Below, in pieces: positions 1 through 64,000 of a stretch of 64,000 bases of DNA. A program made the translations under genes and the position numbers. The notes under the pieces were generated by a model. It was given only the letters and a program-made list of their open reading frames with translations, searched no databases and had not been told where the DNA came from. How positions within the stretch are numbered: the first letter of the stretch is position 1; the number at the start of each line of letters is the position of its first letter. The DNA is from Myxococcales bacterium (GTDB lineage Bacteria > Myxococcota_A > UBA9042): positions 32,001 through 96,000 of the forward strand of contig JBBISH010000001.1 in assembly GCA_037441385.1 (NCBI GenBank). The letters are read 5' to 3'.

Positions 1-1684
1 CAAGGGCTGCGGCAGCTCGCGCGAGACCGCGCCGTACAGCGAGCAGGCCGCCGGGGTCCGCTTGGTCATCGCCCAAACGATCGAGAAGATCTACGGCCAG
101 AACAGCCAGAACATCGGCCTTTACAATAGCTTGGACTTTGGCCTGATCCCGCGCATCCAAGCCGGCGAGGCCATCCCCGTGGACGAGTTCACCGCCGGCC
201 TGGACCCGGTGGCGGCCGAGATCGTGCGGCGCGGCGGCCTGTTCAACTATAACGGAGCGCGCTTGAGCGGCGCCATCAAGCCCCCGGCGCCCACCACCCT
301 GGCGCGGCCGATGACGGTGGTGGAAAAGGTCATCGCGGCGGGGACGATTGTCGACGCCAGCACCGGGCAAGTCGGCGTGCCGGCGGTGAAACCCGGGCAG
401 GCCGTCTTTGTGCGCAGCGACGTGCGCTTCAGCCACGACTACACCACCGCCATGGCTCAGGCCAGCTTCAAGGCTGCACTGGGGCAAGACGCCAAGGTCA
501 AAGACGTGGGCAGCGTCTACGCTTTTCGCGATCACCTGACCTTCTTGTCCAAAGTGATGAGCGAGAAACACAAGGCGATGGGTCTGGAGCCAGTGGCCGC
601 GCAACTTGGGATCATTCAACGGCAATTCTGCGGCGAGCAGGGCATCCGCCTGTACGACGAGAACGCCGACGGCTCGGGCTCCGAGGCCATCTGCCACAAC
701 GCGGTGCTGGAAGATCTGGCGCTGCCGGGCGACATCGTGGTCGGCACCGACTCGCACACCTGCACGGCGGGTGCGATCGGCACCTTTGCCTTTGGTGTCG
801 GCTCAACGGACATGGCCAACACCTGGTACACCAAGGATATTCGTGTCACGGTGCCCGAGACCGTGCGCTTCCACGTGACCGGGACCCCCAAGTCCGGGGT
901 GGCGGCCAAGGACATCATCTTGCGCATCATGGCGACGCCGTTCATCCGCGACGGCAAGGCCATTGGCAAGGTGCTGGAATTCTGTGGGCCGGGCGTGCAG
1001 GCGCTGACCATGGACGAGCGGGCGACCTTGACCAACATGGCCGTGGAAGCCGGCGCGACGACTGGGATTATCGAGGCGGACGAGGTGACGCTGCAGTGGC
1101 TCGCCAAGATTCGGCCCGGACTGGACCCCGAAGCGCTGCGGTCGCGGCTGTACCGCTCGGATCCGGGCGCGCAGTACCTGGCCAGCTTCGAGATCGACCT
1201 GGACGCGCTGGACTACATGGTGGCCACCCCGGGGGACCCGCGCAACGGCGTGCCGCTGCCCGAGCTGGGCGCCCAGCCGGTGGCGATCAACCTGGCCTAC
1301 GGCGGTTCGTGTACCGGTGGCAAGATGGCCGACATGGACATGTACGCCGCTGTGCTGCGCCAGGCCCTGGACAAAGGCAAGAAGGTCGCGCCGGGCGTCG
1401 AGCTGTTCATCCAGTACGGCAGCCAGAAGATCAAGCAATATGCGGTGTCGCAGGGCTATCCGCAGATCTTCGCGCAGGCCGGCGCGCAGGTCATCGACCC
1501 GAGCTGCGGTGCTTGCATCAACGCCGGGCCGGGCGTGAGCAAGACGGCGGACCATGTGACGATTTCGGCGATCAACCGCAACTTTCCAGGCCGCTCTGGA
1601 CCGGGTAAGGTGTACCTGGCCAGCCCGCTGGTGGTGGCGGCGTCGGCGGTGCTCGGGCACATCGGCTCGCCCGAACAGATCTAA
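1..1684 (+). CDS. Aconitase-family [4Fe-4S] dehydratase with N-terminal swivel (LeuD-like) domain fused to LeuC-like domain; 5' end lies outside the window
   Basis: Frame open from base 2 with swivel motif KGCGSSRETAP; DSHTCT, GGSCTG, PSCGACI, SAINRNFPGRSG, YLASP motifs. Confidence 0.85.
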   Translation, partial: KGCGSSRETAPYSEQAAGVRLVIAQTIEKIYGQNSQNIGLYNSLDFGLIPRIQAGEAIPVDEFTAGLDPVAAEIVRRGGLFNYNGARLSGAIKPPAPTTLARPMTVVEKVIAAGTIVDASTGQVGVPAVKPGQAVFVRSDVRFSHDYTTAMAQASFKAALGQDAKVKDVGSVYAFRDHLTFLSKVMSEKHKAMGLEPVAAQLGIIQRQFCGEQGIRLYDENADGSGSEAICHNAVLEDLALPGDIVVGTDSHTCTAGAIGTFAFGVGSTDMANTWYTKDIRVTVPETVRFHVTGTPKSGVAAKDIILRIMATPFIRDGKAIGKVLEFCGPGVQALTMDERATLTNMAVEAGATTGIIEADEVTLQWLAKIRPGLDPEALRSRLYRSDPGAQYLASFEIDLDALDYMVATPGDPRNGVPLPELGAQPVAINLAYGGSCTGGKMADMDMYAAVLRQALDKGKKVAPGVELFIQYGSQKIKQYAVSQGYPQIFAQAGAQVIDPSCGACINAGPGVSKTADHVTISAINRNFPGRSGPGKVYLASPLVVAASAVLGHIGSPEQI

Positions 1685-1708
1685 GTTGTTTCAGTAACTT
1701 GCGAGGCC

Positions 1709-3175
1709 ATGATGGGCGCGCGGAACACACCAAGGCAGCGGCGGACGTGGCAGGCGGCGGTGTTGGCAGCGGCGCTGACCCTGCTGGCGCAGCCGGCGGC
1801 GGCCGACGCGGGCAGCGACCCGATTGCCCAAGCCCAGCAGGCCCGCAAGAGCGGCGACTTTGCCAAGGCGGCCAAGCTGTTGCTGGACCACCTGGCCGTC
1901 CATCCCGACGACGCCCGCGCCCACCACGAACTGGGGGTCCTCTACGCGCTCCACGGGCAACTCCGCGACGCGCGCGAGCAATTCGAGGCGGCGCTGCGCA
2001 TCGAGCCGGCTCAGGCCGAATCGCGGCAAGCGCTGGCCGACGTGCTGCGGGCCGAGGACCGCTGCACAGAAGCCTTGCCGCAGTATCAAAAGCTGCTTTC
2101 CGATGACCCGGAGCGGGCCAAGGCCCTGAAGGGCCAGCTGTTGTGTCAGGTCCAATTGGGTCAGTGGCCGGCGGCCGAAGCGACGTGCGCGGCGGGCGAG
2201 GCGCGCCACAAGGGCTCGGACCTGGGCAAGTGGCTGGGCGAGCGCTGCCAGCAAGTCCGGGCGGCGGCCCAAAGCGGCGAGCTGAGCGCGGGCCAGATGG
2301 ATGCCGAGGGCAAAGCCCTGTTTGGCGAAAAACGCTACGCGGACGCGGCGGTCTGGTTCGAGCTGGCGCTGCAGACCGAGCCGACGGCCGACCGTGCCTA
2401 CCGGCTGGCGATGGCGCGGCTGGGTACCGGCGATCTGCTGGGCTGCCAGGCGGCGCTGCAGCAGGCCGTGGGCCTGGAGCCCACCCACCAAGCCGCCTTG
2501 ATGGCCATGGCGACGGTGGCGCGCGCGCTGCGCACGTTGGGCAGCGACGGCGAAGTGGTGGATTTCAAGCGGTTCAGCGAGACGCCCGAGCGCGCCATCG
2601 CCCGCGCCCTGCTGGACAGCGACTTGTTGCTGGCGCGCCAGTTGGTGGCGGCTGCGCTGCCGGCCAAGCCTGCGGTGGGCGCCGAGCCGCCAGGGGCGGT
2701 GCTGCTCTGGCTGGCCGGCGAGGTCGCGCTGCGCGACGGACAGGTGCAAAAGGCTGGAGAATGGTTTGATAAAACCCTGAAGGTCCGTCCCAGCTTTGAC
2801 GCCGCGCGCAAGGGCCAGGCCGATGTGGCCTACCAGCTGAACCGCATCAGCGAAGCGCGCCGCTTGGCGGGCCTGCCACCGCCGCCGGCGTGGTTAGCGG
2901 CAGAGGCGGACCTGAAGCTCTTTGTCGAGAAGCGCCGCGCCGAGGTGCGGCATCAGCTCAAGATGGCTCTGGATCCCGGCACCCACGCCCGGCCGTCGCT
3001 GGCCGATCAGGTCGAGGCCGATCTGCCGGCACCGCCCCCCAAGGTCGAAGAGCCGCCCCCGCCGCCCGAGCCGACCAAGGGCATCAAGGGCAAGGGCGCC
3101 AAACCGGCCAAGTCCGTCAAGCCGGTCAAAGCCGCAAAGCCGGCCAAAGGCAAAGCAAAACGAGGTTCGAAATAG
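1709..3175 (+). CDS. Secreted tetratricopeptide-repeat protein with Pro/Lys-rich tail
   Basis: Signal peptide (AQPAAA), TPR-like helices (AHHELGVLY...FEAALRIEP), C-terminal PPP and KPAK repeats. Confidence 0.75.
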   Translation: MMGARNTPRQRRTWQAAVLAAALTLLAQPAAADAGSDPIAQAQQARKSGDFAKAAKLLLDHLAVHPDDARAHHELGVLYALHGQLRDAREQFEAALRIEPAQAESRQALADVLRAEDRCTEALPQYQKLLSDDPERAKALKGQLLCQVQLGQWPAAEATCAAGEARHKGSDLGKWLGERCQQVRAAAQSGELSAGQMDAEGKALFGEKRYADAAVWFELALQTEPTADRAYRLAMARLGTGDLLGCQAALQQAVGLEPTHQAALMAMATVARALRTLGSDGEVVDFKRFSETPERAIARALLDSDLLLARQLVAAALPAKPAVGAEPPGAVLLWLAGEVALRDGQVQKAGEWFDKTLKVRPSFDAARKGQADVAYQLNRISEARRLAGLPPPPAWLAAEADLKLFVEKRRAEVRHQLKMALDPGTHARPSLADQVEADLPAPPPKVEEPPPPPEPTKGIKGKGAKPAKSVKPVKAAKPAKGKAKRGSK

Positions 3176-4398
3176 GCGTACGCCCGCCAAAGACGACCGC
3201 CGCTGGCGCGATCACCGGCGCGGCCCTGCTTCCCAAAGTGGATGGCGAAGTCGGCTATCTGCACCGCGCGCGCATCGTTTGGTGCGATGGGCGAATCTCT
3301 GAAATTCAAGAACTCTCTGGTGATCCGCTGCCCAGAGAGCCGCTGCTCGTGCCGGGCTTTGTCGATCTGCACATCCACTGGCCGCAGGCCCACGTGCGGG
3401 GTCGCTTTGCCGGCGCGCTGCTGCCCTGGTTGCGCGAGTCGATCTGGCCGGCCGAAGCAGAGTTTGCGAGCGAGGACGTGGCGCTGCGGCGCGCTCGCGA
3501 GTTCATGGCGGCTGCGCAGCGGGCGGGGACCTGTGCCGGCCTGTTCTTTGGCGCGCCGTTTGCCCAAGCCAGTCGCGCGTTTGCCCAGGTGGCGCCGCCG
3601 GGCTGGCTGGAGGGGCCGGCGCTCATGGAGGTCAACGCTCCAGAGGCGCTGCTCCGGCCGGCGACCCAGCTGTTGGCGGACCTAGAGGCCCACGGACCGG
3701 TCGGGTTTGCGGTGACGCCGCGGTTTGCGCCCAACCTGAGCGAGGCGGGCCTTGCGGCGTGCGGCGCGGTGGCGGCGCGGCTGAAGGCGCCCATTCAGTC
3801 GCATATCAGTGAAAACGTGGACGAAGTCGCCTGGGTCGGCCAGTTGTTCCCGCACGCGGTCGACTACCTGGACGTCTACGATCGCGCCGGGCTGCTGGGG
3901 CCGCGTTCGGTGCTGGCCCACGGAATCCACCTGTCTGATCGCGAGTTGGCGCGGCTGGCGGCGACGGGCACGCGGATCGCCCACTGCCCGACTAGCAATG
4001 TGGCGCTTGGCTCGGGGCGGATGCCGCTCGAGCGGCTGCGCGCGGCCGGTGTGAACTGGGTGTTGGCAAGCGATGTCGGCGCCGGCCCGCGGTTGTCCCT
4101 CTTGGACGCGATGGCCGCGTTTGTTCAGGTTCATCAAGGGTTTGCGGACTCGACCGCCGCCGAGGCGCTATGCCGCGCCACCGCCATTCCCGGCCAGTGG
4201 CTGAGCCAATTCGACCCGCAGCTGGCCGGCTTGGGTACGCTGGCGGTGGGGGCGCCCGCGCACGTGGTGGCGTTGCCGCGGCTGGGCGATGGGGTCACCG
4301 GGGCCCTGGCCGGATATCTGGCCAAGCCCTCTGAATTACTAGAGACCCTACCCAACAAGGTGTGGTGTTGGGGCGAGCAGGTGGCGCGCGCGCCTTGA
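3172..4398 (+). CDS. guaD: Guanine deaminase-like amidohydrolase (start uncertain: ATA 3172 or GTG 3238)
   Basis: PGFVDLHIHWPQ, TPRFAP, QSHISEN, LAHGIHL, HCPTSN, ASDVGAG motifs. Confidence 0.8.
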   Translation: MGVRPPKTTAAGAITGAALLPKVDGEVGYLHRARIVWCDGRISEIQELSGDPLPREPLLVPGFVDLHIHWPQAHVRGRFAGALLPWLRESIWPAEAEFASEDVALRRAREFMAAAQRAGTCAGLFFGAPFAQASRAFAQVAPPGWLEGPALMEVNAPEALLRPATQLLADLEAHGPVGFAVTPRFAPNLSEAGLAACGAVAARLKAPIQSHISENVDEVAWVGQLFPHAVDYLDVYDRAGLLGPRSVLAHGIHLSDRELARLAATGTRIAHCPTSNVALGSGRMPLERLRAAGVNWVLASDVGAGPRLSLLDAMAAFVQVHQGFADSTAAEALCRATAIPGQWLSQFDPQLAGLGTLAVGAPAHVVALPRLGDGVTGALAGYLAKPSELLETLPNKVWCWGEQVARAP

Positions 4399-4521
4399 CG
4401 CGGTGGCCCCAGGCATCGGACACTTCGGCGCCGGCCGCACCCATCCTGCCGGCACAGGCAATGCGCTAAGTCTATCCACTGCAAAGAGATTCGGCCCCTG
4501 CGGGCCCCGCGAGACGGAGCA

Positions 4522-5790
<1,269 letters not shown>

Positions 5791-5819
5791 GGCGCTTGCC
5801 CGCTCGCCTGGAGACGCCG

Positions 5820-6755
5820 ATGAACTCTCGCCTCAAGCTTTTTGCTGGCACTAGCCACCCCCAGCTCGCCCGCGACATCTGCAAGCACCTGGACCTGCCG
5901 CTGTCGAAAAGCGAGACGATTCGCTTTGCCAACGAGAACTTGATGGTCAAGATCTCGGAGAACGTGCGCGAGTGCGACGTGTTCTACGTGCAGACCTCGG
6001 CGCCGCCCGTCAACGAGGCGCTGGTCGAGACGATGATCGCCATCGACGCGCTCAAGGGCGCCTCGGCGGCGCGGGTGACGGTGGTGCTGCCGTATCTGCC
6101 GTACTCCCGCTCGGACAAGAAGGACCAGCCGCGCATCTCGATCACCGCGCGCCTGATCGCCGACCTGCTGCAGACCGCCGGCGCCGACCGCGTGCTCACC
6201 ATGGACCTGCACTCGCCGCAGATCCAAGGCTTTTTCCGCATCCCGGTCGACCAATTGATGGGCGCGCCGGTGCTGTGCGACCACATGCAGACCTGGGATC
6301 TCAGCGACTGCGTGCTGGTGGCGGGCGACGTGGGCGAGGCCAAGGATATCGGCCGGTTCGCGAACATCCTGCATCTTCCGGTGGCCGTGGTCGACAAGCG
6401 CCGCTACGGCAACGACGACCGCGCCGTAGCGACCAACCTCATCGGCGAAGTGTCGGGCAAGCACGCCATCATCGTCGACGACGAGATCTCGACCGGCGGC
6501 ACCATCATCGAGGCCACCAACTTCCTCATGTCGCGCGGGGCCTTGTCGGTGCGCGTCGTCGCCACCCACGGTGTCTTGTGCGGGCCCGCCATCGAGCGCA
6601 TCAACGGTTCGTCGATCAGCCAAGTCATCGTCACCGACACCATCCCGCTGCGCGACAAGAAAAGCGACCGCATCACCACGCTCAGCGTCGCGCCGTTGTT
6701 TGCCAAAGCGATCCGCCGCATCCACGACGGCGACTCGATCAGCGACCTTTTCTAA
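5820..6755 (+). CDS. prs: Ribose-phosphate pyrophosphokinase
   Basis: PYLPYSRSDKK, DLHSPQIQGFF, VDDEISTGGT; ATG after GGAG at 5820. Confidence 0.97.
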   Translation: MNSRLKLFAGTSHPQLARDICKHLDLPLSKSETIRFANENLMVKISENVRECDVFYVQTSAPPVNEALVETMIAIDALKGASAARVTVVLPYLPYSRSDKKDQPRISITARLIADLLQTAGADRVLTMDLHSPQIQGFFRIPVDQLMGAPVLCDHMQTWDLSDCVLVAGDVGEAKDIGRFANILHLPVAVVDKRRYGNDDRAVATNLIGEVSGKHAIIVDDEISTGGTIIEATNFLMSRGALSVRVVATHGVLCGPAIERINGSSISQVIVTDTIPLRDKKSDRITTLSVAPLFAKAIRRIHDGDSISDLF

Positions 6756-6757
6756 GT

Positions 6758-6876
6758 CGCGTTCTCAGTCCCAGTATCAAGCGCACCTGATACCGGTCTC
6801 ACGGGTGGCAACCTGTTGAGATTCGGTAGCTTTGTCTTGGCACGCTTCTGGCATGACTCCCGGGAGACGTCCGCCG
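6758..6876 (+). promoter_or_regulatory. Repeat R1: putative sigma54 promoter module (UAS palindrome 6788-6801, IHF-like site 6809-6821, -24/-12 at 6837-6854)
   Basis: TTGGCACGCTTCTGGCAT is GG-N10-GC; homologous to 11416-11541 with an identical 24-nt core and identical spacing. Confidence 0.7.
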
Positions 6877-6901
6877 GGGCGCGGCGCAGGTGCATGGGAT
6901 G

Positions 6902-6949
6902 TTGACGACCCGCTGTAGGACACGTAACCTGTGGACACGGATCCCGTGT
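6902..6949 (+). promoter_or_regulatory. Putative sigma70 promoter and operator of TA module 1
   Basis: TTGACG-17 nt-TAACCT (6902-6930), then inverted repeat ACACGG-atc-CCGTGT (6935-6949). Confidence 0.6.
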
Positions 6950-6967
6950 GATTCGCCGCAGGCCCCC

Positions 6968-7198
6968 ATGAACCTGACCCTCAGCGCCGACGACGAGGTG
7001 GTCCGCCGCGCCCGTCTGGCCGCCAGCCGCCAAGGTCGCAGCCTGAACGACTTGATGCGCGAGCACTTGGAGCGCCTGGCTGGCATGAACACAGGTGCCG
7101 AGATCGCTAGCGAGTTCGAACAGTTGGCTATCCTTGGTCAAGGCCACAGCGGCGAGCGCTTTCGGCGGGCCGACGCCTACGACGGGCGGCGCTCGTGA
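6968..7198 (+). CDS. Ribbon-helix-helix antitoxin (DUF6364/CopG-like)
   Basis: MNLTLSADDEVVRRARLAA..GRSLNDLMREHL RHH pattern; GTGA overlap with the PIN gene. Confidence 0.85.
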   Translation: MNLTLSADDEVVRRARLAASRQGRSLNDLMREHLERLAGMNTGAEIASEFEQLAILGQGHSGERFRRADAYDGRRS

Positions 7199-7633
7199 AG
7201 CCGGTGTTCCTGGACACCAATGTGCTGGTCTACGCAGTAGATTTGGCGGCGGGTCCGCGCGGCGGGTCCGCGCGGCGAGCGGGCGCGACAGCTGGTGACG
7301 GCAGCGCTGCGCGATCGTTCGGCAGTGCTGTCGACCCAGGTCCTGCAGGAGTTCTATGTGGTTGCTACCCGCAAGCTGGGCATCGAGCCGGCGGTGGCGC
7401 GGCGGCAGGTCGAGCTGCTGAGCACGCTGGAGGTGGTGCCGGTGACCGTGGCGCTGATCCTGGAGGCGATCGACCTGCAGCGGCTGCGGCAGGTGTCGTT
7501 TGGGGACGCGCTGGTGCTGCGATCGGCGGCGGCCGCGGGGTGCGCGATGGTGTGGAGCGAGGACTTGCAGGCGGGCGCGGTGTTCGACGGGGTGCGGGTG
7601 GAGAATCCGCTGCAGAGCCTAAGTGCGGGTTGA
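7195..7633 (+). pseudogene. vapC: PIN-domain VapC toxin frameshifted by a 13-bp tandem duplication
   Basis: FLDTNVLVYA in one frame; STQVLQEFY, SFGDAL, WSEDL, VENP in the +1 frame; deleting one GCGGCGGGTCCGC copy gives a 141-aa ORF. Confidence 0.9.
7246..7277 (+). repeat. 13-bp exact tandem duplication (GCGGCGGGTCCGC x2 plus GCGGCG)
   Basis: Read directly at 7246-7258 and 7259-7271. Confidence 0.95.
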
Positions 7634-8539
7634 AGGCGTGCCTACCGCAACGGCCACGACACGCAGCCACTCGCCCAGCACTGATACCAATTCCGTCCGA
7701 ATCGGATCGAAAACTCTGGCAATTCTTCGGGCCCGGACCGGGGTCCCCGCCTGATTCTCGCCAGTTGCAGAACGGGTCAGAAAGGCCGTACAGGTGCGAA
7801 TCAGGTGGGGTGCGTAGGACAAGTCGCGCTCGTCGCTCACGACCACGGTCTGCGGGGAGTAGTCGGGATTCAGGGAGTCGAGGCGGACCTCCAGGCCGGG
7901 AGACTGCAGGCTCATGCCGCCCACCTTTCTGCACAGCCATTGCCCCCCATCGTCGGCGTCAACTGGGTTGCGCAACAGGACGATTTTGCCCAGCAACGGG
8001 GGGGCTACAGGTTGGCGGAACAGGCACCAAGCACCGTTGGCGATGCGCGGTTCCCTAGACGGGCCGCCCATTTGTGTCAAGAACTGCCCGTCGCTCGCCG
8101 ACTGGCCCGGTGGTGGCGCCGCCCAGGCCGAGACCACGGGCGCGTCACTCGCTCCGGGCGAAGCGGTACATGTGCGCAAGTCGAAAATAGGCAGGCTCCG
8201 AGCCGGTTTGCGGCGGCCAATAGCTGGTGTGGCCTGCCAGCCCGCGGCGGACAGTTCCGACAACGGGTCAGCCAAGGCAGGATCTCCTGGTACCTGACCC
8301 TTATTGATCAATAAATCGGTCACTTGTACGCCAAAGGCCGACGCCAGTCCGAACAGGGTTCGGGTAGTGAGGGCGCGGCAACCATGTTCGAAGTCCTGAT
8401 ATTGCTTGATGTCGACGCCGCACTTGTCGGCCGCTTGCGCTTGGGTCCAGGCACGCTGTACTCGCACCCTTGCGAGATTACCGCCGAGCTCCTGGAGCCA
8501 GAGGCGATAGGCGAGGTCAAGTTGGCTGCGGCGCGTCAT
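7619..8539 (-). CDS. XRE helix-turn-helix + S24 (LexA/CI-like) domain regulator with in-frame repeat insertion near the C-terminus
   Basis: LARVRVQRAWTQAQAADKCGV...FEHG HTH; GGPSREPRIANG...LDSLNPDYSP S24-like segment. Confidence 0.75.
   Translation of the reverse strand: MTRRSQLDLAYRLWLQELGGNLARVRVQRAWTQAQAADKCGVDIKQYQDFEHGCRALTTRTLFGLASAFGVQVTDLLINKGQVPGDPALADPLSELSAAGWQATPAIGRRKPARSLPIFDLRTCTASPGASDAPVVSAWAAPPPGQSASDGQFLTQMGGPSREPRIANGAWCLFRQPVAPPLLGKIVLLRNPVDADDGGQWLCRKVGGMSLQSPGLEVRLDSLNPDYSPQTVVVSDERDLSYAPHLIRTCTAFLTRSATGENQAGTPVRARRIARVFDPIRTELVSVLGEWLRVVAVAVGTPSTRT
7685..7816. mobile_element. 132-bp MITE-like repeat, element B copy 1
   Basis: About 88% identical by hand alignment, with no gaps, to the reverse complement of 39519-39650; TAC...GTA ends, internal palindromes. 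Confidence 0.8.
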
Positions 8540-8669
8540 AGGGCGCCACGAGACACCCGCACGATCGTGATGAAAACCGATGAAATCATACACACATTGA
8601 CAACAATTAATTCGTTGGGATTCTCGGATTCCCGAACGCTCGAACGTCGGCGCTGAAGCGAGGCGACCC

Positions 8670-10751
8670 ATGACCCTCTTCGAACGGAAACTCACTAACC
8701 TGGCTGCATTTTGGGGCCTCCTCCTTGGTCTAGCCATGGCCGTGTCTTGCACGTCGACCGGCGGTTCTGGGGGTGGTGGCTACGTGATCCCGCCCGGTGG
8801 CGGCAATACTTGCGTGCCCCAGTGTGACGGCAAGGAATGTGGCGACAACGGCTGCGGCGGGGTGTGCGGGGCGTGCCCTGCTGCCGCACCAGTTTGCCAG
8901 CAAGGAACCTGCAAGGCTGCTTGTGTGCCTCAGTGTACCGGCAAGGAGTGCGGTGACGACGGGTGCGGCGGGGTGTGCGGGGCTTGCGCTTGGGACAAGC
9001 CGGTCTGCACCGCGGGGCAGTGCACGGCGCCCGCGCCGGCCTCGCAGTGTGGCAACGGCACGTGCGAAACTGGCGAAACGCCAACGAATTGTGCCGCAGA
9101 CTGTCAGGCCCCGCCCACGGCGCACTTTTGCGACACGAATTGCGGGGGCGGCGGCAGCAACGCCTGCTATTGCGACGACCAATGTGCGCAGTTTGGCGAT
9201 TGCTGCAATGCTGCAGGCGACGGCAAGGGCGGCAAGACCTGTGCGGGTTCAACCTGCGCGCTGTGCAACGGTGGAGCTAGCGGCGGACCCAAGTGCGGCA
9301 ATGGTCAGTGCGAAGCCGGCGAGACGGCGGCAAACTGCGCTGCAGACTGCAAGGGGGGCTGTGCGCCCAGTTGTCCGGCGGGGACGTGTGGCGACGATGG
9401 TTGTGGCGGCCAGTGTGTGTGCACCGGAACGAAGGTGTGCCAAGCGGGCATTTGTGTCACGCCTGGGTCTACGGCACCGACGTTGGTCGTCAAGCCGATG
9501 GGATTGCTTGATATTGGTGGCGCAAAGGTGGTCCCTGGGTGGCTTGCGCACCTCTACGGCAAGAACTTGCAGGGGATTGGCGACTTCAGGCTACTTGAAG
9601 CGAGCGTGACGAACTCGGACTCGGTCAGCCACAACTACACGGTCGAGGTGGAGATCAAGGGCTACTCCGAGATTGCGTTGACTTCGCTCAAGATCCCGGC
9701 CAAGCAGACCGCGACGGCGTCTGACTTCCCGCTGACCTGGAAGCCTGCCTGGAAGGCGCTGTCGGCGCCGCTGTCCACCCAGATTCAGGTCCGGGTCGTG
9801 GAGGGGGCCAGCACGCTGGCGAGCGACGCGGTTGGTGCGTCGTTGTATCCGGTGAACTATGTGAAACTCGGTGATACGGACTTGCTCAGCGGCGTCACGG
9901 TCCATGGGCAGGAAACGGCAGTAACCTTGATTACGCCGGGCGACAAGGACGTGCTAGGCGTCTTGACGGCGGCAAAGGCATATAGCGCCTTTGAATCCAT
10001 GATCGCGTATCAGTACAAGGGGACGAAGTTCGGAGGCTCCTTGCCTGCACTGAAATTCACCCTGGGGCCCGGACAGGAGCAGAAATGGTCAACCTACTAC
10101 GAGGCCGGTGACCTGATCGACGCGGATGTGTCGGTTACGTGTTCACTTTGCACCGACTACAACGCTGGATACGGCGTATATGACGAGGATGGGAACTGGG
10201 TGTTCAAGTTCGACACGCTAGGCAAAGGGATACAGGCTAAGTCCGCGCCGGTATCGGGCTGGTACTACCACCACGCGTGGAACCCGGCGGGCAACGGATC
10301 GAATCGAAGCTATACCGTGAAGCGGGGCATGGCCATCAACGAGGGCGCCGCCGACCAAATAGGCGCGATCTTCAAGGCCGTTCAGGCCTATGGGGTCGGA
10401 TACGTAACCGTAAAGGGCTCATTCTTCAGCGGAGCGCAATACATCAAGCTGCCGGCAGAATCCCTCATGTCTTCTGGGGCAAACTGTATCGACGGTACAC
10501 TCCTTTTCGCGTCTGCCCTTGAAGCGATGGGCATGCAGGCTTTTCTGGAGTTCCCGCCAGGGCACGCGTTCGTAGCCGTTCGTTGTTGGCCGAACGCAAA
10601 CTGTATCGTGCCGATCGAGACCACGTTGGTAGGGGAGAACGGTTCCGCGAATGACGCAATCAACGCCGCGATCAGTAAAATGCCAAATGTTCTCAAGGAA
10701 GTCGACGTCCAGGCGCAACGCGAGGCAGGCTTCACCCCGATTCCCCAGTAG
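8670..10751 (+). CDS. Cys-rich lipoprotein with somatomedin-B-like motif and C-terminal transglutaminase-like domain
   Basis: Lipobox AVSC; CxPQCxGKECGDxGCGGxCG repeats; CYCDDQCAQFGDCC; NCIDGTLLFASAL...PGHAFVAV...ETT. Confidence 0.75.
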   Translation: MTLFERKLTNLAAFWGLLLGLAMAVSCTSTGGSGGGGYVIPPGGGNTCVPQCDGKECGDNGCGGVCGACPAAAPVCQQGTCKAACVPQCTGKECGDDGCGGVCGACAWDKPVCTAGQCTAPAPASQCGNGTCETGETPTNCAADCQAPPTAHFCDTNCGGGGSNACYCDDQCAQFGDCCNAAGDGKGGKTCAGSTCALCNGGASGGPKCGNGQCEAGETAANCAADCKGGCAPSCPAGTCGDDGCGGQCVCTGTKVCQAGICVTPGSTAPTLVVKPMGLLDIGGAKVVPGWLAHLYGKNLQGIGDFRLLEASVTNSDSVSHNYTVEVEIKGYSEIALTSLKIPAKQTATASDFPLTWKPAWKALSAPLSTQIQVRVVEGASTLASDAVGASLYPVNYVKLGDTDLLSGVTVHGQETAVTLITPGDKDVLGVLTAAKAYSAFESMIAYQYKGTKFGGSLPALKFTLGPGQEQKWSTYYEAGDLIDADVSVTCSLCTDYNAGYGVYDEDGNWVFKFDTLGKGIQAKSAPVSGWYYHHAWNPAGNGSNRSYTVKRGMAINEGAADQIGAIFKAVQAYGVGYVTVKGSFFSGAQYIKLPAESLMSSGANCIDGTLLFASALEAMGMQAFLEFPPGHAFVAVRCWPNANCIVPIETTLVGENGSANDAINAAISKMPNVLKEVDVQAQREAGFTPIPQ

Positions 10752-10791
10752 GCCCACGCCCACGCGCTGAGACACAAAAGGAGCCCTGCCC

Positions 10792-11403
10792 ATGCGTTTC
10801 CTCGTCGCCCTTGCTGCTGTGTTCCTCCTTGCCTGCACCACCACCGGTCCCTCCGGCTACAACCCCAGCGCCACCGGTTGCGGGCCCCTCAACTGCGCCG
10901 GATGCTGCGCGGGCGGCGTATGCACGTCGGGCAACTCCGCGATGGGTTGCGGCTTGGGCGGCGGCATCTGCGCCATCTGCGACGCGACCGATATCTGCAA
11001 TTCCTCGGGCCAATGCGTCCTTGACCCCAGCGCAAAATGGATCGTGCGGCCCGTCTCCGCCGTGATCGAAAGCAACGACAACGGCAAGAACTGGGATGGG
11101 GACGGCTCCCCGCCCGACGTCATCGTTACCACGGTCTGCCCAGACGGCAGCGTGGGCACGTCGGAAAAGGTCGAGAGCTACAATCCTTCGTTTAGCCTTG
11201 GGTCTTGTGTGGCCACGGCGGGCGATCTGATCGCCAAGGGCATCACGTTCTCCGTCAAAGACTCGGACCTCACGGTCGACGACAGCATCACCGGCAACGT
11301 GTCCATGGCCATCAGCACGGCAGACCTGGCCGCCGGAGTCCGGGTGGGCAGCATGTCCAGCGGTGGCTGCAAGTCGATCCAGTACACGCTCACACGGAAG
11401 TAG
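10792..11403 (+). CDS. Lipoprotein with Cys-rich motif and C2-like beta domain
   Basis: Lipobox LLAC; CAGCC...CGLGGGICAIC; WDGDGSPPDV and VKDSDLTVDD acidic loops; AAGGAG RBS. Confidence 0.7.
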   Translation: MRFLVALAAVFLLACTTTGPSGYNPSATGCGPLNCAGCCAGGVCTSGNSAMGCGLGGGICAICDATDICNSSGQCVLDPSAKWIVRPVSAVIESNDNGKNWDGDGSPPDVIVTTVCPDGSVGTSEKVESYNPSFSLGSCVATAGDLIAKGITFSVKDSDLTVDDSITGNVSMAISTADLAAGVRVGSMSSGGCKSIQYTLTRK

Positions 11404-11415
11404 CGGGCGGCGCCT

Positions 11416-11541
11416 CTGATACCCGTCTCGGTTGCAGTATCAGGCCGCGCCGGATTCCGGTCTCACGGGTCTGAATCCGTTGATATTCCATTCTTTTGTC
11501 TTGGCACGCTTCTGGCATCTGTTCCCAGGCGACGCCCGCCG
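11416..11541 (+). promoter_or_regulatory. Repeat R2: second copy of the sigma54 module (CTGATAC-N14-GTATCAG at 11416-11443, IHF-like 11473-11485, -24/-12 at 11501-11518)
   Basis: Direct homolog of 6758-6876; reverse strand TATCAAcggaTTc resembles IHF consensus WATCAAnnnnTTR. Confidence 0.7.
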
Positions 11542-11578
11542 CTAAACTGTCCGCCCAGACTTGGGGGCGAGGTGCAGC

Positions 11579-12151
11579 ATGGACGGCGAGCGGCGACTGA
11601 CCTGGGAGGACGTCGTGCAGTTGCCCGAAAAAGAAATGCCCGAGCTGATCGACGGTCGGCCCTACCTGCGCGCGGCGCCGCGGAGCCGCCACAGCTACAT
11701 CCAAGGTGAAGTGCACCTCGCCCTGCGGCACGGCGACGCCAACCTTGCTGGCAGTTGGTGGATACTCCCCGAGCCGGACGTCCGCTTGACCCCGCACCGC
11801 ATCGTCCGCCCCGACCTGGCCGGCTGGCGCAAAGAGCGCATGCCCGAGCTCACCGACGACTGGCCGATTGACCTGCGGCCGGACTGGATCTGCGAGATCG
11901 CTTCGCCGACCAATGCTCACTACGACCGCGGCCTCAAGTCGCAGGTGTATCTGCAGGCCGGGGTGCCGTGGTACTGGCTGGCGGACCCGCAGGAGCGGAC
12001 GCTGGAAGTGTTCCAGAACCATGGCGAACACTGGCTGTACCACGGTTCGTTCAGCGACGGCGACGTGCAGGCGCTGCCGCCCTTTGACTGCGCAGTGCTG
12101 ACCATGAGCGAGCTGTTCGGGCCGCTGCCCAAGGGTTGGCCAGGAACGTAA
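11579..12151 (+). CDS. Uma2/DUF820 family PD-(D/E)XK-like endonuclease
   Basis: ELIDG, RPDLAGW, PDWICEIASP, K..Y..AGVPWYWLADP. Confidence 0.92.
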   Translation: MDGERRLTWEDVVQLPEKEMPELIDGRPYLRAAPRSRHSYIQGEVHLALRHGDANLAGSWWILPEPDVRLTPHRIVRPDLAGWRKERMPELTDDWPIDLRPDWICEIASPTNAHYDRGLKSQVYLQAGVPWYWLADPQERTLEVFQNHGEHWLYHGSFSDGDVQALPPFDCAVLTMSELFGPLPKGWPGT

Positions 12152-12205
12152 TGTAATAACAGAATTTTTGTTCTTGGTGGCCCGGTGCGCTCGGAGTGCG
12201 TGACA

Positions 12206-12234
12206 TTGACATGCATATGCATGTGGGGTACTCT
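12206..12234 (+). promoter_or_regulatory. Sigma70 promoter with palindromic operator of TA module 2
   Basis: TTGACA-17 nt-TACTCT, overlapped by the perfect 16-bp palindrome ACATGCATATGCATGT (12209-12224). Confidence 0.75.
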
Positions 12235-12250
12235 GGCCAGCGGAGGAACC

Positions 12251-12523
12251 ATGCGCACGACCATCGAACTCGAAGACGACTACCGCGGCCGGCTCTTGGA
12301 GCTGGCGGCGCGGCGGGGCAAGAAGGGCTTCTCGGACCTGATCAACGAGGCGGTCGCGCGCTACCTCACTTCGGAAGACGCGCAGGCGGACAAGCAGAGC
12401 AAGGCCGCGAAGCTGCAAGGGTTCTTGACTGCTAGCGAGGCCGACGACCTGGCCGCGCGCTGTCACTCTGCCCGGACTCTCTGGCGCGCCAGTGACGCCG
12501 ACCACCTTGGTGAACGGGGGTAG
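12251..12523 (+). CDS. vapB: RHH antitoxin (VapB-like)
   Basis: MRTTIELEDD...LAARRGKKGFSDLINEAV; GGAGG RBS; directly upstream of a PIN gene. Confidence 0.85.
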   Translation: MRTTIELEDDYRGRLLELAARRGKKGFSDLINEAVARYLTSEDAQADKQSKAAKLQGFLTASEADDLAARCHSARTLWRASDADHLGERG

Positions 12524-12527
12524 ACGG

Positions 12528-12926
12528 ATGTTCCTGTTTGATTCCGACGTGCTCATCGACTTCTTGCGTGGCGCCGAACCGGCTGCTGGGCGCGTGGCCT
12601 TCGAGCTGGAGCACGCGGCTGTCGCGGTTTCGGCCGTTACCGCCTTCGAGCTCACGGCGGGCGCCCTGTCGGTGCGCCAACAGGCGGCGGTGGAGACTCT
12701 CTTGGCGGCGACTCCGGTTGTGCCGGTGAGCGTCGAGGTGGCCTTGCTTGCCGGCAAGATCTTTCGCGACTTGAAAGCGTCGGGCCAAGAGATCGGCATG
12801 GCCGACTGCCTGATCGGTGCCACGTGCATCGTTCAGCGGACCTTGCTGGTGACGCGCAATCGCAAGCAGTTCGAGCGCATCCCTGGCCTGAAGCTGACCA
12901 TCATGGGGGCTGAGCGCGCCAAGTAG
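12528..12926 (+). CDS. vapC: PIN-domain toxin VapC
   Basis: FDSDVLIDFLRG, SAVTAFEL, ADCLIGAT, TRNRKQFERIPGL. Confidence 0.93.
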   Translation: MFLFDSDVLIDFLRGAEPAAGRVAFELEHAAVAVSAVTAFELTAGALSVRQQAAVETLLAATPVVPVSVEVALLAGKIFRDLKASGQEIGMADCLIGATCIVQRTLLVTRNRKQFERIPGLKLTIMGAERAK

Positions 12927-12959
12927 ACGGACTTTTGGGGTTTTGTGGTTAGGCGAACT

Positions 12960-15851
<2,892 letters not shown>

Positions 15852-15897
15852 GGGCTGCGCGTGCGCCGCCTGGCGCGGGTCGACAGGGTAACGACTG

Positions 15898-15914
15898 GCT
15901 GAACAAATGTCCAG
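15898..15914 (-). promoter_or_regulatory. Putative LexA (SOS) box upstream of uvrA
   Basis: CTGGACATTTGTTCAGC, one mismatch to the Myxococcus consensus CTRHAMRYBYGTTCAGS, 46 bp upstream of the ATG. Confidence 0.7.
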
Positions 15915-15957
15915 TGTCCTGCCAGTGGGCCGTCTAGAAATCTAGTAATATCATGAT

Positions 15958-15972
15958 GTAGAGAATGGCCGC
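15958..15972 (-). promoter_or_regulatory. Conserved intergenic motif GCRGCCATTYTCTAC, copy 1
   Basis: Also at 22689-22703 (-) and 39757-39771 (+). Confidence 0.55.
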
Positions 15973-16000
15973 AACCTTCTGCAGGCTAACCGTCTGCAGG

Positions 16001-16960
16001 CTACGGTGGGTACAGGCGCAGCAACACCGCCAGGGTCGCGTTGCACAGCGCGTGGTTCACTGCCGCGGCCAGCGAGGAGCGGCTGCGCTCGGCGATCCAG
16101 CCGAACAGGAGACCAGGGAAGAACACCGCCAGTCGAAACGGCGCGGGCACGGCCACCAAGTGCACTACCGCAAAGAGCGCGGCCGCGGCCACGTGGGCCC
16201 GGCCATAGGGTACCCCCAAGAGGGTCCGCTGCGGCGGCCACACCACCTTCAACCGGCCCAGGATGTAGCCGCGAAACAGCAGTTCTTCGGGCACCGCCAC
16301 CGCGGCCAGCTGGACCAAGATCAACAAAATCAACCAGTAGAAAGTGGCTGCATAGGTGACGGGCAAGTCGATGCGGCTGCCCGAGGCCCCCAACTCCACC
16401 TGCGGAACTGCTTGGCCTGCCGGGTTGGTCAAGCTCAGCCGCTGGCCGTCGCGGAGCTCCACCCGGACCCGGCCGTGCGCTGGGACCACCTGCCGGCGCT
16501 CGGCCGCCACTGCGACCAGATCGGCGCCGGTGTGATTGTGGACGATGAGGCCTCCAGGGCCCTCGCTCAGTCCCACCGGCGCGCGGGCCGACGGCTCGCC
16601 TTGCCAGTCCAAACCGGGACTTGCAAGCCCAATGCCGGCGCCGCGCTCGCGGTGCAGGACCCGCGTCTGCCACGCGTCAAATCCCACCGCATAGACCGGC
16701 AGCACCACCAACGCGACCGCAATGCCGTGCCAAGCCGACCGCAACAGCGGCGGATCCACGGCAAGCACGTCGCCCAGCAGGCGTCGGCGCCGCGCCCACA
16801 GCAGCGGCAGCCCGACCATCGCCCCCGCCGACAACAAGCCTGCGGCGCTGGCCCACGGCCCACCCAGGCGCGCCAAAGCCTCGCCCACCGCCAACGCGAC
16901 CGCCACTGCGGCCGTGATCGCGACAGCGTCCCAGGCGGCGGCGCGGCGATCGGCGGTCAC
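16001..16960 (-). CDS. CPBP (CAAX/Abi) intramembrane glutamic protease, myxosortase MrtC-like
   Basis: PEELLFRGY, FAVVH, RLAVFFPGLLFGW, HALCN; GTGA overlap with the upstream gene. Confidence 0.85.
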   Translation of the reverse strand: MTADRRAAAWDAVAITAAVAVALAVGEALARLGGPWASAAGLLSAGAMVGLPLLWARRRRLLGDVLAVDPPLLRSAWHGIAVALVVLPVYAVGFDAWQTRVLHRERGAGIGLASPGLDWQGEPSARAPVGLSEGPGGLIVHNHTGADLVAVAAERRQVVPAHGRVRVELRDGQRLSLTNPAGQAVPQVELGASGSRIDLPVTYAATFYWLILLILVQLAAVAVPEELLFRGYILGRLKVVWPPQRTLLGVPYGRAHVAAAALFAVVHLVAVPAPFRLAVFFPGLLFGWIAERSRSSLAAAVNHALCNATLAVLLRLYPP

Positions 16961-18582
16961 TGGCCGAGCTTCTCGAGAAAGCGCTGGAATGATCCAGGGT
17001 AGCGACCCTCTTCCACGCGCTCGATATGCATGACGAAGCGCGGACCCAGCTCGGTCTCGGTGGTCACCTGCAAGAGCTTGCCGCACAGGTAGATGGTGAA
17101 CGGCTGCTCGCGCGTGCCCAGGGGCAGGTGCACCACCACCCATTCGTCCAGCTGTGGTTGCTCTTCGTGCGTCACCACCGCGATCGCCTGGGGCCCGATC
17201 GAAACGGCGCGGCCGCGAAAGACCTGCTCGCGTCGCTCGTACGCCACCGGGTGGTCGACGCGCACCAACAGCGAGCGGTCCTGGCGCCGCGGCTGCGACG
17301 GCCGAGCGCCGCCCCCGGCCACCGCGTTGAGCTCTGGGGCCGTCATGGGGTTGGGGCCGGCCGCCGCGCCGCGCGCCGTCCCGATCTCGTCCATTGCCGT
17401 CCGCCGCTCGCCGGGTGCCAGCGCATACACGGGCCAGCTCTGCTGGGTCCCCTCGGCCGGGTTGGGCCAGGTCGCTGTGGGCGGTGCCGCTGGCGGCGGC
17501 GACGAAAGATCGCCAAATCCAAAGGGGTCGATCTTGGAGCTCGACTTCGACGGCGAGAAGGCGGGCGGCTTCCAGCCCAATCCGGGGGTGCGCTCGCTCA
17601 CCGGCGGCCTGGTCCTGTCCACCGGCGGCAGCACCAGCGCCACATGCGACCCGGTCGCCGGCCGCACGGCCGACTCGGAGATTTCTTCAATGCGCATCCG
17701 CGACTGCGAGCTCCGCCGGAGTGGCTCGACATTGGGTGTGGGGGCGGTCGCGACCGGGGGTGTCTTGCCGACCGGCGGCGGCGCTCCCATTGCCTCGGAC
17801 GCCACCGCCTGCACCATCTTGATGGCTTGTTGCGACACTTGCCGCGGACCCATCACCGGCGCATCGACCGAGATCGCGGGCCGCTCGCCCGTGCGGCGGG
17901 ACCAATTCGTCTGCTCCATGGGGCCGGGCCCAGGCTGCATCGAGAGCAAGCTGGGGTGGCTGCCGCTGGGCCGCGTGGCCGCGCCGTGCCCAAAGTGACT
18001 CGCGTTGGCATACGGAGTCCGCGTGTCGTCCTGAAGCGAGGGCGAAATCGCCGTCCGCGACCCCGAAATACCCACCGCCGCCGTGCTGACCGTGTTGGCC
18101 CCGCCGGTGACTCGATTGCCACTCATCGACCGCGCGACGGAGACTGGAGCGTCGGCCTCGCTGCCCGCGGCGTTGCTCAAGAATCGTTCGATGTCGAATT
18201 CCGCGTGGCCGCCCAGCGTGACTTCGGCCCCCCTGACGCGGTGCAGGCGCAGAACGGTCGTCAAGAAGCGCACCAGGGCGTCCAAGCCAACTTCGCACGA
18301 TGCGGTCTTCCACACGACGGCGATGCCTGACGGCCATTGGCCGCCCGCCGGTACCAGCCGCACCACACGGCAAGTCAGCTTGACCAGCGGCGAACCCAGG
18401 CCGCCCGCATGCATCTCCAGGGTTGCCTCGGCGCCGAGATCCAAACCGTCGCACCGCGTGTGCAAGAACGCGCTGGCCGGCCCCACTTCTGTACATACAA
18501 CTTCGCGCCGCCCACCGGACCAATGCAGGACGCAGCGGATCAGCACGGTATAGCGCGGGTGTCGGCGGCGGTCCTCGATCAT
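16957..18582 (-). CDS. Protein with N- and C-terminal PilZ-like domains and a long Pro/Ser-rich linker
   Basis: DRRRHPRY...EVGPASAF at the N-terminus; RRQDRS..RVD...SIGPQAI at the C-terminus. Confidence 0.65.
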   Translation of the reverse strand: MIEDRRRHPRYTVLIRCVLHWSGGRREVVCTEVGPASAFLHTRCDGLDLGAEATLEMHAGGLGSPLVKLTCRVVRLVPAGGQWPSGIAVVWKTASCEVGLDALVRFLTTVLRLHRVRGAEVTLGGHAEFDIERFLSNAAGSEADAPVSVARSMSGNRVTGGANTVSTAAVGISGSRTAISPSLQDDTRTPYANASHFGHGAATRPSGSHPSLLSMQPGPGPMEQTNWSRRTGERPAISVDAPVMGPRQVSQQAIKMVQAVASEAMGAPPPVGKTPPVATAPTPNVEPLRRSSQSRMRIEEISESAVRPATGSHVALVLPPVDRTRPPVSERTPGLGWKPPAFSPSKSSSKIDPFGFGDLSSPPPAAPPTATWPNPAEGTQQSWPVYALAPGERRTAMDEIGTARGAAAGPNPMTAPELNAVAGGGARPSQPRRQDRSLLVRVDHPVAYERREQVFRGRAVSIGPQAIAVVTHEEQPQLDEWVVVHLPLGTREQPFTIYLCGKLLQVTTETELGPRFVMHIERVEEGRYPGSFQRFLEKLGQ

Positions 18583-18795
18583 GCCTCTCGTCATTGGGAG
18601 GAGGCGCCGTAGCGCGCCGCCCCATTCAACACTAGCTGACTCGACCGGACGGGGCAACGTGTTCCACCGTCAAGTTCGGCCCGCCCTGGGCAATGATCCC
18701 AGCACGCCACAGCGCGCCCCCGGCCTGGTCAGGCAATCATCCAAGCCTCAGCGCTTACGTATGTCGATTGGGTCGGCCTCTACTGTGCCTACCAC

Positions 18796-19938
18796 TTAGG
18801 CTCGCTCGAACAGGCCGGCCGCGCCCATGCCGCCGCCCACACACATTGTCACAATTCCGTAGCGGCCGCCGGTGCGGCGCAGGTTGTGCAAGAGCGTGGC
18901 CGTCAGCTTGGCGCCCGTCGCACCCAGCGGGTGGCCCAGGGCGATGGCGCCGCCCAGGGGGTTGACCTTGGCCGGATCCAGTTCGAGCTGCCGCATCACC
19001 GCCAGCGACTGGGCGGCAAAGGCCTCGTTCAGCTCGAATTGGTCGATGTCGCTGATCTTGAGGCCGGCGCGGTCCAGCAGCTTGGGCACCGCCGCCACCG
19101 GGCCGATGCCCATGATCTCCGGGGCGACGCCAGCGACCTGGAAGCCGCGGAAATAACCCAGGATCGGCAAGCCAAGCGACTTGGCCATGTCCTCGCTCAT
19201 GATCAGCGCCGCCGCGGCGCCATCGGTCAGCGGCGACGACGAGCCCGCCGTCACGCTGCCGGGGTTCTGGAACGCCGGCTTCAGCTTGGCCAGGCCTTCC
19301 AGCGTGGTGTCGCCGCGCGGCAATTCGTCTTTGGCAAGGCTGCCTTCTGCCGTGTTGACCGCCACCAGCTCGGCATCGAACAGGCCATCGTCTTGGGCCT
19401 TGCTGGCGCGGAGCTGCGACTGCAGGGCAAAGGCGTCTTGATCGGCGCGGGCGATGTTGTGCTGCTTGGCGACCAGCTCGGCGGTGTTGCCCATCGGCAT
19501 GTACACCTCGGGCCATTCGCGGATCACGGTGGGATGGGGGGCAATCTTGAAGCCGCCCATGGGCACCTGACTCATCGACTCCACACCGCCGGCGATGGCG
19601 ACGTCCATGTGGCCGGCTTGGATGGCCATGGCGGCCTGGGCGATGGCCTGCAGGCCCGAGCTGCAGAAGCGGTTGACGGTCGCCGCGGGCACTTCGACCG
19701 GCAGACCGGCGCGGAGGGCGGCGATGCGGGCGATGTTCATGCCTTGCGGGCCTTCGGGCATCGCGCAACCCAGCACGACGTCTTGGATTTGCCCACCGGT
19801 GACTCCGGGGGCGGCCTGCAGCACGCCGCGGATGGCGGTGGCGGCAAGGTCTTCGGGGCGCACGCGGGCCAGGCTGCCCTTGAGGCCGCGGCCGCACGGG
19901 GTGCGCACGGCGGCGACGATGACGGCGGTACGAGACAT
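18796..19938 (-). CDS. fadA: Acetyl-CoA C-acyltransferase (thiolase)
   Basis: NRFCSSG, NEAFA, GHPLGATG, MCVGGG; AAGGAG RBS. Confidence 0.95.
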   Translation of the reverse strand: MSRTAVIVAAVRTPCGRGLKGSLARVRPEDLAATAIRGVLQAAPGVTGGQIQDVVLGCAMPEGPQGMNIARIAALRAGLPVEVPAATVNRFCSSGLQAIAQAAMAIQAGHMDVAIAGGVESMSQVPMGGFKIAPHPTVIREWPEVYMPMGNTAELVAKQHNIARADQDAFALQSQLRASKAQDDGLFDAELVAVNTAEGSLAKDELPRGDTTLEGLAKLKPAFQNPGSVTAGSSSPLTDGAAAALIMSEDMAKSLGLPILGYFRGFQVAGVAPEIMGIGPVAAVPKLLDRAGLKISDIDQFELNEAFAAQSLAVMRQLELDPAKVNPLGGAIALGHPLGATGAKLTATLLHNLRRTGGRYGIVTMCVGGGMGAAGLFERA

Positions 19939-20018
19939 GGGGTACTCCTTTGTTCGTCCTGTGGACTGGCTGTCGACAAGCTGTGGACAGCGGTTTGGAG
20001 GTTCTTGTAGTCCTTGGT

Positions 20019-22388
20019 CTAGTTGCGGAGCGGCTTGCCGGTGGTCAGCATGTGCGCGACGCGGTCGCGGGTCTTCTGCATGCCGGCCAGGCGCAGGAAC
20101 GACTCGCGCTCCAGGTCCAGCAGGTCCCACTCGGTCTTCTTGCCGCCGCCCTCGCCGCCGCACAGCACGCGCCCGACCTCGTGGCCGATGGCGCAGTCGT
20201 GCTCGCTGGCCTGACCGGCGCAGCGGAACGAGTACAGCGCGTAGTCGAACAGCGCCATGCCCTCGGCACCCGGCATGATCAGGTTGTCGGGCGCCATGGC
20301 CGGGCGGTATCCCTCGGACACCAGGTTCAGGACCTTCTGCTTGGCGTGGCCGATGCGCTGGTCGCCGTCGAAGCTGATGGCGTCTTCGGCGCGCAGGAAG
20401 TTCAGCTCGCGGGCGTTGCCGGCGCCGGTCGAGACCTTGGCCAAGGCGATGGTCTCGAAGGCCTTTTGCAGGGCCAGCGTGCGGTCCAGGCGGCTGCCGG
20501 CGTCGATGCCGTTCAGTGCGCGCACCGCCAGCTCCTTGGTGCCGCCCGCGCCGGGGATGAGGCCTACGCCGACTTCGACCAGGCCGAAGTAGGTCTCGGC
20601 CGCGGCCTGCATCCGGCTGGAGTGCATGGCGATCTCGCAGCCGCCGCCAAACGTCATGCCGTGCGGGGCGGCGACGATCGGCGCGTGGCTATACTTGAAC
20701 TGCATGAAAAGGCTTTGGAACATCTTGACTGCGCCGGCCAATTCGTCCCACTTGCCCTCGCTGGCGAACTGGGCAATGAAGCCCAGGTTGGCGCCGACGG
20801 AGAAGTTGCCGCCGTCGTTGCCGATCACCAGCCCGACCCACGGGCCCTTGTCCAGCAGTTCCAGGGCCTTGTAGCCCATCTCGATGATCTTGTCGTCGAG
20901 CGCGTTGGCCTTGCTGCGGAAGGCAAGGCACAGCACATGGTCGCCCAAATCCAGCAGCTGCGCCGAGGGGTTCTCGGCTACGACCTTGCCGCCCGCGCGC
21001 ACGTCGCTGAGGTGCAGACCCGGCAGCGCCGGCACCGCCAGGCGCTCCAGCTTGAAGTTGGTCTGCTGCTTGCCCTCGTAGAACGAGGACTTGCCGCTAG
21101 CCAGCAGCTTTTGCACCGCCGCCGGAACTTCGCGGCCTTCCGACTTCAGGCGCTCGGCCACCGCGGCCACGCCCAGCGCGTCCCACAGCTCGAACGGCCC
21201 CAGCTGCCAGTTGAAGCCCCAGCGCATGGCGCGGTCGATGCTGACCACGTCGTCGGCGATTTCGCCCAGCAAATTGGCGGCATAGCACAGCGAGCGGCTC
21301 AGGGTGTCCCAGGCCAGCTTGCCGCCGCGGTCGTCCGAGAAGGCGATGGCCTTGATGCGCGCGCCGGTGTCGCGGATCTTGCCGTGGGCGGCCAAGCACG
21401 GGAAATCCGCCTTGATCTGCGGGACGTAGTCCTGCTTGGCGGGGTCCAGCACCAAGATGTCGGCGCCGACCTTGCGGTAGAAGCCCGCGCCCACCTTTTG
21501 GCCAATGGCACCCTTGGCGATCATGGCCTTGAGCACCGGGTGCAGGTCGAAAATCGCGCGGTTGGGGTCGCTCTGCAGGTTGTCGTAGCAGTTCTGGGCG
21601 ACGTGGCCCAGCGTGTCCAGACCGACCACGTCGGCGGTACGGAACACCGCGCTCTTGGGCCGGCCCATCGGCTCGCCGAACAGGGCGTCGACCTCGTCGA
21701 TGCGATAACCCTGACCGAACACCAGGTTCACCGCCTGCATCATGTCATGGACGCCGATGCGGTTGGCGATGAAGTTGATGGTGTCTTTGGCGTCGACGAC
21801 GCCCTTGCCCAGGTCGTCCTGGCAGAACTTGCTCATCTTCTGGACGATGGCGGGGTCGGTGAACTCGCCCGCGACGATCTCGACCAGCTTCATGTAACGG
21901 ACAGGATTGAAGAAGTGCGTGATGAGGAAGTGCTTCTTGAAGCCCTCGCTGCGCGGCTCGACCATCTTGGCCAGCGGGATGCCCGAGGTGTTGGAACTGA
22001 CGATGGTGTGCGGCGCACGGTGGGTGTCGATGGCCGAAAACACTGCGTTCTTGATGTCCAAACGCTCGGTGACGGCTTCCACGACCCAGTCGCAGGCGCC
22101 AAGCTCGACGAGGTCGTCTTGCAGGTTGCCGATGCGGATGCGCGCGGCTTCGGCCGGGCGGTGAATGGGCGCCGGCTTGAGCACCAGCGCGCGGTCCAGA
22201 CCGCCCTGGGCGATGGCGTTGCGGGCCTTCTTGACCTTGGCGTCGCCAGCGGCGAAAGCCGGCGCGTCCTTGGGAACGATGTCGACCAGGAGCACGTCGA
22301 TCCCGGCCGAGGCCAGGTGGCAGGCAATGCCTGTGCCCATGACACCGGCGCCGACGACACCGACTTTGTTGATGCGGTGCAAAGACAT
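20019..22388 (-). CDS. fadN: 3-hydroxyacyl-CoA dehydrogenase/enoyl-CoA hydratase (FadN-type)
   Basis: GAGVMG, SNTSG, HFFNPVRYM, crotonase GGGCE, C-terminal GKPLRN. Confidence 0.92.
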   Translation of the reverse strand: MSLHRINKVGVVGAGVMGTGIACHLASAGIDVLLVDIVPKDAPAFAAGDAKVKKARNAIAQGGLDRALVLKPAPIHRPAEAARIRIGNLQDDLVELGACDWVVEAVTERLDIKNAVFSAIDTHRAPHTIVSSNTSGIPLAKMVEPRSEGFKKHFLITHFFNPVRYMKLVEIVAGEFTDPAIVQKMSKFCQDDLGKGVVDAKDTINFIANRIGVHDMMQAVNLVFGQGYRIDEVDALFGEPMGRPKSAVFRTADVVGLDTLGHVAQNCYDNLQSDPNRAIFDLHPVLKAMIAKGAIGQKVGAGFYRKVGADILVLDPAKQDYVPQIKADFPCLAAHGKIRDTGARIKAIAFSDDRGGKLAWDTLSRSLCYAANLLGEIADDVVSIDRAMRWGFNWQLGPFELWDALGVAAVAERLKSEGREVPAAVQKLLASGKSSFYEGKQQTNFKLERLAVPALPGLHLSDVRAGGKVVAENPSAQLLDLGDHVLCLAFRSKANALDDKIIEMGYKALELLDKGPWVGLVIGNDGGNFSVGANLGFIAQFASEGKWDELAGAVKMFQSLFMQFKYSHAPIVAAPHGMTFGGGCEIAMHSSRMQAAAETYFGLVEVGVGLIPGAGGTKELAVRALNGIDAGSRLDRTLALQKAFETIALAKVSTGAGNARELNFLRAEDAISFDGDQRIGHAKQKVLNLVSEGYRPAMAPDNLIMPGAEGMALFDYALYSFRCAGQASEHDCAIGHEVGRVLCGGEGGGKKTEWDLLDLERESFLRLAGMQKTRDRVAHMLTTGKPLRN

Positions 22389-22688
22389 AGAAGACCTCGC
22401 GCGGAGCCGCAGCCCCATAGTGACCGGACCCGCCGGGAAACGATCCGCGGCAGATCAACAACGAGTGCAGGTCAAAAACATTTGGCGCAACAAAGACTTG
22501 GCATCGAGCGCGCCTGCCACAATTCCCGCCAAGGGGCTTGCAGCGAACCAGCAGTGTAGGCGGGCGCCAGCGGCGTGTCGATGCAGCCGCCTGTGCCAGC
22601 CGTGCGCTTGGTCAGGACTTCGTCACCGCTGGGCGGAGTGTGGCGCCGACGTCGCCCCACGTTCGTCAATCCGTAACGAATTCAATAA

Positions 22689-22703
22689 GTAGAAAATGGC
22701 TGC
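22689..22703 (-). promoter_or_regulatory. Conserved intergenic motif, copy 2
   Basis: GCAGCCATTTTCTAC, identical to 39757-39771. Confidence 0.55.
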
Positions 22704-22731
22704 TCGTTTCGTGGCTAGCGCTGTACGGTGG

Positions 22732-23511
22732 CTAGCGCAGCTGCCGCTCGAGCCATTCGCGGATGTGCGCCGTCTCGCTGTCGGGGATCGTGTGCGCTTC
22801 GCCGTGCTGGGCGAACTCGACGGCGATGCCGACCTTTTTCAACTGCTCGGCGGCGTCGCGCCCGCGCGCAAGAGGGACGACCTGGTCCTCGCTGCCGTGG
22901 ACGAACAAAACCGGCGTGGCGGTGGCCGCTTGCTTGGCGTCCAGGGGGTAGGCCAGCGCGCCCGCGATGCAGACGGCGGCGGCGACTTGCGACGGGTGCT
23001 CGGCGACGAAGTGGGCGGCGACGAAGCAACCCTGCGAAAAGCCTAGCAGCGCCACCTTGCGACCCGGTGCCGAGCGCACGTGCGCTTCGACCAGGCGTTC
23101 GGCGGACTGCATGTCGGCGCGACCCTGGTCGGGCGCATCGGACCGGAACCACTGGGTGTTTTCGCGCCATGGCAACGGCGCCTTGAGCAGCCGCCACGTC
23201 CACTTGGGGCCCAGACGGCCCGCGACGGCCGAGAAGTGTTCGGGCGTGTCGCCGCGGCCGTGTAGCGCCAAGACCAGCGGGCCCTTGCTGTCCGCGCCGG
23301 GCGGACTCTGGTCGACCCACACGCCGGGGAGCGCCTGGTCCACCGCCACCGGCGAGCTCACATCCGCCGTGGGCGCAGTTGCCTTGGAGTCGCCGCGATC
23401 GAGCGCAGTATTCGCGGGCTGGTCGGCCGGTTGGCGCAGCACCACCACCGCAACGGCGGCAAGGGCGCCAAGCCCCACGGCGGCCAGCAGAATCTTCCAG
23501 CGAACTTCCAC
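22732..23511 (-). CDS. Phospholipase/carboxylesterase (alpha/beta hydrolase) with N-terminal anchor
   Basis: LHGRG, GFSQG, HGSEDQVVP, catalytic His in AHTI. Confidence 0.9.
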   Translation of the reverse strand: MEVRWKILLAAVGLGALAAVAVVVLRQPADQPANTALDRGDSKATAPTADVSSPVAVDQALPGVWVDQSPPGADSKGPLVLALHGRGDTPEHFSAVAGRLGPKWTWRLLKAPLPWRENTQWFRSDAPDQGRADMQSAERLVEAHVRSAPGRKVALLGFSQGCFVAAHFVAEHPSQVAAAVCIAGALAYPLDAKQAATATPVLFVHGSEDQVVPLARGRDAAEQLKKVGIAVEFAQHGEAHTIPDSETAHIREWLERQLR

Positions 23512-23581
23512 GCAATCCCCTTGGGGTGCCGTCGCCGGCCTGTCCCAGCGTCAGGATCTACCACGGCCGGGCGGCCGAGCG

Positions 23582-25276
23582 CTATCCCCCGTAGGCATAC
23601 TCGTCGTTGACGCGGTCATCCAGCGTGCCGAACTTGGTCAACTTGCCTTCGAAGTGCAGGTCGATGTCGCCGGTCATGCCCGCGCGCTGCTTGGCCACCA
23701 CCAGCTGGGCCAGGTGCTCGGGCGCGTCCTTGTTGTAGTAGTTCTCGCGGTGGATGAACCAAATGATATCCGCGTCTTGCTCGATCGAGCCGGACTCGCG
23801 CAGGTCGCTCATCTGCGGCTTCTTGCTGTTGCCGTCGCGCTTCTCCAGGCTGCGGTTGAGCTGCGACAACGCCACCACCGTGCAGTGGCTCTCTTTGGCC
23901 AGCGCCTTGAGCGAGCGCGAGATCTCGGCGACCTCTTGCTCGCGGCTCTGCTTGGCGCCGCCGGTGCCGCGCATCAGCTGCAGGTAGTCGACCACCACCA
24001 ACGTCAGCGGCCCGCCCATCTCCAGGCGCTTGCAGCGCGACCGCAGCTCGACGGTCGACAGGGCCGGCGTATCGTCGATGTGCAGGTCCAGGTCGGCCAA
24101 CTCGCTCGCCGCCTCGCGCAGCAGCCGCTCGTCTTCGTTCGAGAGCTGGCCGGTGCGCAATTCCTTCAGGCCAATCCGCGACCGCGACGACAGCATGCGC
24201 ATGACCAGCTGCTCGCGGCCCATTTCCAGCGAAAAGAACGCGACCCGCGCCCGCGCCTGCTCGGGAGTGCGACCCGGCTGCTCGGCCACGTTGACCGCCA
24301 GGTTCAGCGCGAACGCCGACTTGCCCATCGCCGGGCGCGCCGCCAGGATGATCAGGTCGGTGGCGTGCAGGCCCAGGTGCCAGCGGTCGATGTCGCGAAA
24401 ACCCGTAGAAATGCCTACAATTTCGCCGCCGCGGGCCCGCGCGTCCAGCACCCTTTGGTAGGTCTCGCCGACCAGTTGGCTCAGCGGCTGCGGGCCGCCG
24501 CGCACCGTGTCCTTCAGGGCGTTACCGATCTCCTTTTCGACGATCTGGACAAATTCATCAGGATCCAGGCCGCGTTCGTAGCCCTTGGACTGGACGAGGT
24601 GGGTCGCCTTCAGGATCCGTCGCGCCCGCGCCAGCTTGCTCAGCGCGTGGGCGTAGTGCTCCACGGCCGCCGAGCTGCCCACCTCGCGGCACAGCTCGAA
24701 CAAGTAAGCGAGCGCCACCGGGTTTTTGTCCTTGAGCTGCTGCTCCAGGATCGTGTGAACCGCCACCACGTCGGTGCTCGCGTTGTCCATCGCCAAGCGC
24801 GTGATGGTCTTGAAGATCTCGACGTGGCGCTGGTCGTAGAAGTCGTCCGCTTGCATGGACGACATCGCCAGCGGCACGGCCTCGGGATCGGTCAGGCACG
24901 CGCCCAGGACGGCCCGTTCGGCCAGCAAGTTGGCGGGCTGCAAGGGCGACGTAGCGACAGCCGCCTGACCTTCGCGCGCAGCCGGCGTCCGGAGCCCGCC
25001 CAGGCGCCCGCGTCGAGCCGAGGGGGCAGCGGTAGCTGGCGCAAACTCGCGGGGCGAGGTCGGCTCGTGATCAGGAAAGAATCCATCGCCGTCGCCGAAA
25101 TGGGGCGGCGAGCCAAAGGGGTCTGGCTCTGCCTCTATCCCGCTTAGATCGTTGAATTCACTAGGTGATTCGTCGAAGAAGGGGGCATCTTCGCTCCAAG
25201 TCGGCTCGGCCGGCTGGGACGAATCGGCCTCGGAATCGGGCGGCAGGTGCGATGGGGGTTGCAAAGGCATGGACAT
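23582..25276 (-). CDS. dnaB: Replicative DNA helicase with acidic N-terminal extension
   Basis: AARPAMGKS, FFSLEM, VDYLQL, SQLNR, DLRESGSIEQDAD. Confidence 0.97.
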   Translation of the reverse strand: MSMPLQPPSHLPPDSEADSSQPAEPTWSEDAPFFDESPSEFNDLSGIEAEPDPFGSPPHFGDGDGFFPDHEPTSPREFAPATAAPSARRGRLGGLRTPAAREGQAAVATSPLQPANLLAERAVLGACLTDPEAVPLAMSSMQADDFYDQRHVEIFKTITRLAMDNASTDVVAVHTILEQQLKDKNPVALAYLFELCREVGSSAAVEHYAHALSKLARARRILKATHLVQSKGYERGLDPDEFVQIVEKEIGNALKDTVRGGPQPLSQLVGETYQRVLDARARGGEIVGISTGFRDIDRWHLGLHATDLIILAARPAMGKSAFALNLAVNVAEQPGRTPEQARARVAFFSLEMGREQLVMRMLSSRSRIGLKELRTGQLSNEDERLLREAASELADLDLHIDDTPALSTVELRSRCKRLEMGGPLTLVVVDYLQLMRGTGGAKQSREQEVAEISRSLKALAKESHCTVVALSQLNRSLEKRDGNSKKPQMSDLRESGSIEQDADIIWFIHRENYYNKDAPEHLAQLVVAKQRAGMTGDIDLHFEGKLTKFGTLDDRVNDEYAYGG

Positions 25277-25427
25277 GGCGCCAGTCTACTGCACGTGCGG
25301 GATCCTCGTCACTCGAATCGCGCACACCCAAGCCAAGCTCCCTGCGAAACTGCGCTGCTTGACGGCGCAAACGACCACGCCGCACTCCCCCGTACTTGAC
25401 CGGGTGCGCGGCCTACTAGAGGACCCG

Positions 25428-26048
25428 ATGCTCAAAGTCGGCGACGAGACGGAAGGTTATTGCCCGCGCTGCCGTCTCAACACCTATCAGATCGTCTCGG
25501 CCACGGACGGCCGCGAGATCTTCACCGCCACCTGTCGCACCTGCCGCAACACGTTCCAATACAAGCCGGAACTGTCGCTCGAAGAAGTCCGCGACAAGCA
25601 GATCAAGAAGCTCAAGACCTTGCAGAAGAAGCGCGTCGCCGGCAACCCCGACATCGTGCAGTTCGCTTCGCGCAAGTCGGCCGGCAAGGGCGACATGGAC
25701 ATGCCGCTGCGGGCCTACCGCGAGATGATGGGCAAGGACCCCGACGCCGGACTGCCGCCGCAAGGCGGGCCGATTCGCGAGCCCGTGGCCCAGGTTGCGG
25801 TCAGTGGCGCCGCCGAGACCCCCGCCGCGCGCTGGACCCGGATGACCGCGACGCTGTCGGCCCGCGATGGCCGGCCGTACAACCCGTCCCGGACCTACAA
25901 AGAGGGCGACGTGCTGCTGCACAAGTCGCACGGCCTGGGGCTGGTCGAGAACGTCCTGCACGAGAACGCCGCGATGGTTTTGTTCCGCGACGCCGAAAAG
26001 GTGCTCGAGATGGGCGCCGCGGCCGTCGAGGTCGCGCAGCGCCGCTAG
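25428..26048 (+). CDS. Conserved hypothetical protein with Zn-ribbon and C-terminal SH3/Tudor-like module
   Basis: CPRC...CRTC; YNPSRTYKEGDVLLHKSHGLGLV; GAGG RBS. Confidence 0.7.
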   Translation: MLKVGDETEGYCPRCRLNTYQIVSATDGREIFTATCRTCRNTFQYKPELSLEEVRDKQIKKLKTLQKKRVAGNPDIVQFASRKSAGKGDMDMPLRAYREMMGKDPDAGLPPQGGPIREPVAQVAVSGAAETPAARWTRMTATLSARDGRPYNPSRTYKEGDVLLHKSHGLGLVENVLHENAAMVLFRDAEKVLEMGAAAVEVAQRR

Positions 26049-26080
26049 CAAAAGTGTACGATTATCAAGAAGTAATGCTA

Positions 26081-27622
26081 CTAGCCAAACAGTGCCCGCA
26101 GCAACTGCGTGTCGCCTTGGACGGCGGTTCGCTGCCAGTAGAAGCGCAGGCCGCGCTCGCCGCCCAGTTCTTCGCCGCCGCCGGCCTTGCCCGGACCGCC
26201 GTGGACCAGGCTGGGCATTACCGCGCCGTGGCCCACGCCCTGGTCAAAGACTTTGGCGCTGCCCCAGTAAATGCGGCCGGTGTAGGGCGCCACGCCGGGC
26301 ACCACCTGGCGGCACCAGTCCAAGTCGTCCGAGAACACCGAGCAGGCCAGGCTGCCGCCGCCGCGGGCGACGATCGCCACCACTTCGGCCGGCGAGCCTT
26401 CGACCGGCAGTAGGGTCGCCGCGGGGCCAAACACTTCGTGATCGTGGATAAATTCGGCGTCGCTCCCCGCGTCGCTCTGGAACAGGCTGGGGGGCGCGTA
26501 GCAGCCTTGGGCCGGCGCGCCGCCCTGCCAAATCAGACTGGCGTGTCGGCTGAGCTCGGCCAAACCGGCGAGCACGTCGCGCTGCTGGGTCGGCCCGGCC
26601 AACGGACCCACCTGGCTGCGATCCTCTGCCGGGTCGCCCACTTGCAGGTCCTGCAGCCGCGCCACTAGCTCGTCTTTCACGTCGGCCAGCAGGGCCTTGG
26701 GCACCACGATGCGGCGGATCGCCGTGCACTTCTGCCCAGCTTTCTGAGTCAATTCACGGACCACCTCGGCCAGGAACATGGTCCAGGTGTCGCTGCCCGG
26801 CGCGACGTCGGGGCCCAGCACGCAGGCGTTCAGCGAATCCGCCTCGACATTGACCGGTACGTTCCACTTCAAGACCGCGGAATGACTACGAATCTGCTGG
26901 GCGGTGCTGCCCGAACCCGTAAAGACGATCGCGTCTTGCGGGCCCACGTGATCCAACAGGTCGCCCGCCGAGCCCACCAGCAGTTGCACCGCGCCCGCCG
27001 GCAGCAGCCCTTCTTGGACCCACAACTCCACGATGCGCACACTCAGCCACGCCGTCGCCGTGCCTGGCTTGGCCAGCACCGGCATCCCCGCCAGCAGCGC
27101 CACCGCGATCTTCTCGCACAGGTTCCACGCCGGGAAATTGAACGCGTTGATGTGGATCGCCACACCCTGCCGCGGCGACCACACGTGCTGGGCGACGAAG
27201 CGCTTCGATCGCGAGAATTGCACCTGCTCGCCGTCGCAAAGGGTCGTCTTGTCGCCCAGTTGCGCGCCCAGCTTGGCGTAGGTCGCCAGCGTGCCCGAGG
27301 CGCCGTCCACGTCGAACTTGCCGTCGCTCCGATTCGCACCCAGGTTGGCGCGCGCCACGTCCAGCAACTCGTCGCGGTGCGCCACCAGCGAGGCCGAAAG
27401 TTTGCCAAGCAATTCACCGCGCTGGGCAAACGTCATCGCTCGCAGCGCCGGGCCGCCCACCGCCCGACCGTGCTGCAGCGCCGCCCGCAAGTCCAGGCCC
27501 TTGCTCGAGCATTGGGCAATCACCTCGCCCGAAGCAGGGTTGTGCAAGGGCGTGTGCGGCGCCGCGCCGGCCTGCCAGCAATCGCACAGGTAAGACTGCA
27601 GAGTAATCAAGGCGTTCGACAT
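26081..27622 (-). CDS. Aldehyde dehydrogenase, PaaZ-ALDH/BoxD-like
   Basis: HINAFNFPAW, FTGS, VEADSLN, KAGQKCTAIRR, HGGPGKAGGGEELGG. Confidence 0.9.
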   Translation of the reverse strand: MSNALITLQSYLCDCWQAGAAPHTPLHNPASGEVIAQCSSKGLDLRAALQHGRAVGGPALRAMTFAQRGELLGKLSASLVAHRDELLDVARANLGANRSDGKFDVDGASGTLATYAKLGAQLGDKTTLCDGEQVQFSRSKRFVAQHVWSPRQGVAIHINAFNFPAWNLCEKIAVALLAGMPVLAKPGTATAWLSVRIVELWVQEGLLPAGAVQLLVGSAGDLLDHVGPQDAIVFTGSGSTAQQIRSHSAVLKWNVPVNVEADSLNACVLGPDVAPGSDTWTMFLAEVVRELTQKAGQKCTAIRRIVVPKALLADVKDELVARLQDLQVGDPAEDRSQVGPLAGPTQQRDVLAGLAELSRHASLIWQGGAPAQGCYAPPSLFQSDAGSDAEFIHDHEVFGPAATLLPVEGSPAEVVAIVARGGGSLACSVFSDDLDWCRQVVPGVAPYTGRIYWGSAKVFDQGVGHGAVMPSLVHGGPGKAGGGEELGGERGLRFYWQRTAVQGDTQLLRALFG

Positions 27623-27718
27623 CGGGCTCCCCTCGCCGGCGCAGACCGGGCGGCGCAAGGTAGCGCGAGCCTTCGCCGGCGGCAAGCTGAGGCCGCCGCG
27701 CTGGTCAAAAAACCGAAG

Positions 27719-28627
27719 TTAGTCCTGGCACATCGGCTTGTCGCCGTCGGGGCAGCGGAAGCGGATGTGGAAGTGATCGGCGTGGCCGGCGGCGTGGCGA
27801 ATCAGGCCGCGCGGCACGGTGGGCCCGGCCGGGTACTGAAATAGCGGCTCCAACTGCTCCTCTTTGTAGCCCACTGCCAGCAGGTCGTCGTACAGCAGGG
27901 CCTGCAACTCGTAGTCCATAAAGACAAACGCCAGCTTGCCGGTCGCCAGCAGCGTCTCCAGCACCGCCCACAGCCGCTCGGTGTCCACGTTGCCCGAGTC
28001 GGTCGGCACGAAGTGCTTGGCCCCGCCGCGGATCGTGAGCGGATAGCCGATATCCACGTCGCGTCCGGACTGGTGCGACTTGTGCGGCGGATAAAAGCCG
28101 CCCTCTTGCTTGCTCACCCCGCCGATGATCAGCGGTGCAGTCCCCGGAAACTGTTGCGCCAGCACCTGTCCGCAGCGCTGCAGCAACGCGATCGTCTCGT
28201 CCGTGCCAAACCCGTTCTTGTTCGTTGACCGATAGCCAGGTCCGCTGGGCGGCAGCCGGCAGCCGTTCTCCAGCGAGCCCGAGGTCACCGACCCCAGCGA
28301 CCGCGCCGGCCCGCTCCGGTCCCCGTCGTTGGCGCACACCGCGGCCGGCAGGTTCACGTCGGGCAAGCCATGGCGACCCACGCCCCGCGGCCGCACCGGC
28401 ACCCGCACCCGCGGGATCGGCTCCAGCGCCGAGTCGGCGATCCCGTCGTCGCCGCCTTCCAGCGCCGAATCGTCTACGAATTCCATGCGATCGAAGCCGA
28501 TGTCGCGTTCTTCCGGTGCGCTGCAGCCCACCAGCCCGAGCGCGAGCCCGAGCCCGATCCAGGTCCCGATCCAGGTCCCGGTCCAGGTTCCGGTCCCGGT
28601 CCCGCCCATGCCGCGGAGAGGCCGCAA
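27719..28627 (-). CDS. MepA-like penicillin-insensitive murein endopeptidase lipoprotein
   Basis: Lipobox LVGC; HKSHQSGRDVD and HADHFH LAS-family motifs. Confidence 0.85.
   Translation of the reverse strand: MRPLRGMGGTGTGTWTGTWIGTWIGLGLALGLVGCSAPEERDIGFDRMEFVDDSALEGGDDGIADSALEPIPRVRVPVRPRGVGRHGLPDVNLPAAVCANDGDRSGPARSLGSVTSGSLENGCRLPPSGPGYRSTNKNGFGTDETIALLQRCGQVLAQQFPGTAPLIIGGVSKQEGGFYPPHKSHQSGRDVDIGYPLTIRGGAKHFVPTDSGNVDTERLWAVLETLLATGKLAFVFMDYELQALLYDDLLAVGYKEEQLEPLFQYPAGPTVPRGLIRHAAGHADHFHIRFRCPDGDKPMCQD
28535..28604. repeat. Degenerate 6/12-bp tandem repeat in the signal-peptide region
   Basis: CCCGAG/CCCGAT/CCAGGT/CCCGGT units encoding GTGTGTWTGTWIGTWIGLGLAL. Confidence 0.8.
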
Positions 28628-29551
28628 CTAGGCCCCCATATTCAGCAAAGTCTGGTCCGGCAAGCGCGCGTCGCGGTGGGTCACCGTCACCCGGCCCAGG
28701 CGCAGGTGGCGAACCTCGTCGCCGATCGCCTCGGCCAGGGCCACGCTGCGGTGCTGTCCGCCCGTGCAACCCAGCGCCACCGTCACCAGCGCCCGGCCCT
28801 CTTGGGCGTGCAAAGGCAGAGCAAACTTCAACAAGTGCATCATCCGCCCCAGCGCCTCTTGCCCGCCGCGCTCCATCACGAACTGCGCCACCGCCGCGTC
28901 GCGCCCCGAAAGGGGCGACAAGTCGGGCACAAAGTACGGGTTGTCCACGTAGCGCACGTCGAACACGTAGTCCGCGTCGCGCGGCATGCCGTGCTTGAAG
29001 CCAAACGACTCCACCGCCACCATCATCCGCAGGTCCGCCGAGCCCTCGACATCGAACAGCCGCTGCACCTGCCGCTTGAGTTGGTGGATATTCATATCCG
29101 ATGTGTCGATGACCAGCGTGGTGCGCTCGCGCACTTCCATCATCACCGCGCGCTCTTGGCGGATCGCCTCGGTGATCGTCCCCGCCTCCCAGATCGGGTG
29201 CTTGCGGCGCGTTTCGGCAAAGCGGCGCACCAGCACGTCGTCGGCGCAGTCCAAAAAGAGCAGCTCGGACGGCACGCCCATCGTCGCCAGCGCCCGCAGC
29301 GCGTGATCCAAATCGCCCAGAAAGCCACCGGCGCGCACGTCGATGCCCACCGCCACCGGCACCGCGTCCAGGCGCTCGGCCAACGTTTCGACCAGGGCGG
29401 GCACCAGCGCCGCCGGCAGGTTGTCCACGCAGTACCAGCCCATGTCCTCCAGGGCGCGCAGGCAGGTGGAGCGCCCGGAGCCGCTGATGCCCGTGACCAC
29501 CAATACCCGTGCGCTGGAGCTTGGTTGTATGGGTGTCGCCGGAAGGCTCAT
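28628..29551 (-). CDS. rapZ: RNase adapter RapZ (YhbJ/YvcJ)
   Basis: TGISGSGRS, CVDNLP, ETRRKHP, SFGFKHG, GCTGGQHRSV. Confidence 0.95.
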   Translation of the reverse strand: MSLPATPIQPSSSARVLVVTGISGSGRSTCLRALEDMGWYCVDNLPAALVPALVETLAERLDAVPVAVGIDVRAGGFLGDLDHALRALATMGVPSELLFLDCADDVLVRRFAETRRKHPIWEAGTITEAIRQERAVMMEVRERTTLVIDTSDMNIHQLKRQVQRLFDVEGSADLRMMVAVESFGFKHGMPRDADYVFDVRYVDNPYFVPDLSPLSGRDAAVAQFVMERGGQEALGRMMHLLKFALPLHAQEGRALVTVALGCTGGQHRSVALAEAIGDEVRHLRLGRVTVTHRDARLPDQTLLNMGA

Positions 29552-29572
29552 GGTCGTTCCCAATTTCCGGGG

Positions 29573-31288
29573 CTAGTAGGACCGGCGCCGCTTGGACGAC
29601 GACTCGATGCCTAGCTGCTCGCGGTACTTTGCCACGGTGCGGCGGGCGATCGTCATCGGCGAATTGGGCCGCATCGCGTCGACTTGCGACTCGGTCGCCT
29701 GCATCCGCGCCAACATCCGTCCGCGGTCCCACTCGCCCTGCAAGATCTCGGCGATCTCTTGGTCCGACAGGGGCGACGAAGGGATCTCTTTGTCGATCAG
29801 GCGCTTGATCGCTTGCTTGACCGCCTCGGCCGCCATGTCATCGCCGCCCTGGGCGGTGATCCGCGAGCCGAAGAAGAACTTTAGCTCAAAAATCCCTTGC
29901 GGCGTATGCACATACTTGCTCGTCGTCACCCGCGAGATGGTCGACTCGTGCAGGCCCACGTCGTCGGCCACGTCGCGCAGCACCAGCGGCCGCAGCTTGT
30001 CCACGCCGCCATCCAAGAACGGCCGCTGAAAGCGCATGATCGACTCGGTCACCCGCTGAATCGTCGATTGCCGCTGGTGGATCGAGCGGATCATCCAGGT
30101 CGCCGCCCGCAGCTTTTCTTGCAGGTAGTGCTTGGCCTTGTCGTGCTCGCTGTCGTGGTGCTGCTCGTCCATCAGCGCCGACTTGTAATAGTTGCTGATC
30201 TTGAGCTTGGGCAGGCCGTCTTCGTTCAGCGTCACCACGTAGTCGTCGCCGATCTTGCTCACGAACACGTCGGGCGTGATGTAGCGGGCCATCTCGCCCG
30301 TGTAGCGCCGGCCGGGGCGCGGCTCCAGCGACGCCAGCACCTTGAGCAGTTCTTCCAGCTCTTCGGCGCCGATGTGCAGATCGCGGCGCACCGCCTGGTA
30401 GTCGCGATCCTGCAGGCGCGGCAGATGGACCTCGATCAGCCGATGCAGCTCCTCGTTGCCCGGATAGCGCGTAAGCGCCTGGGTCATCAGGCATTCCTGC
30501 AGATCGCGCGCCGCCACGCCCAGCGGCTCCAGGCCCTGGATGATCTTCAGCATCGCCAGGACTTCCGCCTCGGGCACCTCGCAAATCGCCGCGATCATCC
30601 GGGTTGAGTTGGCGGTATAGACCTCGGTGATCAGGCCGCGGCTCTCGGCCAGCTCCTGCCACTCGATCAACTCGTCGTCGGTCAGCCAGTACAGGCTCAG
30701 CACGCCGCGCTCTTCGCGCTGCTCGATGCCCACCGCCAGCCGCGCCAGTCCGCGCCGGGTCGCCTCGGACCCGCCCGAGATGTCCAGCCGGCTCGGCCGG
30801 AAGTAGCCGTCGTCGTCCAGGTTGCCGATGATCTCGCTGGCGATCTCAAGCTGGCGGCGGCCAAGGCCTAGCGCCCCCAACTGCTCGCCCAGCACTTCGT
30901 CCAGTGTCGAGGCCTTGGTCAAGGTCTGCGCCAGCGCCGGCCGCTCTTCGTCCGTGTCGCGGTACGAGCCCACTCCCTCCGATGGCGCGCGCGCCAAGTC
31001 GGTAAAGTAGTTTTGCCAATCGATCTCGGTGCGTTCCGCCGGCTGGGCCGGCGCTTCAAAGTCCTGGACGGTACCCTCGCCCTGGGTGATCTGCGGCCCG
31101 GTCTCGCCCGCGCCGGGCTGGATCTCCGCTTCTTCCAGGACGGGATTCTCGTTCAGCGCCTCGGCGATGCTGTCGGCCAGCTCGGTGCGCGACAACTGCA
31201 AAAGCCGAATCGCCTGCTGCAGTTGCTGGGTCATGACCAGCCGCTGTTCCAGACCTAGCTTGACGCTCAGGCTTTGTCTGAAATCCAT
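29573..31288 (-). CDS. rpoN: RNA polymerase sigma-54 factor with two insertions
   Basis: Region I QLQQAIRLLQL, HESTISR, RpoN box ARRTVAKYRE. Confidence 0.97.
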   Translation of the reverse strand: MDFRQSLSVKLGLEQRLVMTQQLQQAIRLLQLSRTELADSIAEALNENPVLEEAEIQPGAGETGPQITQGEGTVQDFEAPAQPAERTEIDWQNYFTDLARAPSEGVGSYRDTDEERPALAQTLTKASTLDEVLGEQLGALGLGRRQLEIASEIIGNLDDDGYFRPSRLDISGGSEATRRGLARLAVGIEQREERGVLSLYWLTDDELIEWQELAESRGLITEVYTANSTRMIAAICEVPEAEVLAMLKIIQGLEPLGVAARDLQECLMTQALTRYPGNEELHRLIEVHLPRLQDRDYQAVRRDLHIGAEELEELLKVLASLEPRPGRRYTGEMARYITPDVFVSKIGDDYVVTLNEDGLPKLKISNYYKSALMDEQHHDSEHDKAKHYLQEKLRAATWMIRSIHQRQSTIQRVTESIMRFQRPFLDGGVDKLRPLVLRDVADDVGLHESTISRVTTSKYVHTPQGIFELKFFFGSRITAQGGDDMAAEAVKQAIKRLIDKEIPSSPLSDQEIAEILQGEWDRGRMLARMQATESQVDAMRPNSPMTIARRTVAKYREQLGIESSSKRRRSY

Positions 31289-31358
31289 GTGGCGGTTGGG
31301 CTCCCGTGTCCGCGTGGGCGGCGCCGGTCCAGTCTACACGGCCTCGACCGCTGTTCAA

Positions 31359-31374
31359 GCAAGCATCGTGCCAA
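31359..31374 (-). promoter_or_regulatory. Consensus sigma54 -24/-12 promoter upstream of rpoN
   Basis: TTGGCACGATGCTTGC on the minus strand, 70 bp upstream of the rpoN ATG. Confidence 0.8.
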
Positions 31375-31465
31375 ATTCGTCACGCAGCGGAACAAAACGC
31401 GGACCTCGCTGTTTTTTTTGACCGAGCCGGCGCACAGGTGATAGCGTGCGGCGCAGGAGGTCGCC

Positions 31466-31873
31466 GTGAACCGCTTTGTCCTTGTTGCTCCAAAGGTTCT
31501 TGCGGGGGTGCTCGCCGCTTTGGCCCTGGGCGCTTGCTCCAGTCCGCTGGCCGGCCGCTGGGAGGGCACCGCTGACCTGGGCCCGATCGAGGCCCGGCCC
31601 GTCAAGCTGCACCTGGCCAAAGATGGCCAAAGTGGTCAGGTTTCGTGGCAAGAGCAGGGCGCGGCGTGGCGCACGTTTGCCGCTTGCCGTGTGCAGCTGC
31701 AGGGGCGCCAATTCGAGGTCGAGTTCGATCTGGCCCAGCCCGACTGCGGCAGCGGAGCGCAGCGCGACCGCCGCATTCTGCGTGGAACCGTTGGCGAACG
31801 CTTGCTTTTTGGCGAGATCGTCGGTGCCGAGCGGCCCGTGGGGTTCTTCCGCGCGTTCGCGCTTGACCCGTAG
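31466..31873 (+). CDS. Hypothetical lipoprotein (small beta-barrel-like)
   Basis: Lipobox LGAC, LAGRWEG; GGAGG RBS. Confidence 0.7.
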   Translation: MNRFVLVAPKVLAGVLAALALGACSSPLAGRWEGTADLGPIEARPVKLHLAKDGQSGQVSWQEQGAAWRTFAACRVQLQGRQFEVEFDLAQPDCGSGAQRDRRILRGTVGERLLFGEIVGAERPVGFFRAFALDP

Positions 31874-31904
31874 TGCCGCCGACCAGGATCCACAACCGAA
31901 ATTC

Positions 31905-32092
31905 GCCCCGGCCGCCGATTTGGGATGCAAATCAAGGCGCAAGGAGCGGAGCGACTGAGGCGACCTAGCGGTCGCCGCAGGGAGAAGGGCCCCAGCGGTC
32001 GCCCGAAGGGTGAACGGGTCGCCCCAGTGGGGCAACCCGTAGCTGGGACGACGCAGCAACGCCGAGTTGCGCCCAAAGCGGCGGATCGGGGC
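31905..32092. repeat. Nested palindromic intergenic element (MITE/REP-like or structured RNA)
   Basis: Long imperfect terminal IR GCCCCG.CCGCCG.TTTGGG..GCAA.TC with inner hairpins GGCGACC/GGTCGCC, CCCAGC/GCTGGG, GGGTCGCCCC/GGGGCAACCC. Confidence 0.7.
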
Positions 32093-32172
32093 CGAGGTGA
32101 CCCCTTGACCCCATCCCTGTGCGCAACGTAACGTGCTGACCCGTGGCCCGATCTGGCCACCGCGAGGACCCC

Positions 32173-32469
32173 GTGGCCGACATCTCCCTTCAGCGCAACC
32201 ACAGCTTTGGCATCGACTCCGGCAAGGAGAAATTAGCTCGCCTTGTCAGCAAGTTCCAGCAGAGCAACCCCAGCATGATCGACCGCATCGACTGGAACGC
32301 CGACAAGACCGGCGCCGAGGCGGAAGGCAAGCACTTCAAAGCCCAATTCGCGCTGACGGCCGGCCAGGTCAAGGTCGACATCGATCTGAAGGGCTTTGCC
32401 GCCAAGATGGCCAAGGGCATGGTGCAGACCAAGCTAGAGAAGACGGTCGGCGAGGAATTTCCAGCCTGA
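32173..32469 (+). CDS. Polyhydroxyalkanoic-acid-system family protein (PHA_gran_rgn-like)
   Basis: ADISLQRNHSFG...IDW...size ~100 aa; GAGG RBS before GTG. Confidence 0.7.
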   Translation: MADISLQRNHSFGIDSGKEKLARLVSKFQQSNPSMIDRIDWNADKTGAEAEGKHFKAQFALTAGQVKVDIDLKGFAAKMAKGMVQTKLEKTVGEEFPA

Positions 32470-33425
32470 AACCGCTACTTTGCAGCCCAAGTTGTTGGAT
32501 CCGCGCCGGACTGGCGTGGACGGTGCTGGCCTTTTGCCCGGCGCCGGCTTGGGCCGACACGGCCTTGGCGCCCGAGCCCGCGCTGGCTCAGGCGCAGAAG
32601 TGCTATGTCGAAGCGGATTTGGGCTGCACGCTGCGCCTGTTAGAGCCCGATGCGGTGTGGCCCGAGAGCCTGCCGGTCGCGGTGCGGGGCGAGCGGCTGC
32701 GTTTGCTCGGCTTTGCGGCGGCCCGTTTGGACCAGCACGCCCTGGCGCGGCGGGCGTTTGCGGCGTGGGTGGCCCTGGCGCCGACCCACCGGCTGGACCG
32801 TGCGAGCACCCCGCCCGCGATCTACGCGGACTACGCGGCGGCCTGGGCCGAGGCGCTGGCCCCACAGCTCGAGCGCCAGCCGCAGCTGGATCAGCACCCG
32901 CCGCTGGACCCGCCCAAGCCGACCGCGGCGGATCTGCCCCGCTACGCGCCGCCGCCGCTGTCGCCGCGGGACACCGCGCGCGATCACCGGTTCTACCTGG
33001 GGATGACGGCTGCGGGCGGCGGCTTTGGTGTGCCGGATTCGCCGACCAACCAGCTGGGCGTGCAACTGGCCGGGACGCTGCAGGTCCGGCCGTTGTGGAG
33101 CGTGGGCTTTCAGCTCGCGGCTTTGCGGTGGACGCTGCAGGGCACGCCGGCGACGCGTGCGCTGGCGCAAATTCAAGGCGCCTACAAGTTGCCGGTTGCT
33201 GCGGAACATTTCGAGATCGTAGCGGATGGTGGCTTCACCTTTGACTACGATGCGCAGACCCTGGCGGCGCTTGGCCTGGGGCTGCGCTATCATGTGGCGC
33301 CCGAGCAGCCGGTCGGCCTGTACGTAACCCTGGGCGACCAAATGGCGGTCGGCAGCGAGGCCGCGCACCTGGCGGTGTTGGCGGTAGGCGTGGTGGTGCG
33401 GCCGGGTCCCGGTGCCGGCAAGTAG
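32466..33425 (+). CDS. Hypothetical exported protein, helical N-domain plus outer-membrane beta-barrel-like C-domain (start uncertain)
   Basis: AxA signal site (PAWA), Pro linker, alternating beta strands (GLGLRY). Confidence 0.6.
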   Translation: MKPLLCSPSCWIRAGLAWTVLAFCPAPAWADTALAPEPALAQAQKCYVEADLGCTLRLLEPDAVWPESLPVAVRGERLRLLGFAAARLDQHALARRAFAAWVALAPTHRLDRASTPPAIYADYAAAWAEALAPQLERQPQLDQHPPLDPPKPTAADLPRYAPPPLSPRDTARDHRFYLGMTAAGGGFGVPDSPTNQLGVQLAGTLQVRPLWSVGFQLAALRWTLQGTPATRALAQIQGAYKLPVAAEHFEIVADGGFTFDYDAQTLAALGLGLRYHVAPEQPVGLYVTLGDQMAVGSEAAHLAVLAVGVVVRPGPGAGK

Positions 33426-33452
33426 CGGTGCGCGCGGCGAGCGAGGTGGGCG

Positions 33453-34544
<1,092 letters not shown>

Positions 34545-34565
34545 CGGCCAAGGGCGCGGTGGGCA

Positions 34566-35783
34566 ATGGCGGACTCGCAGCGAGACAAGCGGCGCGCCCC
34601 CACGCTGACGCAGCGGATGCGGCAGTGGGTGCAGGCCCGCGACAGCGACGACCCGCCTGCGCCGCCCAAGCGGACCGAGGGCCGCGGTCTCCTTGAGCGC
34701 CTGCCTGCGCCGCGCGGCATGGACGCGCTGCACGATCGCGCTCAGATTTCGCACCTTTTCTCGTGGTTTGGCGAGGACGAGCCCGTTGTTCGCAAGGGTC
34801 TGGCGCAGCGCGCCTCCGAAGTGCTGGCCGGGCTGGGTCCGCTGCAGCTGCCGGCGCGGCAGGTCGGCGATGGCCAGCCGGGCGGTCTGCACCGCTCGCT
34901 GCGGCGCGGCGGCGGCGTGGAGTTCAGCGAGCACAAGGAGTACGCCCCAGGCGATGACCTGCGCCTGCTCGACTGGCGCGCCTATGCCCGCACCGATCGC
35001 TACTACCTCAAGCGCTACGAGCAAGAAGTCCACGCGACGCTGACGCTGGTGATCGATGCGTCGGCTTCGATGCAGTTGGCAGACCTGCAGAGCGATAAGT
35101 TCGACGCCGTGCGGTTGCTTTTGGCGTGCGTGGCGCTGGTGCTGGTGCGGCAGGGCGACTCGGTAGGGCTGGTGGTGCTGGGGCAGCCGGAAGTGAACCT
35201 GGCGCCGCAGACGGGCCTCCGGCATTTCGCTCAGATCTGCGAGCGGTTGCAGCGTCTGCAGCCCGAGGGTACGGCGAGCCTGCCCAGCTTGGGGCCGACG
35301 CATTGGCGCGGGATGGACCAGCGCGGGCTGGTGCTGGTCGCGTCGGACGTGCTGATGGCGGTGGACGCGGCGGTGGCGCCGCTCTACTCGCTGCGGCGTT
35401 CGGGGCTGGATGTGCTGCTGCTGCACACCCTGCATCCCCGCGAGCTGGATTTGAATTTTGCCGCGCCTGCGCAGTTTGTCTGCCGCGAGTCCGAGCGCAA
35501 GGTGGTGGTGGATCCGCGGGTCATCCGCAATTTGTATGTGGATTTGATGCGGAGCCACTGCGACAACCTGCGCCAGGCCGCCACTCACAGCGGCGTGGGC
35601 TACCTGCTGGTCGATACGGCGGTGGATCCGCGCGGGATGATTCGCCAGATTTTGCGGGCGACTGCGCGGCTCAAGCGGCACGGCCAGGCCTCGCTGGGGG
35701 CGAGCGCGTACTCGGACGCGAGCAGCGAGTCGGACGCGGTGCTGGATGCGCTGGAAGCGGGCATCGCGGAGCGCGGGCCATGA
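34566..35783 (+). CDS. DUF58 family vWA-like protein
   Basis: EFSEHKEYAPGDDLRLLDW, DASASM. Confidence 0.92.
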   Translation: MADSQRDKRRAPTLTQRMRQWVQARDSDDPPAPPKRTEGRGLLERLPAPRGMDALHDRAQISHLFSWFGEDEPVVRKGLAQRASEVLAGLGPLQLPARQVGDGQPGGLHRSLRRGGGVEFSEHKEYAPGDDLRLLDWRAYARTDRYYLKRYEQEVHATLTLVIDASASMQLADLQSDKFDAVRLLLACVALVLVRQGDSVGLVVLGQPEVNLAPQTGLRHFAQICERLQRLQPEGTASLPSLGPTHWRGMDQRGLVLVASDVLMAVDAAVAPLYSLRRSGLDVLLLHTLHPRELDLNFAAPAQFVCRESERKVVVDPRVIRNLYVDLMRSHCDNLRQAATHSGVGYLLVDTAVDPRGMIRQILRATARLKRHGQASLGASAYSDASSESDAVLDALEAGIAERGP

Positions 35784-37906
35784 TCCAGTTCGACAACCCG
35801 TGGATGTTGCTGGGGGTGTTGGCGGCGGCGCTGCCGGTGTGGCTGCACCTATTTGGCCGGCGGCACGCGCCGGTGGTGCACTTCTCGGCGCTCGATTTCA
35901 TCTTGGCGAGCAATCCGCGGCGGGCGCGAGCGCTGCGGGTGCGCGAGTGGTTGCTGATTGCCTTGCGGAGCGCCGTGTTGGCGCTGCTGGCGGTGGCGCT
36001 GGCGCGGCCGATGCTGCCGGTCTTTGGTGGCGATGTGGGGCCGGAAGTCGGGACGGGGACGCAGGCGGTGGTCCTGGTGATCGACGACAGCCAGTCGATG
36101 CTCGCGCGCGACCGCGGCGAGACGTTGTTGGACCGCAGCGTGGCCCGCGCGGCGGCCCTGCTGGAGCGGCTGCCGCCGGGCTGCCAAGTCGGCTTGGTGG
36201 CTTCGGGTTTTCCGGCGCGACCCCTGCTGCGGCAATTGACGCGCGATCGCGCGGCGGCGCTGGATGCTTTGCGGCGGCTGCCGGCGCGGCCGCGGCGCGA
36301 CGACTCGGCCAAGGCCCTGAACCTGGCGCAGATCCTGCTGGATTCGAGTGATCTGCCCCTGCGGCGGCTGGTGCTGCTGTCCGACCTGCAGGCGACCGGC
36401 TGGAGCGAGGTGAGCCTGCCGACCCGGAGCGGGCAGGGCGTGCCGATCCAGGCGACGGTGGACCGGCTGGAGCCGAGCTCGCGCGAGAACACGGCGGTGG
36501 TCGATGCCGTGGTGGCGGGGGCGGCGGACCGGGCCAACAACCAGGTGCGCCTGGAGGTGGCTGTCACGCATTTTGGCGAGAAGCCGTTCCGCAACTACCT
36601 GAACGTGCAAAGTGGCGATCGCGAAGTGAAAAGCCTGCTGCAGCTCCAGCCGGGCGAGACGGTGCGGCGGTCGTTCTCGCTGCCGGCGGGCGCGCAGTGG
36701 GCCGAGGTGTCGCTGCCGCCGGACGCGCTGGAGGCGGACAACCGGCGGTTGGTGCGGCTGGACGCGTCGGCCACGCTGCGGGTGGCGCTCGTCAATGGCG
36801 CACCGCGGCCGGTTCCGCGCGACGACGAGGTGTTTTTTGCCGCGCGGGCGCTGGAACTGGGGCAGAGCCAGGCCGGGCAGTGGCTGGTGGACGTGCTGCC
36901 GGCGGACAAGCTGGTGGCGTCCTCGCTGGCCGAGACGGACGTGGTCGTGCTGGCGAACGTGGCCCAGCCGAGCGACGAGGCCCTGGCGGCGCTGAAGGCG
37001 GCGGTGCAGGCGGGGGCTGGGCTGCTGGTGGCGGTGGGCGACAATTTGCCCGATCCGCCGCAGGGTTACTTGCAGGGCCTGTTGCCGGCGACGCTGGTGG
37101 GGCAGCGCCACTTGGTGTCGGCAGACGGGAGTGCTCGGCAGGCGACGGGGATGCGTTGGGAGGGCGGCGGCGCGGCGTTGCAGGGGCCGGCGGCGCAGTT
37201 GCTCGGTCAGGTGGCCGGCGAGTTGGGCGAGGCGTTCAGCGGGGTCGCGGTGCAGCACTATGCCTTGGTGCGGCCGGATGCCGCCCTGGCCGGGAGTGTG
37301 GTGGCCCGCTACGGCGACGGTGCGCCAGCGCTGCTGTTGGGGAGCCTGGGGCGCGGCCAGGTGGCGCTGCTGACGACCACGCTGGACCGCGACTGGACGA
37401 ATTTGCCGGTACAGCCTGCGTTTTTGCCGCTGCTGCACGACTTGGTGGTGGCACTGGCGCGGACGCGGGCGAGCGAGCGGCGCGGACCGGTCGAGGTGGG
37501 CGAGGTGGCCGTGCTGGCGCGCGACAGTCGCGCCGACCAGTTGGAGATTCGCTTTGAAGGACAAGGGGCCGGGCCGCGGCGGGTGCTGCCGGCGGCGCTG
37601 GAGGCGGGGCCGACCTGGACGGTGGCGGGGCTGGACGAGCCGGGGCGGTACGTCGCGACGGAGCTGCGGGGCGGCGTTGCCTTGACTTCGCGGCCGTTGC
37701 TGGTGGTGCCGCCTTCGACCGAGAGCGACTTGCGTCCCGCGGCGAAGGGCGACCTGGTGCGCGCCGGCCTGAATCCGCAGCAGGCGCGCGGCGGGGTGGT
37801 GACGGCGCCGGGTTGGGCCGGGGTGCTGGTGCTGCTGATCGGGTTGCTGCTCGTCGAGGCGGTCTTGCTGGCGCGGGGCGCGCGCGGGGTTGTGCAGGCT
37901 TCGTGA
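35780..37906 (+). CDS. BatA/vWA domain membrane protein
   Basis: N-terminal double TM (F.NPW...LPVWLHL...LARP), DDSQSM MIDAS, DNRR, GATase-like segment, C-terminal TM. Confidence 0.88.
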   Translation: MIQFDNPWMLLGVLAAALPVWLHLFGRRHAPVVHFSALDFILASNPRRARALRVREWLLIALRSAVLALLAVALARPMLPVFGGDVGPEVGTGTQAVVLVIDDSQSMLARDRGETLLDRSVARAAALLERLPPGCQVGLVASGFPARPLLRQLTRDRAAALDALRRLPARPRRDDSAKALNLAQILLDSSDLPLRRLVLLSDLQATGWSEVSLPTRSGQGVPIQATVDRLEPSSRENTAVVDAVVAGAADRANNQVRLEVAVTHFGEKPFRNYLNVQSGDREVKSLLQLQPGETVRRSFSLPAGAQWAEVSLPPDALEADNRRLVRLDASATLRVALVNGAPRPVPRDDEVFFAARALELGQSQAGQWLVDVLPADKLVASSLAETDVVVLANVAQPSDEALAALKAAVQAGAGLLVAVGDNLPDPPQGYLQGLLPATLVGQRHLVSADGSARQATGMRWEGGGAALQGPAAQLLGQVAGELGEAFSGVAVQHYALVRPDAALAGSVVARYGDGAPALLLGSLGRGQVALLTTTLDRDWTNLPVQPAFLPLLHDLVVALARTRASERRGPVEVGEVAVLARDSRADQLEIRFEGQGAGPRRVLPAALEAGPTWTVAGLDEPGRYVATELRGGVALTSRPLLVVPPSTESDLRPAAKGDLVRAGLNPQQARGGVVTAPGWAGVLVLLIGLLLVEAVLLARGARGVVQAS

Positions 37907-37992
37907 AGGGCGACCGCGCGGGTCGGGCTTGGCGTTGACCCGTCGCCGTGGCGCAGCTAGGCTGCAATGAGGGAGCGGACCTGGGTTCTAGG

Positions 37993-39408
37993 ATGCGGCG
38001 CATGCTTAGGGTAGTGCACGTTTGGGCGCTGTGTTGGGTGACCTTGGTCGGGCTCGTTCCGGCCGCGGCCCTGGCGGAGCCGCCGGCGTCGCGCTATTTG
38101 GAACTGAGCGACGAGATCGCGAGGGCGCAGCTGCAGATCGAGATGTTGCGCTCGCAGGGCCGCCACGGCGAGGCCGTGGTCGTGGCGCAGCGGGTCGAGC
38201 GGATGGTCGACGGGGCGGCCCGCGACCTGAAGGGCGACGAGCCGGACGCAGCCGAATTGGCCTGGTTGGTGGTGCAGCGCTGGCAGGATCGAGCGGGCGC
38301 GTGCGCGGTGCCCGACGGACCTGGCGCGGTGGTCCTTGCCGAGGCGGCCACGCCGGTGCTGACGGCGTGCGGGTGGCTGGAGAAGGGGGCCGCGCTGGCC
38401 CTCCGTGCGCGGGCGTGGGCGCCGCATCGGCGCGACCTGGAGCAAACTCCGCCCACGTACGAGCAGTTGAGCGAGGTCGCGCTGGAGCAGTTGAGCCGGA
38501 CCCTTGCGGTGCGTGCGGCCCTGCCGGCGAAGCATCCGCAGGGGGTGCCGGGGGCTGCGGTGCCGCCGCCCTATCAGGTGTGGCCGTGGACGGATGCCGC
38601 AAGGGCGGATGCCGCCGGCAAGATCCGCGTGGCGCGGGCCGGAAAGCCGCGGGGCGTGCTGGATCCGGCTGCCGAGCAGTGGCTCGCGGTGGCCTTGGAG
38701 CTGGAACGGCTGGGCAGCCCGCTGGCGTCGCCCTGGATCGTGGCTCAATTCCTGATGCGCAACGGACTGGTGCGGGCCGACGGGGCGGTGGGCGAGGACG
38801 ACCGCGACGTGGTCGCGCAGCTCGCACGGGCCGTGTTGCCGGGTGGCGTCGACGGCGAGGCTGTGGCGGCCTGGCTCGCGGCGCAGCAGCCCAAGAGGCG
38901 CTCTGTGGACCCCAAGGATTGGTCGGCCGAGGAGCGGTTGGCGTGGTGCGATCAGCCGGGGCGGCCCTGTGCGCCGCTGCGGTTGGCGACGTTGCCGGCG
39001 GACGCGGAGTTGCGGGTCCTGCTGGGGGCGAACGCCTGCAGTGGCGACGATCCGCTGCTGCTGCGTTTTCATGGGGGTACCGCTCCGAAAGTCGTGGTGT
39101 CGGGCTGCCCGGCCCTGGCGCTGGGGCCGGACATGCTGGCGGCGGTGGACGGCGCCTTGGCGTGGTATGCGTTTGCCTATCCGGGCGGCAGGGGCGGTCT
39201 CACCACCAGTGCCGACGTGTCGGCGCGGCGCGGGGCCCGGCAGCTGGCCCGCGAGGCCTACCCCGCCCGGCCAAGCGCGGGCCGCGAGGACTTTCTCTAC
39301 CAGCTCGCTGCGGTGGCCTGCGCGCAAGCCCCGAGCGGGGCGCGCGCCAAGCCGGTCAAAGTGCCCCCCGGCGCGGCCTACAGCGCCTGCCGCGCAGCCG
39401 CCCCCTAG
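37993..39408 (+). CDS. Hypothetical exported protein
   Basis: Long ORF with GC3-rich codons and a signal peptide (AALA). Confidence 0.6.
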   Translation: MRRMLRVVHVWALCWVTLVGLVPAAALAEPPASRYLELSDEIARAQLQIEMLRSQGRHGEAVVVAQRVERMVDGAARDLKGDEPDAAELAWLVVQRWQDRAGACAVPDGPGAVVLAEAATPVLTACGWLEKGAALALRARAWAPHRRDLEQTPPTYEQLSEVALEQLSRTLAVRAALPAKHPQGVPGAAVPPPYQVWPWTDAARADAAGKIRVARAGKPRGVLDPAAEQWLAVALELERLGSPLASPWIVAQFLMRNGLVRADGAVGEDDRDVVAQLARAVLPGGVDGEAVAAWLAAQQPKRRSVDPKDWSAEERLAWCDQPGRPCAPLRLATLPADAELRVLLGANACSGDDPLLLRFHGGTAPKVVVSGCPALALGPDMLAAVDGALAWYAFAYPGGRGGLTTSADVSARRGARQLAREAYPARPSAGREDFLYQLAAVACAQAPSGARAKPVKVPPGAAYSACRAAAP

Positions 39409-39744
39409 AACACCAATCACAACTCTCCGAGGTTCAGAGCAACGAGACCACTCGCTGACGAAAACTCGCTGAGGCTCATACGAACCCCGTCTGATTCACG
39501 CCTGTACGGTTCCTCTGATACGAACCCCATCTGATTCACGCCTGAACGGCTTCTCTGACCCGGTCTGCAACCGGCGAGAATCAGGCGGGGACCCCGGTCC
39601 GGGCCCGAAGAATTGCCGAAGTTTTCGAGCCGATTTGGACGGAAACCGTATCAGTGGGTCGCAAGCGGGCGCCCCACTACCCAGCACAGCCGCGACCCGC
39701 CGCGACGTTTGCCCCCCAAGGACTGGGTTTCTGATCGGTGCTCT
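39407..39744. mobile_element. MITE-like element A with imperfect terminal inverted repeats, containing nested element B
   Basis: Left end AGAACACCAATCACAA, right end TTCTGATCGGTGCTCT; begins at the CTAG of the upstream stop codon. Confidence 0.65.
39479..39650. mobile_element. Element B copy 2 (39519-39650) with a 40-bp tandem duplication of one end (39479-39518)
   Basis: Inverted homolog of 7685-7816; TACGAACCCC.TCTGATTCACGCCTG repeated at a 40-bp period. Confidence 0.85.
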
Positions 39745-39756
39745 GGCAACCGCAGT

Positions 39757-39771
39757 GCAGCCATTTTCTAC
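39757..39771 (+). promoter_or_regulatory. Conserved intergenic motif, copy 3
   Basis: GCAGCCATTTTCTAC, 110 bp upstream of the ATG at 39882. Confidence 0.55.
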
Positions 39772-39881
39772 TGCCTGATCTTACGGTAGATTGAGAGCGC
39801 CGCCGCGAAAGTGCTGGAATCCCGGCCGCGCGGCGCCGATCACTGCGTTGCAGGGGTGCCTCTGGGCAGAAGGCCGGTTCC

Positions 39882-42629
39882 ATGGTTCCGAGCATTGCAC
39901 ACTTGTCGAAGCGACTCCCCAGCGCCGTCGCCGGTCTTCTTGCCTTCGCGGCGGTGGTGGCGGGCTGCCAGCCGGAAACCTTGCCGTCGACCAAGGTCTC
40001 CGAGGCCAAGGATGTCGAGGCCGTCCCAGACGTGACCCCGGTCGATGCTGTCGCCGGCGACGTGGCCGAGGTCGATCAACAGGCCGCTGACGTGGCCGAG
40101 GTCGCAGGTCCAGAGTGCGTGCAAGACGGCGACTGTGCAGCTAAAGCCGGCCCCTGCCAGCTCGCCGCCTGCGTAAAGGACAAGTGCGCCCTGGCGCAAA
40201 AGCCGGCGACTGCGGCGTGCGACGACGGCGACCCCTGCACCGTTGGCGACGCCTGCAACTCCGCTGGCGCTTGTGTGCCTGGCACCTTGCCGCCCAAGTG
40301 CGACGACGACAACGCTTGCACGTCCGACAGTTGCGTGCCAAAGACCGGTTGTGTCCACGCCAAGAAGTCGAGCGGCCCTTGCGAAGACGGCGACAAGTGC
40401 ACCGATGGCGACCACTGTCTGGATGGCATCTGCAAGTCGGGCGCGAACGATCTGTGCCCGTGCCATGTCGACGCGGACTGCGCGCCAAAGGCGAACTGGT
40501 GCACAGGCCCGCTGGTCTGCAACAAGTCCGGCAAGGTCAACAAATGCGAACCGAGCGGAGCGGGCGTGGTCTGCACCGATCCCAATCCGCTGGACTGCAA
40601 AGGCGTGGTCTGCGACCCGGCCGCACCCGAGCTGGCCAAGGCTTGCACGGAAACGGTCTTGAAAGACGGCGCCAACTGCAACGACGGCATCGACTGCACC
40701 ATGAACGACAAGTGTGCGGCGGGGGAGTGCAAGTTCGACGCGAACTTGTGTGATTGCCTCACGACCCAGCAATGCGTCAAGAAGTACAATACCCCAGGAA
40801 ACCTTTGTAAAAACAAGCATTTCTGTGACGTTGACCACGTCTGCAAGCCGCTGCCGGATGTCGTCTGTCCCGCCGCGGACCTGGGCGCGTGCGCCACCGT
40901 GACGTGCAACGAAGCCACCGGCAAGTGCGAGCCGACCCCCATCAAAGCCCAGCCGCTCGCCTGCGACGACGGCAACGCGTGCACGGAGGGGGACCACTGC
41001 GCGTATCCGGTTGGCGGCGTTTACTCCGGCCAGTGCGTTTCGGGCAAGGACCTTTGCCTTTGCACGAGCAACGCCGACTGCGCCGTCAAGGAAGACGGCG
41101 ACATGTGCAACGGCACCTTGTACTGCGACAAGCTGACCGGCACCTGCCAGGTGAACCCGGCGACTGTGGTTCAGTGCCCCACAGCGAATGACACGGTGTG
41201 CCAAAAGACCGTGTGCAACAAGAAGACGGGGCTCTGCGACGAAGTGCCGTCCGAGTGGCTCAAAGAGAACTGTCCCCCGGGCACGGCGGGTTGCGGGGTG
41301 TACATCAAATTGCCCGAGGGGGCGACACCGGTCTACAAAGGCTGCGAGGACGGCAACCCGTGTACCGCGAGCTCGACGTGCCTCGCCGGTCAGTGCACGA
41401 CCGAGCCGACGTCGTACATCTGTGGCTGCTCCAAGGACAGCGACTGCGCCTCGCTGGGCGACAAGTGCAAGGGCTCGTTCTACTGCAACGTGGAGTCCGG
41501 CAAGTGCCAATTGAATCCAGCGACGGCGGTGGTCTGCCCGGCGAGCGCCGACTCGCAGTGCGCCAAGAACGTCTGCGACCCCAAGACGGGGGCGTGCAAG
41601 CCGGAGCCCATCGCCAAGGGCGACGCCTACGTCCCCTGCGAAGACGGCAACGCGTGCACGAAGTTCGACTGGTGCGACCTCCAAGGCCAATGTCAGTCTG
41701 GCCAGAACCACTGCATCTGTCAGACCGACGCGGACTGCGCCGCCAAAGAGGACGGGAATCCCTGCAACGGCACGCTTTACTGCAACAAGGCTGCGGGCAA
41801 GTGCCAGCTGAACCCGGCGACGGTGGTCTACTGCTCGCCGCTCTTCGATACCGCGTGCCGGGCCAACAAGTGCCAGATCGCGACCGGGAAGTGCGCGATG
41901 GTTTCGCGGAGCGACAAGAGCCTGTGCGACGACGGAAACGTCTGCACGGCCTCGGACTCGTGCCTGGCGGGCGTGTGCGTGGGGGGCGCGAACCTGTGCG
42001 AGTGCGACAGCAGCAACGACTGCAGCAAGAAGGAAGACGGCAACTTGTGCAACGGCACGCTGTTCTGCGACTTGGCCGCGGTCCCCCACAAGTGCAAGGT
42101 CAACCCGGCGACCGTCGTGACGTGCCCATCCGGCCAGAACACCGCCTGCATGCTGAACACGTGCACGCCCGCGACCGGCGCATGCGCAATGGCGCCGCAC
42201 CCGCAGTTGTTCGCCCAGTGCGACGACGGCAATCCGTGTACCGCCGGCGACGTCTGCGTAGCCGGGGTCTGCACGGGATCTGCGAACCTGTGCAAATGCG
42301 TGCTCGACAGCGAGTGCGCCCCGCTTGACGATGGCGATCCGTGCAACGGCAAGCTCTACTGCGACAAGTCGGCGCCGCCCTTTGCGTGCAAGACCCTGCC
42401 TGGAAGCCCGATTGTTTGCAGCGGGTCCGGGGAGTGCATCCAGAGCACGTGCAGCCCCAGCACGGGCACCTGCACCACGGTCGCGGTCCCTGGGGCATGT
42501 GACGACGGCAACCCGTGCACGTTCGACGCGTGCACCGGGACCTGCAGCCACAGCGTCATCGACGATGGGGTCACGCCGTGCTCTCCCGGGAGTCCCGACA
42601 AGGTCTGCGTGGCCGGCCAGTGCAAGTAG
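39882..42629 (+). CDS. Large Cys-rich repeat surface lipoprotein
   Basis: Lipobox VAGC, acidic DVAEV linker, seven ~95-120 aa repeats with CDDGNxCT and CNGxLYC motifs. Confidence 0.85.
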   Translation: MVPSIAHLSKRLPSAVAGLLAFAAVVAGCQPETLPSTKVSEAKDVEAVPDVTPVDAVAGDVAEVDQQAADVAEVAGPECVQDGDCAAKAGPCQLAACVKDKCALAQKPATAACDDGDPCTVGDACNSAGACVPGTLPPKCDDDNACTSDSCVPKTGCVHAKKSSGPCEDGDKCTDGDHCLDGICKSGANDLCPCHVDADCAPKANWCTGPLVCNKSGKVNKCEPSGAGVVCTDPNPLDCKGVVCDPAAPELAKACTETVLKDGANCNDGIDCTMNDKCAAGECKFDANLCDCLTTQQCVKKYNTPGNLCKNKHFCDVDHVCKPLPDVVCPAADLGACATVTCNEATGKCEPTPIKAQPLACDDGNACTEGDHCAYPVGGVYSGQCVSGKDLCLCTSNADCAVKEDGDMCNGTLYCDKLTGTCQVNPATVVQCPTANDTVCQKTVCNKKTGLCDEVPSEWLKENCPPGTAGCGVYIKLPEGATPVYKGCEDGNPCTASSTCLAGQCTTEPTSYICGCSKDSDCASLGDKCKGSFYCNVESGKCQLNPATAVVCPASADSQCAKNVCDPKTGACKPEPIAKGDAYVPCEDGNACTKFDWCDLQGQCQSGQNHCICQTDADCAAKEDGNPCNGTLYCNKAAGKCQLNPATVVYCSPLFDTACRANKCQIATGKCAMVSRSDKSLCDDGNVCTASDSCLAGVCVGGANLCECDSSNDCSKKEDGNLCNGTLFCDLAAVPHKCKVNPATVVTCPSGQNTACMLNTCTPATGACAMAPHPQLFAQCDDGNPCTAGDVCVAGVCTGSANLCKCVLDSECAPLDDGDPCNGKLYCDKSAPPFACKTLPGSPIVCSGSGECIQSTCSPSTGTCTTVAVPGACDDGNPCTFDACTGTCSHSVIDDGVTPCSPGSPDKVCVAGQCK

Positions 42630-42694
42630 CCATGGTCGTGCCGGTCCAGTAGACTCCGCCGTGGCAGAGGACCCTGCCGTTCGCTTGGGTTGCA

Positions 42695-43582
42695 TTGGCT
42701 GGTTTTCAAGGCAAGATCCTGTTGCGCCGGGTGCTCTCGCGGCCCTACCACGTCGTTTCGCTTGTGCAGGCCGCGCGCACCCTCGCCAAACTGCAGGGTC
42801 ACGCCCATCCAGCGGTGCGGGCTGCTGCCACTGCCTGCAAGGCCGCCCTGTTGGGCAACTTCTCGCCAGACGAGCAAGCCTGGATTGCCCGAGTCGAAGC
42901 CCTCCGCAGTCGCGCAAGCCGTTCGACCGAGGTCGTCAAGATCGACGATTTCGGTGCAGTTTCACCGGACTCCAACCTGACCGCCGCGCAAATGTACACG
43001 GGCCGCGTGATCGAGCGCACCGTGGGGGCGGCCTGCAAGGGTGCCTCCAAGCCGCTGGTTTGGTCCTCGCTCCTTTTCCAGTTGGTGCGGCAGTTTGATC
43101 CAAAAACTTGCGTAGAATTGGGATGTTGCGTGGGTATCTCTGCCGGCTTCCAGGCGGGAGCGTTGCGCTTGAACGGGCACGGCGGGCACTTGTGGACGCT
43201 CGAAGGGGCACCGGCACTCGCCGAGGTTTCCCGTCGGCATTTCAACGAGATCGACGTGGATGTTGAGGTCGTCGTGGGCCGTTTCCAGGACACTCTGGCC
43301 GGCTTCCTCACCGCCCACACGCCCATTGACTATGCCTTTATCGACGGGCACCACGACGAGCAGGCAACTATTGACTATTTCGAGCAATTCTTGCCGCACT
43401 GCGGCCCGCGCGCCGTCCTGGTCTTCGACGACATCAACTGGTCGAAGGGCATGACGCGTGCATGGCGGCGCATCGAGGCGGATCCCCGCGTACCGCTTGC
43501 CTTCGATTGCGGCGAGATCGGGCTGTGCGTCATCGACGCCACGCTGACGGACCGAGTGCGGGCCCGCGTGCCGCTGCTCTAG
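42695..43582 (+). CDS. Class I SAM-dependent methyltransferase (Methyltransf_24-like); start uncertain
   Basis: VELGCCVGIS, AFIDGHH, FDDINWS.GM..AW. Confidence 0.88.
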   Translation: MAGFQGKILLRRVLSRPYHVVSLVQAARTLAKLQGHAHPAVRAAATACKAALLGNFSPDEQAWIARVEALRSRASRSTEVVKIDDFGAVSPDSNLTAAQMYTGRVIERTVGAACKGASKPLVWSSLLFQLVRQFDPKTCVELGCCVGISAGFQAGALRLNGHGGHLWTLEGAPALAEVSRRHFNEIDVDVEVVVGRFQDTLAGFLTAHTPIDYAFIDGHHDEQATIDYFEQFLPHCGPRAVLVFDDINWSKGMTRAWRRIEADPRVPLAFDCGEIGLCVIDATLTDRVRARVPLL

Positions 43583-43624
43583 AGCACCGATCAGAAACCC
43601 AGTCCTGGGGGCAAACGTCGCGGC
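43581..43624. repeat. Second, inverted copy of the element A end
   Basis: Reverse complement of 39699-39744 apart from a 2-nt indel; starts at the CTAG of the stop codon. Confidence 0.9.
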
Positions 43625-43690
43625 CTGCCTTACCGGATGGCTACTAGTGCCGTCAATGCAGTAAAAACATGTGCGATCATTGGCACTTGG

Positions 43691-43872
43691 CCCTCACCCC
43701 GCCGCCTTCGGCATCTGCCCCGCTCTCCCGGCGCCGTTGGCGCCACTCGCTCGCTTCGCTCACCGCGGGGATCCCTCCTCTCCCAACGCTTTGGGCGAGG
43801 GGCAATGCAATTTCCCTTTACCCCTCGCCCACTTCAGTGGGAGAGGGGTCGGCCGCAGGCCGGGGGTGAGGG
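43691..43872. repeat. Palindromic intergenic repeat of the CCCTCACCCC...CCTCTCCC/GGGAGAGG...GGGGTGAGGG type between convergent genes
   Basis: Terminal IR CCCTCACCCC/GGGGTGAGGG, two inner CCTC(T/G)CCC-GGG(A/C)GAGG hairpins. Confidence 0.85.
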
Positions 43873-43914
43873 CTATTCGACCGGGCGGCAGAGTATGCAA
43901 CCGGTAAGGCCGGG

Positions 43915-45417
43915 TCACGGGCAAGCCCCCGTCACCGTCAGCTCGTCGACCAGGAGCCCCAACTTCTGCTTGTTCGACGTGTCCCACTTGACCTGATCGA
44001 ACCACACCCGCAACTTGACCGACTTGCCGCCCAACGTGCTGGGCATGGCCACCTGCTGGTGCAGCCACTTGGCGCTGGTCGTGCCGGTATTCAAGTCCTT
44101 GTTCTTGCTCCAAAGATTGGCCAACACCGCCCCCGAGGTCGGGTCGACGGCATCGATGCCCGCTTGATGAATTGACGCGCCCGGCGACACATCCAACAGC
44201 ACCCAGAAATCCAGGCCGGGATTGGCCGGCAGCGCGATGACCGGGCTGGTCGCCGCGCCCTTGTTTGGGGTCTGGTCCTCGAACGAGACCTGGCCGGGCA
44301 CGCCGTAGCGCAGACAGCCAGCCCCGGCGACCTTGGTGAGCGTGCCAAAGTGGAAGTACACGCTCTTGCTCGACTGCTCCAGGGCGAAGCCGTTCAGCGC
44401 CGCCGCGTCAAAGTGGTACCACAGGTGCGTGCCACTGCCGCTGGCCTTTTGCGAACTGCAGGTCTGGGCCTGGCAGGTGTCGACCATGCACGCCACGTCC
44501 TTGGCGCACTGCGCATTGTTGCTGCAGCAGCCGAGCATCTTGCCGGGCGGGCTGTAGCTGCAGAACTCGCCCGCGCAGGTGCCCAGCGAGCAGGCGTTGC
44601 TGGTACAGCCCTGGCCGCCTGGGCACGTCGCGGCCTGGCCGGCCCAAACGTGCGTGCACTTGCCCGCTTTGCAGGCGTCTGCGCTGTCGTCGTTGCCGTC
44701 GCTGCACTCGCCGTCGCTCAGGCAGCAGTTGACGGCCGGAGGATGCAAGCACACGCCACCGCTGCACAAATCCTGGGTGCAGGGTTTGCCGTCGTCGCAC
44801 TCTTTGTCGGCGGTGCAGCACACGCCCTTGGGGGTCCACACGCACTTGCCGCCGGTGCACGCGTCCGTGGTGCAGTCGCTGCCGTCGTCGCAGTCGGCCA
44901 GGCTCTGGCAGCAGCCAAAGATGGGGTCGTGCTTGCAGGTGCCGTCGGGCAGGCATTGCTCCAACGTGCACGGATCCTTGTCGTCGCAGTCGGCGTTGAC
45001 GGTGCAGAGCGTAGTCTTGTCAAAGCACAGGTACGTAAAGGTGTTGCAGCCTTGGTTGGCCTTGCAGTCCTGGTCGGTGGCGCATTGAAAGCCCTTGCAG
45101 ATGCCCTTGTAGCAGAAGTAGGGCGGTGTGCCGGGCTCCGGGCTGGCGGCGTTGCAGTCGGGGTCCGCCGTACACGTCTTCTGGCCGCAGGTCGTGCCCT
45201 TGCACGCCTGCCAGGGGTCGCACGGCGGATCGCAGGTGGCGGGGCCGCTCGTGTCGGTTACCGCAGTATCCTGGCTGACTTGCGTGTCATAGCCCACCGT
45301 CTCGTCCGGCCCAACGGTGTCTGGGCTGGGCTTGGGGCTGCTGCCGCCCAAGAGCGAGTCGCAGCCTACACACGTCAGCGCGGCGGCGAGCAAGTAGACA
45401 TTCATCAAGTTCTTCAT
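43915..45417 (-). CDS. Cys-rich repeat lipoprotein with C-terminal beta-sandwich domain
   Basis: Lipobox CVGC; CCxxxxDCDDGxxCTxDxC repeats; MAM-like ending (KSVKLRVWFD...GLLVDELTV). Confidence 0.8.
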   Translation of the reverse strand: MKNLMNVYLLAAALTCVGCDSLLGGSSPKPSPDTVGPDETVGYDTQVSQDTAVTDTSGPATCDPPCDPWQACKGTTCGQKTCTADPDCNAASPEPGTPPYFCYKGICKGFQCATDQDCKANQGCNTFTYLCFDKTTLCTVNADCDDKDPCTLEQCLPDGTCKHDPIFGCCQSLADCDDGSDCTTDACTGGKCVWTPKGVCCTADKECDDGKPCTQDLCSGGVCLHPPAVNCCLSDGECSDGNDDSADACKAGKCTHVWAGQAATCPGGQGCTSNACSLGTCAGEFCSYSPPGKMLGCCSNNAQCAKDVACMVDTCQAQTCSSQKASGSGTHLWYHFDAAALNGFALEQSSKSVYFHFGTLTKVAGAGCLRYGVPGQVSFEDQTPNKGAATSPVIALPANPGLDFWVLLDVSPGASIHQAGIDAVDPTSGAVLANLWSKNKDLNTGTTSAKWLHQQVAMPSTLGGKSVKLRVWFDQVKWDTSNKQKLGLLVDELTVTGACP

Positions 45418-45433
45418 GCTGCGCTCCCCGCGG

Positions 45434-47443
45434 CTACAGTAGATGCGTTTGCCAGAACAGCGCCACGGCCTGCACCAACGCCTCGCGGTTGGTCTTCTTC
45501 TGGAAGCCGTGGCCCTCGTCCTTGGCCAGCAGGTACCAGACCGCCTTACCGGCCTGCCGCACCGCCGCGACCACCTGCTCGGCCTCACTGCGCGGAACCC
45601 GTGGATCATTAGCGCCTTGCGCGACAAACAGCGCGCTGTGGATGCGGGCGGCGTGGCTGAGCGGCGAAATGTGCTGCAAAAACTCGCGCATGCCCGGATC
45701 GCGCTCGTCGCCGTACTCGGCGCGGCGGTTGTCGCGGCGATAGGCCTGGGTATTCTCTAAGAACGTCACAAAGTTGCTGATGCCCACGATGTCCACGCCG
45801 GCCCGCAACTGCTCGCCGTAGTGCACCAGCGCCGCCAGCACCATGTAGCCGCCGTACGAGCCGCCATAGACCGCTGCGCGCTTGGGATCCAGGTCGGGTT
45901 GCGTGCGCGCCCAATCGAGCAGCGCGCCGATGTCGCTCACCGAATCCTCGCGCTTTTTGCCATTGTCCAAGGCCAGGTAGGTCTTGCCGTAGCCGTCGCT
46001 GCCGCGCACGTTCGGCACCAGCACCGCCACCCCCAGTTCGGCCAGCCACAGCTGGATCGATGGGTCAAAGCCCGGCCGGGCCTGCCCCTCGGGCCCGCCG
46101 TGAATGTTGATCACAAAGGGAAACGGGCCCTTGCCCGCAGGCTTGTACACAAAGCAAGGGATCTGCCGCGCCGCCTTGCCCACCCGGTCAAAGGTCGGGT
46201 AGTGCACCAGCGTCGGCTCAGCAAAGGCTTTGGGGTCCAGGCCACCGGTCTCGCCCTCGGTCCAGCGCTGTACCACGGGCGCCTTCTTGGGATTCTCCCA
46301 CCGCAACGTCCACACGTCGCCCGGCGACGCCGGTGCCGTCAGCCCCACCGCCACCGCCTTGCCATCCGGACTCCAGCGCAGCTCGCGAATCACGCCATTG
46401 GGCAGGCCCGCCACGGGCGCCGGCTTGCCGTCGTCGCCCAGCACGTACAGCCGCGACCAGCCGTCGTCGTTGACAACCAGCGCCACCCTGCCCGTACTCG
46501 ACACCGCGAACATCTCGACATTCCATCGGATATTCTGGGTCACCCACTGCAGCGCGCCGTCTTTGCCCTGGTGTGCCAGGCGCATGAAGTCGTCGCCCCA
46601 GTCGCTCGTCAGCCACACGCTGCCATCGGGAGCAAAGGCCGCGTCGCCAAAGGCCACCGTCTTGCCCTCCAACTCGGGCAGCAGCGGCGTCACCTTGCCG
46701 GTCGCCAGGTCCAACAGATGCGGCACCGACTCTTCAATCGAGATGAACTTGATGATCATCAAGCGCTTGCCGTCCGGCGACCAGTCCGCCACGCGCCAGT
46801 TCCCGGTCAATTCCACCGCGCGCTTGGGCGGTTCGCTGCTGTCGGCCGCCCAGACATACACGTCGAAGTCCTTGCCGTTGCGGCCCGTGCCCACAAACGC
46901 CAACTGCTTGCCGTCAGCCGACCAGACCGGCGTGTCGTGCCGGGATTTGCCATCGGTCAGCAGCCGCATGCTGCCGTCGCGGCGGCGCAACAAAGACAGC
47001 TGATAGAACTCGCTGCCGCCCTTGTCCACGCCCAACACCAACTCGTCGCCACCGCTGGTCGCGGGCCGCGCCGCGGCGAACGCCACCGGTTCGTCCAAGA
47101 AGGTCCACTGACTGCGCGCCCCCAAAGGCATCGCCAGCTTGTGCAGTTGCATCGTTTCGGCAAAGCGGGTCAGGATGAACAGCCCGCTGCTGTCGGCCGC
47201 CCAATCCGCCAAACGCGCCGGCCGCACGTTGGTGTATTGGGCCGCCCGCCGCGCCAACTCACTTGGAATTTCGGGCACATCCTCAAGCACCAGGCTGCCC
47301 TTGGCGCGAAGCGTGACCGTAGGAGTCCGCTCAGGCGCCTGCACCCGCGGCAATGACTCGGCCCACGCCGGCAGGGTCGGCAGGGCCGCAACCCCCAACA
47401 CCAGCAAAGCAATTCGCCATGACCACTTGCCCACGCCTGCCAT
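45434..47443 (-). CDS. S9 family prolyl oligopeptidase/acylaminoacyl peptidase
   Basis: Signal peptide, WSPDG propeller repeats, HGGPE, GGSYGG, NDPRVP, EGHGF. Confidence 0.95.
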   Translation of the reverse strand: MAGVGKWSWRIALLVLGVAALPTLPAWAESLPRVQAPERTPTVTLRAKGSLVLEDVPEIPSELARRAAQYTNVRPARLADWAADSSGLFILTRFAETMQLHKLAMPLGARSQWTFLDEPVAFAAARPATSGGDELVLGVDKGGSEFYQLSLLRRRDGSMRLLTDGKSRHDTPVWSADGKQLAFVGTGRNGKDFDVYVWAADSSEPPKRAVELTGNWRVADWSPDGKRLMIIKFISIEESVPHLLDLATGKVTPLLPELEGKTVAFGDAAFAPDGSVWLTSDWGDDFMRLAHQGKDGALQWVTQNIRWNVEMFAVSSTGRVALVVNDDGWSRLYVLGDDGKPAPVAGLPNGVIRELRWSPDGKAVAVGLTAPASPGDVWTLRWENPKKAPVVQRWTEGETGGLDPKAFAEPTLVHYPTFDRVGKAARQIPCFVYKPAGKGPFPFVINIHGGPEGQARPGFDPSIQLWLAELGVAVLVPNVRGSDGYGKTYLALDNGKKREDSVSDIGALLDWARTQPDLDPKRAAVYGGSYGGYMVLAALVHYGEQLRAGVDIVGISNFVTFLENTQAYRRDNRRAEYGDERDPGMREFLQHISPLSHAARIHSALFVAQGANDPRVPRSEAEQVVAAVRQAGKAVWYLLAKDEGHGFQKKTNREALVQAVALFWQTHLL

Positions 47444-47557
47444 CGCCGCTCCGCCGGGCCCCCGCGGCGCCCGCCGCCGCCCATGGTGACGCAGCCGGAC
47501 CGGCCAAGCAACCGCGCGGCTTGCCTCCGCAGGCCAAAATCGCTAGGTTGCAGCCCC

Positions 47558-48241
47558 ATGAAGAAACCCAAGCCGCCTCCACCCAAGCAGCCGGCCCAGC
47601 CGCGCGGCACGTTTGGCGACACGGCCGCCCCGCACAAGCCGTTCGCCAGCGCGCTGGGCGACCTGAAAAAGCAAGTGCAAGCCCAAGAGCGCGCTCAGAA
47701 AGCCGAGGAGGAGCGCCGGGCGCGCATGCCGCCGCCGCCCCCGCCGCCACCGCAAGAGCTGAGCGACGACGAACTGTTGGCGATGGCCATGAGCGGCGTC
47801 AAGCCCCTGGCGGGCCCCGAGCGAGTGGGCAAACCCACGCCTGCCAGTCTGCCGCAGGCCCCACAAGGTCGCGAACCAGCACCGCAATTGGGCCAAGAGC
47901 CCGACGAACCCGACTGGTGGTCCGCCAAGGTCGACGTCGCCTTTTTGTGGTCCCTGGGCGGCGACCGACCGTGGCAAAAGCGAGTCCAGCTCAAGGGCTG
48001 CGACCCAAGCAGCTTGGGCCCCGACATCGCCCGCGCTATCGTCCGCGCCCGCGAGCAGCACCACGGCTGCCTGCTGCTGGCCTTCGACGCCGGGCTGGTG
48101 CCGCAAGGCCTGCGCGTAGGCACATGGATTCGTGCCTATATACGGAAGGATCAGCGCCAGAACGTCATCGGATACATGACGGCCAAGCCCGCAGATGGCG
48201 GAACTCAGGCCATTTACCTGTGGGTACGGCCCAAGGTCTAG
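47558..48241 (+). CDS. Degenerate Smr/MutS2-C-like protein
   Basis: KPFASAL, LAMAMSGVKPL and C-terminal TAKPADGGTQAIYL resemble stand-alone Smr proteins. Confidence 0.6.
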   Translation: MKKPKPPPPKQPAQPRGTFGDTAAPHKPFASALGDLKKQVQAQERAQKAEEERRARMPPPPPPPPQELSDDELLAMAMSGVKPLAGPERVGKPTPASLPQAPQGREPAPQLGQEPDEPDWWSAKVDVAFLWSLGGDRPWQKRVQLKGCDPSSLGPDIARAIVRAREQHHGCLLLAFDAGLVPQGLRVGTWIRAYIRKDQRQNVIGYMTAKPADGGTQAIYLWVRPKV

Positions 48242-49666
48242 CTAGATCTTGCGGCGAATCGGCAGGTCTTCGTTGACCCGCATCGGGTCCATGCCGGCGT
48301 AGTAGGCCTTGGTCGGGCGGTTGAACAGCGCCTTGGTCGTCAGCACCAGCAGGCCAAAGGCGACGAACAGGCCGCGCACCGCCCACTTGGTCATGTTGAA
48401 CAGCGCGTCCTCTTTCTCTAGGTCATTCAAGATCTTCCAGCGACGGGCAAAGCCGTCGACCACGGCGAATTCGCGCTTGGTCGCGGTCTTGAGCTCCTGG
48501 TCGGTCATCCGGTCCACTTCGCGCAGCTTCTTCTCCAGGTCGCGTTTGCGGGGATCGTAGCGGTCGCTGATCTTGGCCAGTTCGTCAAAGTGGCGCTTGC
48601 TGGCGAATTCCTCGGCCTTGCGGTTGGTTTCGCTGCGGCGGTCGATCTCGGCCTGGCGCGCCGCCTTGGCCTCGGCCAGCTCGCGCTCTAGCCCGAGCCG
48701 CTCGTCGTTCAGGCGGAACCACTTGGGCCCCTTGCCCTTGGTGCCCGAACGCCAGCCCTTCTCTTCCTGAGTCAGCTCGGCCAGCACGCCATTGAGCTGC
48801 TTGTCCAAATCCGCAATACGCACGTCGTGTTGCGGCACTTCCAGCGACTCGAGCTTCAGGACCGGCGCCTCTTCTTTCAGCCGCGTGCGCGCCTTGCCTT
48901 CCTCGCCGGCGGTGTCGTCGATGTCTTTGCGAATGTCGCCGCGCAGTTGCTGCCGCGCACCTTCGCGCACGCCTTGGAGCTCGCCGTTCAGCCGACCTTG
49001 GATGACGTCGTTGAACACCATCAATTCCACCGGGATCGCCGTCACGGTGGCGAACAAGATCACCACAGCCACGCGCATCAGGATCGCCGGATTCAAGAAC
49101 AGCGGCAGCTTGGCGCCGTAGACGTCGGCCGTGAGCACAAATCGCTCGAAGATCAAGATGATCGACGCGATCAAGAAGGCGAACAGCACCGCCGGCGTCC
49201 AACCCGGCCAGCCCATCGCGTTGACAAAAACCCAGCGAAAACCCAGGGTCCAGGCCAGCATGTCCATGCAAAACTGCACGCCCATCAACACGACGCCAAA
49301 GCCGACCTGGGCCTGTACGGTGCGCGGCATGGGGCCGTGTTCGTCCAAGACCAGCAGGCGGATCAGCGGGTGCAGCCACGTGCGGGCATACAAGTCCATA
49401 TAGGGCGCCACTTGGATGCGCTGATGCGGCACGCGCGGCGCGGCTGCAGCAACCGCTTCGGTCGGGGCAACCGGCTTGCTTGCGGGGCGCTCCGGCAGGT
49501 GCGGCAGCTCAGCGCGCTCGCCACCGGGCTCATTCGCATGATCCGCACCGTGGCCGATGCGGGCAGCGTCCAGCTCGGCGATGTCCACGAGTTCGTCTTG
49601 CGGATCCACCACTTCAAGGGTCCGCCCACCTTCGAGCTCGCGCGCTTTGACCGACGACAACGCCAT
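48242..49666 (-). CDS. DUF4407-like membrane/coiled-coil protein
   Basis: Several TMs, FERF, AIPVELMVF, coiled coil with G..G.GP, C-terminal TM. Confidence 0.7.
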   Translation of the reverse strand: MALSSVKARELEGGRTLEVVDPQDELVDIAELDAARIGHGADHANEPGGERAELPHLPERPASKPVAPTEAVAAAAPRVPHQRIQVAPYMDLYARTWLHPLIRLLVLDEHGPMPRTVQAQVGFGVVLMGVQFCMDMLAWTLGFRWVFVNAMGWPGWTPAVLFAFLIASIILIFERFVLTADVYGAKLPLFLNPAILMRVAVVILFATVTAIPVELMVFNDVIQGRLNGELQGVREGARQQLRGDIRKDIDDTAGEEGKARTRLKEEAPVLKLESLEVPQHDVRIADLDKQLNGVLAELTQEEKGWRSGTKGKGPKWFRLNDERLGLERELAEAKAARQAEIDRRSETNRKAEEFASKRHFDELAKISDRYDPRKRDLEKKLREVDRMTDQELKTATKREFAVVDGFARRWKILNDLEKEDALFNMTKWAVRGLFVAFGLLVLTTKALFNRPTKAYYAGMDPMRVNEDLPIRRKI

Positions 49667-49893
49667 GTGCCACTCACCTGCCCCTGCAGTCCGAACAACG
49701 AATCTGCAGAATTCTCGGCTGTTCCCTGTTTGGTGGCCCGCCGCGCAAGTCCGCGGCAGGGCACTCAAGAACGCAAAAGGATACTTGTTTCCACCGCGGG
49801 CGTCCAGCAAATCCAACGCCTGGGCCCCACAACCTATTCCAGGCTGGTGCGTCCCAGGCGTGCCTGCGGTAGGCTGCGGCGATGGAGGTTGCG

Positions 49894-50553
49894 ATGCTGG
49901 GTTGGCTGGCCCTGATGGTCCTGCAAGTGGCGGCGGCAGAACGGGTTCACCCCGGCGCTGAGCCGCTGGGCGCCCAAGATGCACCGTACGTCCTAGACGG
50001 CGTGCCGCGCTGGATCCCAGGCAAGGGGCCCCTGCACTGCCCCAAAGTGCCTCTGACCCTCTACCGTGGCCAGTCGCTCAAGTATGCCGGCGCGGTGATG
50101 GTCCATCCGGAATTCGCCAAGCACTTGGCCCTGTTCGAAGAAGTCGCGCGCGACACGGCCATCGAGGTCTACGGCCGCGCCCCCAAGGCGATCCGCCACC
50201 TGGGCACGCTCAACTGCCGCCGCATCCGCACCTGGCCCGAGCTGCTGTCCGAGCACGGCCTAGGCAATGGCATCGACGTCGCCGGTTTTGACCTGCCCGC
50301 GCTGGGCAAAGGCGATCCGCACTACGCCAGTACGCCGGTGGCATTGCGCGGACCGCTCCAAATCCGGCTGGCACAGCACTGGCAAGGCGGCGCCAGCGAA
50401 ACGGCCAAGGCCCACGCGCACTTCCTGCACTTGCTGGCGCAGCGCCTGACCGATCGCAAAGACATCTTCCGCGTGCTGCTGGGCCCGGCCTACCCCGGCC
50501 ACAAAGACCACTTCCACTTCGATTGTGCGCCCTGGCGCCTGGTCACGATCTAG
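49894..50553 (+). CDS. Extensin-like C-terminal domain protein (M15-like)
   Basis: NCRRI, SEHGLGNGIDVAGF, LGPAYPGHKDHFHFD; GGAGG RBS. Confidence 0.85.
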   Translation: MLGWLALMVLQVAAAERVHPGAEPLGAQDAPYVLDGVPRWIPGKGPLHCPKVPLTLYRGQSLKYAGAVMVHPEFAKHLALFEEVARDTAIEVYGRAPKAIRHLGTLNCRRIRTWPELLSEHGLGNGIDVAGFDLPALGKGDPHYASTPVALRGPLQIRLAQHWQGGASETAKAHAHFLHLLAQRLTDRKDIFRVLLGPAYPGHKDHFHFDCAPWRLVTI

Positions 50554-50596
50554 CGAACGTTCAGGCAACTGCGTACCATCCAGGGCGAGGTGACCC

Positions 50597-51301
50597 ATGC
50601 CGTGGTTGTTCGATCCACCTGCCCCGCCCTCGCTGGCCATCGCCGGCCGCCCCGAGCGGCTGCCGGTGCGGCGCATCTGGTGCGTTGGGCGCAATTATCG
50701 CGCGCATATTCAAGAGATGGGTGGTGATCCGCAACGTGATACACCTATTTTCTTCGCCAAACCTGCTGATGCGATTCTACAAATATCAAGTGGAACCCTG
50801 GGTCAGCTCCCCTACCCGCCTCGCACCAACGATTTCCACTACGAGGCAGAACTGGTCATTGCTATTGGCCGTTTTGGCCGATCGATCGCGCCCGAGGTCG
50901 CCTTGGACCACGTGTTGGGCTACGCAGTGGGCCTGGACATGACCCGCCGCGATGCCCAGCGCGCCGCCAAGGCGACGGGCGGACCGTGGGAACTAGCCAA
51001 ATCCTTTGATGATTCGGCGGTGATTGGCGATCTGCACTTGGCCAGCGAGGTCGGGCATCGCCACCAGGGCCGGCTGAGCCTGGCGGTGGACGGAGTGGCC
51101 AAGCAGAACGCCGATCTGGCCGAAATGATCTGGAATGTTCCCCTCATCGTCGCGCACTTGTCGCAATGGGTCGCGATCGCTCCGGGCGACCTGATCTACA
51201 CGGGCACGCCCGAAGGAGTGGGCGCCGTGGTGCCCGGCCAGCGCATGTACGCCTCGATCGACGGCTTGGGCAGCCTGGCCGTAGAGGTGGTGTCCCCTTG
51301 A
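50597..51301 (+). CDS. Fumarylacetoacetate hydrolase family protein
   Basis: CVGRNY, FFAKP, HYEAEL, DMTRRD, GDLIYTGTPEGVG. Confidence 0.95.
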   Translation: MPWLFDPPAPPSLAIAGRPERLPVRRIWCVGRNYRAHIQEMGGDPQRDTPIFFAKPADAILQISSGTLGQLPYPPRTNDFHYEAELVIAIGRFGRSIAPEVALDHVLGYAVGLDMTRRDAQRAAKATGGPWELAKSFDDSAVIGDLHLASEVGHRHQGRLSLAVDGVAKQNADLAEMIWNVPLIVAHLSQWVAIAPGDLIYTGTPEGVGAVVPGQRMYASIDGLGSLAVEVVSP

Positions 51302-51825
51302 GCCACTGGACGCCCTTGCCGAATGCGACGTTCGCCGCCCTCGACTTCGAGACGGCCGACCGGCACAGCGACAGCGCCTGCGCCATCGGGCTGGCGTTGG
51401 TGCAAAACGGCGAGGTGGTGCGCGTGTTGCACCGGCATATCCGTCCGCCGCGCAACAGCTTTGAGCACAGCTGGGTGCACGGCATCACCTGGGACGACGT
51501 GCGCGAAGCCCCCACGTTTGGCGAGCTCTGGCCCGAGATCGCATCGTTCCTGCAGGGTTGCGAGTTCCTGGTCGCGCACAACGCCGGCTTCGAGCGGCGC
51601 GTGCTGACCACCTGCCTGGGCGCCGTGGGCTTGGCCCTGCCCAGTCAGCCGATCCACTGCACCGTGCAGTTGGCCAAGCGCACCTGGCCGATTCCCAAAC
51701 ACAATCTGCCCAGTGTGTGCGCCCACCTGGGCATTGCGCTGCGCCACCACGACGCGGCATCCGACGCCGAAGCCTGCGCGCGCATCGTGCTGGCGGCGGC
51801 CCGGCAAGGCGAAGGCACACCATGA
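51298..51825 (+). CDS. DEDDh 3'-5' exonuclease (DnaQ-like)
   Basis: LDFETA, VHGIT, AHNAGFE, HHDAASDA. Confidence 0.92.
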   Translation: MSHWTPLPNATFAALDFETADRHSDSACAIGLALVQNGEVVRVLHRHIRPPRNSFEHSWVHGITWDDVREAPTFGELWPEIASFLQGCEFLVAHNAGFERRVLTTCLGAVGLALPSQPIHCTVQLAKRTWPIPKHNLPSVCAHLGIALRHHDAASDAEACARIVLAAARQGEGTP

Positions 51826-54362
51826 AGGTTCGGTTGACATTGCCTGTTCTTGCCGCGCTCGCCGGGCTCGGCATGGCCTGCGGCGGCCAGGGCGATCCGG
51901 AATATTCCAGCGACGGTATCCTGCACAGTGACAGCGGGGCCGCCGAGACCACGGCCGCGTCCATCTTGGAACCCAGCGATGGTATGTGGTTTTCGTTCAC
52001 GCCCGCCACCAGTCGCATCGCGATCCTGCGCGGCCAGACCCAAGTGCTGGCGGTCGCCGATCCAAGCAACCTGGGGCTGGCCGTGCGCATGGCAATGCCC
52101 AAAGTGCAGTTCAAGTTTGGCTCGTTCCTGTTCGACGACAGCGGCGCTGCGCCGTGGCAGGCCGTAACCAAGCTCGAGTTGCAGGGAAGTGCTGAAAACA
52201 TTGCCTGGTTTTCGGCTACCGGCCCTGGCGGCTCGCCGCTGGGCACGCTGCGTTTGACCGTGGAGTCGGCCAGCCAGGCGCGCCTGATCTTCGAGCCGAC
52301 CAGCGACTTCAACCAGACCACGATCGCCTGGAATTGCGAGACCAAAGAGCACTTTGTGGGCTTTGGCGGTCAAGGCTTCGACGTGGACCACCGCGGCCAT
52401 CGCCTGGACCTGTGGGTCAGCGAAGACGGCATCGGCAAGCTCCCAGGCGAAGAGGCGCCGCCGCTGTGGTTCGTCAACGGCAAGCGCGATCAAAGCCACA
52501 CGCCCATGCCGCTTTTCGTGTCCAGCCGCGACTACGGGGCCCTGTTGCGCTCGGACTACCGGGTGCTGGTCGATGTGTGCAAGGCGGATCCCAAGCTGCT
52601 GCGCTGGGAAAACCAAGGCGGCAAGCTCGACGTGACGGTAGTGGCCGCCACCGGGCCGCAAGCGGTCAATAGCAATCTGGCCGGCGTGCTGGGGACACCG
52701 CGGATGCTGCCGGGCTTTGCGCTCATGCCGTGGCTCGACGCGATCTACGGCAACGGCAACGTGCTGCGCGTCGCCAAGAAGCTCAAGGACTTGCAGATCC
52801 CGGCCAGCGCCATCTGGAGCGAGGACTGGCGGGGCGGCACCGCCACCGGCGAGGACTACACCCTGGACGAGGATTGGAAGGCCGACGGCAAGCTCTACCC
52901 AAACATGCCAGATCTTTCTAAACAGTTACACGATCTTGGGTTCAAGTTCTTGACGTACAACAACACGTTTATCACTCAAGATGCAGATATTTGGAAGGAA
53001 TCTACCGACGCCGGCTATGCCATCAAAGATAGCACTGGCAAGCCCTACACGTTCATCGGCGGCAAATTCGTGCCCGCCACCCTGCTCGACCTGGATAACC
53101 CAGATGCGGCCAAGTGGGCCAAGCAGGTCTATGCCACCGGGCTCGAGGCCGGTGCCGACGGCTGGATGGCCGACTTTTGCGAGTGGCTGCCCACCGACGC
53201 GGTGACGGCCGCCGGCTCGGGCTGGAATCGCCACCAGGGCTATCCGGTGCAATACCAGAAGCTCAATCAAGAGTTGCTGGATGCTTGGGCCGCCAAGGAT
53301 GGCCGCGAGCGCGTCACGTTCGTGCGCTCAGCTTGGCTGGGCTCGCAGCCGCTGGTGCAGGTGATGTGGGGCGGCGACCAGCAGACCGACTTCTCGGCCG
53401 GCGACGGCCTGCCCAGCGTCGTGCCGATTGGCCTGGGCCTGGGCGTGGCTGGGTTCCCGTATTTTGGTTCGGATATCGCCGGGTATGCCTCGGCCGGGAC
53501 CGTGCCGACCGACAAGGAGCTGTTCTTCCGCTGGGTACCGCTGGCCGCGCTGACCCCCGTGTTCCGCACCCACCACGGCAAGCTGGCGCAGGCCAACTGG
53601 CAGTGGGAGCACGACGATGAAACCACAGCGCACTTCAAGCGTTGGGCCACGTTGCACACCCAGCTATTCCCCTACCTGTGGATGCTGGCGCAGTCCCCCG
53701 AAGTGGCCATGATGCGGCCGCTGGCCTGGCAATTCCCAGCGTTTGAACCAGGTTGGACGCGCACGGATCAATACATGCTGGGCGACCGTATCGCCGTGGC
53801 ACCGGTCGTGACCAAGGGCGCGCTCAACCGCAAGCTGGATCTGCCGCCGATCCAGTGGTTCCCGCTGCTGCCGCCGTGGGCCAAGCCCGGTACCACCGTG
53901 GCCGAGACGCCGCTACAGGGCGGCACCGACCTGGCCGTGGACGTGTCGCTGACCGAAATTGCCGCCTTTGTGCAGGCGGGTACGCTGCTGCCCCTGCTGC
54001 CCGCGGGGAGCGAAGCGGCGTGGGCCGACAGCTTGGGCCGAATGAGCGCGCCGCAAGCCTGGAAGACCGCGCCCGTGGGCGTAGAGCTGTGGATCTGGCC
54101 GGGGCCCAAGGGCACCCACTCGGCCGCCCAGTACGGCACCGGCGACAGCCAATCCAGCTACCAGTGGGACGGCAGCCAATGGACCGGGGCTTGCAAGTCC
54201 GCGACGTTCAACGGCAAGCCCGCCGCCATCGTCAGCGGCGCCGTGGAACTGCAAGGGGTGGGCACCTTGGTCCTAGACGACACCGGCACACTGCAGATCG
54301 GCGGCGGCGCCAACAACCCCGAGGTGGCCAAGCGCGTGCGCGTCGTCTGCCGGGGCCATTGA
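51822..54362 (+). CDS. Glycoside hydrolase family 31 lipoprotein
   Basis: Lipobox GMAC; GWMADFCE nucleophile, WGGDQ acid/base, GSDIAGY, FRTHHG. Confidence 0.9.
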   Translation: MKVRLTLPVLAALAGLGMACGGQGDPEYSSDGILHSDSGAAETTAASILEPSDGMWFSFTPATSRIAILRGQTQVLAVADPSNLGLAVRMAMPKVQFKFGSFLFDDSGAAPWQAVTKLELQGSAENIAWFSATGPGGSPLGTLRLTVESASQARLIFEPTSDFNQTTIAWNCETKEHFVGFGGQGFDVDHRGHRLDLWVSEDGIGKLPGEEAPPLWFVNGKRDQSHTPMPLFVSSRDYGALLRSDYRVLVDVCKADPKLLRWENQGGKLDVTVVAATGPQAVNSNLAGVLGTPRMLPGFALMPWLDAIYGNGNVLRVAKKLKDLQIPASAIWSEDWRGGTATGEDYTLDEDWKADGKLYPNMPDLSKQLHDLGFKFLTYNNTFITQDADIWKESTDAGYAIKDSTGKPYTFIGGKFVPATLLDLDNPDAAKWAKQVYATGLEAGADGWMADFCEWLPTDAVTAAGSGWNRHQGYPVQYQKLNQELLDAWAAKDGRERVTFVRSAWLGSQPLVQVMWGGDQQTDFSAGDGLPSVVPIGLGLGVAGFPYFGSDIAGYASAGTVPTDKELFFRWVPLAALTPVFRTHHGKLAQANWQWEHDDETTAHFKRWATLHTQLFPYLWMLAQSPEVAMMRPLAWQFPAFEPGWTRTDQYMLGDRIAVAPVVTKGALNRKLDLPPIQWFPLLPPWAKPGTTVAETPLQGGTDLAVDVSLTEIAAFVQAGTLLPLLPAGSEAAWADSLGRMSAPQAWKTAPVGVELWIWPGPKGTHSAAQYGTGDSQSSYQWDGSQWTGACKSATFNGKPAAIVSGAVELQGVGTLVLDDTGTLQIGGGANNPEVAKRVRVVCRGH

Positions 54363-55138
54363 CCGTGGCCGATCGCCCGCCCAACCGCATGGACTGGCCA
54401 CCCGGCCATGTGCCGCTCGAGCGCGCCCTCTCCAAGCTGGGCCTGGCCAGCCGCACGCAAGCCCGTGCCTGGATTAGCGAAGGCCGCGTGACCGTTGGCG
54501 GCCTGGTGGTGCGCGACCCGCAGCTGCCCGTGGTGCCCGAGCGGATCCAAGTCCAGATCGATCAGGCGCCGGTAGCACAAAACGCCCTGATCCTGCTGGC
54601 CTATCACAAACCGCGTGGCCTGCTGGTCACCCGCGACGACCCGCAGGGCCGGCCGACCATCTACAGCGAGCTGGGCGAAAAGGTGCACGGCGTGCAGGCC
54701 GTCGGGCGGTTGGATCAGGCGACCAGCGGCCTGCTGCTGCTGACCAACGACACACAACTGGCCAATCTACTTCTGGATCCGCGATCGCGGGTCACGCGGC
54801 GCTACCTGGTCGAAGTGCGCGGTTTGGCGGGCCCCGATCTGCCGGCGCGGCTCGTGCAGGGGGTGATCGACGACGGCGAACGGCTTGCCGCGGACGCCGT
54901 GACGATCAAGAAAGCGTCGCGGCGCGAGAGCCAGTTGCTGCTTGACCTGTGCGAGGGCAAGAATCGCGAGGTGCGGCGCCTGCTTGCGGCGTGTGGGCAC
55001 CCGGTGCAACGCTTGCTGCGGATCGCCTACGGCTCCATCGCGCTGGGCTCGCTGCAGCCGGGCCAGTTGCGGACAGAAGACATCGAGGCGGTCCGAAGCT
55101 GGCTGCAGCAAGAACCCGCAAGTCGGCCTTCAGCCTAG
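54359..55138 (+). CDS. RsuA/RluB family pseudouridine synthase with S4 domain
   Basis: LSKLGLASR, HKPRG, VGRLDQATSGLLLLTND, EGKNREVRR. Confidence 0.93.
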   Translation: MTVADRPPNRMDWPPGHVPLERALSKLGLASRTQARAWISEGRVTVGGLVVRDPQLPVVPERIQVQIDQAPVAQNALILLAYHKPRGLLVTRDDPQGRPTIYSELGEKVHGVQAVGRLDQATSGLLLLTNDTQLANLLLDPRSRVTRRYLVEVRGLAGPDLPARLVQGVIDDGERLAADAVTIKKASRRESQLLLDLCEGKNREVRRLLAACGHPVQRLLRIAYGSIALGSLQPGQLRTEDIEAVRSWLQQEPASRPSA

Positions 55139-56254
55139 TCTTTCCTTCAACCACTCGGCCGCATAGGCCCAAACCTGGGTTGGGGCATGGCGACCGGCCA
55201 TCACCCCCATGTGCCCACCCGGCACCTCGCGGAAGGTCGTGTCGCTCGTCCCCAGCACACCCAGCACCTCGCGCGCAGCCGCAGGTGGGACGATCTTGTC
55301 CGTCTTGCCGGCAAAAGCCAGGACCGGGCAGGTGATGTCGCGCAAATTGGCTGTCTTGTCGCCAAATTGCATGGTGCCCTGCATGAGCTTGTTGTCCTTG
55401 ACAAAGTCGCCCAGCAACTGACGGAACGCGTCGCCGGGATAGTCGACGAAGTGCGAAGTCCAGGCCGTGACCCCGTCAAAACCATTGACGAAATCGTCGT
55501 TCCACAGGTTCAGGAACAGGTCGGTGTAGCGGGTAACCGAGCCAATCGGGTTGGTCATACGGAACGCCGTAGCCGACAGCCCGCCCGGCACGTTGCCCAG
55601 CCGCCGGCTGATGGCGTCGATCTGCGCGTGGCCATGGCGCACGAACACGTTGAGCAGGCTCATCTTTTGCGCGTCGATCGGCGAGCCAATCGTGACGATG
55701 GCGCGCACGCGCGGGTCCTTGTGCACCGCCGTGTGGAACAGCGCGAACAGGCCGCCCTGGCAATAGCCCAGCAACGCCAAGTCGATGGATTGACTGATCT
55801 CCAAGGTGCGGTCGATGGCAAATGGCACCCAGTCCAGCACATAGTCGTCCAGCGTCACGTTCTGGTGCTCCTTGCCGGGCGCGCCAAAATCCAGCAAAAA
55901 CACGTCGAAACCGGCCCGCAAGAAGGTGCGCACCAGGCTGCGGCGCGGCGCCAAGTCGTAGATCCACGGCTGGACCATCAGCGGCGGGATGAGCAGCACC
56001 GGCACGGGCCGGCGCGGAGCCTCGATGCGCACAGTGGTACGGCCAATCTCCAAGTCCTCGTCCTGCAGCAGCGGCCGGTAGTGCCGCAGGGTGACAAGTG
56101 CGCGGCGGCCCACCACGTCGTAGGGCGTGCGGTCGACCACATCGGCGGGATCGCGCTGCAACCATTCGATACCGTTGACGAACCCCGTGGCCGCCCGCAC
56201 GGCAGTCCGCTCGATCTTGGCCAAGCTGCGCCGACCCGAGGGAGTGCGACTCAT
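55130..56254 (-). CDS. Class III PhaC-like PHA synthase / alpha-beta hydrolase
   Basis: IYDL.P..SLV, GYCQGG Cys lipase box, DKIVP, GGHMG. Confidence 0.8.
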   Translation of the reverse strand: MSRTPSGRRSLAKIERTAVRAATGFVNGIEWLQRDPADVVDRTPYDVVGRRALVTLRHYRPLLQDEDLEIGRTTVRIEAPRRPVPVLLIPPLMVQPWIYDLAPRRSLVRTFLRAGFDVFLLDFGAPGKEHQNVTLDDYVLDWVPFAIDRTLEISQSIDLALLGYCQGGLFALFHTAVHKDPRVRAIVTIGSPIDAQKMSLLNVFVRHGHAQIDAISRRLGNVPGGLSATAFRMTNPIGSVTRYTDLFLNLWNDDFVNGFDGVTAWTSHFVDYPGDAFRQLLGDFVKDNKLMQGTMQFGDKTANLRDITCPVLAFAGKTDKIVPPAAAREVLGVLGTSDTTFREVPGGHMGVMAGRHAPTQVWAYAAEWLKERLG

Positions 56255-56423
56255 GCTGCTTCCTTCCGTGCGACCACAGCGGGTCCGCCCGGCCAGCATA
56301 GCCCGCAGGCGCCCGTGTGTCGAAAACGCGGCAGCGGAATCGCGGGAGTTGCGCTGTCGTCCCGCGCGGTTGTCGCGCAGCACCGAGCAGAGTATCCTGG
56401 CCGAAACGGCGCGAGAGGTGGCG

Positions 56424-56576
56424 ATGCAGTCCAAGAAATTCAAATGGTTGGCATGGTTGACCACCTTGGTTCTGGATGTCGTGCCCCATTGCGGCGGCTA
56501 CCAGCGCCCCATGCCCGTCGAGCGGCCGGCCCAGAGCGAGGCCGGCGCAGACACCACCGGTAGTAGCGCGCGGTGA
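56424..56576 (+). CDS. Putative 50-aa small protein
   Basis: GAGAGG RBS, ATG, basic/hydrophobic N-terminus; stop overlaps the next start (GTGA). Confidence 0.45.
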   Translation: MQSKKFKWLAWLTTLVLDVVPHCGGYQRPMPVERPAQSEAGADTTGSSAR

Positions 56577-56959
56577 TCGACGGCACCTACCTGTTGTGGT
56601 GGCTGGGCGCCTTTACCGCGACCCAGATCATCGAAGCGCCGATTTACAAGCGATTTTGCCTGCCCGGCGGCTGGTGGCCGGCGCTGCAGCCCAGCGCTAT
56701 CACCCACCCGCTGCTCTGGTTCGTGCTGACGCCGGCGTGGAATCACCTGCGCTGGCCCATCGCCGACCTCATCGGCCGCGGCGCACCAGAGCGACTCGAT
56801 AATCCAGCGACTTGGCTGATGGAGGTCGCCATCACCGTCTTCGAGGGCTGGTGGCTCAAGCGCCTGGGCGGCCGCGACCCGTTTTTGTGGGCGCTGGTGG
56901 GCAACGCCGCCAGCTACGGCTTTGGCGAAGTGCTCTACGCGGTGCTCGGGCTGAACTAG
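56573..56959 (+). CDS. Small integral membrane protein
   Basis: Four hydrophobic segments, TQIIEAP, ITHP, NAASY. Confidence 0.7.
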   Translation: MIDGTYLLWWLGAFTATQIIEAPIYKRFCLPGGWWPALQPSAITHPLLWFVLTPAWNHLRWPIADLIGRGAPERLDNPATWLMEVAITVFEGWWLKRLGGRDPFLWALVGNAASYGFGEVLYAVLGLN

Positions 56960-56967
56960 ATGTTTGT

Positions 56968-58065
56968 CTAGTACTGCGACCTTCCCAACAACCTACCGCG
57001 CGCCGCGTGGTCGTGAACCCCTTTGCTCACAGTCAGTTGGCTGCCAGCCGCCCGACCCGCAGCCAGCGCCGACGAGTGCGCCACCCCGGCCCGGCCCGTG
57101 CTCACCAACCGCGGATAGCGCTCGCGGGCATAAGCCGCTAGGCCCGGATCGCCCAGCCACACCAACCCGCGCGCCCGGCTGACGTTGCGTTCGGCGCGGA
57201 GCTTGTCGCGAAAGCCCATGAGTACGCCGGCTTTGAACTCGCGCTTGCTCGACCGATCGCTGGACCACAGGCCCGTCTGCGACCGTTGCCACAACGCTTC
57301 GCACTCGCGGTGCAAGAAATCGTGGACGTAGTGCGCCAGTTCCAGGTTCGTCTCGCTGCCCATGATCTCTAGCTGACGCTGGCTCTGATCGCGGCGCGCG
57401 TCGTAGGTCGAGACCCAGATGCACTCGACAAAGAAGAATTCCGACAAGATCGCCGCCACCAGCTTGGCCGACACGTCAAAGGCGCCAGCGGCCTTGCCCA
57501 ACAGCCGCGCCTGATACAGCTCTTCTCCCTGACGCACGACGTGCTGCAAATTATGCTCTAATAGCAGCTTGTTGGCCGCCGCCATCGCCGCTTCGGCCTC
57601 GTGCACGTTGTCGTTGTTGGCCAGCGCCAGCAGCTTCTGCACGCGCGCCAGGATCTTGCCGGTCTCGGTCGAAGTGGCGCCGTCGCGCGGCGCGGTCGCG
57701 CGGGGCGAGGTCTGCAACCGGCGGCAGGTCTGGGCAAAGGCCGGTCCGTGCGAGGTCTCGTCCGTGATCTTCAGTACTTCTGAGACATACTGATGGGCTA
57801 TCTCGTGCCGCAGCGTCGCCCGCACCTCGTGCCACGGCGCGCGCAGGATGTGCATCTCGCTGATCGACAGGGTCCTTGTGGTTGGCTGCCACTGCCCCAG
57901 GCGCGCTTCGGGACCCACGTCGATGGCAAACACGGGCAATTGCAGGGCTTTGTCCAAGTAGTGATCGTTGGCCGACAGCCACTCGCTCTTGAGACGCCGC
58001 AGCCACGCCGGGTGCAGCTTGGCCCGCACCTCTGGAAAAAGACCTGCAGTTCTGCCCTCAGCCAT
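56968..58065 (-). CDS. SprT-like Zn metalloprotease fused to DUF2786-like domain
   Basis: LRHEIAHQ...[14 protein letters not shown]...EAEAA...A.KLL. Confidence 0.85.
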
Positions 58066-58181
58066 CGCCACCTCGCCCGCGATTTTGCCGGTTGGTCGCC
58101 GCCTATTGCAAGGCCGGACACCCTGCCCTAGGCTTTTGCGTCCCGGCGGCCTGCCCGCTCCTCCGCCGGCAAAGGTCGGGG

Positions 58182-59063
58182 ATGGCAATCAAACCGTTGA
58201 AAAAGCTGCGTCTTCAGGGTTTCAACAACCTGACCAAGACGCTCAGCTTCAACATGTACGACATCTGCTACGCCCGCAGCGAGGCCCACCGCGCGGCCTA
58301 CATCCGCTACATCGACGAGGCGTACAACGCCGAGCGCCTGACGCAGATCCTGCTGAATGTATGTCGCATCATCGGCGCGCATGTGTTGAACATTGCTCGC
58401 GAAGACTACGATCCCCAGGGCGCCAGCGTAACCATGCTGATCGCCGAGGACGAGATCGTCGGCAAGACCCTGTCGCTCGAAGACGTGGACGACGAGACGC
58501 CGGGGCCGCTGCCGGGCGCCATCCCTCTGTCGCAAGTCACGCGCGACGGCGTGGAACTGCCCAAGAAAAAAGAGTCTGTGGTCGCGCACTTGGACAAGTC
58601 GCACATCACCGTGCACACCTATCCAGAGAGCCACCCGGACAACGGCATCGCCACCTTCCGCGCCGACATCGACGTATCGACCTGCGGCCGGATTTCGCCA
58701 TTGCGCGCGCTGAATTACCTGCTGCACAGCTTCGAGAGCGACATCGTCACCATCGACTACCGCGTGCGCGGCTTCACCCGCGACGTCGAGGGCAAGAAGT
58801 TCTTCATCGACCACAAGATCAACTCGATCCAGAACTTCATCACCAAGGAGCAGCGCAACCGCTACCAACTGATCGACGTCAACGTCTACCAAGAAAACAT
58901 CTTCCATACCAAGATGTTGCTGAAGGACTTGGACCTGTCGAACTACGTGTTTGGCAGCGACGTGGACAAGCTGGACGACGCCGAAGCCGCGACCGTGCGC
59001 AAGCGCCTGCACAAAGAGATGCTCGAGATCTTCTACGGCCGGCGACTCAAGAAAGGCGCCTAA
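58182..59063 (+). CDS. speD: S-adenosylmethionine decarboxylase proenzyme
   Basis: [37 protein letters not shown]. Confidence 0.97.
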
Positions 59064-59069
59064 TTCCGG

Positions 59070-59720
59070 TCACTTCTTGTCGCGAATCACCGCACCCAGG
59101 CCGTCCAGCCGCACCAGCGTCATCGCTTCCTTCACGCTGGCCGGGTCGAAGGGCTGCCCCTGCTCTTGCGCTTCGTGTTCTTTGACCTTGATGGTCTGCT
59201 CCAGGGTCAGCGGCATCTTGCGCACCTGACCTTCTGCGACCGCCCACTTGCCGATCGCCGACACCGGGAAGGTCATCAGCCCATCGGTGACCTTGAACTT
59301 CATGGTTTGGCCCGGCTTTTCGCCCTTCATTGCAAACCAGCAGCCGCGCATGCGGCAGACATCTTCAACCTCGCCTTCTACGCGAACCCGCTTGCCCGCG
59401 TAGGCATCGGGATTGGCGAGCAAGGCGTCGATCGACACGGTCTCGGTCAAGGTCACACCTTGGCCAAACTTGTCGCCGGCCAGCGCCAGCTCGGGCCCGT
59501 GTTCAGCGGCCACCTTGGGGTCGATGTTGGTGGCGCAGGCCGGGTTGTCGCCGTGCCCGCAGGCCGGTGCCGCTGTGGTGGTGGCCACGGTCGGGGCGGT
59601 CACCGCGGCTGCGGCAGGCGTTGGTGCACCAGGGGCCAATGCCGGGGCGGCGACGGGCGGCTCGGCCTTGGCGCAGGCGACGGCAGACAAAAGCAGACAC
59701 ACGATGGACAATTTCTTCAT
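59070..59720 (-). CDS. DUF4920-like OB-fold lipoprotein
   Basis: Lipobox AVAC; VRVEGEVEDVCRMRGCW. Confidence 0.85.
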   Translation of the reverse strand: MKKLSIVCLLLSAVACAKAEPPVAAPALAPGAPTPAAAAVTAPTVATTTAAPACGHGDNPACATNIDPKVAAEHGPELALAGDKFGQGVTLTETVSIDALLANPDAYAGKRVRVEGEVEDVCRMRGCWFAMKGEKPGQTMKFKVTDGLMTFPVSAIGKWAVAEGQVRKMPLTLEQTIKVKEHEAQEQGQPFDPASVKEAMTLVRLDGLGAVIRDKK

Positions 59721-59908
59721 GTAAAGTAGTCCGCGGCGGCTCGCAGGACCGCCCAAAGCGGCCGCAGTGTAGCATTGCCTGCGCCCAGCGGCACGGCGTT
59801 TTCTGGCGCACGAGATCGCGCTAAACAGAGCGGTGAACAATTCCTGCGCGCCGCGCGTCGTGGTATGGTGGCTGTTTCTGGGCGGCATACCTGCCCTTGG
59901 ACCATACG

Positions 59909-61741
59909 ATGCGCGTTTGCCTGGAATGCGGCGCCGAAACCGAAGGGCTGTTCTGCCCGACCGACGGCATGGCCACTATCGTCTCGGGCCGCCAGCCGAC
60001 GAGCACTCAACTCCAGCCCCAGACCATTTTTGCCAATCGTTACCGCATCGTCGGTACGTTGGGTCGCGGCGGCATGGGCGCGGTCTACGACGCCCTGCAT
60101 ACCGGCACCGGCCAGCGCGTGGCGATCAAGACGCTGCTCATCGACGCGGCGCACGAACCCCAGGCCGTCAAACGGTTCTTCTACGAGGCCAAACTAACCG
60201 CCGGACTACAACACCCCAATACTATTCGCGTTTTTGATTTTGGTCAAAGCGACGACGGCATCTACTTCTTGGTGATGGAGCGGCTGCAGGGCGAGACGCT
60301 GGGGGAACGCCTGCAGCGCTACGCCGCGGAAGGGCGCACGATGGCCGAAAGCGAGGCCGCGTCGATCGGCGTGGGCGTCCTGCGCAGCCTGGGCGAAGCA
60401 CATCGGGTCGGCCTGGTCCACCGCGATCTGAAGCCCGGCAACATCTTCTTGCACGACATCGGTGGCGGCGAAACTGTAGTCAAAGTACTGGATTTTGGCA
60501 TTGCCAAGCACGGCGAGTCCAACTTGACGCAGTCGGGCACCAGCTTGGGCACCCCTTCGTACATGAGCCCCGAACAGGTAATGGGTCAGGCGATCGATGG
60601 CCGCAGCGATCTGTATTCGCTGGGCATCGTGCTGTACCAGTGCGTGTCGGGCAAGGTGCCATTCCCGGGCGAGTCGTCGTACACCGTGATGATGAAACAG
60701 GTTCACGACCCGGTGCCGGACCTGAGCGAGCTGGGTGGCACCTCCAAGGGCTTTGCCTTCATCGTCCGCCAAGCCATGGCCAAGAAGGTCGACGACCGAT
60801 TTGCCAGCGCCCAGGCGCTCCGCGAGGCCTTGGAACCGGTGGCGCGCGGCGAAGTGGTCCAGGCGCCGGGCGCCATCGAAGACAAGCCGACGCAAGCCCT
60901 GGCGACCGGTCAACTGCCACAGCCTTCGGCCGCACGGCCCCTGCCTTCGCCCCCTGTGAGCGCGACGCCGGGGCCCAGCAGTCCTTCGGCTGGCCACGTG
61001 CCGCCCCCGCCGCCCCCTTCGGCTGTCCCGCCGCCAGCCATGTCGGCGCCGTCGACCAAGATGGCCGCGCGCAAGCCGGGCGGTCCGGGGCAGCACCCCG
61101 AACCCGCGCCGCCGCGGGCGCAAGGCGACGCCCCGGTGGCGGTGACGGCACCCAAGAAGGCGAACTTCTTGCCGATACTGGTCGTCGGCCTCGCCCTCAT
61201 CGCCATCAGTCTGGCGATCGCCTGGTGGTTGCACGGCGACGGTTCCACTCCGCCCGACGCGGCCAGCGCCGATGCCGGCTCGGCGCCCAGTGCCCACCCC
61301 GACGTTGCCCCGGCAGCGCCGCCCCCAACCCAAGACGTTGCTGCGGCCGTCCCAGCTGCCGATGCCGGTTCGGCCGCCGAGGACGTCGACGTCCAGGTCG
61401 CGCAAGACGCCCAAGACGCCATAGATGCAGGCGAAAGCGTTGACACAGCCGACGCCGCGGACACTGCGGATTCGCCCGACGTGGCCAGCGCCGAAGACGT
61501 GGCGGCGGCGGATACCGCAAAAACCGGCGCTGAATCGGGCCTCCTCCCGCCCGAAGCGGGTGCATCGGCCGGCTCAACAGGCGAACCAGCCGGCGGCGAA
61601 CCGGCCAAACCGGTCAAGAAGAAGCCCGTGGTCCAATGGAAGCATGTCTGGGAGCACAAGGGCTACCGCGCGCCGGGTGACGGCCGGCCCAGCGCACCTG
61701 GGTCGCGCCCCTCGCAGCCAGGCACTCGGCCGTCGCGATAA
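59909..61741 (+). CDS. Membrane-anchored Hanks-type Ser/Thr protein kinase
   Basis: N-terminal CxxC..CPxDG; LGRGGMG, HRDLKPGN, DFG, GTPSYMSPE; Pro-rich linker, one TM. Confidence 0.95.
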   Translation: MRVCLECGAETEGLFCPTDGMATIVSGRQPTSTQLQPQTIFANRYRIVGTLGRGGMGAVYDALHTGTGQRVAIKTLLIDAAHEPQAVKRFFYEAKLTAGLQHPNTIRVFDFGQSDDGIYFLVMERLQGETLGERLQRYAAEGRTMAESEAASIGVGVLRSLGEAHRVGLVHRDLKPGNIFLHDIGGGETVVKVLDFGIAKHGESNLTQSGTSLGTPSYMSPEQVMGQAIDGRSDLYSLGIVLYQCVSGKVPFPGESSYTVMMKQVHDPVPDLSELGGTSKGFAFIVRQAMAKKVDDRFASAQALREALEPVARGEVVQAPGAIEDKPTQALATGQLPQPSAARPLPSPPVSATPGPSSPSAGHVPPPPPPSAVPPPAMSAPSTKMAARKPGGPGQHPEPAPPRAQGDAPVAVTAPKKANFLPILVVGLALIAISLAIAWWLHGDGSTPPDAASADAGSAPSAHPDVAPAAPPPTQDVAAAVPAADAGSAAEDVDVQVAQDAQDAIDAGESVDTADAADTADSPDVASAEDVAAADTAKTGAESGLLPPEAGASAGSTGEPAGGEPAKPVKKKPVVQWKHVWEHKGYRAPGDGRPSAPGSRPSQPGTRPSR

Positions 61742-61759
61742 GCCCAGCGACTTTCCGGT

Positions 61760-62983
61760 TCAGTAGACCGACAACCCCATCGACCCGCCCTGCGTCCAGC
61801 CGCCTGCGCTGACGGACGACTGCGCGTAATTGCCGCCGTAGCGCAAGAACATCGCCAGGCGGGTGGTCCACTCGATCTCGAATAGGCCGCCCACGGCGTA
61901 GTAGGGGCGATTCTCGCTGAACTCCGCCCAGTCGCCGCCGCCGGCCTTGGCCCACTCCAAGCCGGCACCGCCGTACGCGCCCAGGTGAAGGCGCCCCAAA
62001 TCCAACGGCATCAGCTGCACTTCCGCGCCCGCGCGCAGGGTCAGGTAGTCGCTTGCGCCAAAAGTGCCCGAGCCGAACTGCGTGCGCGCGACCACGCCCA
62101 CCATCTGAGTGGGGAAGACGCCAAACGCCAGCTCGGCCGCGCCCGCGGGCTGAACCATGCTGCCGCCCAAAGCCACGCCGGTGTAGCCGCCGCCCAACTG
62201 GTAGGTGAATCCTTCGCGATCCAGCGGCGCCCGCCCGCGCAGCCACAGGCCCATGCCCTCTTGGCCCACCAGGACCGCGGTCTCGTCGGGGCGCATGTCG
62301 CCGGGGCGAATCTCGTCCAGCGCCAGGATGCGGTGACCGCCGTTGTCGCTGAGCAAGTGCACCGGGTGGTGCGGGTGAACGGCGACCCAGCCGTCGTGGC
62401 GCGCCCCTTCTGTCGCGGCCAGCGCAACGCCCACAACGATGGCGGTGACCACTAGCACCGCCGCAGCCCCTGCCAGGCTATCGCGATCGGCCTTGCCCTT
62501 GCTGGCCGCGGCCTTGGCGACTTCGCTCATGCCCCCCTTGTCGGCCGGTCCTGGCGAAGGAGTCGCGACGCCGCCTGCCCCAACCGCACCACCGCCGCCG
62601 ACTCGAACATAGTAGGGCGTGTAGAACGGGTCACCCCAGCCGTAGCCACCGTAGTAAGAATAGTGCGGAGTTACAGGCACTCCGACCGGCACGGGCACCG
62701 GCGCGGGTGGCGCGTCGCCCGCCTCGGCTTGCGGACCGGGGTCAAAGGGCGGAGCCGGCGGCACATCGGCCGACGTCGAAAACCGTTGCACAGAGCGAAC
62801 ATGCTTACCCCGTTCGCTGCGGTCGACCTTGCTGAGGCGCTCGATCTCGTCGTGGCTGACCGTGAAGGTGGGCGACAAGCAAGCCGACTGAAGCAGGCCG
62901 GCAAGGGCGACCACGGCAACCGCGCCACTGCGCGCAAAGCGCGCGAGGACCGGGACTGGAATAGGGGAATAGGGCTCGCGCAT
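61760..62983 (-). CDS. Hypothetical lipoprotein with outer-membrane beta-barrel-like C-terminus
   Basis: Lipobox QSAC, alternating beta strands, terminal aromatic residue (GLSVY). Confidence 0.65.
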   Translation of the reverse strand: MREPYSPIPVPVLARFARSGAVAVVALAGLLQSACLSPTFTVSHDEIERLSKVDRSERGKHVRSVQRFSTSADVPPAPPFDPGPQAEAGDAPPAPVPVPVGVPVTPHYSYYGGYGWGDPFYTPYYVRVGGGGAVGAGGVATPSPGPADKGGMSEVAKAAASKGKADRDSLAGAAAVLVVTAIVVGVALAATEGARHDGWVAVHPHHPVHLLSDNGGHRILALDEIRPGDMRPDETAVLVGQEGMGLWLRGRAPLDREGFTYQLGGGYTGVALGGSMVQPAGAAELAFGVFPTQMVGVVARTQFGSGTFGASDYLTLRAGAEVQLMPLDLGRLHLGAYGGAGLEWAKAGGGDWAEFSENRPYYAVGGLFEIEWTTRLAMFLRYGGNYAQSSVSAGGWTQGGSMGLSVY

Positions 62984-63165
62984 GTCGACCTCGCCGCAAG
63001 GATGCTGCCCGGCACTATAGCTCATTTCGGCGCAACCGCACCAATGGCGTGCCGCCCCCCACGCAGGGCATGCAACGGCGAGGCAACCTCGCTATGCTTG
63101 ACGCTTGGCCGCCGCCGCGGCAGCAGGGCAATATGGGGCGGGCGCTCCCGGTCATCGCCAATTGT

Positions 63166-64000
63166 ATGAGTATGTTCAACGCGTTGCCGCATGTCCAGCG
63201 CGCGACACTCGCGGCCAGCGTGGCGGCGGTGGGGCTGCTGGCTTGCCGGCGCGAGGCACCGGAAACGCCCGTGGCCGCACCTGCTTCAACTCAGGCGCCT
63301 GCCCCGGTTGCTGCTGAGTCCGTCCCGCCGCCTCGCTCGCCGCGCATGGGCTGGAGTTCGGGCCGAGTCGAACGCCAAACCATCGATGTGCTGGTGCGCG
63401 CGGACGCGCCTGGGCTCGAGCCCGGCCCGGCCGATGGCGCAATCCGCCCGGTGGCCGATGCGTGGCGGTCCCTGGGCGGCGTAGAGCACGTGGTCACGCG
63501 CGCGCGCGAAGGCGAAGTGCGGGCGCTGATTCGCTTTGACGCTACCGCGCAACTGCCCGACGCGGCCACCGCCGCAGTGGCCTCGGCCTGGCAAGCTCAC
63601 CGGCCGCCCGAGCTGGCAACGCCGCAAATTGCTTGGATTCCCAGAGGGAATCGCGCACGGTTAGGCTGGGCCTTTACCAGTTTTGACGGCGGCGAAGACG
63701 CGACCGCGTTGGCCGTGCAGGTAGCGCCGCAGCTGCTGCAGCAATGGCCGGCCTTGGCGCGCACCGAGGTCGCTGGCACGGTGCGGCCGGTGTTCTTCGT
63801 CGACGTGCTGACCAAGTCCGTGCAAGACCGCGGCTCGACCTTGGCGATGGTGGCGGCCGGGGTGCGAAATGTGCTGCAAAGCCACGCCGGGCAGACCAAG
63901 GTCGACGCGGGGCCGCAATCACAGAACATTTTGCAAGCAGCCGTGGATACGGGGAAAATCGGTGTGCACGATCGCGGCGCGCCCGTGGAATTGAGCCGCG
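63166..64000 (+). CDS. Lipoprotein resembling the RND (AcrB) periplasmic porter domain; runs off the window end
   Basis: Hand-translated open frame to the window end; lipobox LLAC; VLVRADAPGLEP...GGVEHVVTRAREG..LIRFD...PVELSR pattern. Confidence 0.55.
   Translation, partial: MSMFNALPHVQRATLAASVAAVGLLACRREAPETPVAAPASTQAPAPVAAESVPPPRSPRMGWSSGRVERQTIDVLVRADAPGLEPGPADGAIRPVADAWRSLGGVEHVVTRAREGEVRALIRFDATAQLPDAATAAVASAWQAHRPPELATPQIAWIPRGNRARLGWAFTSFDGGEDATALAVQVAPQLLQQWPALARTEVAGTVRPVFFVDVLTKSVQDRGSTLAMVAAGVRNVLQSHAGQTKVDAGPQSQNILQAAVDTGKIGVHDRGAPVELSR

Follow-up and report, generated by a model that had tools for sequence, protein, structure and literature searches.

A probable three-module mosaic between prs and uvrA in an uncultured myxobacterium, with toxin–antitoxin cassettes behind sigma-54-type promoters

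Type II toxin–antitoxin (TA) operons as a rule repress their own transcription through their antitoxins, and sigma-54 promoters carry the consensus TGGCACG-N4-TTGCA. Here, we compare with such described systems an insert of ~6 kb between two housekeeping genes in the 6.6-Mb genome of an uncultured myxobacterium (G000). Within the 64,000-nt stretch of DNA analysed (the window), positions 6756-12959 are a real accessory insert, which spans from the stop codon of prs (5820-6755, forward strand) to the stop codon of uvrA (12960-15851, reverse strand). Open reading frame and Pfam calls give the order prs, the promoter repeat R1, RHH, split PIN, XRE (reverse strand), a 693-aa and a 203-aa lipoprotein, the second repeat R2, Uma2, RHH, PIN and uvrA, in agreement with a preliminary description of this sequence. 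We consider it probable that the island is a mosaic of three modules, with TA cassettes behind R-type sigma-54 promoters, and not one system. Its anatomy, its presence or absence in relatives, and the statistics and conservation of its motifs are direct observations.

The two TA operons resemble VapBC type II systems. In both, a small RHH gene precedes a PIN-domain gene, the two overlapping by 4 nt or lying 4 nt apart. In module 1, an RHH-type antitoxin gene (6968..7198, forward; sub-threshold FitA-like RHH and DUF6364 matches) overlaps the PIN start codon by 4 nt. The VapC-like PIN1 (7195..7633, forward; PF01850 on the 3' part, E 5.4e-9) is a pseudogene in two frames. This frameshift had already been reported, and we trace it to 13 nt duplicated in tandem (7251-7263 and 7264-7276); the congener G007 has an intact 136-aa orthologue that lacks the duplicated stretch, leaving a 13-column alignment gap. 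In module 3, the first gene after R2 is of the Uma2 family (restriction-endonuclease fold; 11579..12151, forward; PF05685, 93.2 bits), one of ten Uma2 paralogues in the genome and one of the two that have an R-type promoter. It is followed by a CopG-type RHH antitoxin gene (12251..12523, forward; PF01402, 24.2 bits versus a cut-off of 20.5) and an intact VapC-like toxin gene, PIN2 (12528..12926, forward; PF01850, E 1.3e-15), whose Asp, Glu and Asp residues are where they would be expected, as judged by eye. The island differs from VapBC in that PIN1 is a pseudogene, that NCBIfam VapC equivalog models (including those matching PIN2) stay below their cut-offs, and that Uma2 opens one operon. It also differs in an apparent sigma-54 activator-dependent promoter, which would replace or add to the usual autorepressed one.

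R1 and R2 resemble sigma-54 promoters in architecture. R1 (6762..6854, forward) comprises upstream hexamers, the palindrome GATACCGGTCTC (6789-6800) and a sigma-54-type -24/-12 element, TGGCACGCTTCTGGCA (6838-6853). R2 (11418..11518, forward) has the palindromes GATACCCGTCTC (11418-11429) and GATTCCGGTCTC (11453-11464) and the same element (11502-11517). The repeats are 81% identical over 73 nt (6782-6854 and 11446-11518) and alignable over ~110 nt; an exact 23-mer that they share occurs twice in the window (0.00 expected) and twice in the whole genome. Their core matches the consensus at 11 of 12 positions, the -12 element being TGGCA instead of TTGCA. In both copies, GATACC/GGTCTC palindromes lie 36-38 nt upstream of the -24/-12 element (in R1, 37 nt separate the palindrome end from TGGCAC). 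G000 and G007 have four R copies in all. Conservation among these is highest in the palindrome box (86-100% pairwise identity) and the -24/-12 box (85-100%); the intervening spacer shows 27-39% identity from one genome to the other.

These features are those of sigma-54 regulons with enhancer-binding proteins of the NtrC, PspF and RtcR types. R is like them in its -24 GG/-12 GC element and in its tandem upstream palindromes on one helix face (spacings ~22 and 35 nt), and rpoN and 18 activator genes are also present in the host genome. It differs in that the palindromes are unusually near the promoter (centre ~ -69) and in its target set: the papers listed by literature searches include no regulon that unites comM, radC, an HRDC protein, Uma2 and three PIN TA operons.

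R-type promoters recur across the genome. The strict sigma-54 consensus occurs 14 times, versus once for its reversed control; the bare TGGCA variant is unenriched (3 matches versus 9). With up to two mismatches allowed, GATACCGGTATC has 117 matches, of which 13 lie no more than 120 nt from a sigma-54 site scoring 10/12 or better, versus 0/118 for the reversed control. Among 562 sigma-54-like sites, ten have three to six upstream GAGAC/GTCTC/GATAC/GTATC words and one has two; none of the 562 has three or more control words. The genome thus holds ten R-type promoters, R1 and R2 included. Genes that follow them encode Uma2, RHH-PIN, Uma2-RHH-PIN, HRDC/HTH_40-PhdYefM-PIN, RadC and ComM, and two of the ten (C12:4200 and C218:3149) lack a convincing downstream gene. 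The promoter type also stands ahead of comM, HRDC(-PIN) and Uma2 genes in G007 and in a second congener, G005. Of 30 genomes of the family, 29 have a sigma-54 site 24-61 nt ahead of comM, and most show GAGAC/GTCTC clusters there (seen by eye, uncounted); the same picture extends to 6/10 other families of the class. No activator gene was found within 1.5 kb of comM in the 30 loci. From these motifs we infer that the R promoters are sigma-54-dependent and co-regulated. The earlier idea that the RNase toxins answer to an external signal therefore survives in another form, as R1 and R2 resemble activator-dependent promoters.

Module 2 pairs a repressor-like gene with two predicted secreted lipoproteins. 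The XRE gene (7619..8539, reverse; HTH_3, E 4e-8) is convergent with PIN1 and has a CI/LexA-like architecture, with an N-terminal HTH_3, a C-terminal S24-like domain and a match to the phrog_4 phage repressor family across both domains. The XRE domain and its orientation agree with the convergent XRE-S24 gene proposed before; the S24 half is weak in G000 (12 bits versus a cut-off of 23.3) and passes only in the G007 orthologue (24.7 bits; 45% identical), which retains G-Q-S-M and F-K-R-I motifs. The G000 protein has G-P-S-R and R-K instead, and its S24 part is split by a 46-codon insert. This insert was overlooked initially. It is a dispersed high-copy repeat of 138 nt (~7682..7819), in frame towards the 3' end of the gene and missing from the G007 orthologue. 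The repeat has 337 blastn matches in the genome, 156 of them with a length of 125 nt or more and an identity of 85% or more; a further assembly, from what is probably the source sample, contains both junctions of the insert.

The 693-aa lipoprotein gene (8670..10751, forward), divergent from XRE, contains 111-nt repeat units and encodes Cys-rich repeats, two beta-sandwich domains and a C-terminal transglutaminase-like domain (C606, H632, E650; predicted structure pLDDT 93.6). The C-terminal domain has no Pfam match above threshold, with Transglut_core, DUF553 and Peptidase_C71 sub-threshold. An N-C-I-D-G ... H ... E-T motif is invariant across 25 aligned sequences, and the fold matches reach Z 9.1 and 8.7, so that the transglutaminase-like assignment made earlier is upheld by the Cys-His-Glu motif and by fold (Z ~9). 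The domain is like the transglutaminase-like (papain-fold) cysteine peptidases (S. pyogenes TglA, 9crn; BDI_1141, 3kd4; Pei Peptidase_C71) in the order and context of Cys, His and Glu. It differs in reaching no family threshold and in sharing one polypeptide with a lipoprotein signal, Cys-rich repeats, an Ig-like domain and a GOLD/PPC-like sandwich. Full-length family members are few: 27 proteins out of 5.8 billion, most of them from Myxococcota MAGs.

The 203-aa lipoprotein (10792..11403, forward) has a Cys-rich N-terminal part and a predicted C2 fold at residues ~78-203. All of the best 50 fold matches listed are C2 domains, the top one being 3jzy_A (Z 10.9, 115 residues, rmsd 2.9), and the C2-like character suggested at the outset thus holds at fold level. 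The protein resembles C2 domains, eukaryotic Ca2+/lipid-binding beta-sandwiches, in predicted fold and in conserved Asp-rich loop motifs; it differs in having no Pfam C2 sequence match and in being a bacterial lipoprotein with a Cys-rich N-terminal part. It is probably Ca2+/membrane-binding. The motif and the predicted folds, at middling Z, suggest peptidase and C2 functions for the two lipoproteins.

The prs-uvrA interval is a variable insertion site, as comparison of relatives indicates. In G005, the two genes are 14 nt apart with nothing between them, and thus the site is empty. G007 has the island with differences, plus a 1040-aa SNF2/SWIM gene ahead of uvrA. The prs loci of the nine other relatives examined are free of island genes up to 1.5 kb from prs. 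We find no relative with R-bounded variation, and similarity between G000 and G007 breaks at the end of PIN1 (window 7612), away from either R copy, which speaks against the proposal that recombination between the R copies built the island. Composition is also uneven: the preliminary description saw more A/T-ending codons in the middle genes, and GC3 is 0.71 for XRE and 0.73 for the 693-aa gene, versus 0.82-0.88 for the TA and Uma2 genes and 0.89-0.92 for argG, prs and uvrA.

One alternative is that the island is the decayed remnant of a prophage or ICE, with a CI-like repressor and addiction modules surviving and R1 and R2 as att-like direct repeats. The phrog_4 match across both repressor domains, the TA modules and lower GC3 typical of mobile DNA, and presence or absence en bloc are in keeping with this. 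We nonetheless regard it as unlikely. As first described, no island ORF has an integrase or transposase domain, and Pfam, NCBIfam and phrog searches found no phage structural genes either; neither a target-site duplication nor a tRNA was found at the junctions. R2 lies within the island and not at its end, which means that the two R copies do not flank the insert. Eight further loci show the R architecture before chromosomal genes such as comM, where it is conserved in the family. We rejected R1 and R2 as mobile-element ends because they are two of ten similar promoters genome-wide, with R2 inside the island. It is also quite unlikely that R is an operator with a sigma-70 promoter under a repressor (XRE-S24 or the RHH antitoxins), its sigma-54 likeness being incidental. 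Palindromes near a promoter are typical operators, TA autorepression is the rule and the -12 element of R is off consensus, but the two antitoxins are unrelated in sequence while the R repeats are alike. Moreover, the palindromes keep their 36-38 nt distance from a consensus -24/-12 element at loci without TA genes, G005 has an R-type promoter without the island or its XRE gene, and no sigma-70-like promoter was found in 6500-13200.

The interval from R1 to vapC had been proposed as one undescribed stress or defence system, comprising XRE-S24, a secreted enzyme pair and two RNase toxins. Gene order is common to G000 and G007, Uma2 matches the PADLOC candidate PDC-S03, and the 693-aa C-terminal domain shares a partial match with the NCBIfam 'anti-phage protein ProA' (E 1.1e-17). 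However, the flanks of these congeners are ~90% identical, and the shared order is therefore explained by inheritance and tells little either way. The ProA match covers only 156/1903 profile positions (62.9 bits versus a cut-off of 1500), and PDC-S03 is a single-gene candidate and the sole match; no known multi-gene defence model was matched. Relatives of the 693-aa protein were located at 53 genome loci; other island genes accompany them only on the G007 contig (0/52 elsewhere), one further locus having a distant Uma2 gene 3 kb off. Partner genes are likewise absent from all 26 metagenome loci with near-full-length 203-aa relatives, many of whose contigs are too short to exclude neighbours. 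Three different genes are decaying: PIN1 and XRE-S24 in G000, and Uma2, split over two frames, in G007. A single coherent system is thus very unlikely.

In the mosaic reading, three independent modules would have settled in a gap that tolerates insertions, where the 3' ends of prs and uvrA converge. Modules 1 (RHH-PIN) and 3 (Uma2-RHH-PIN) would be ordinary type II TA or nuclease cassettes, each transcribed from one R promoter copy. Two or three GATACC/GGTCTC palindromes in each R cassette are putative enhancer-binding-protein sites, the nearest ending 36-38 nt before the -24/-12 element. Other R-type promoters would drive comM, radC, the HRDC-Phd-PIN operon, a second Uma2 gene and a few unknowns. 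Module 2, a CI/LexA-like XRE-S24 repressor gene divergent from a predicted Cys-rich transglutaminase-like cysteine peptidase and a predicted C2-fold protein, both secreted, would stand outside this regulon, with its lower GC3. In G000, the module 1 toxin would be dead through its 13-nt duplication and the repressor degenerate with its repeat-element insertion.

Overall, we see the islet as an ordinary mosaic whose regulatory link is of moderate novelty. Since R1 and R2 are among ten such promoters, others being at comM and radC, the toxin operons are probably switched on by a sigma-54 activator together with DNA-processing genes. Such sigma-54 wiring of toxin operons would reach past the usual antitoxin autorepression.

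The insert between prs (5820-6755, + strand) and uvrA (12960-15851, - strand) is genuine, yet it is a mosaic islet of an ordinary kind, and what is new in it is its regulatory wiring. The source assembly comprises 6.6 Mb in 221 contigs from an uncultured myxobacterium with relatives recorded as Deltaproteobacteria or Myxococcales MAGs, and the insert occupies 6756-12959 of the window. An ORF list combined with domain scans returned exactly the gene order of the preliminary description. A promoter repeat, R1 (6762-6854), separates prs from the RHH-type gene of module 1 (6968-7198), which is followed by a PIN gene in two frames (PIN1, 7195-7633). Module 2 comprises an XRE gene convergent with PIN1 (7619-8539, - strand), a divergent gene for a Cys-rich lipoprotein of 693 amino acids (8670-10751) and a gene for a 203-amino-acid lipoprotein (10792-11403). 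A second repeat, R2 (11418-11518), then precedes module 3, which consists of Uma2 (11579-12151), an RHH gene (12251-12523) and a second PIN gene (PIN2, 12528-12926). The middle genes do use more A/T-ending codons, as had been noticed: GC3 is 0.71 for the XRE gene and 0.73 for the 693-aa gene, against 0.82-0.88 for the toxin-antitoxin (TA) and Uma2 genes and 0.89-0.92 for argG, prs and uvrA. These values are compared among named genes and not as percentiles, since a genome-wide GC3 proxy was contaminated by shadow ORFs and was set aside.

R1 and R2 have the features of sigma-54 promoters. They share 73 nt at 81% identity and are alignable over ~110 nt. An exact 23-mer common to both occurs twice in the window (0.00 expected) and no more than twice in the whole genome. 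Sigma-54 recognizes the -24/-12 consensus TGGCACG-N4-TTGCW, in which the -24 GG and the -12 GC lie ten bases apart. The R core, TGGCACGCTTCTGGCA, fits 11 of the 12 positions of this consensus and points toward the downstream operons. Strict matches to the consensus number 14 in the genome, against one for a reversed control. The same window carries rpoN (PF04552, Sigma54_DBD) at 29582-30130 (- strand), ~17 kb from the island, and the genome holds 18 Sigma54_activat genes (PF00158).

Upstream of the core, the sequence GAT(A/T)CCGGT(A/C)TCAC is kept in all four R copies of the source genome and its congener G007, and in G007 the palindrome here is perfect (GATACCGGTATC). We regard GATACCGGTATC and GGTCTCAC as candidate activator-site repeats. 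A sigma-54 site matching at least 10 of 12 positions lies within 120 nt of 13 of 117 palindrome matches with up to two mismatches, compared with 0 of 118 for the reversed control. Between the end of the closest palindrome and TGGCAC are 36-38 nt, and more copies lie 54-60 and 71-72 nt before TGGCAC. By eye, the R spacers at 6801-6837 and 11465-11501 each contain a stretch (CAACCTGTTGAGA and GAATCCGTTGATA, respectively) that is one mismatch from the reverse-complement IHF consensus.

The same promoter type precedes other genes in the genome. Among 562 sigma-54-like sites, ten (including R1 and R2) carry three to six GAGAC/GTCTC/GATAC/GTATC words at -110 to -25; one of the remaining sites has two such words and the others none or one, while three or more control words occur at 0 of 562. 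Besides R1 and R2, these promoters stand before a second Uma2 gene, which lies a short way outside the window on its upstream side, an HRDC/HTH_40 gene with PhdYefM and PIN genes behind it, radC, comM (Mg_chelatase/ChlI) and, in two cases, lipoproteins or secreted proteins without a family. None of the ten precedes the module 2 genes. The last two (G000:C12:4200 and G000:C218:3149 of the source genome; fetched loci L023 and L026) are nearly identical in their -24/-12 elements and alike in the sequence that follows, with no convincing protein gene there, and their product may be a small RNA or leader. Two of ten Uma2 paralogues lie behind an R-type promoter. At G000:C1:30221-31555 (locus L022, 4150-5586), the region between two divergent Uma2 genes contains GATACCGGTATC twice as a perfect palindrome, and a sigma-54 -24/-12 element is present for the rightward gene only.

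This promoter type is conserved beyond the source genome. A search of 107 class genomes for the strict pattern GATACCGGTMTC-N34-40-TGGCAC gave three matches in the source genome, five in G007, one in the congener G005 and one in the class relative G088; reversed controls gave 0. In G007 and G005, these promoters again precede comM, HRDC(-PIN) and Uma2 genes. The G088 match was set aside as chance because no plausible gene was seen downstream of it. Of 30 family genomes, 29 have a sigma-54 site matching at least 10 of 12 positions 24-61 nt from the comM start, and most also have upstream clusters of GAGAC/GTCTC(AC) or GATACC words (by eye, uncounted). Of ten other families of the class, six have such a site before comM, and several have other repeated words upstream (by eye). 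The promoter type thus looks old and chromosomal, being conserved upstream of comM across family and class, and R1 and R2 look like copies of it set before TA and Uma2 cassettes. Inspected by eye in 40 genomes (L181-L220), the words upstream of comM differ by lineage (GAGAC/GTCTC, GATACC, GTGCCAC, GGGAC and others), in a manner suggestive of co-evolution with an activator. No AAA+ activator gene occurs within 1.5 kb of comM in 30 loci. The abstract openings returned by a full-text literature search, in which comM was a noisy term, contain no description of a sigma-54 regulon with comM, radC and TA/Uma2 genes.

Known kinds account for the TA modules, the Uma2 gene and the CI-like repressor, each an ordinary member or near-member. 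PIN2 matches PF01850 (E 1.3e-15; 58.5 bits, cut-off 23.6) and falls below the NCBIfam VapC equivalog cut-offs (NF047959, 55.7 versus 80 bits; NF047863, 60.7 versus 140). Its antitoxin gene matches RHH_1 (PF01402, 24.2 bits versus 20.5) and has its stop codon 4 nt before the PIN start. With a PIN domain and an adjacent upstream antitoxin, module 3 (12251-12926) is a predicted VapBC-type TA pair. The Uma2 product matches PF05685 (Uma2/DUF820) at 93.2 bits against a cut-off of 27. The vapC gene of module 1 had been described as frameshifted, and comparison with G007 bears this out: a 13-nt tandem duplication (7251-7263 and 7264-7276) breaks the PIN1 frame, and the 13 extra bases are missing from the intact 136-aa orthologue.

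The XRE protein resembles phage repressors, matching the family phrog_4 across its HTH and C-terminal part and HTH_3 at its N-terminus (E 4.1e-8). For Peptidase_S24, it scores 12.0 bits, below the cut-off of 23.3, whereas the G007 orthologue scores 24.7, above it. At the putative Ser-Lys dyad, the Ser site aligns by eye (GPSR in the source genome, GQSM in G007), and at the Lys site the source genome has C-R-K-V where G007 has F-K-R-I. The gene also contains a 138-nt insert (~7682-7819; 46 codons, in frame, no stop) that is missing from G007. The insert is a dispersed repeat with 337 BLAST matches in the genome, 156 of them with a length of 125 nt or more and an identity of 85% or more; it recurs at window 39519-39656 and at several hundred further sites. 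A different assembly of the probable source sample has contigs that enter the repeat from both sides, reproducing 6600-7709 and 7763-12950 and leaving its middle unbridged. Among RNA sequencing runs, none was listed as containing this DNA. In metagenome contigs of that sample, words of the repeat reach a depth of ~7900, compared with ~16 elsewhere. Its predicted fold has multiple stems, with an RNA-folding z-score (-0.52) that is unexceptional for a single sequence. A scan of 6000-13500 against Rfam at E up to 1 gave a chance viral match alone (22.6 bits; gathering score 80), and neither R nor the 138-nt repeat matched an Rfam family.

The two secreted proteins belong to small uncharacterized families, one a putative transglutaminase-like peptidase with Cys-rich repeats and the other a bacterial C2-fold lipoprotein. 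In the 693-aa protein, a lipoprotein-type signal accompanies Cys-rich repeats that include 111-nt repeat units, and as a query the protein matched no Pfam family above threshold. Sub-threshold matches were to Transglut_core in one of 25 members (E 0.0067), DUF553 (0.014) and Peptidase_C71 (0.066). The model of its C-terminal 424 residues (pLDDT 93.6) comprises an Ig-like sandwich (Z ~9.6), a GOLD/PPC-like sandwich (Z 13.5) and a last domain whose putative triad, C337, H363 and E381 in the numbering of this part, is invariant in 25 sequences. Fold matches of the last domain are TglA (9crn_A; Z 9.1, 145 residues aligned, rmsd 4.0) and 3kd4_B (Z 8.7), middling scores for a 424-residue multidomain model. 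In a Foldseek search of the PDB with this model, beta-sandwich matches dominated and nothing was informative for the catalytic domain; a profile search against PDB sequences gave nothing below E 0.3. The NCBIfam anti-phage family ProA (NF058533) was rejected as an identity, since the match reaches 62.9 bits against a cut-off of 1500 and covers positions 158-313 of a 1903-position profile, a single shared domain; a literature search gave no source for this family. The 203-aa protein matches neither Pfam C2 nor any other Pfam family at E up to 0.01. Its model, built from an alignment of six sequences and with pLDDT ~85 over residues 65-203, predicts a C2 fold: the 50 best matches listed are all C2 domains (best 3jzy_A, Z 10.9), and the loops carry conserved Asp-rich motifs.

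The prs-uvrA interval is a variable site, being empty in one congener and differently occupied in another. We compared it by a DNA search of 40 relatives and by pairwise BLAST. In G005, the prs match stops at the equivalent of window 6754 and the uvrA match starts 14 nt on, at the equivalent of 12960, which makes this junction an empty site. The G007 match to prs-R1-RHH-PIN runs to window 7612 at 90%, that to 8769-12906 is at only 73% and that to uvrA at 89%; the two XRE proteins are just 45% identical. G007 also carries, between PIN2 and uvrA, a gene for a 1040-aa SNF2/SWIM helicase (locus L016, 3796-6918) that the source genome lacks and that is further variable cargo at this site. The remaining relatives listed have their prs and uvrA matches on separate contigs, and at nine loci (L006-L014) the 1.5 kb on either side of prs is free of island proteins and R-like promoters.

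The suggestion of an insertion hotspot thus stands as far as variability goes. The proposal that R copies bound this variation does not, since what varies is the whole island and one right-end gene. Recombination between R copies is supported in one sense only. Over the spacer of 33 columns that links the palindrome to the -24 element, R copies are 67% identical within the source genome and 85% within G007, against 33% and 30% between positional orthologues; downstream of the -12 element, orthologues are more alike (60-61%) than copies within a genome (35-45%). That the spacer is closer within than between genomes points to a promoter cassette homogenized or copied inside each genome.

We consider it likely that the island is a mosaic islet in which the R repeats serve as regulon promoters. 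A single undescribed system, as first proposed, would keep its genes together, and in G007 they do co-occur. Searching 5.8 billion proteins with the 424-residue part (E up to 1e-3) recovered 27 relatives, and all island proteins were compared by tblastn with 53 fetched genome loci encoding relatives of the 693-aa protein. The 203-aa, Uma2, RHH and PIN genes lie beside such a relative on the G007 contig alone; none of the other 52 loci keeps these partners, save for one distant Uma2 gene 3 kb off. The 203-aa family has six members in the protein search, and of 80 metagenome loci fetched for it, the 26 with near-full-length relatives have no other island protein nearby, although many of these contigs are short. 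Decay is reciprocal: in the source genome, PIN1 is dead and the XRE-S24 gene is degenerate and interrupted, whereas in G007, PIN1 is intact and Uma2 is split over two frames (L016, 7777-8428). This is the behavior of dispensable cassettes. PADLOC models likewise did not bear out a known defense system, their only results being PDC-S03, a single-gene candidate, at Uma2 and generic matches to HTH. A single system is therefore highly improbable.

A decayed mobile element with the R copies as att-like repeats would fit the insertion polymorphism, and we think it unlikely. The preliminary description had already seen no integrase or transposase, domain scans of the island ORFs agree, and alignment of the G005 junction with both island ends revealed no target-site duplication; these results speak against an integrative element. 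Quite improbable, too, is that R is an operator of a sigma-70 promoter; a scan of 6500-13200 found no sigma-70 promoters and one terminator-like site, below expectation. On the reading that we favor, of R as regulon promoters, the early interest in these repeats leads to a moderately novel, testable regulon, and the system once built around them is unsupported.

Three PIN-type operons and two Uma2 genes of one genome have the promoter type of comM and radC, a sign of positive control through a sigma-54 activator. In the mechanism that we infer, an enhancer-binding protein would bind the tandem palindromes and activate sigma-54 holoenzyme at R1 and R2, and the RHH-PIN and Uma2-RHH-PIN operons would be induced along with comM, radC and the HRDC-Phd-PIN operon. 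The divergent lipoprotein pair, a putative extracytoplasmic cysteine peptidase with a Ca2+/membrane-binding partner or neighbor, would be or have been under CI/LexA-like repression by the XRE-S24 protein. More broadly, we propose tentatively, at somewhat less than even likelihood, that R1 and R2 mark an undescribed sigma-54/activator regulon centered on comM with radC and the HRDC protein, widespread in the class, into which this lineage has repeatedly recruited PIN TA operons and Uma2 genes, so that toxins and nuclease are induced by a dedicated signal.

The set comprising comM, radC and the HRDC protein is switched on with DNA uptake in other bacteria, and type II TA operons are usually described as autorepressed and activated by antitoxin loss. 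If the proposal is true, RNase toxins and a nuclease would be induced by an activator signal (e.g., incoming or damaged DNA) and not by antitoxin decay alone, and the shared promoter type would offer a way to test when such toxins are made. The secreted pair may merit attention in work on the myxobacterial envelope or on predation. For a putative activator in an uncultured branch of Myxococcota, the regulon provides a conserved upstream motif, and the island illustrates how accessory cassettes may be plugged into an existing regulon by promoter copying.
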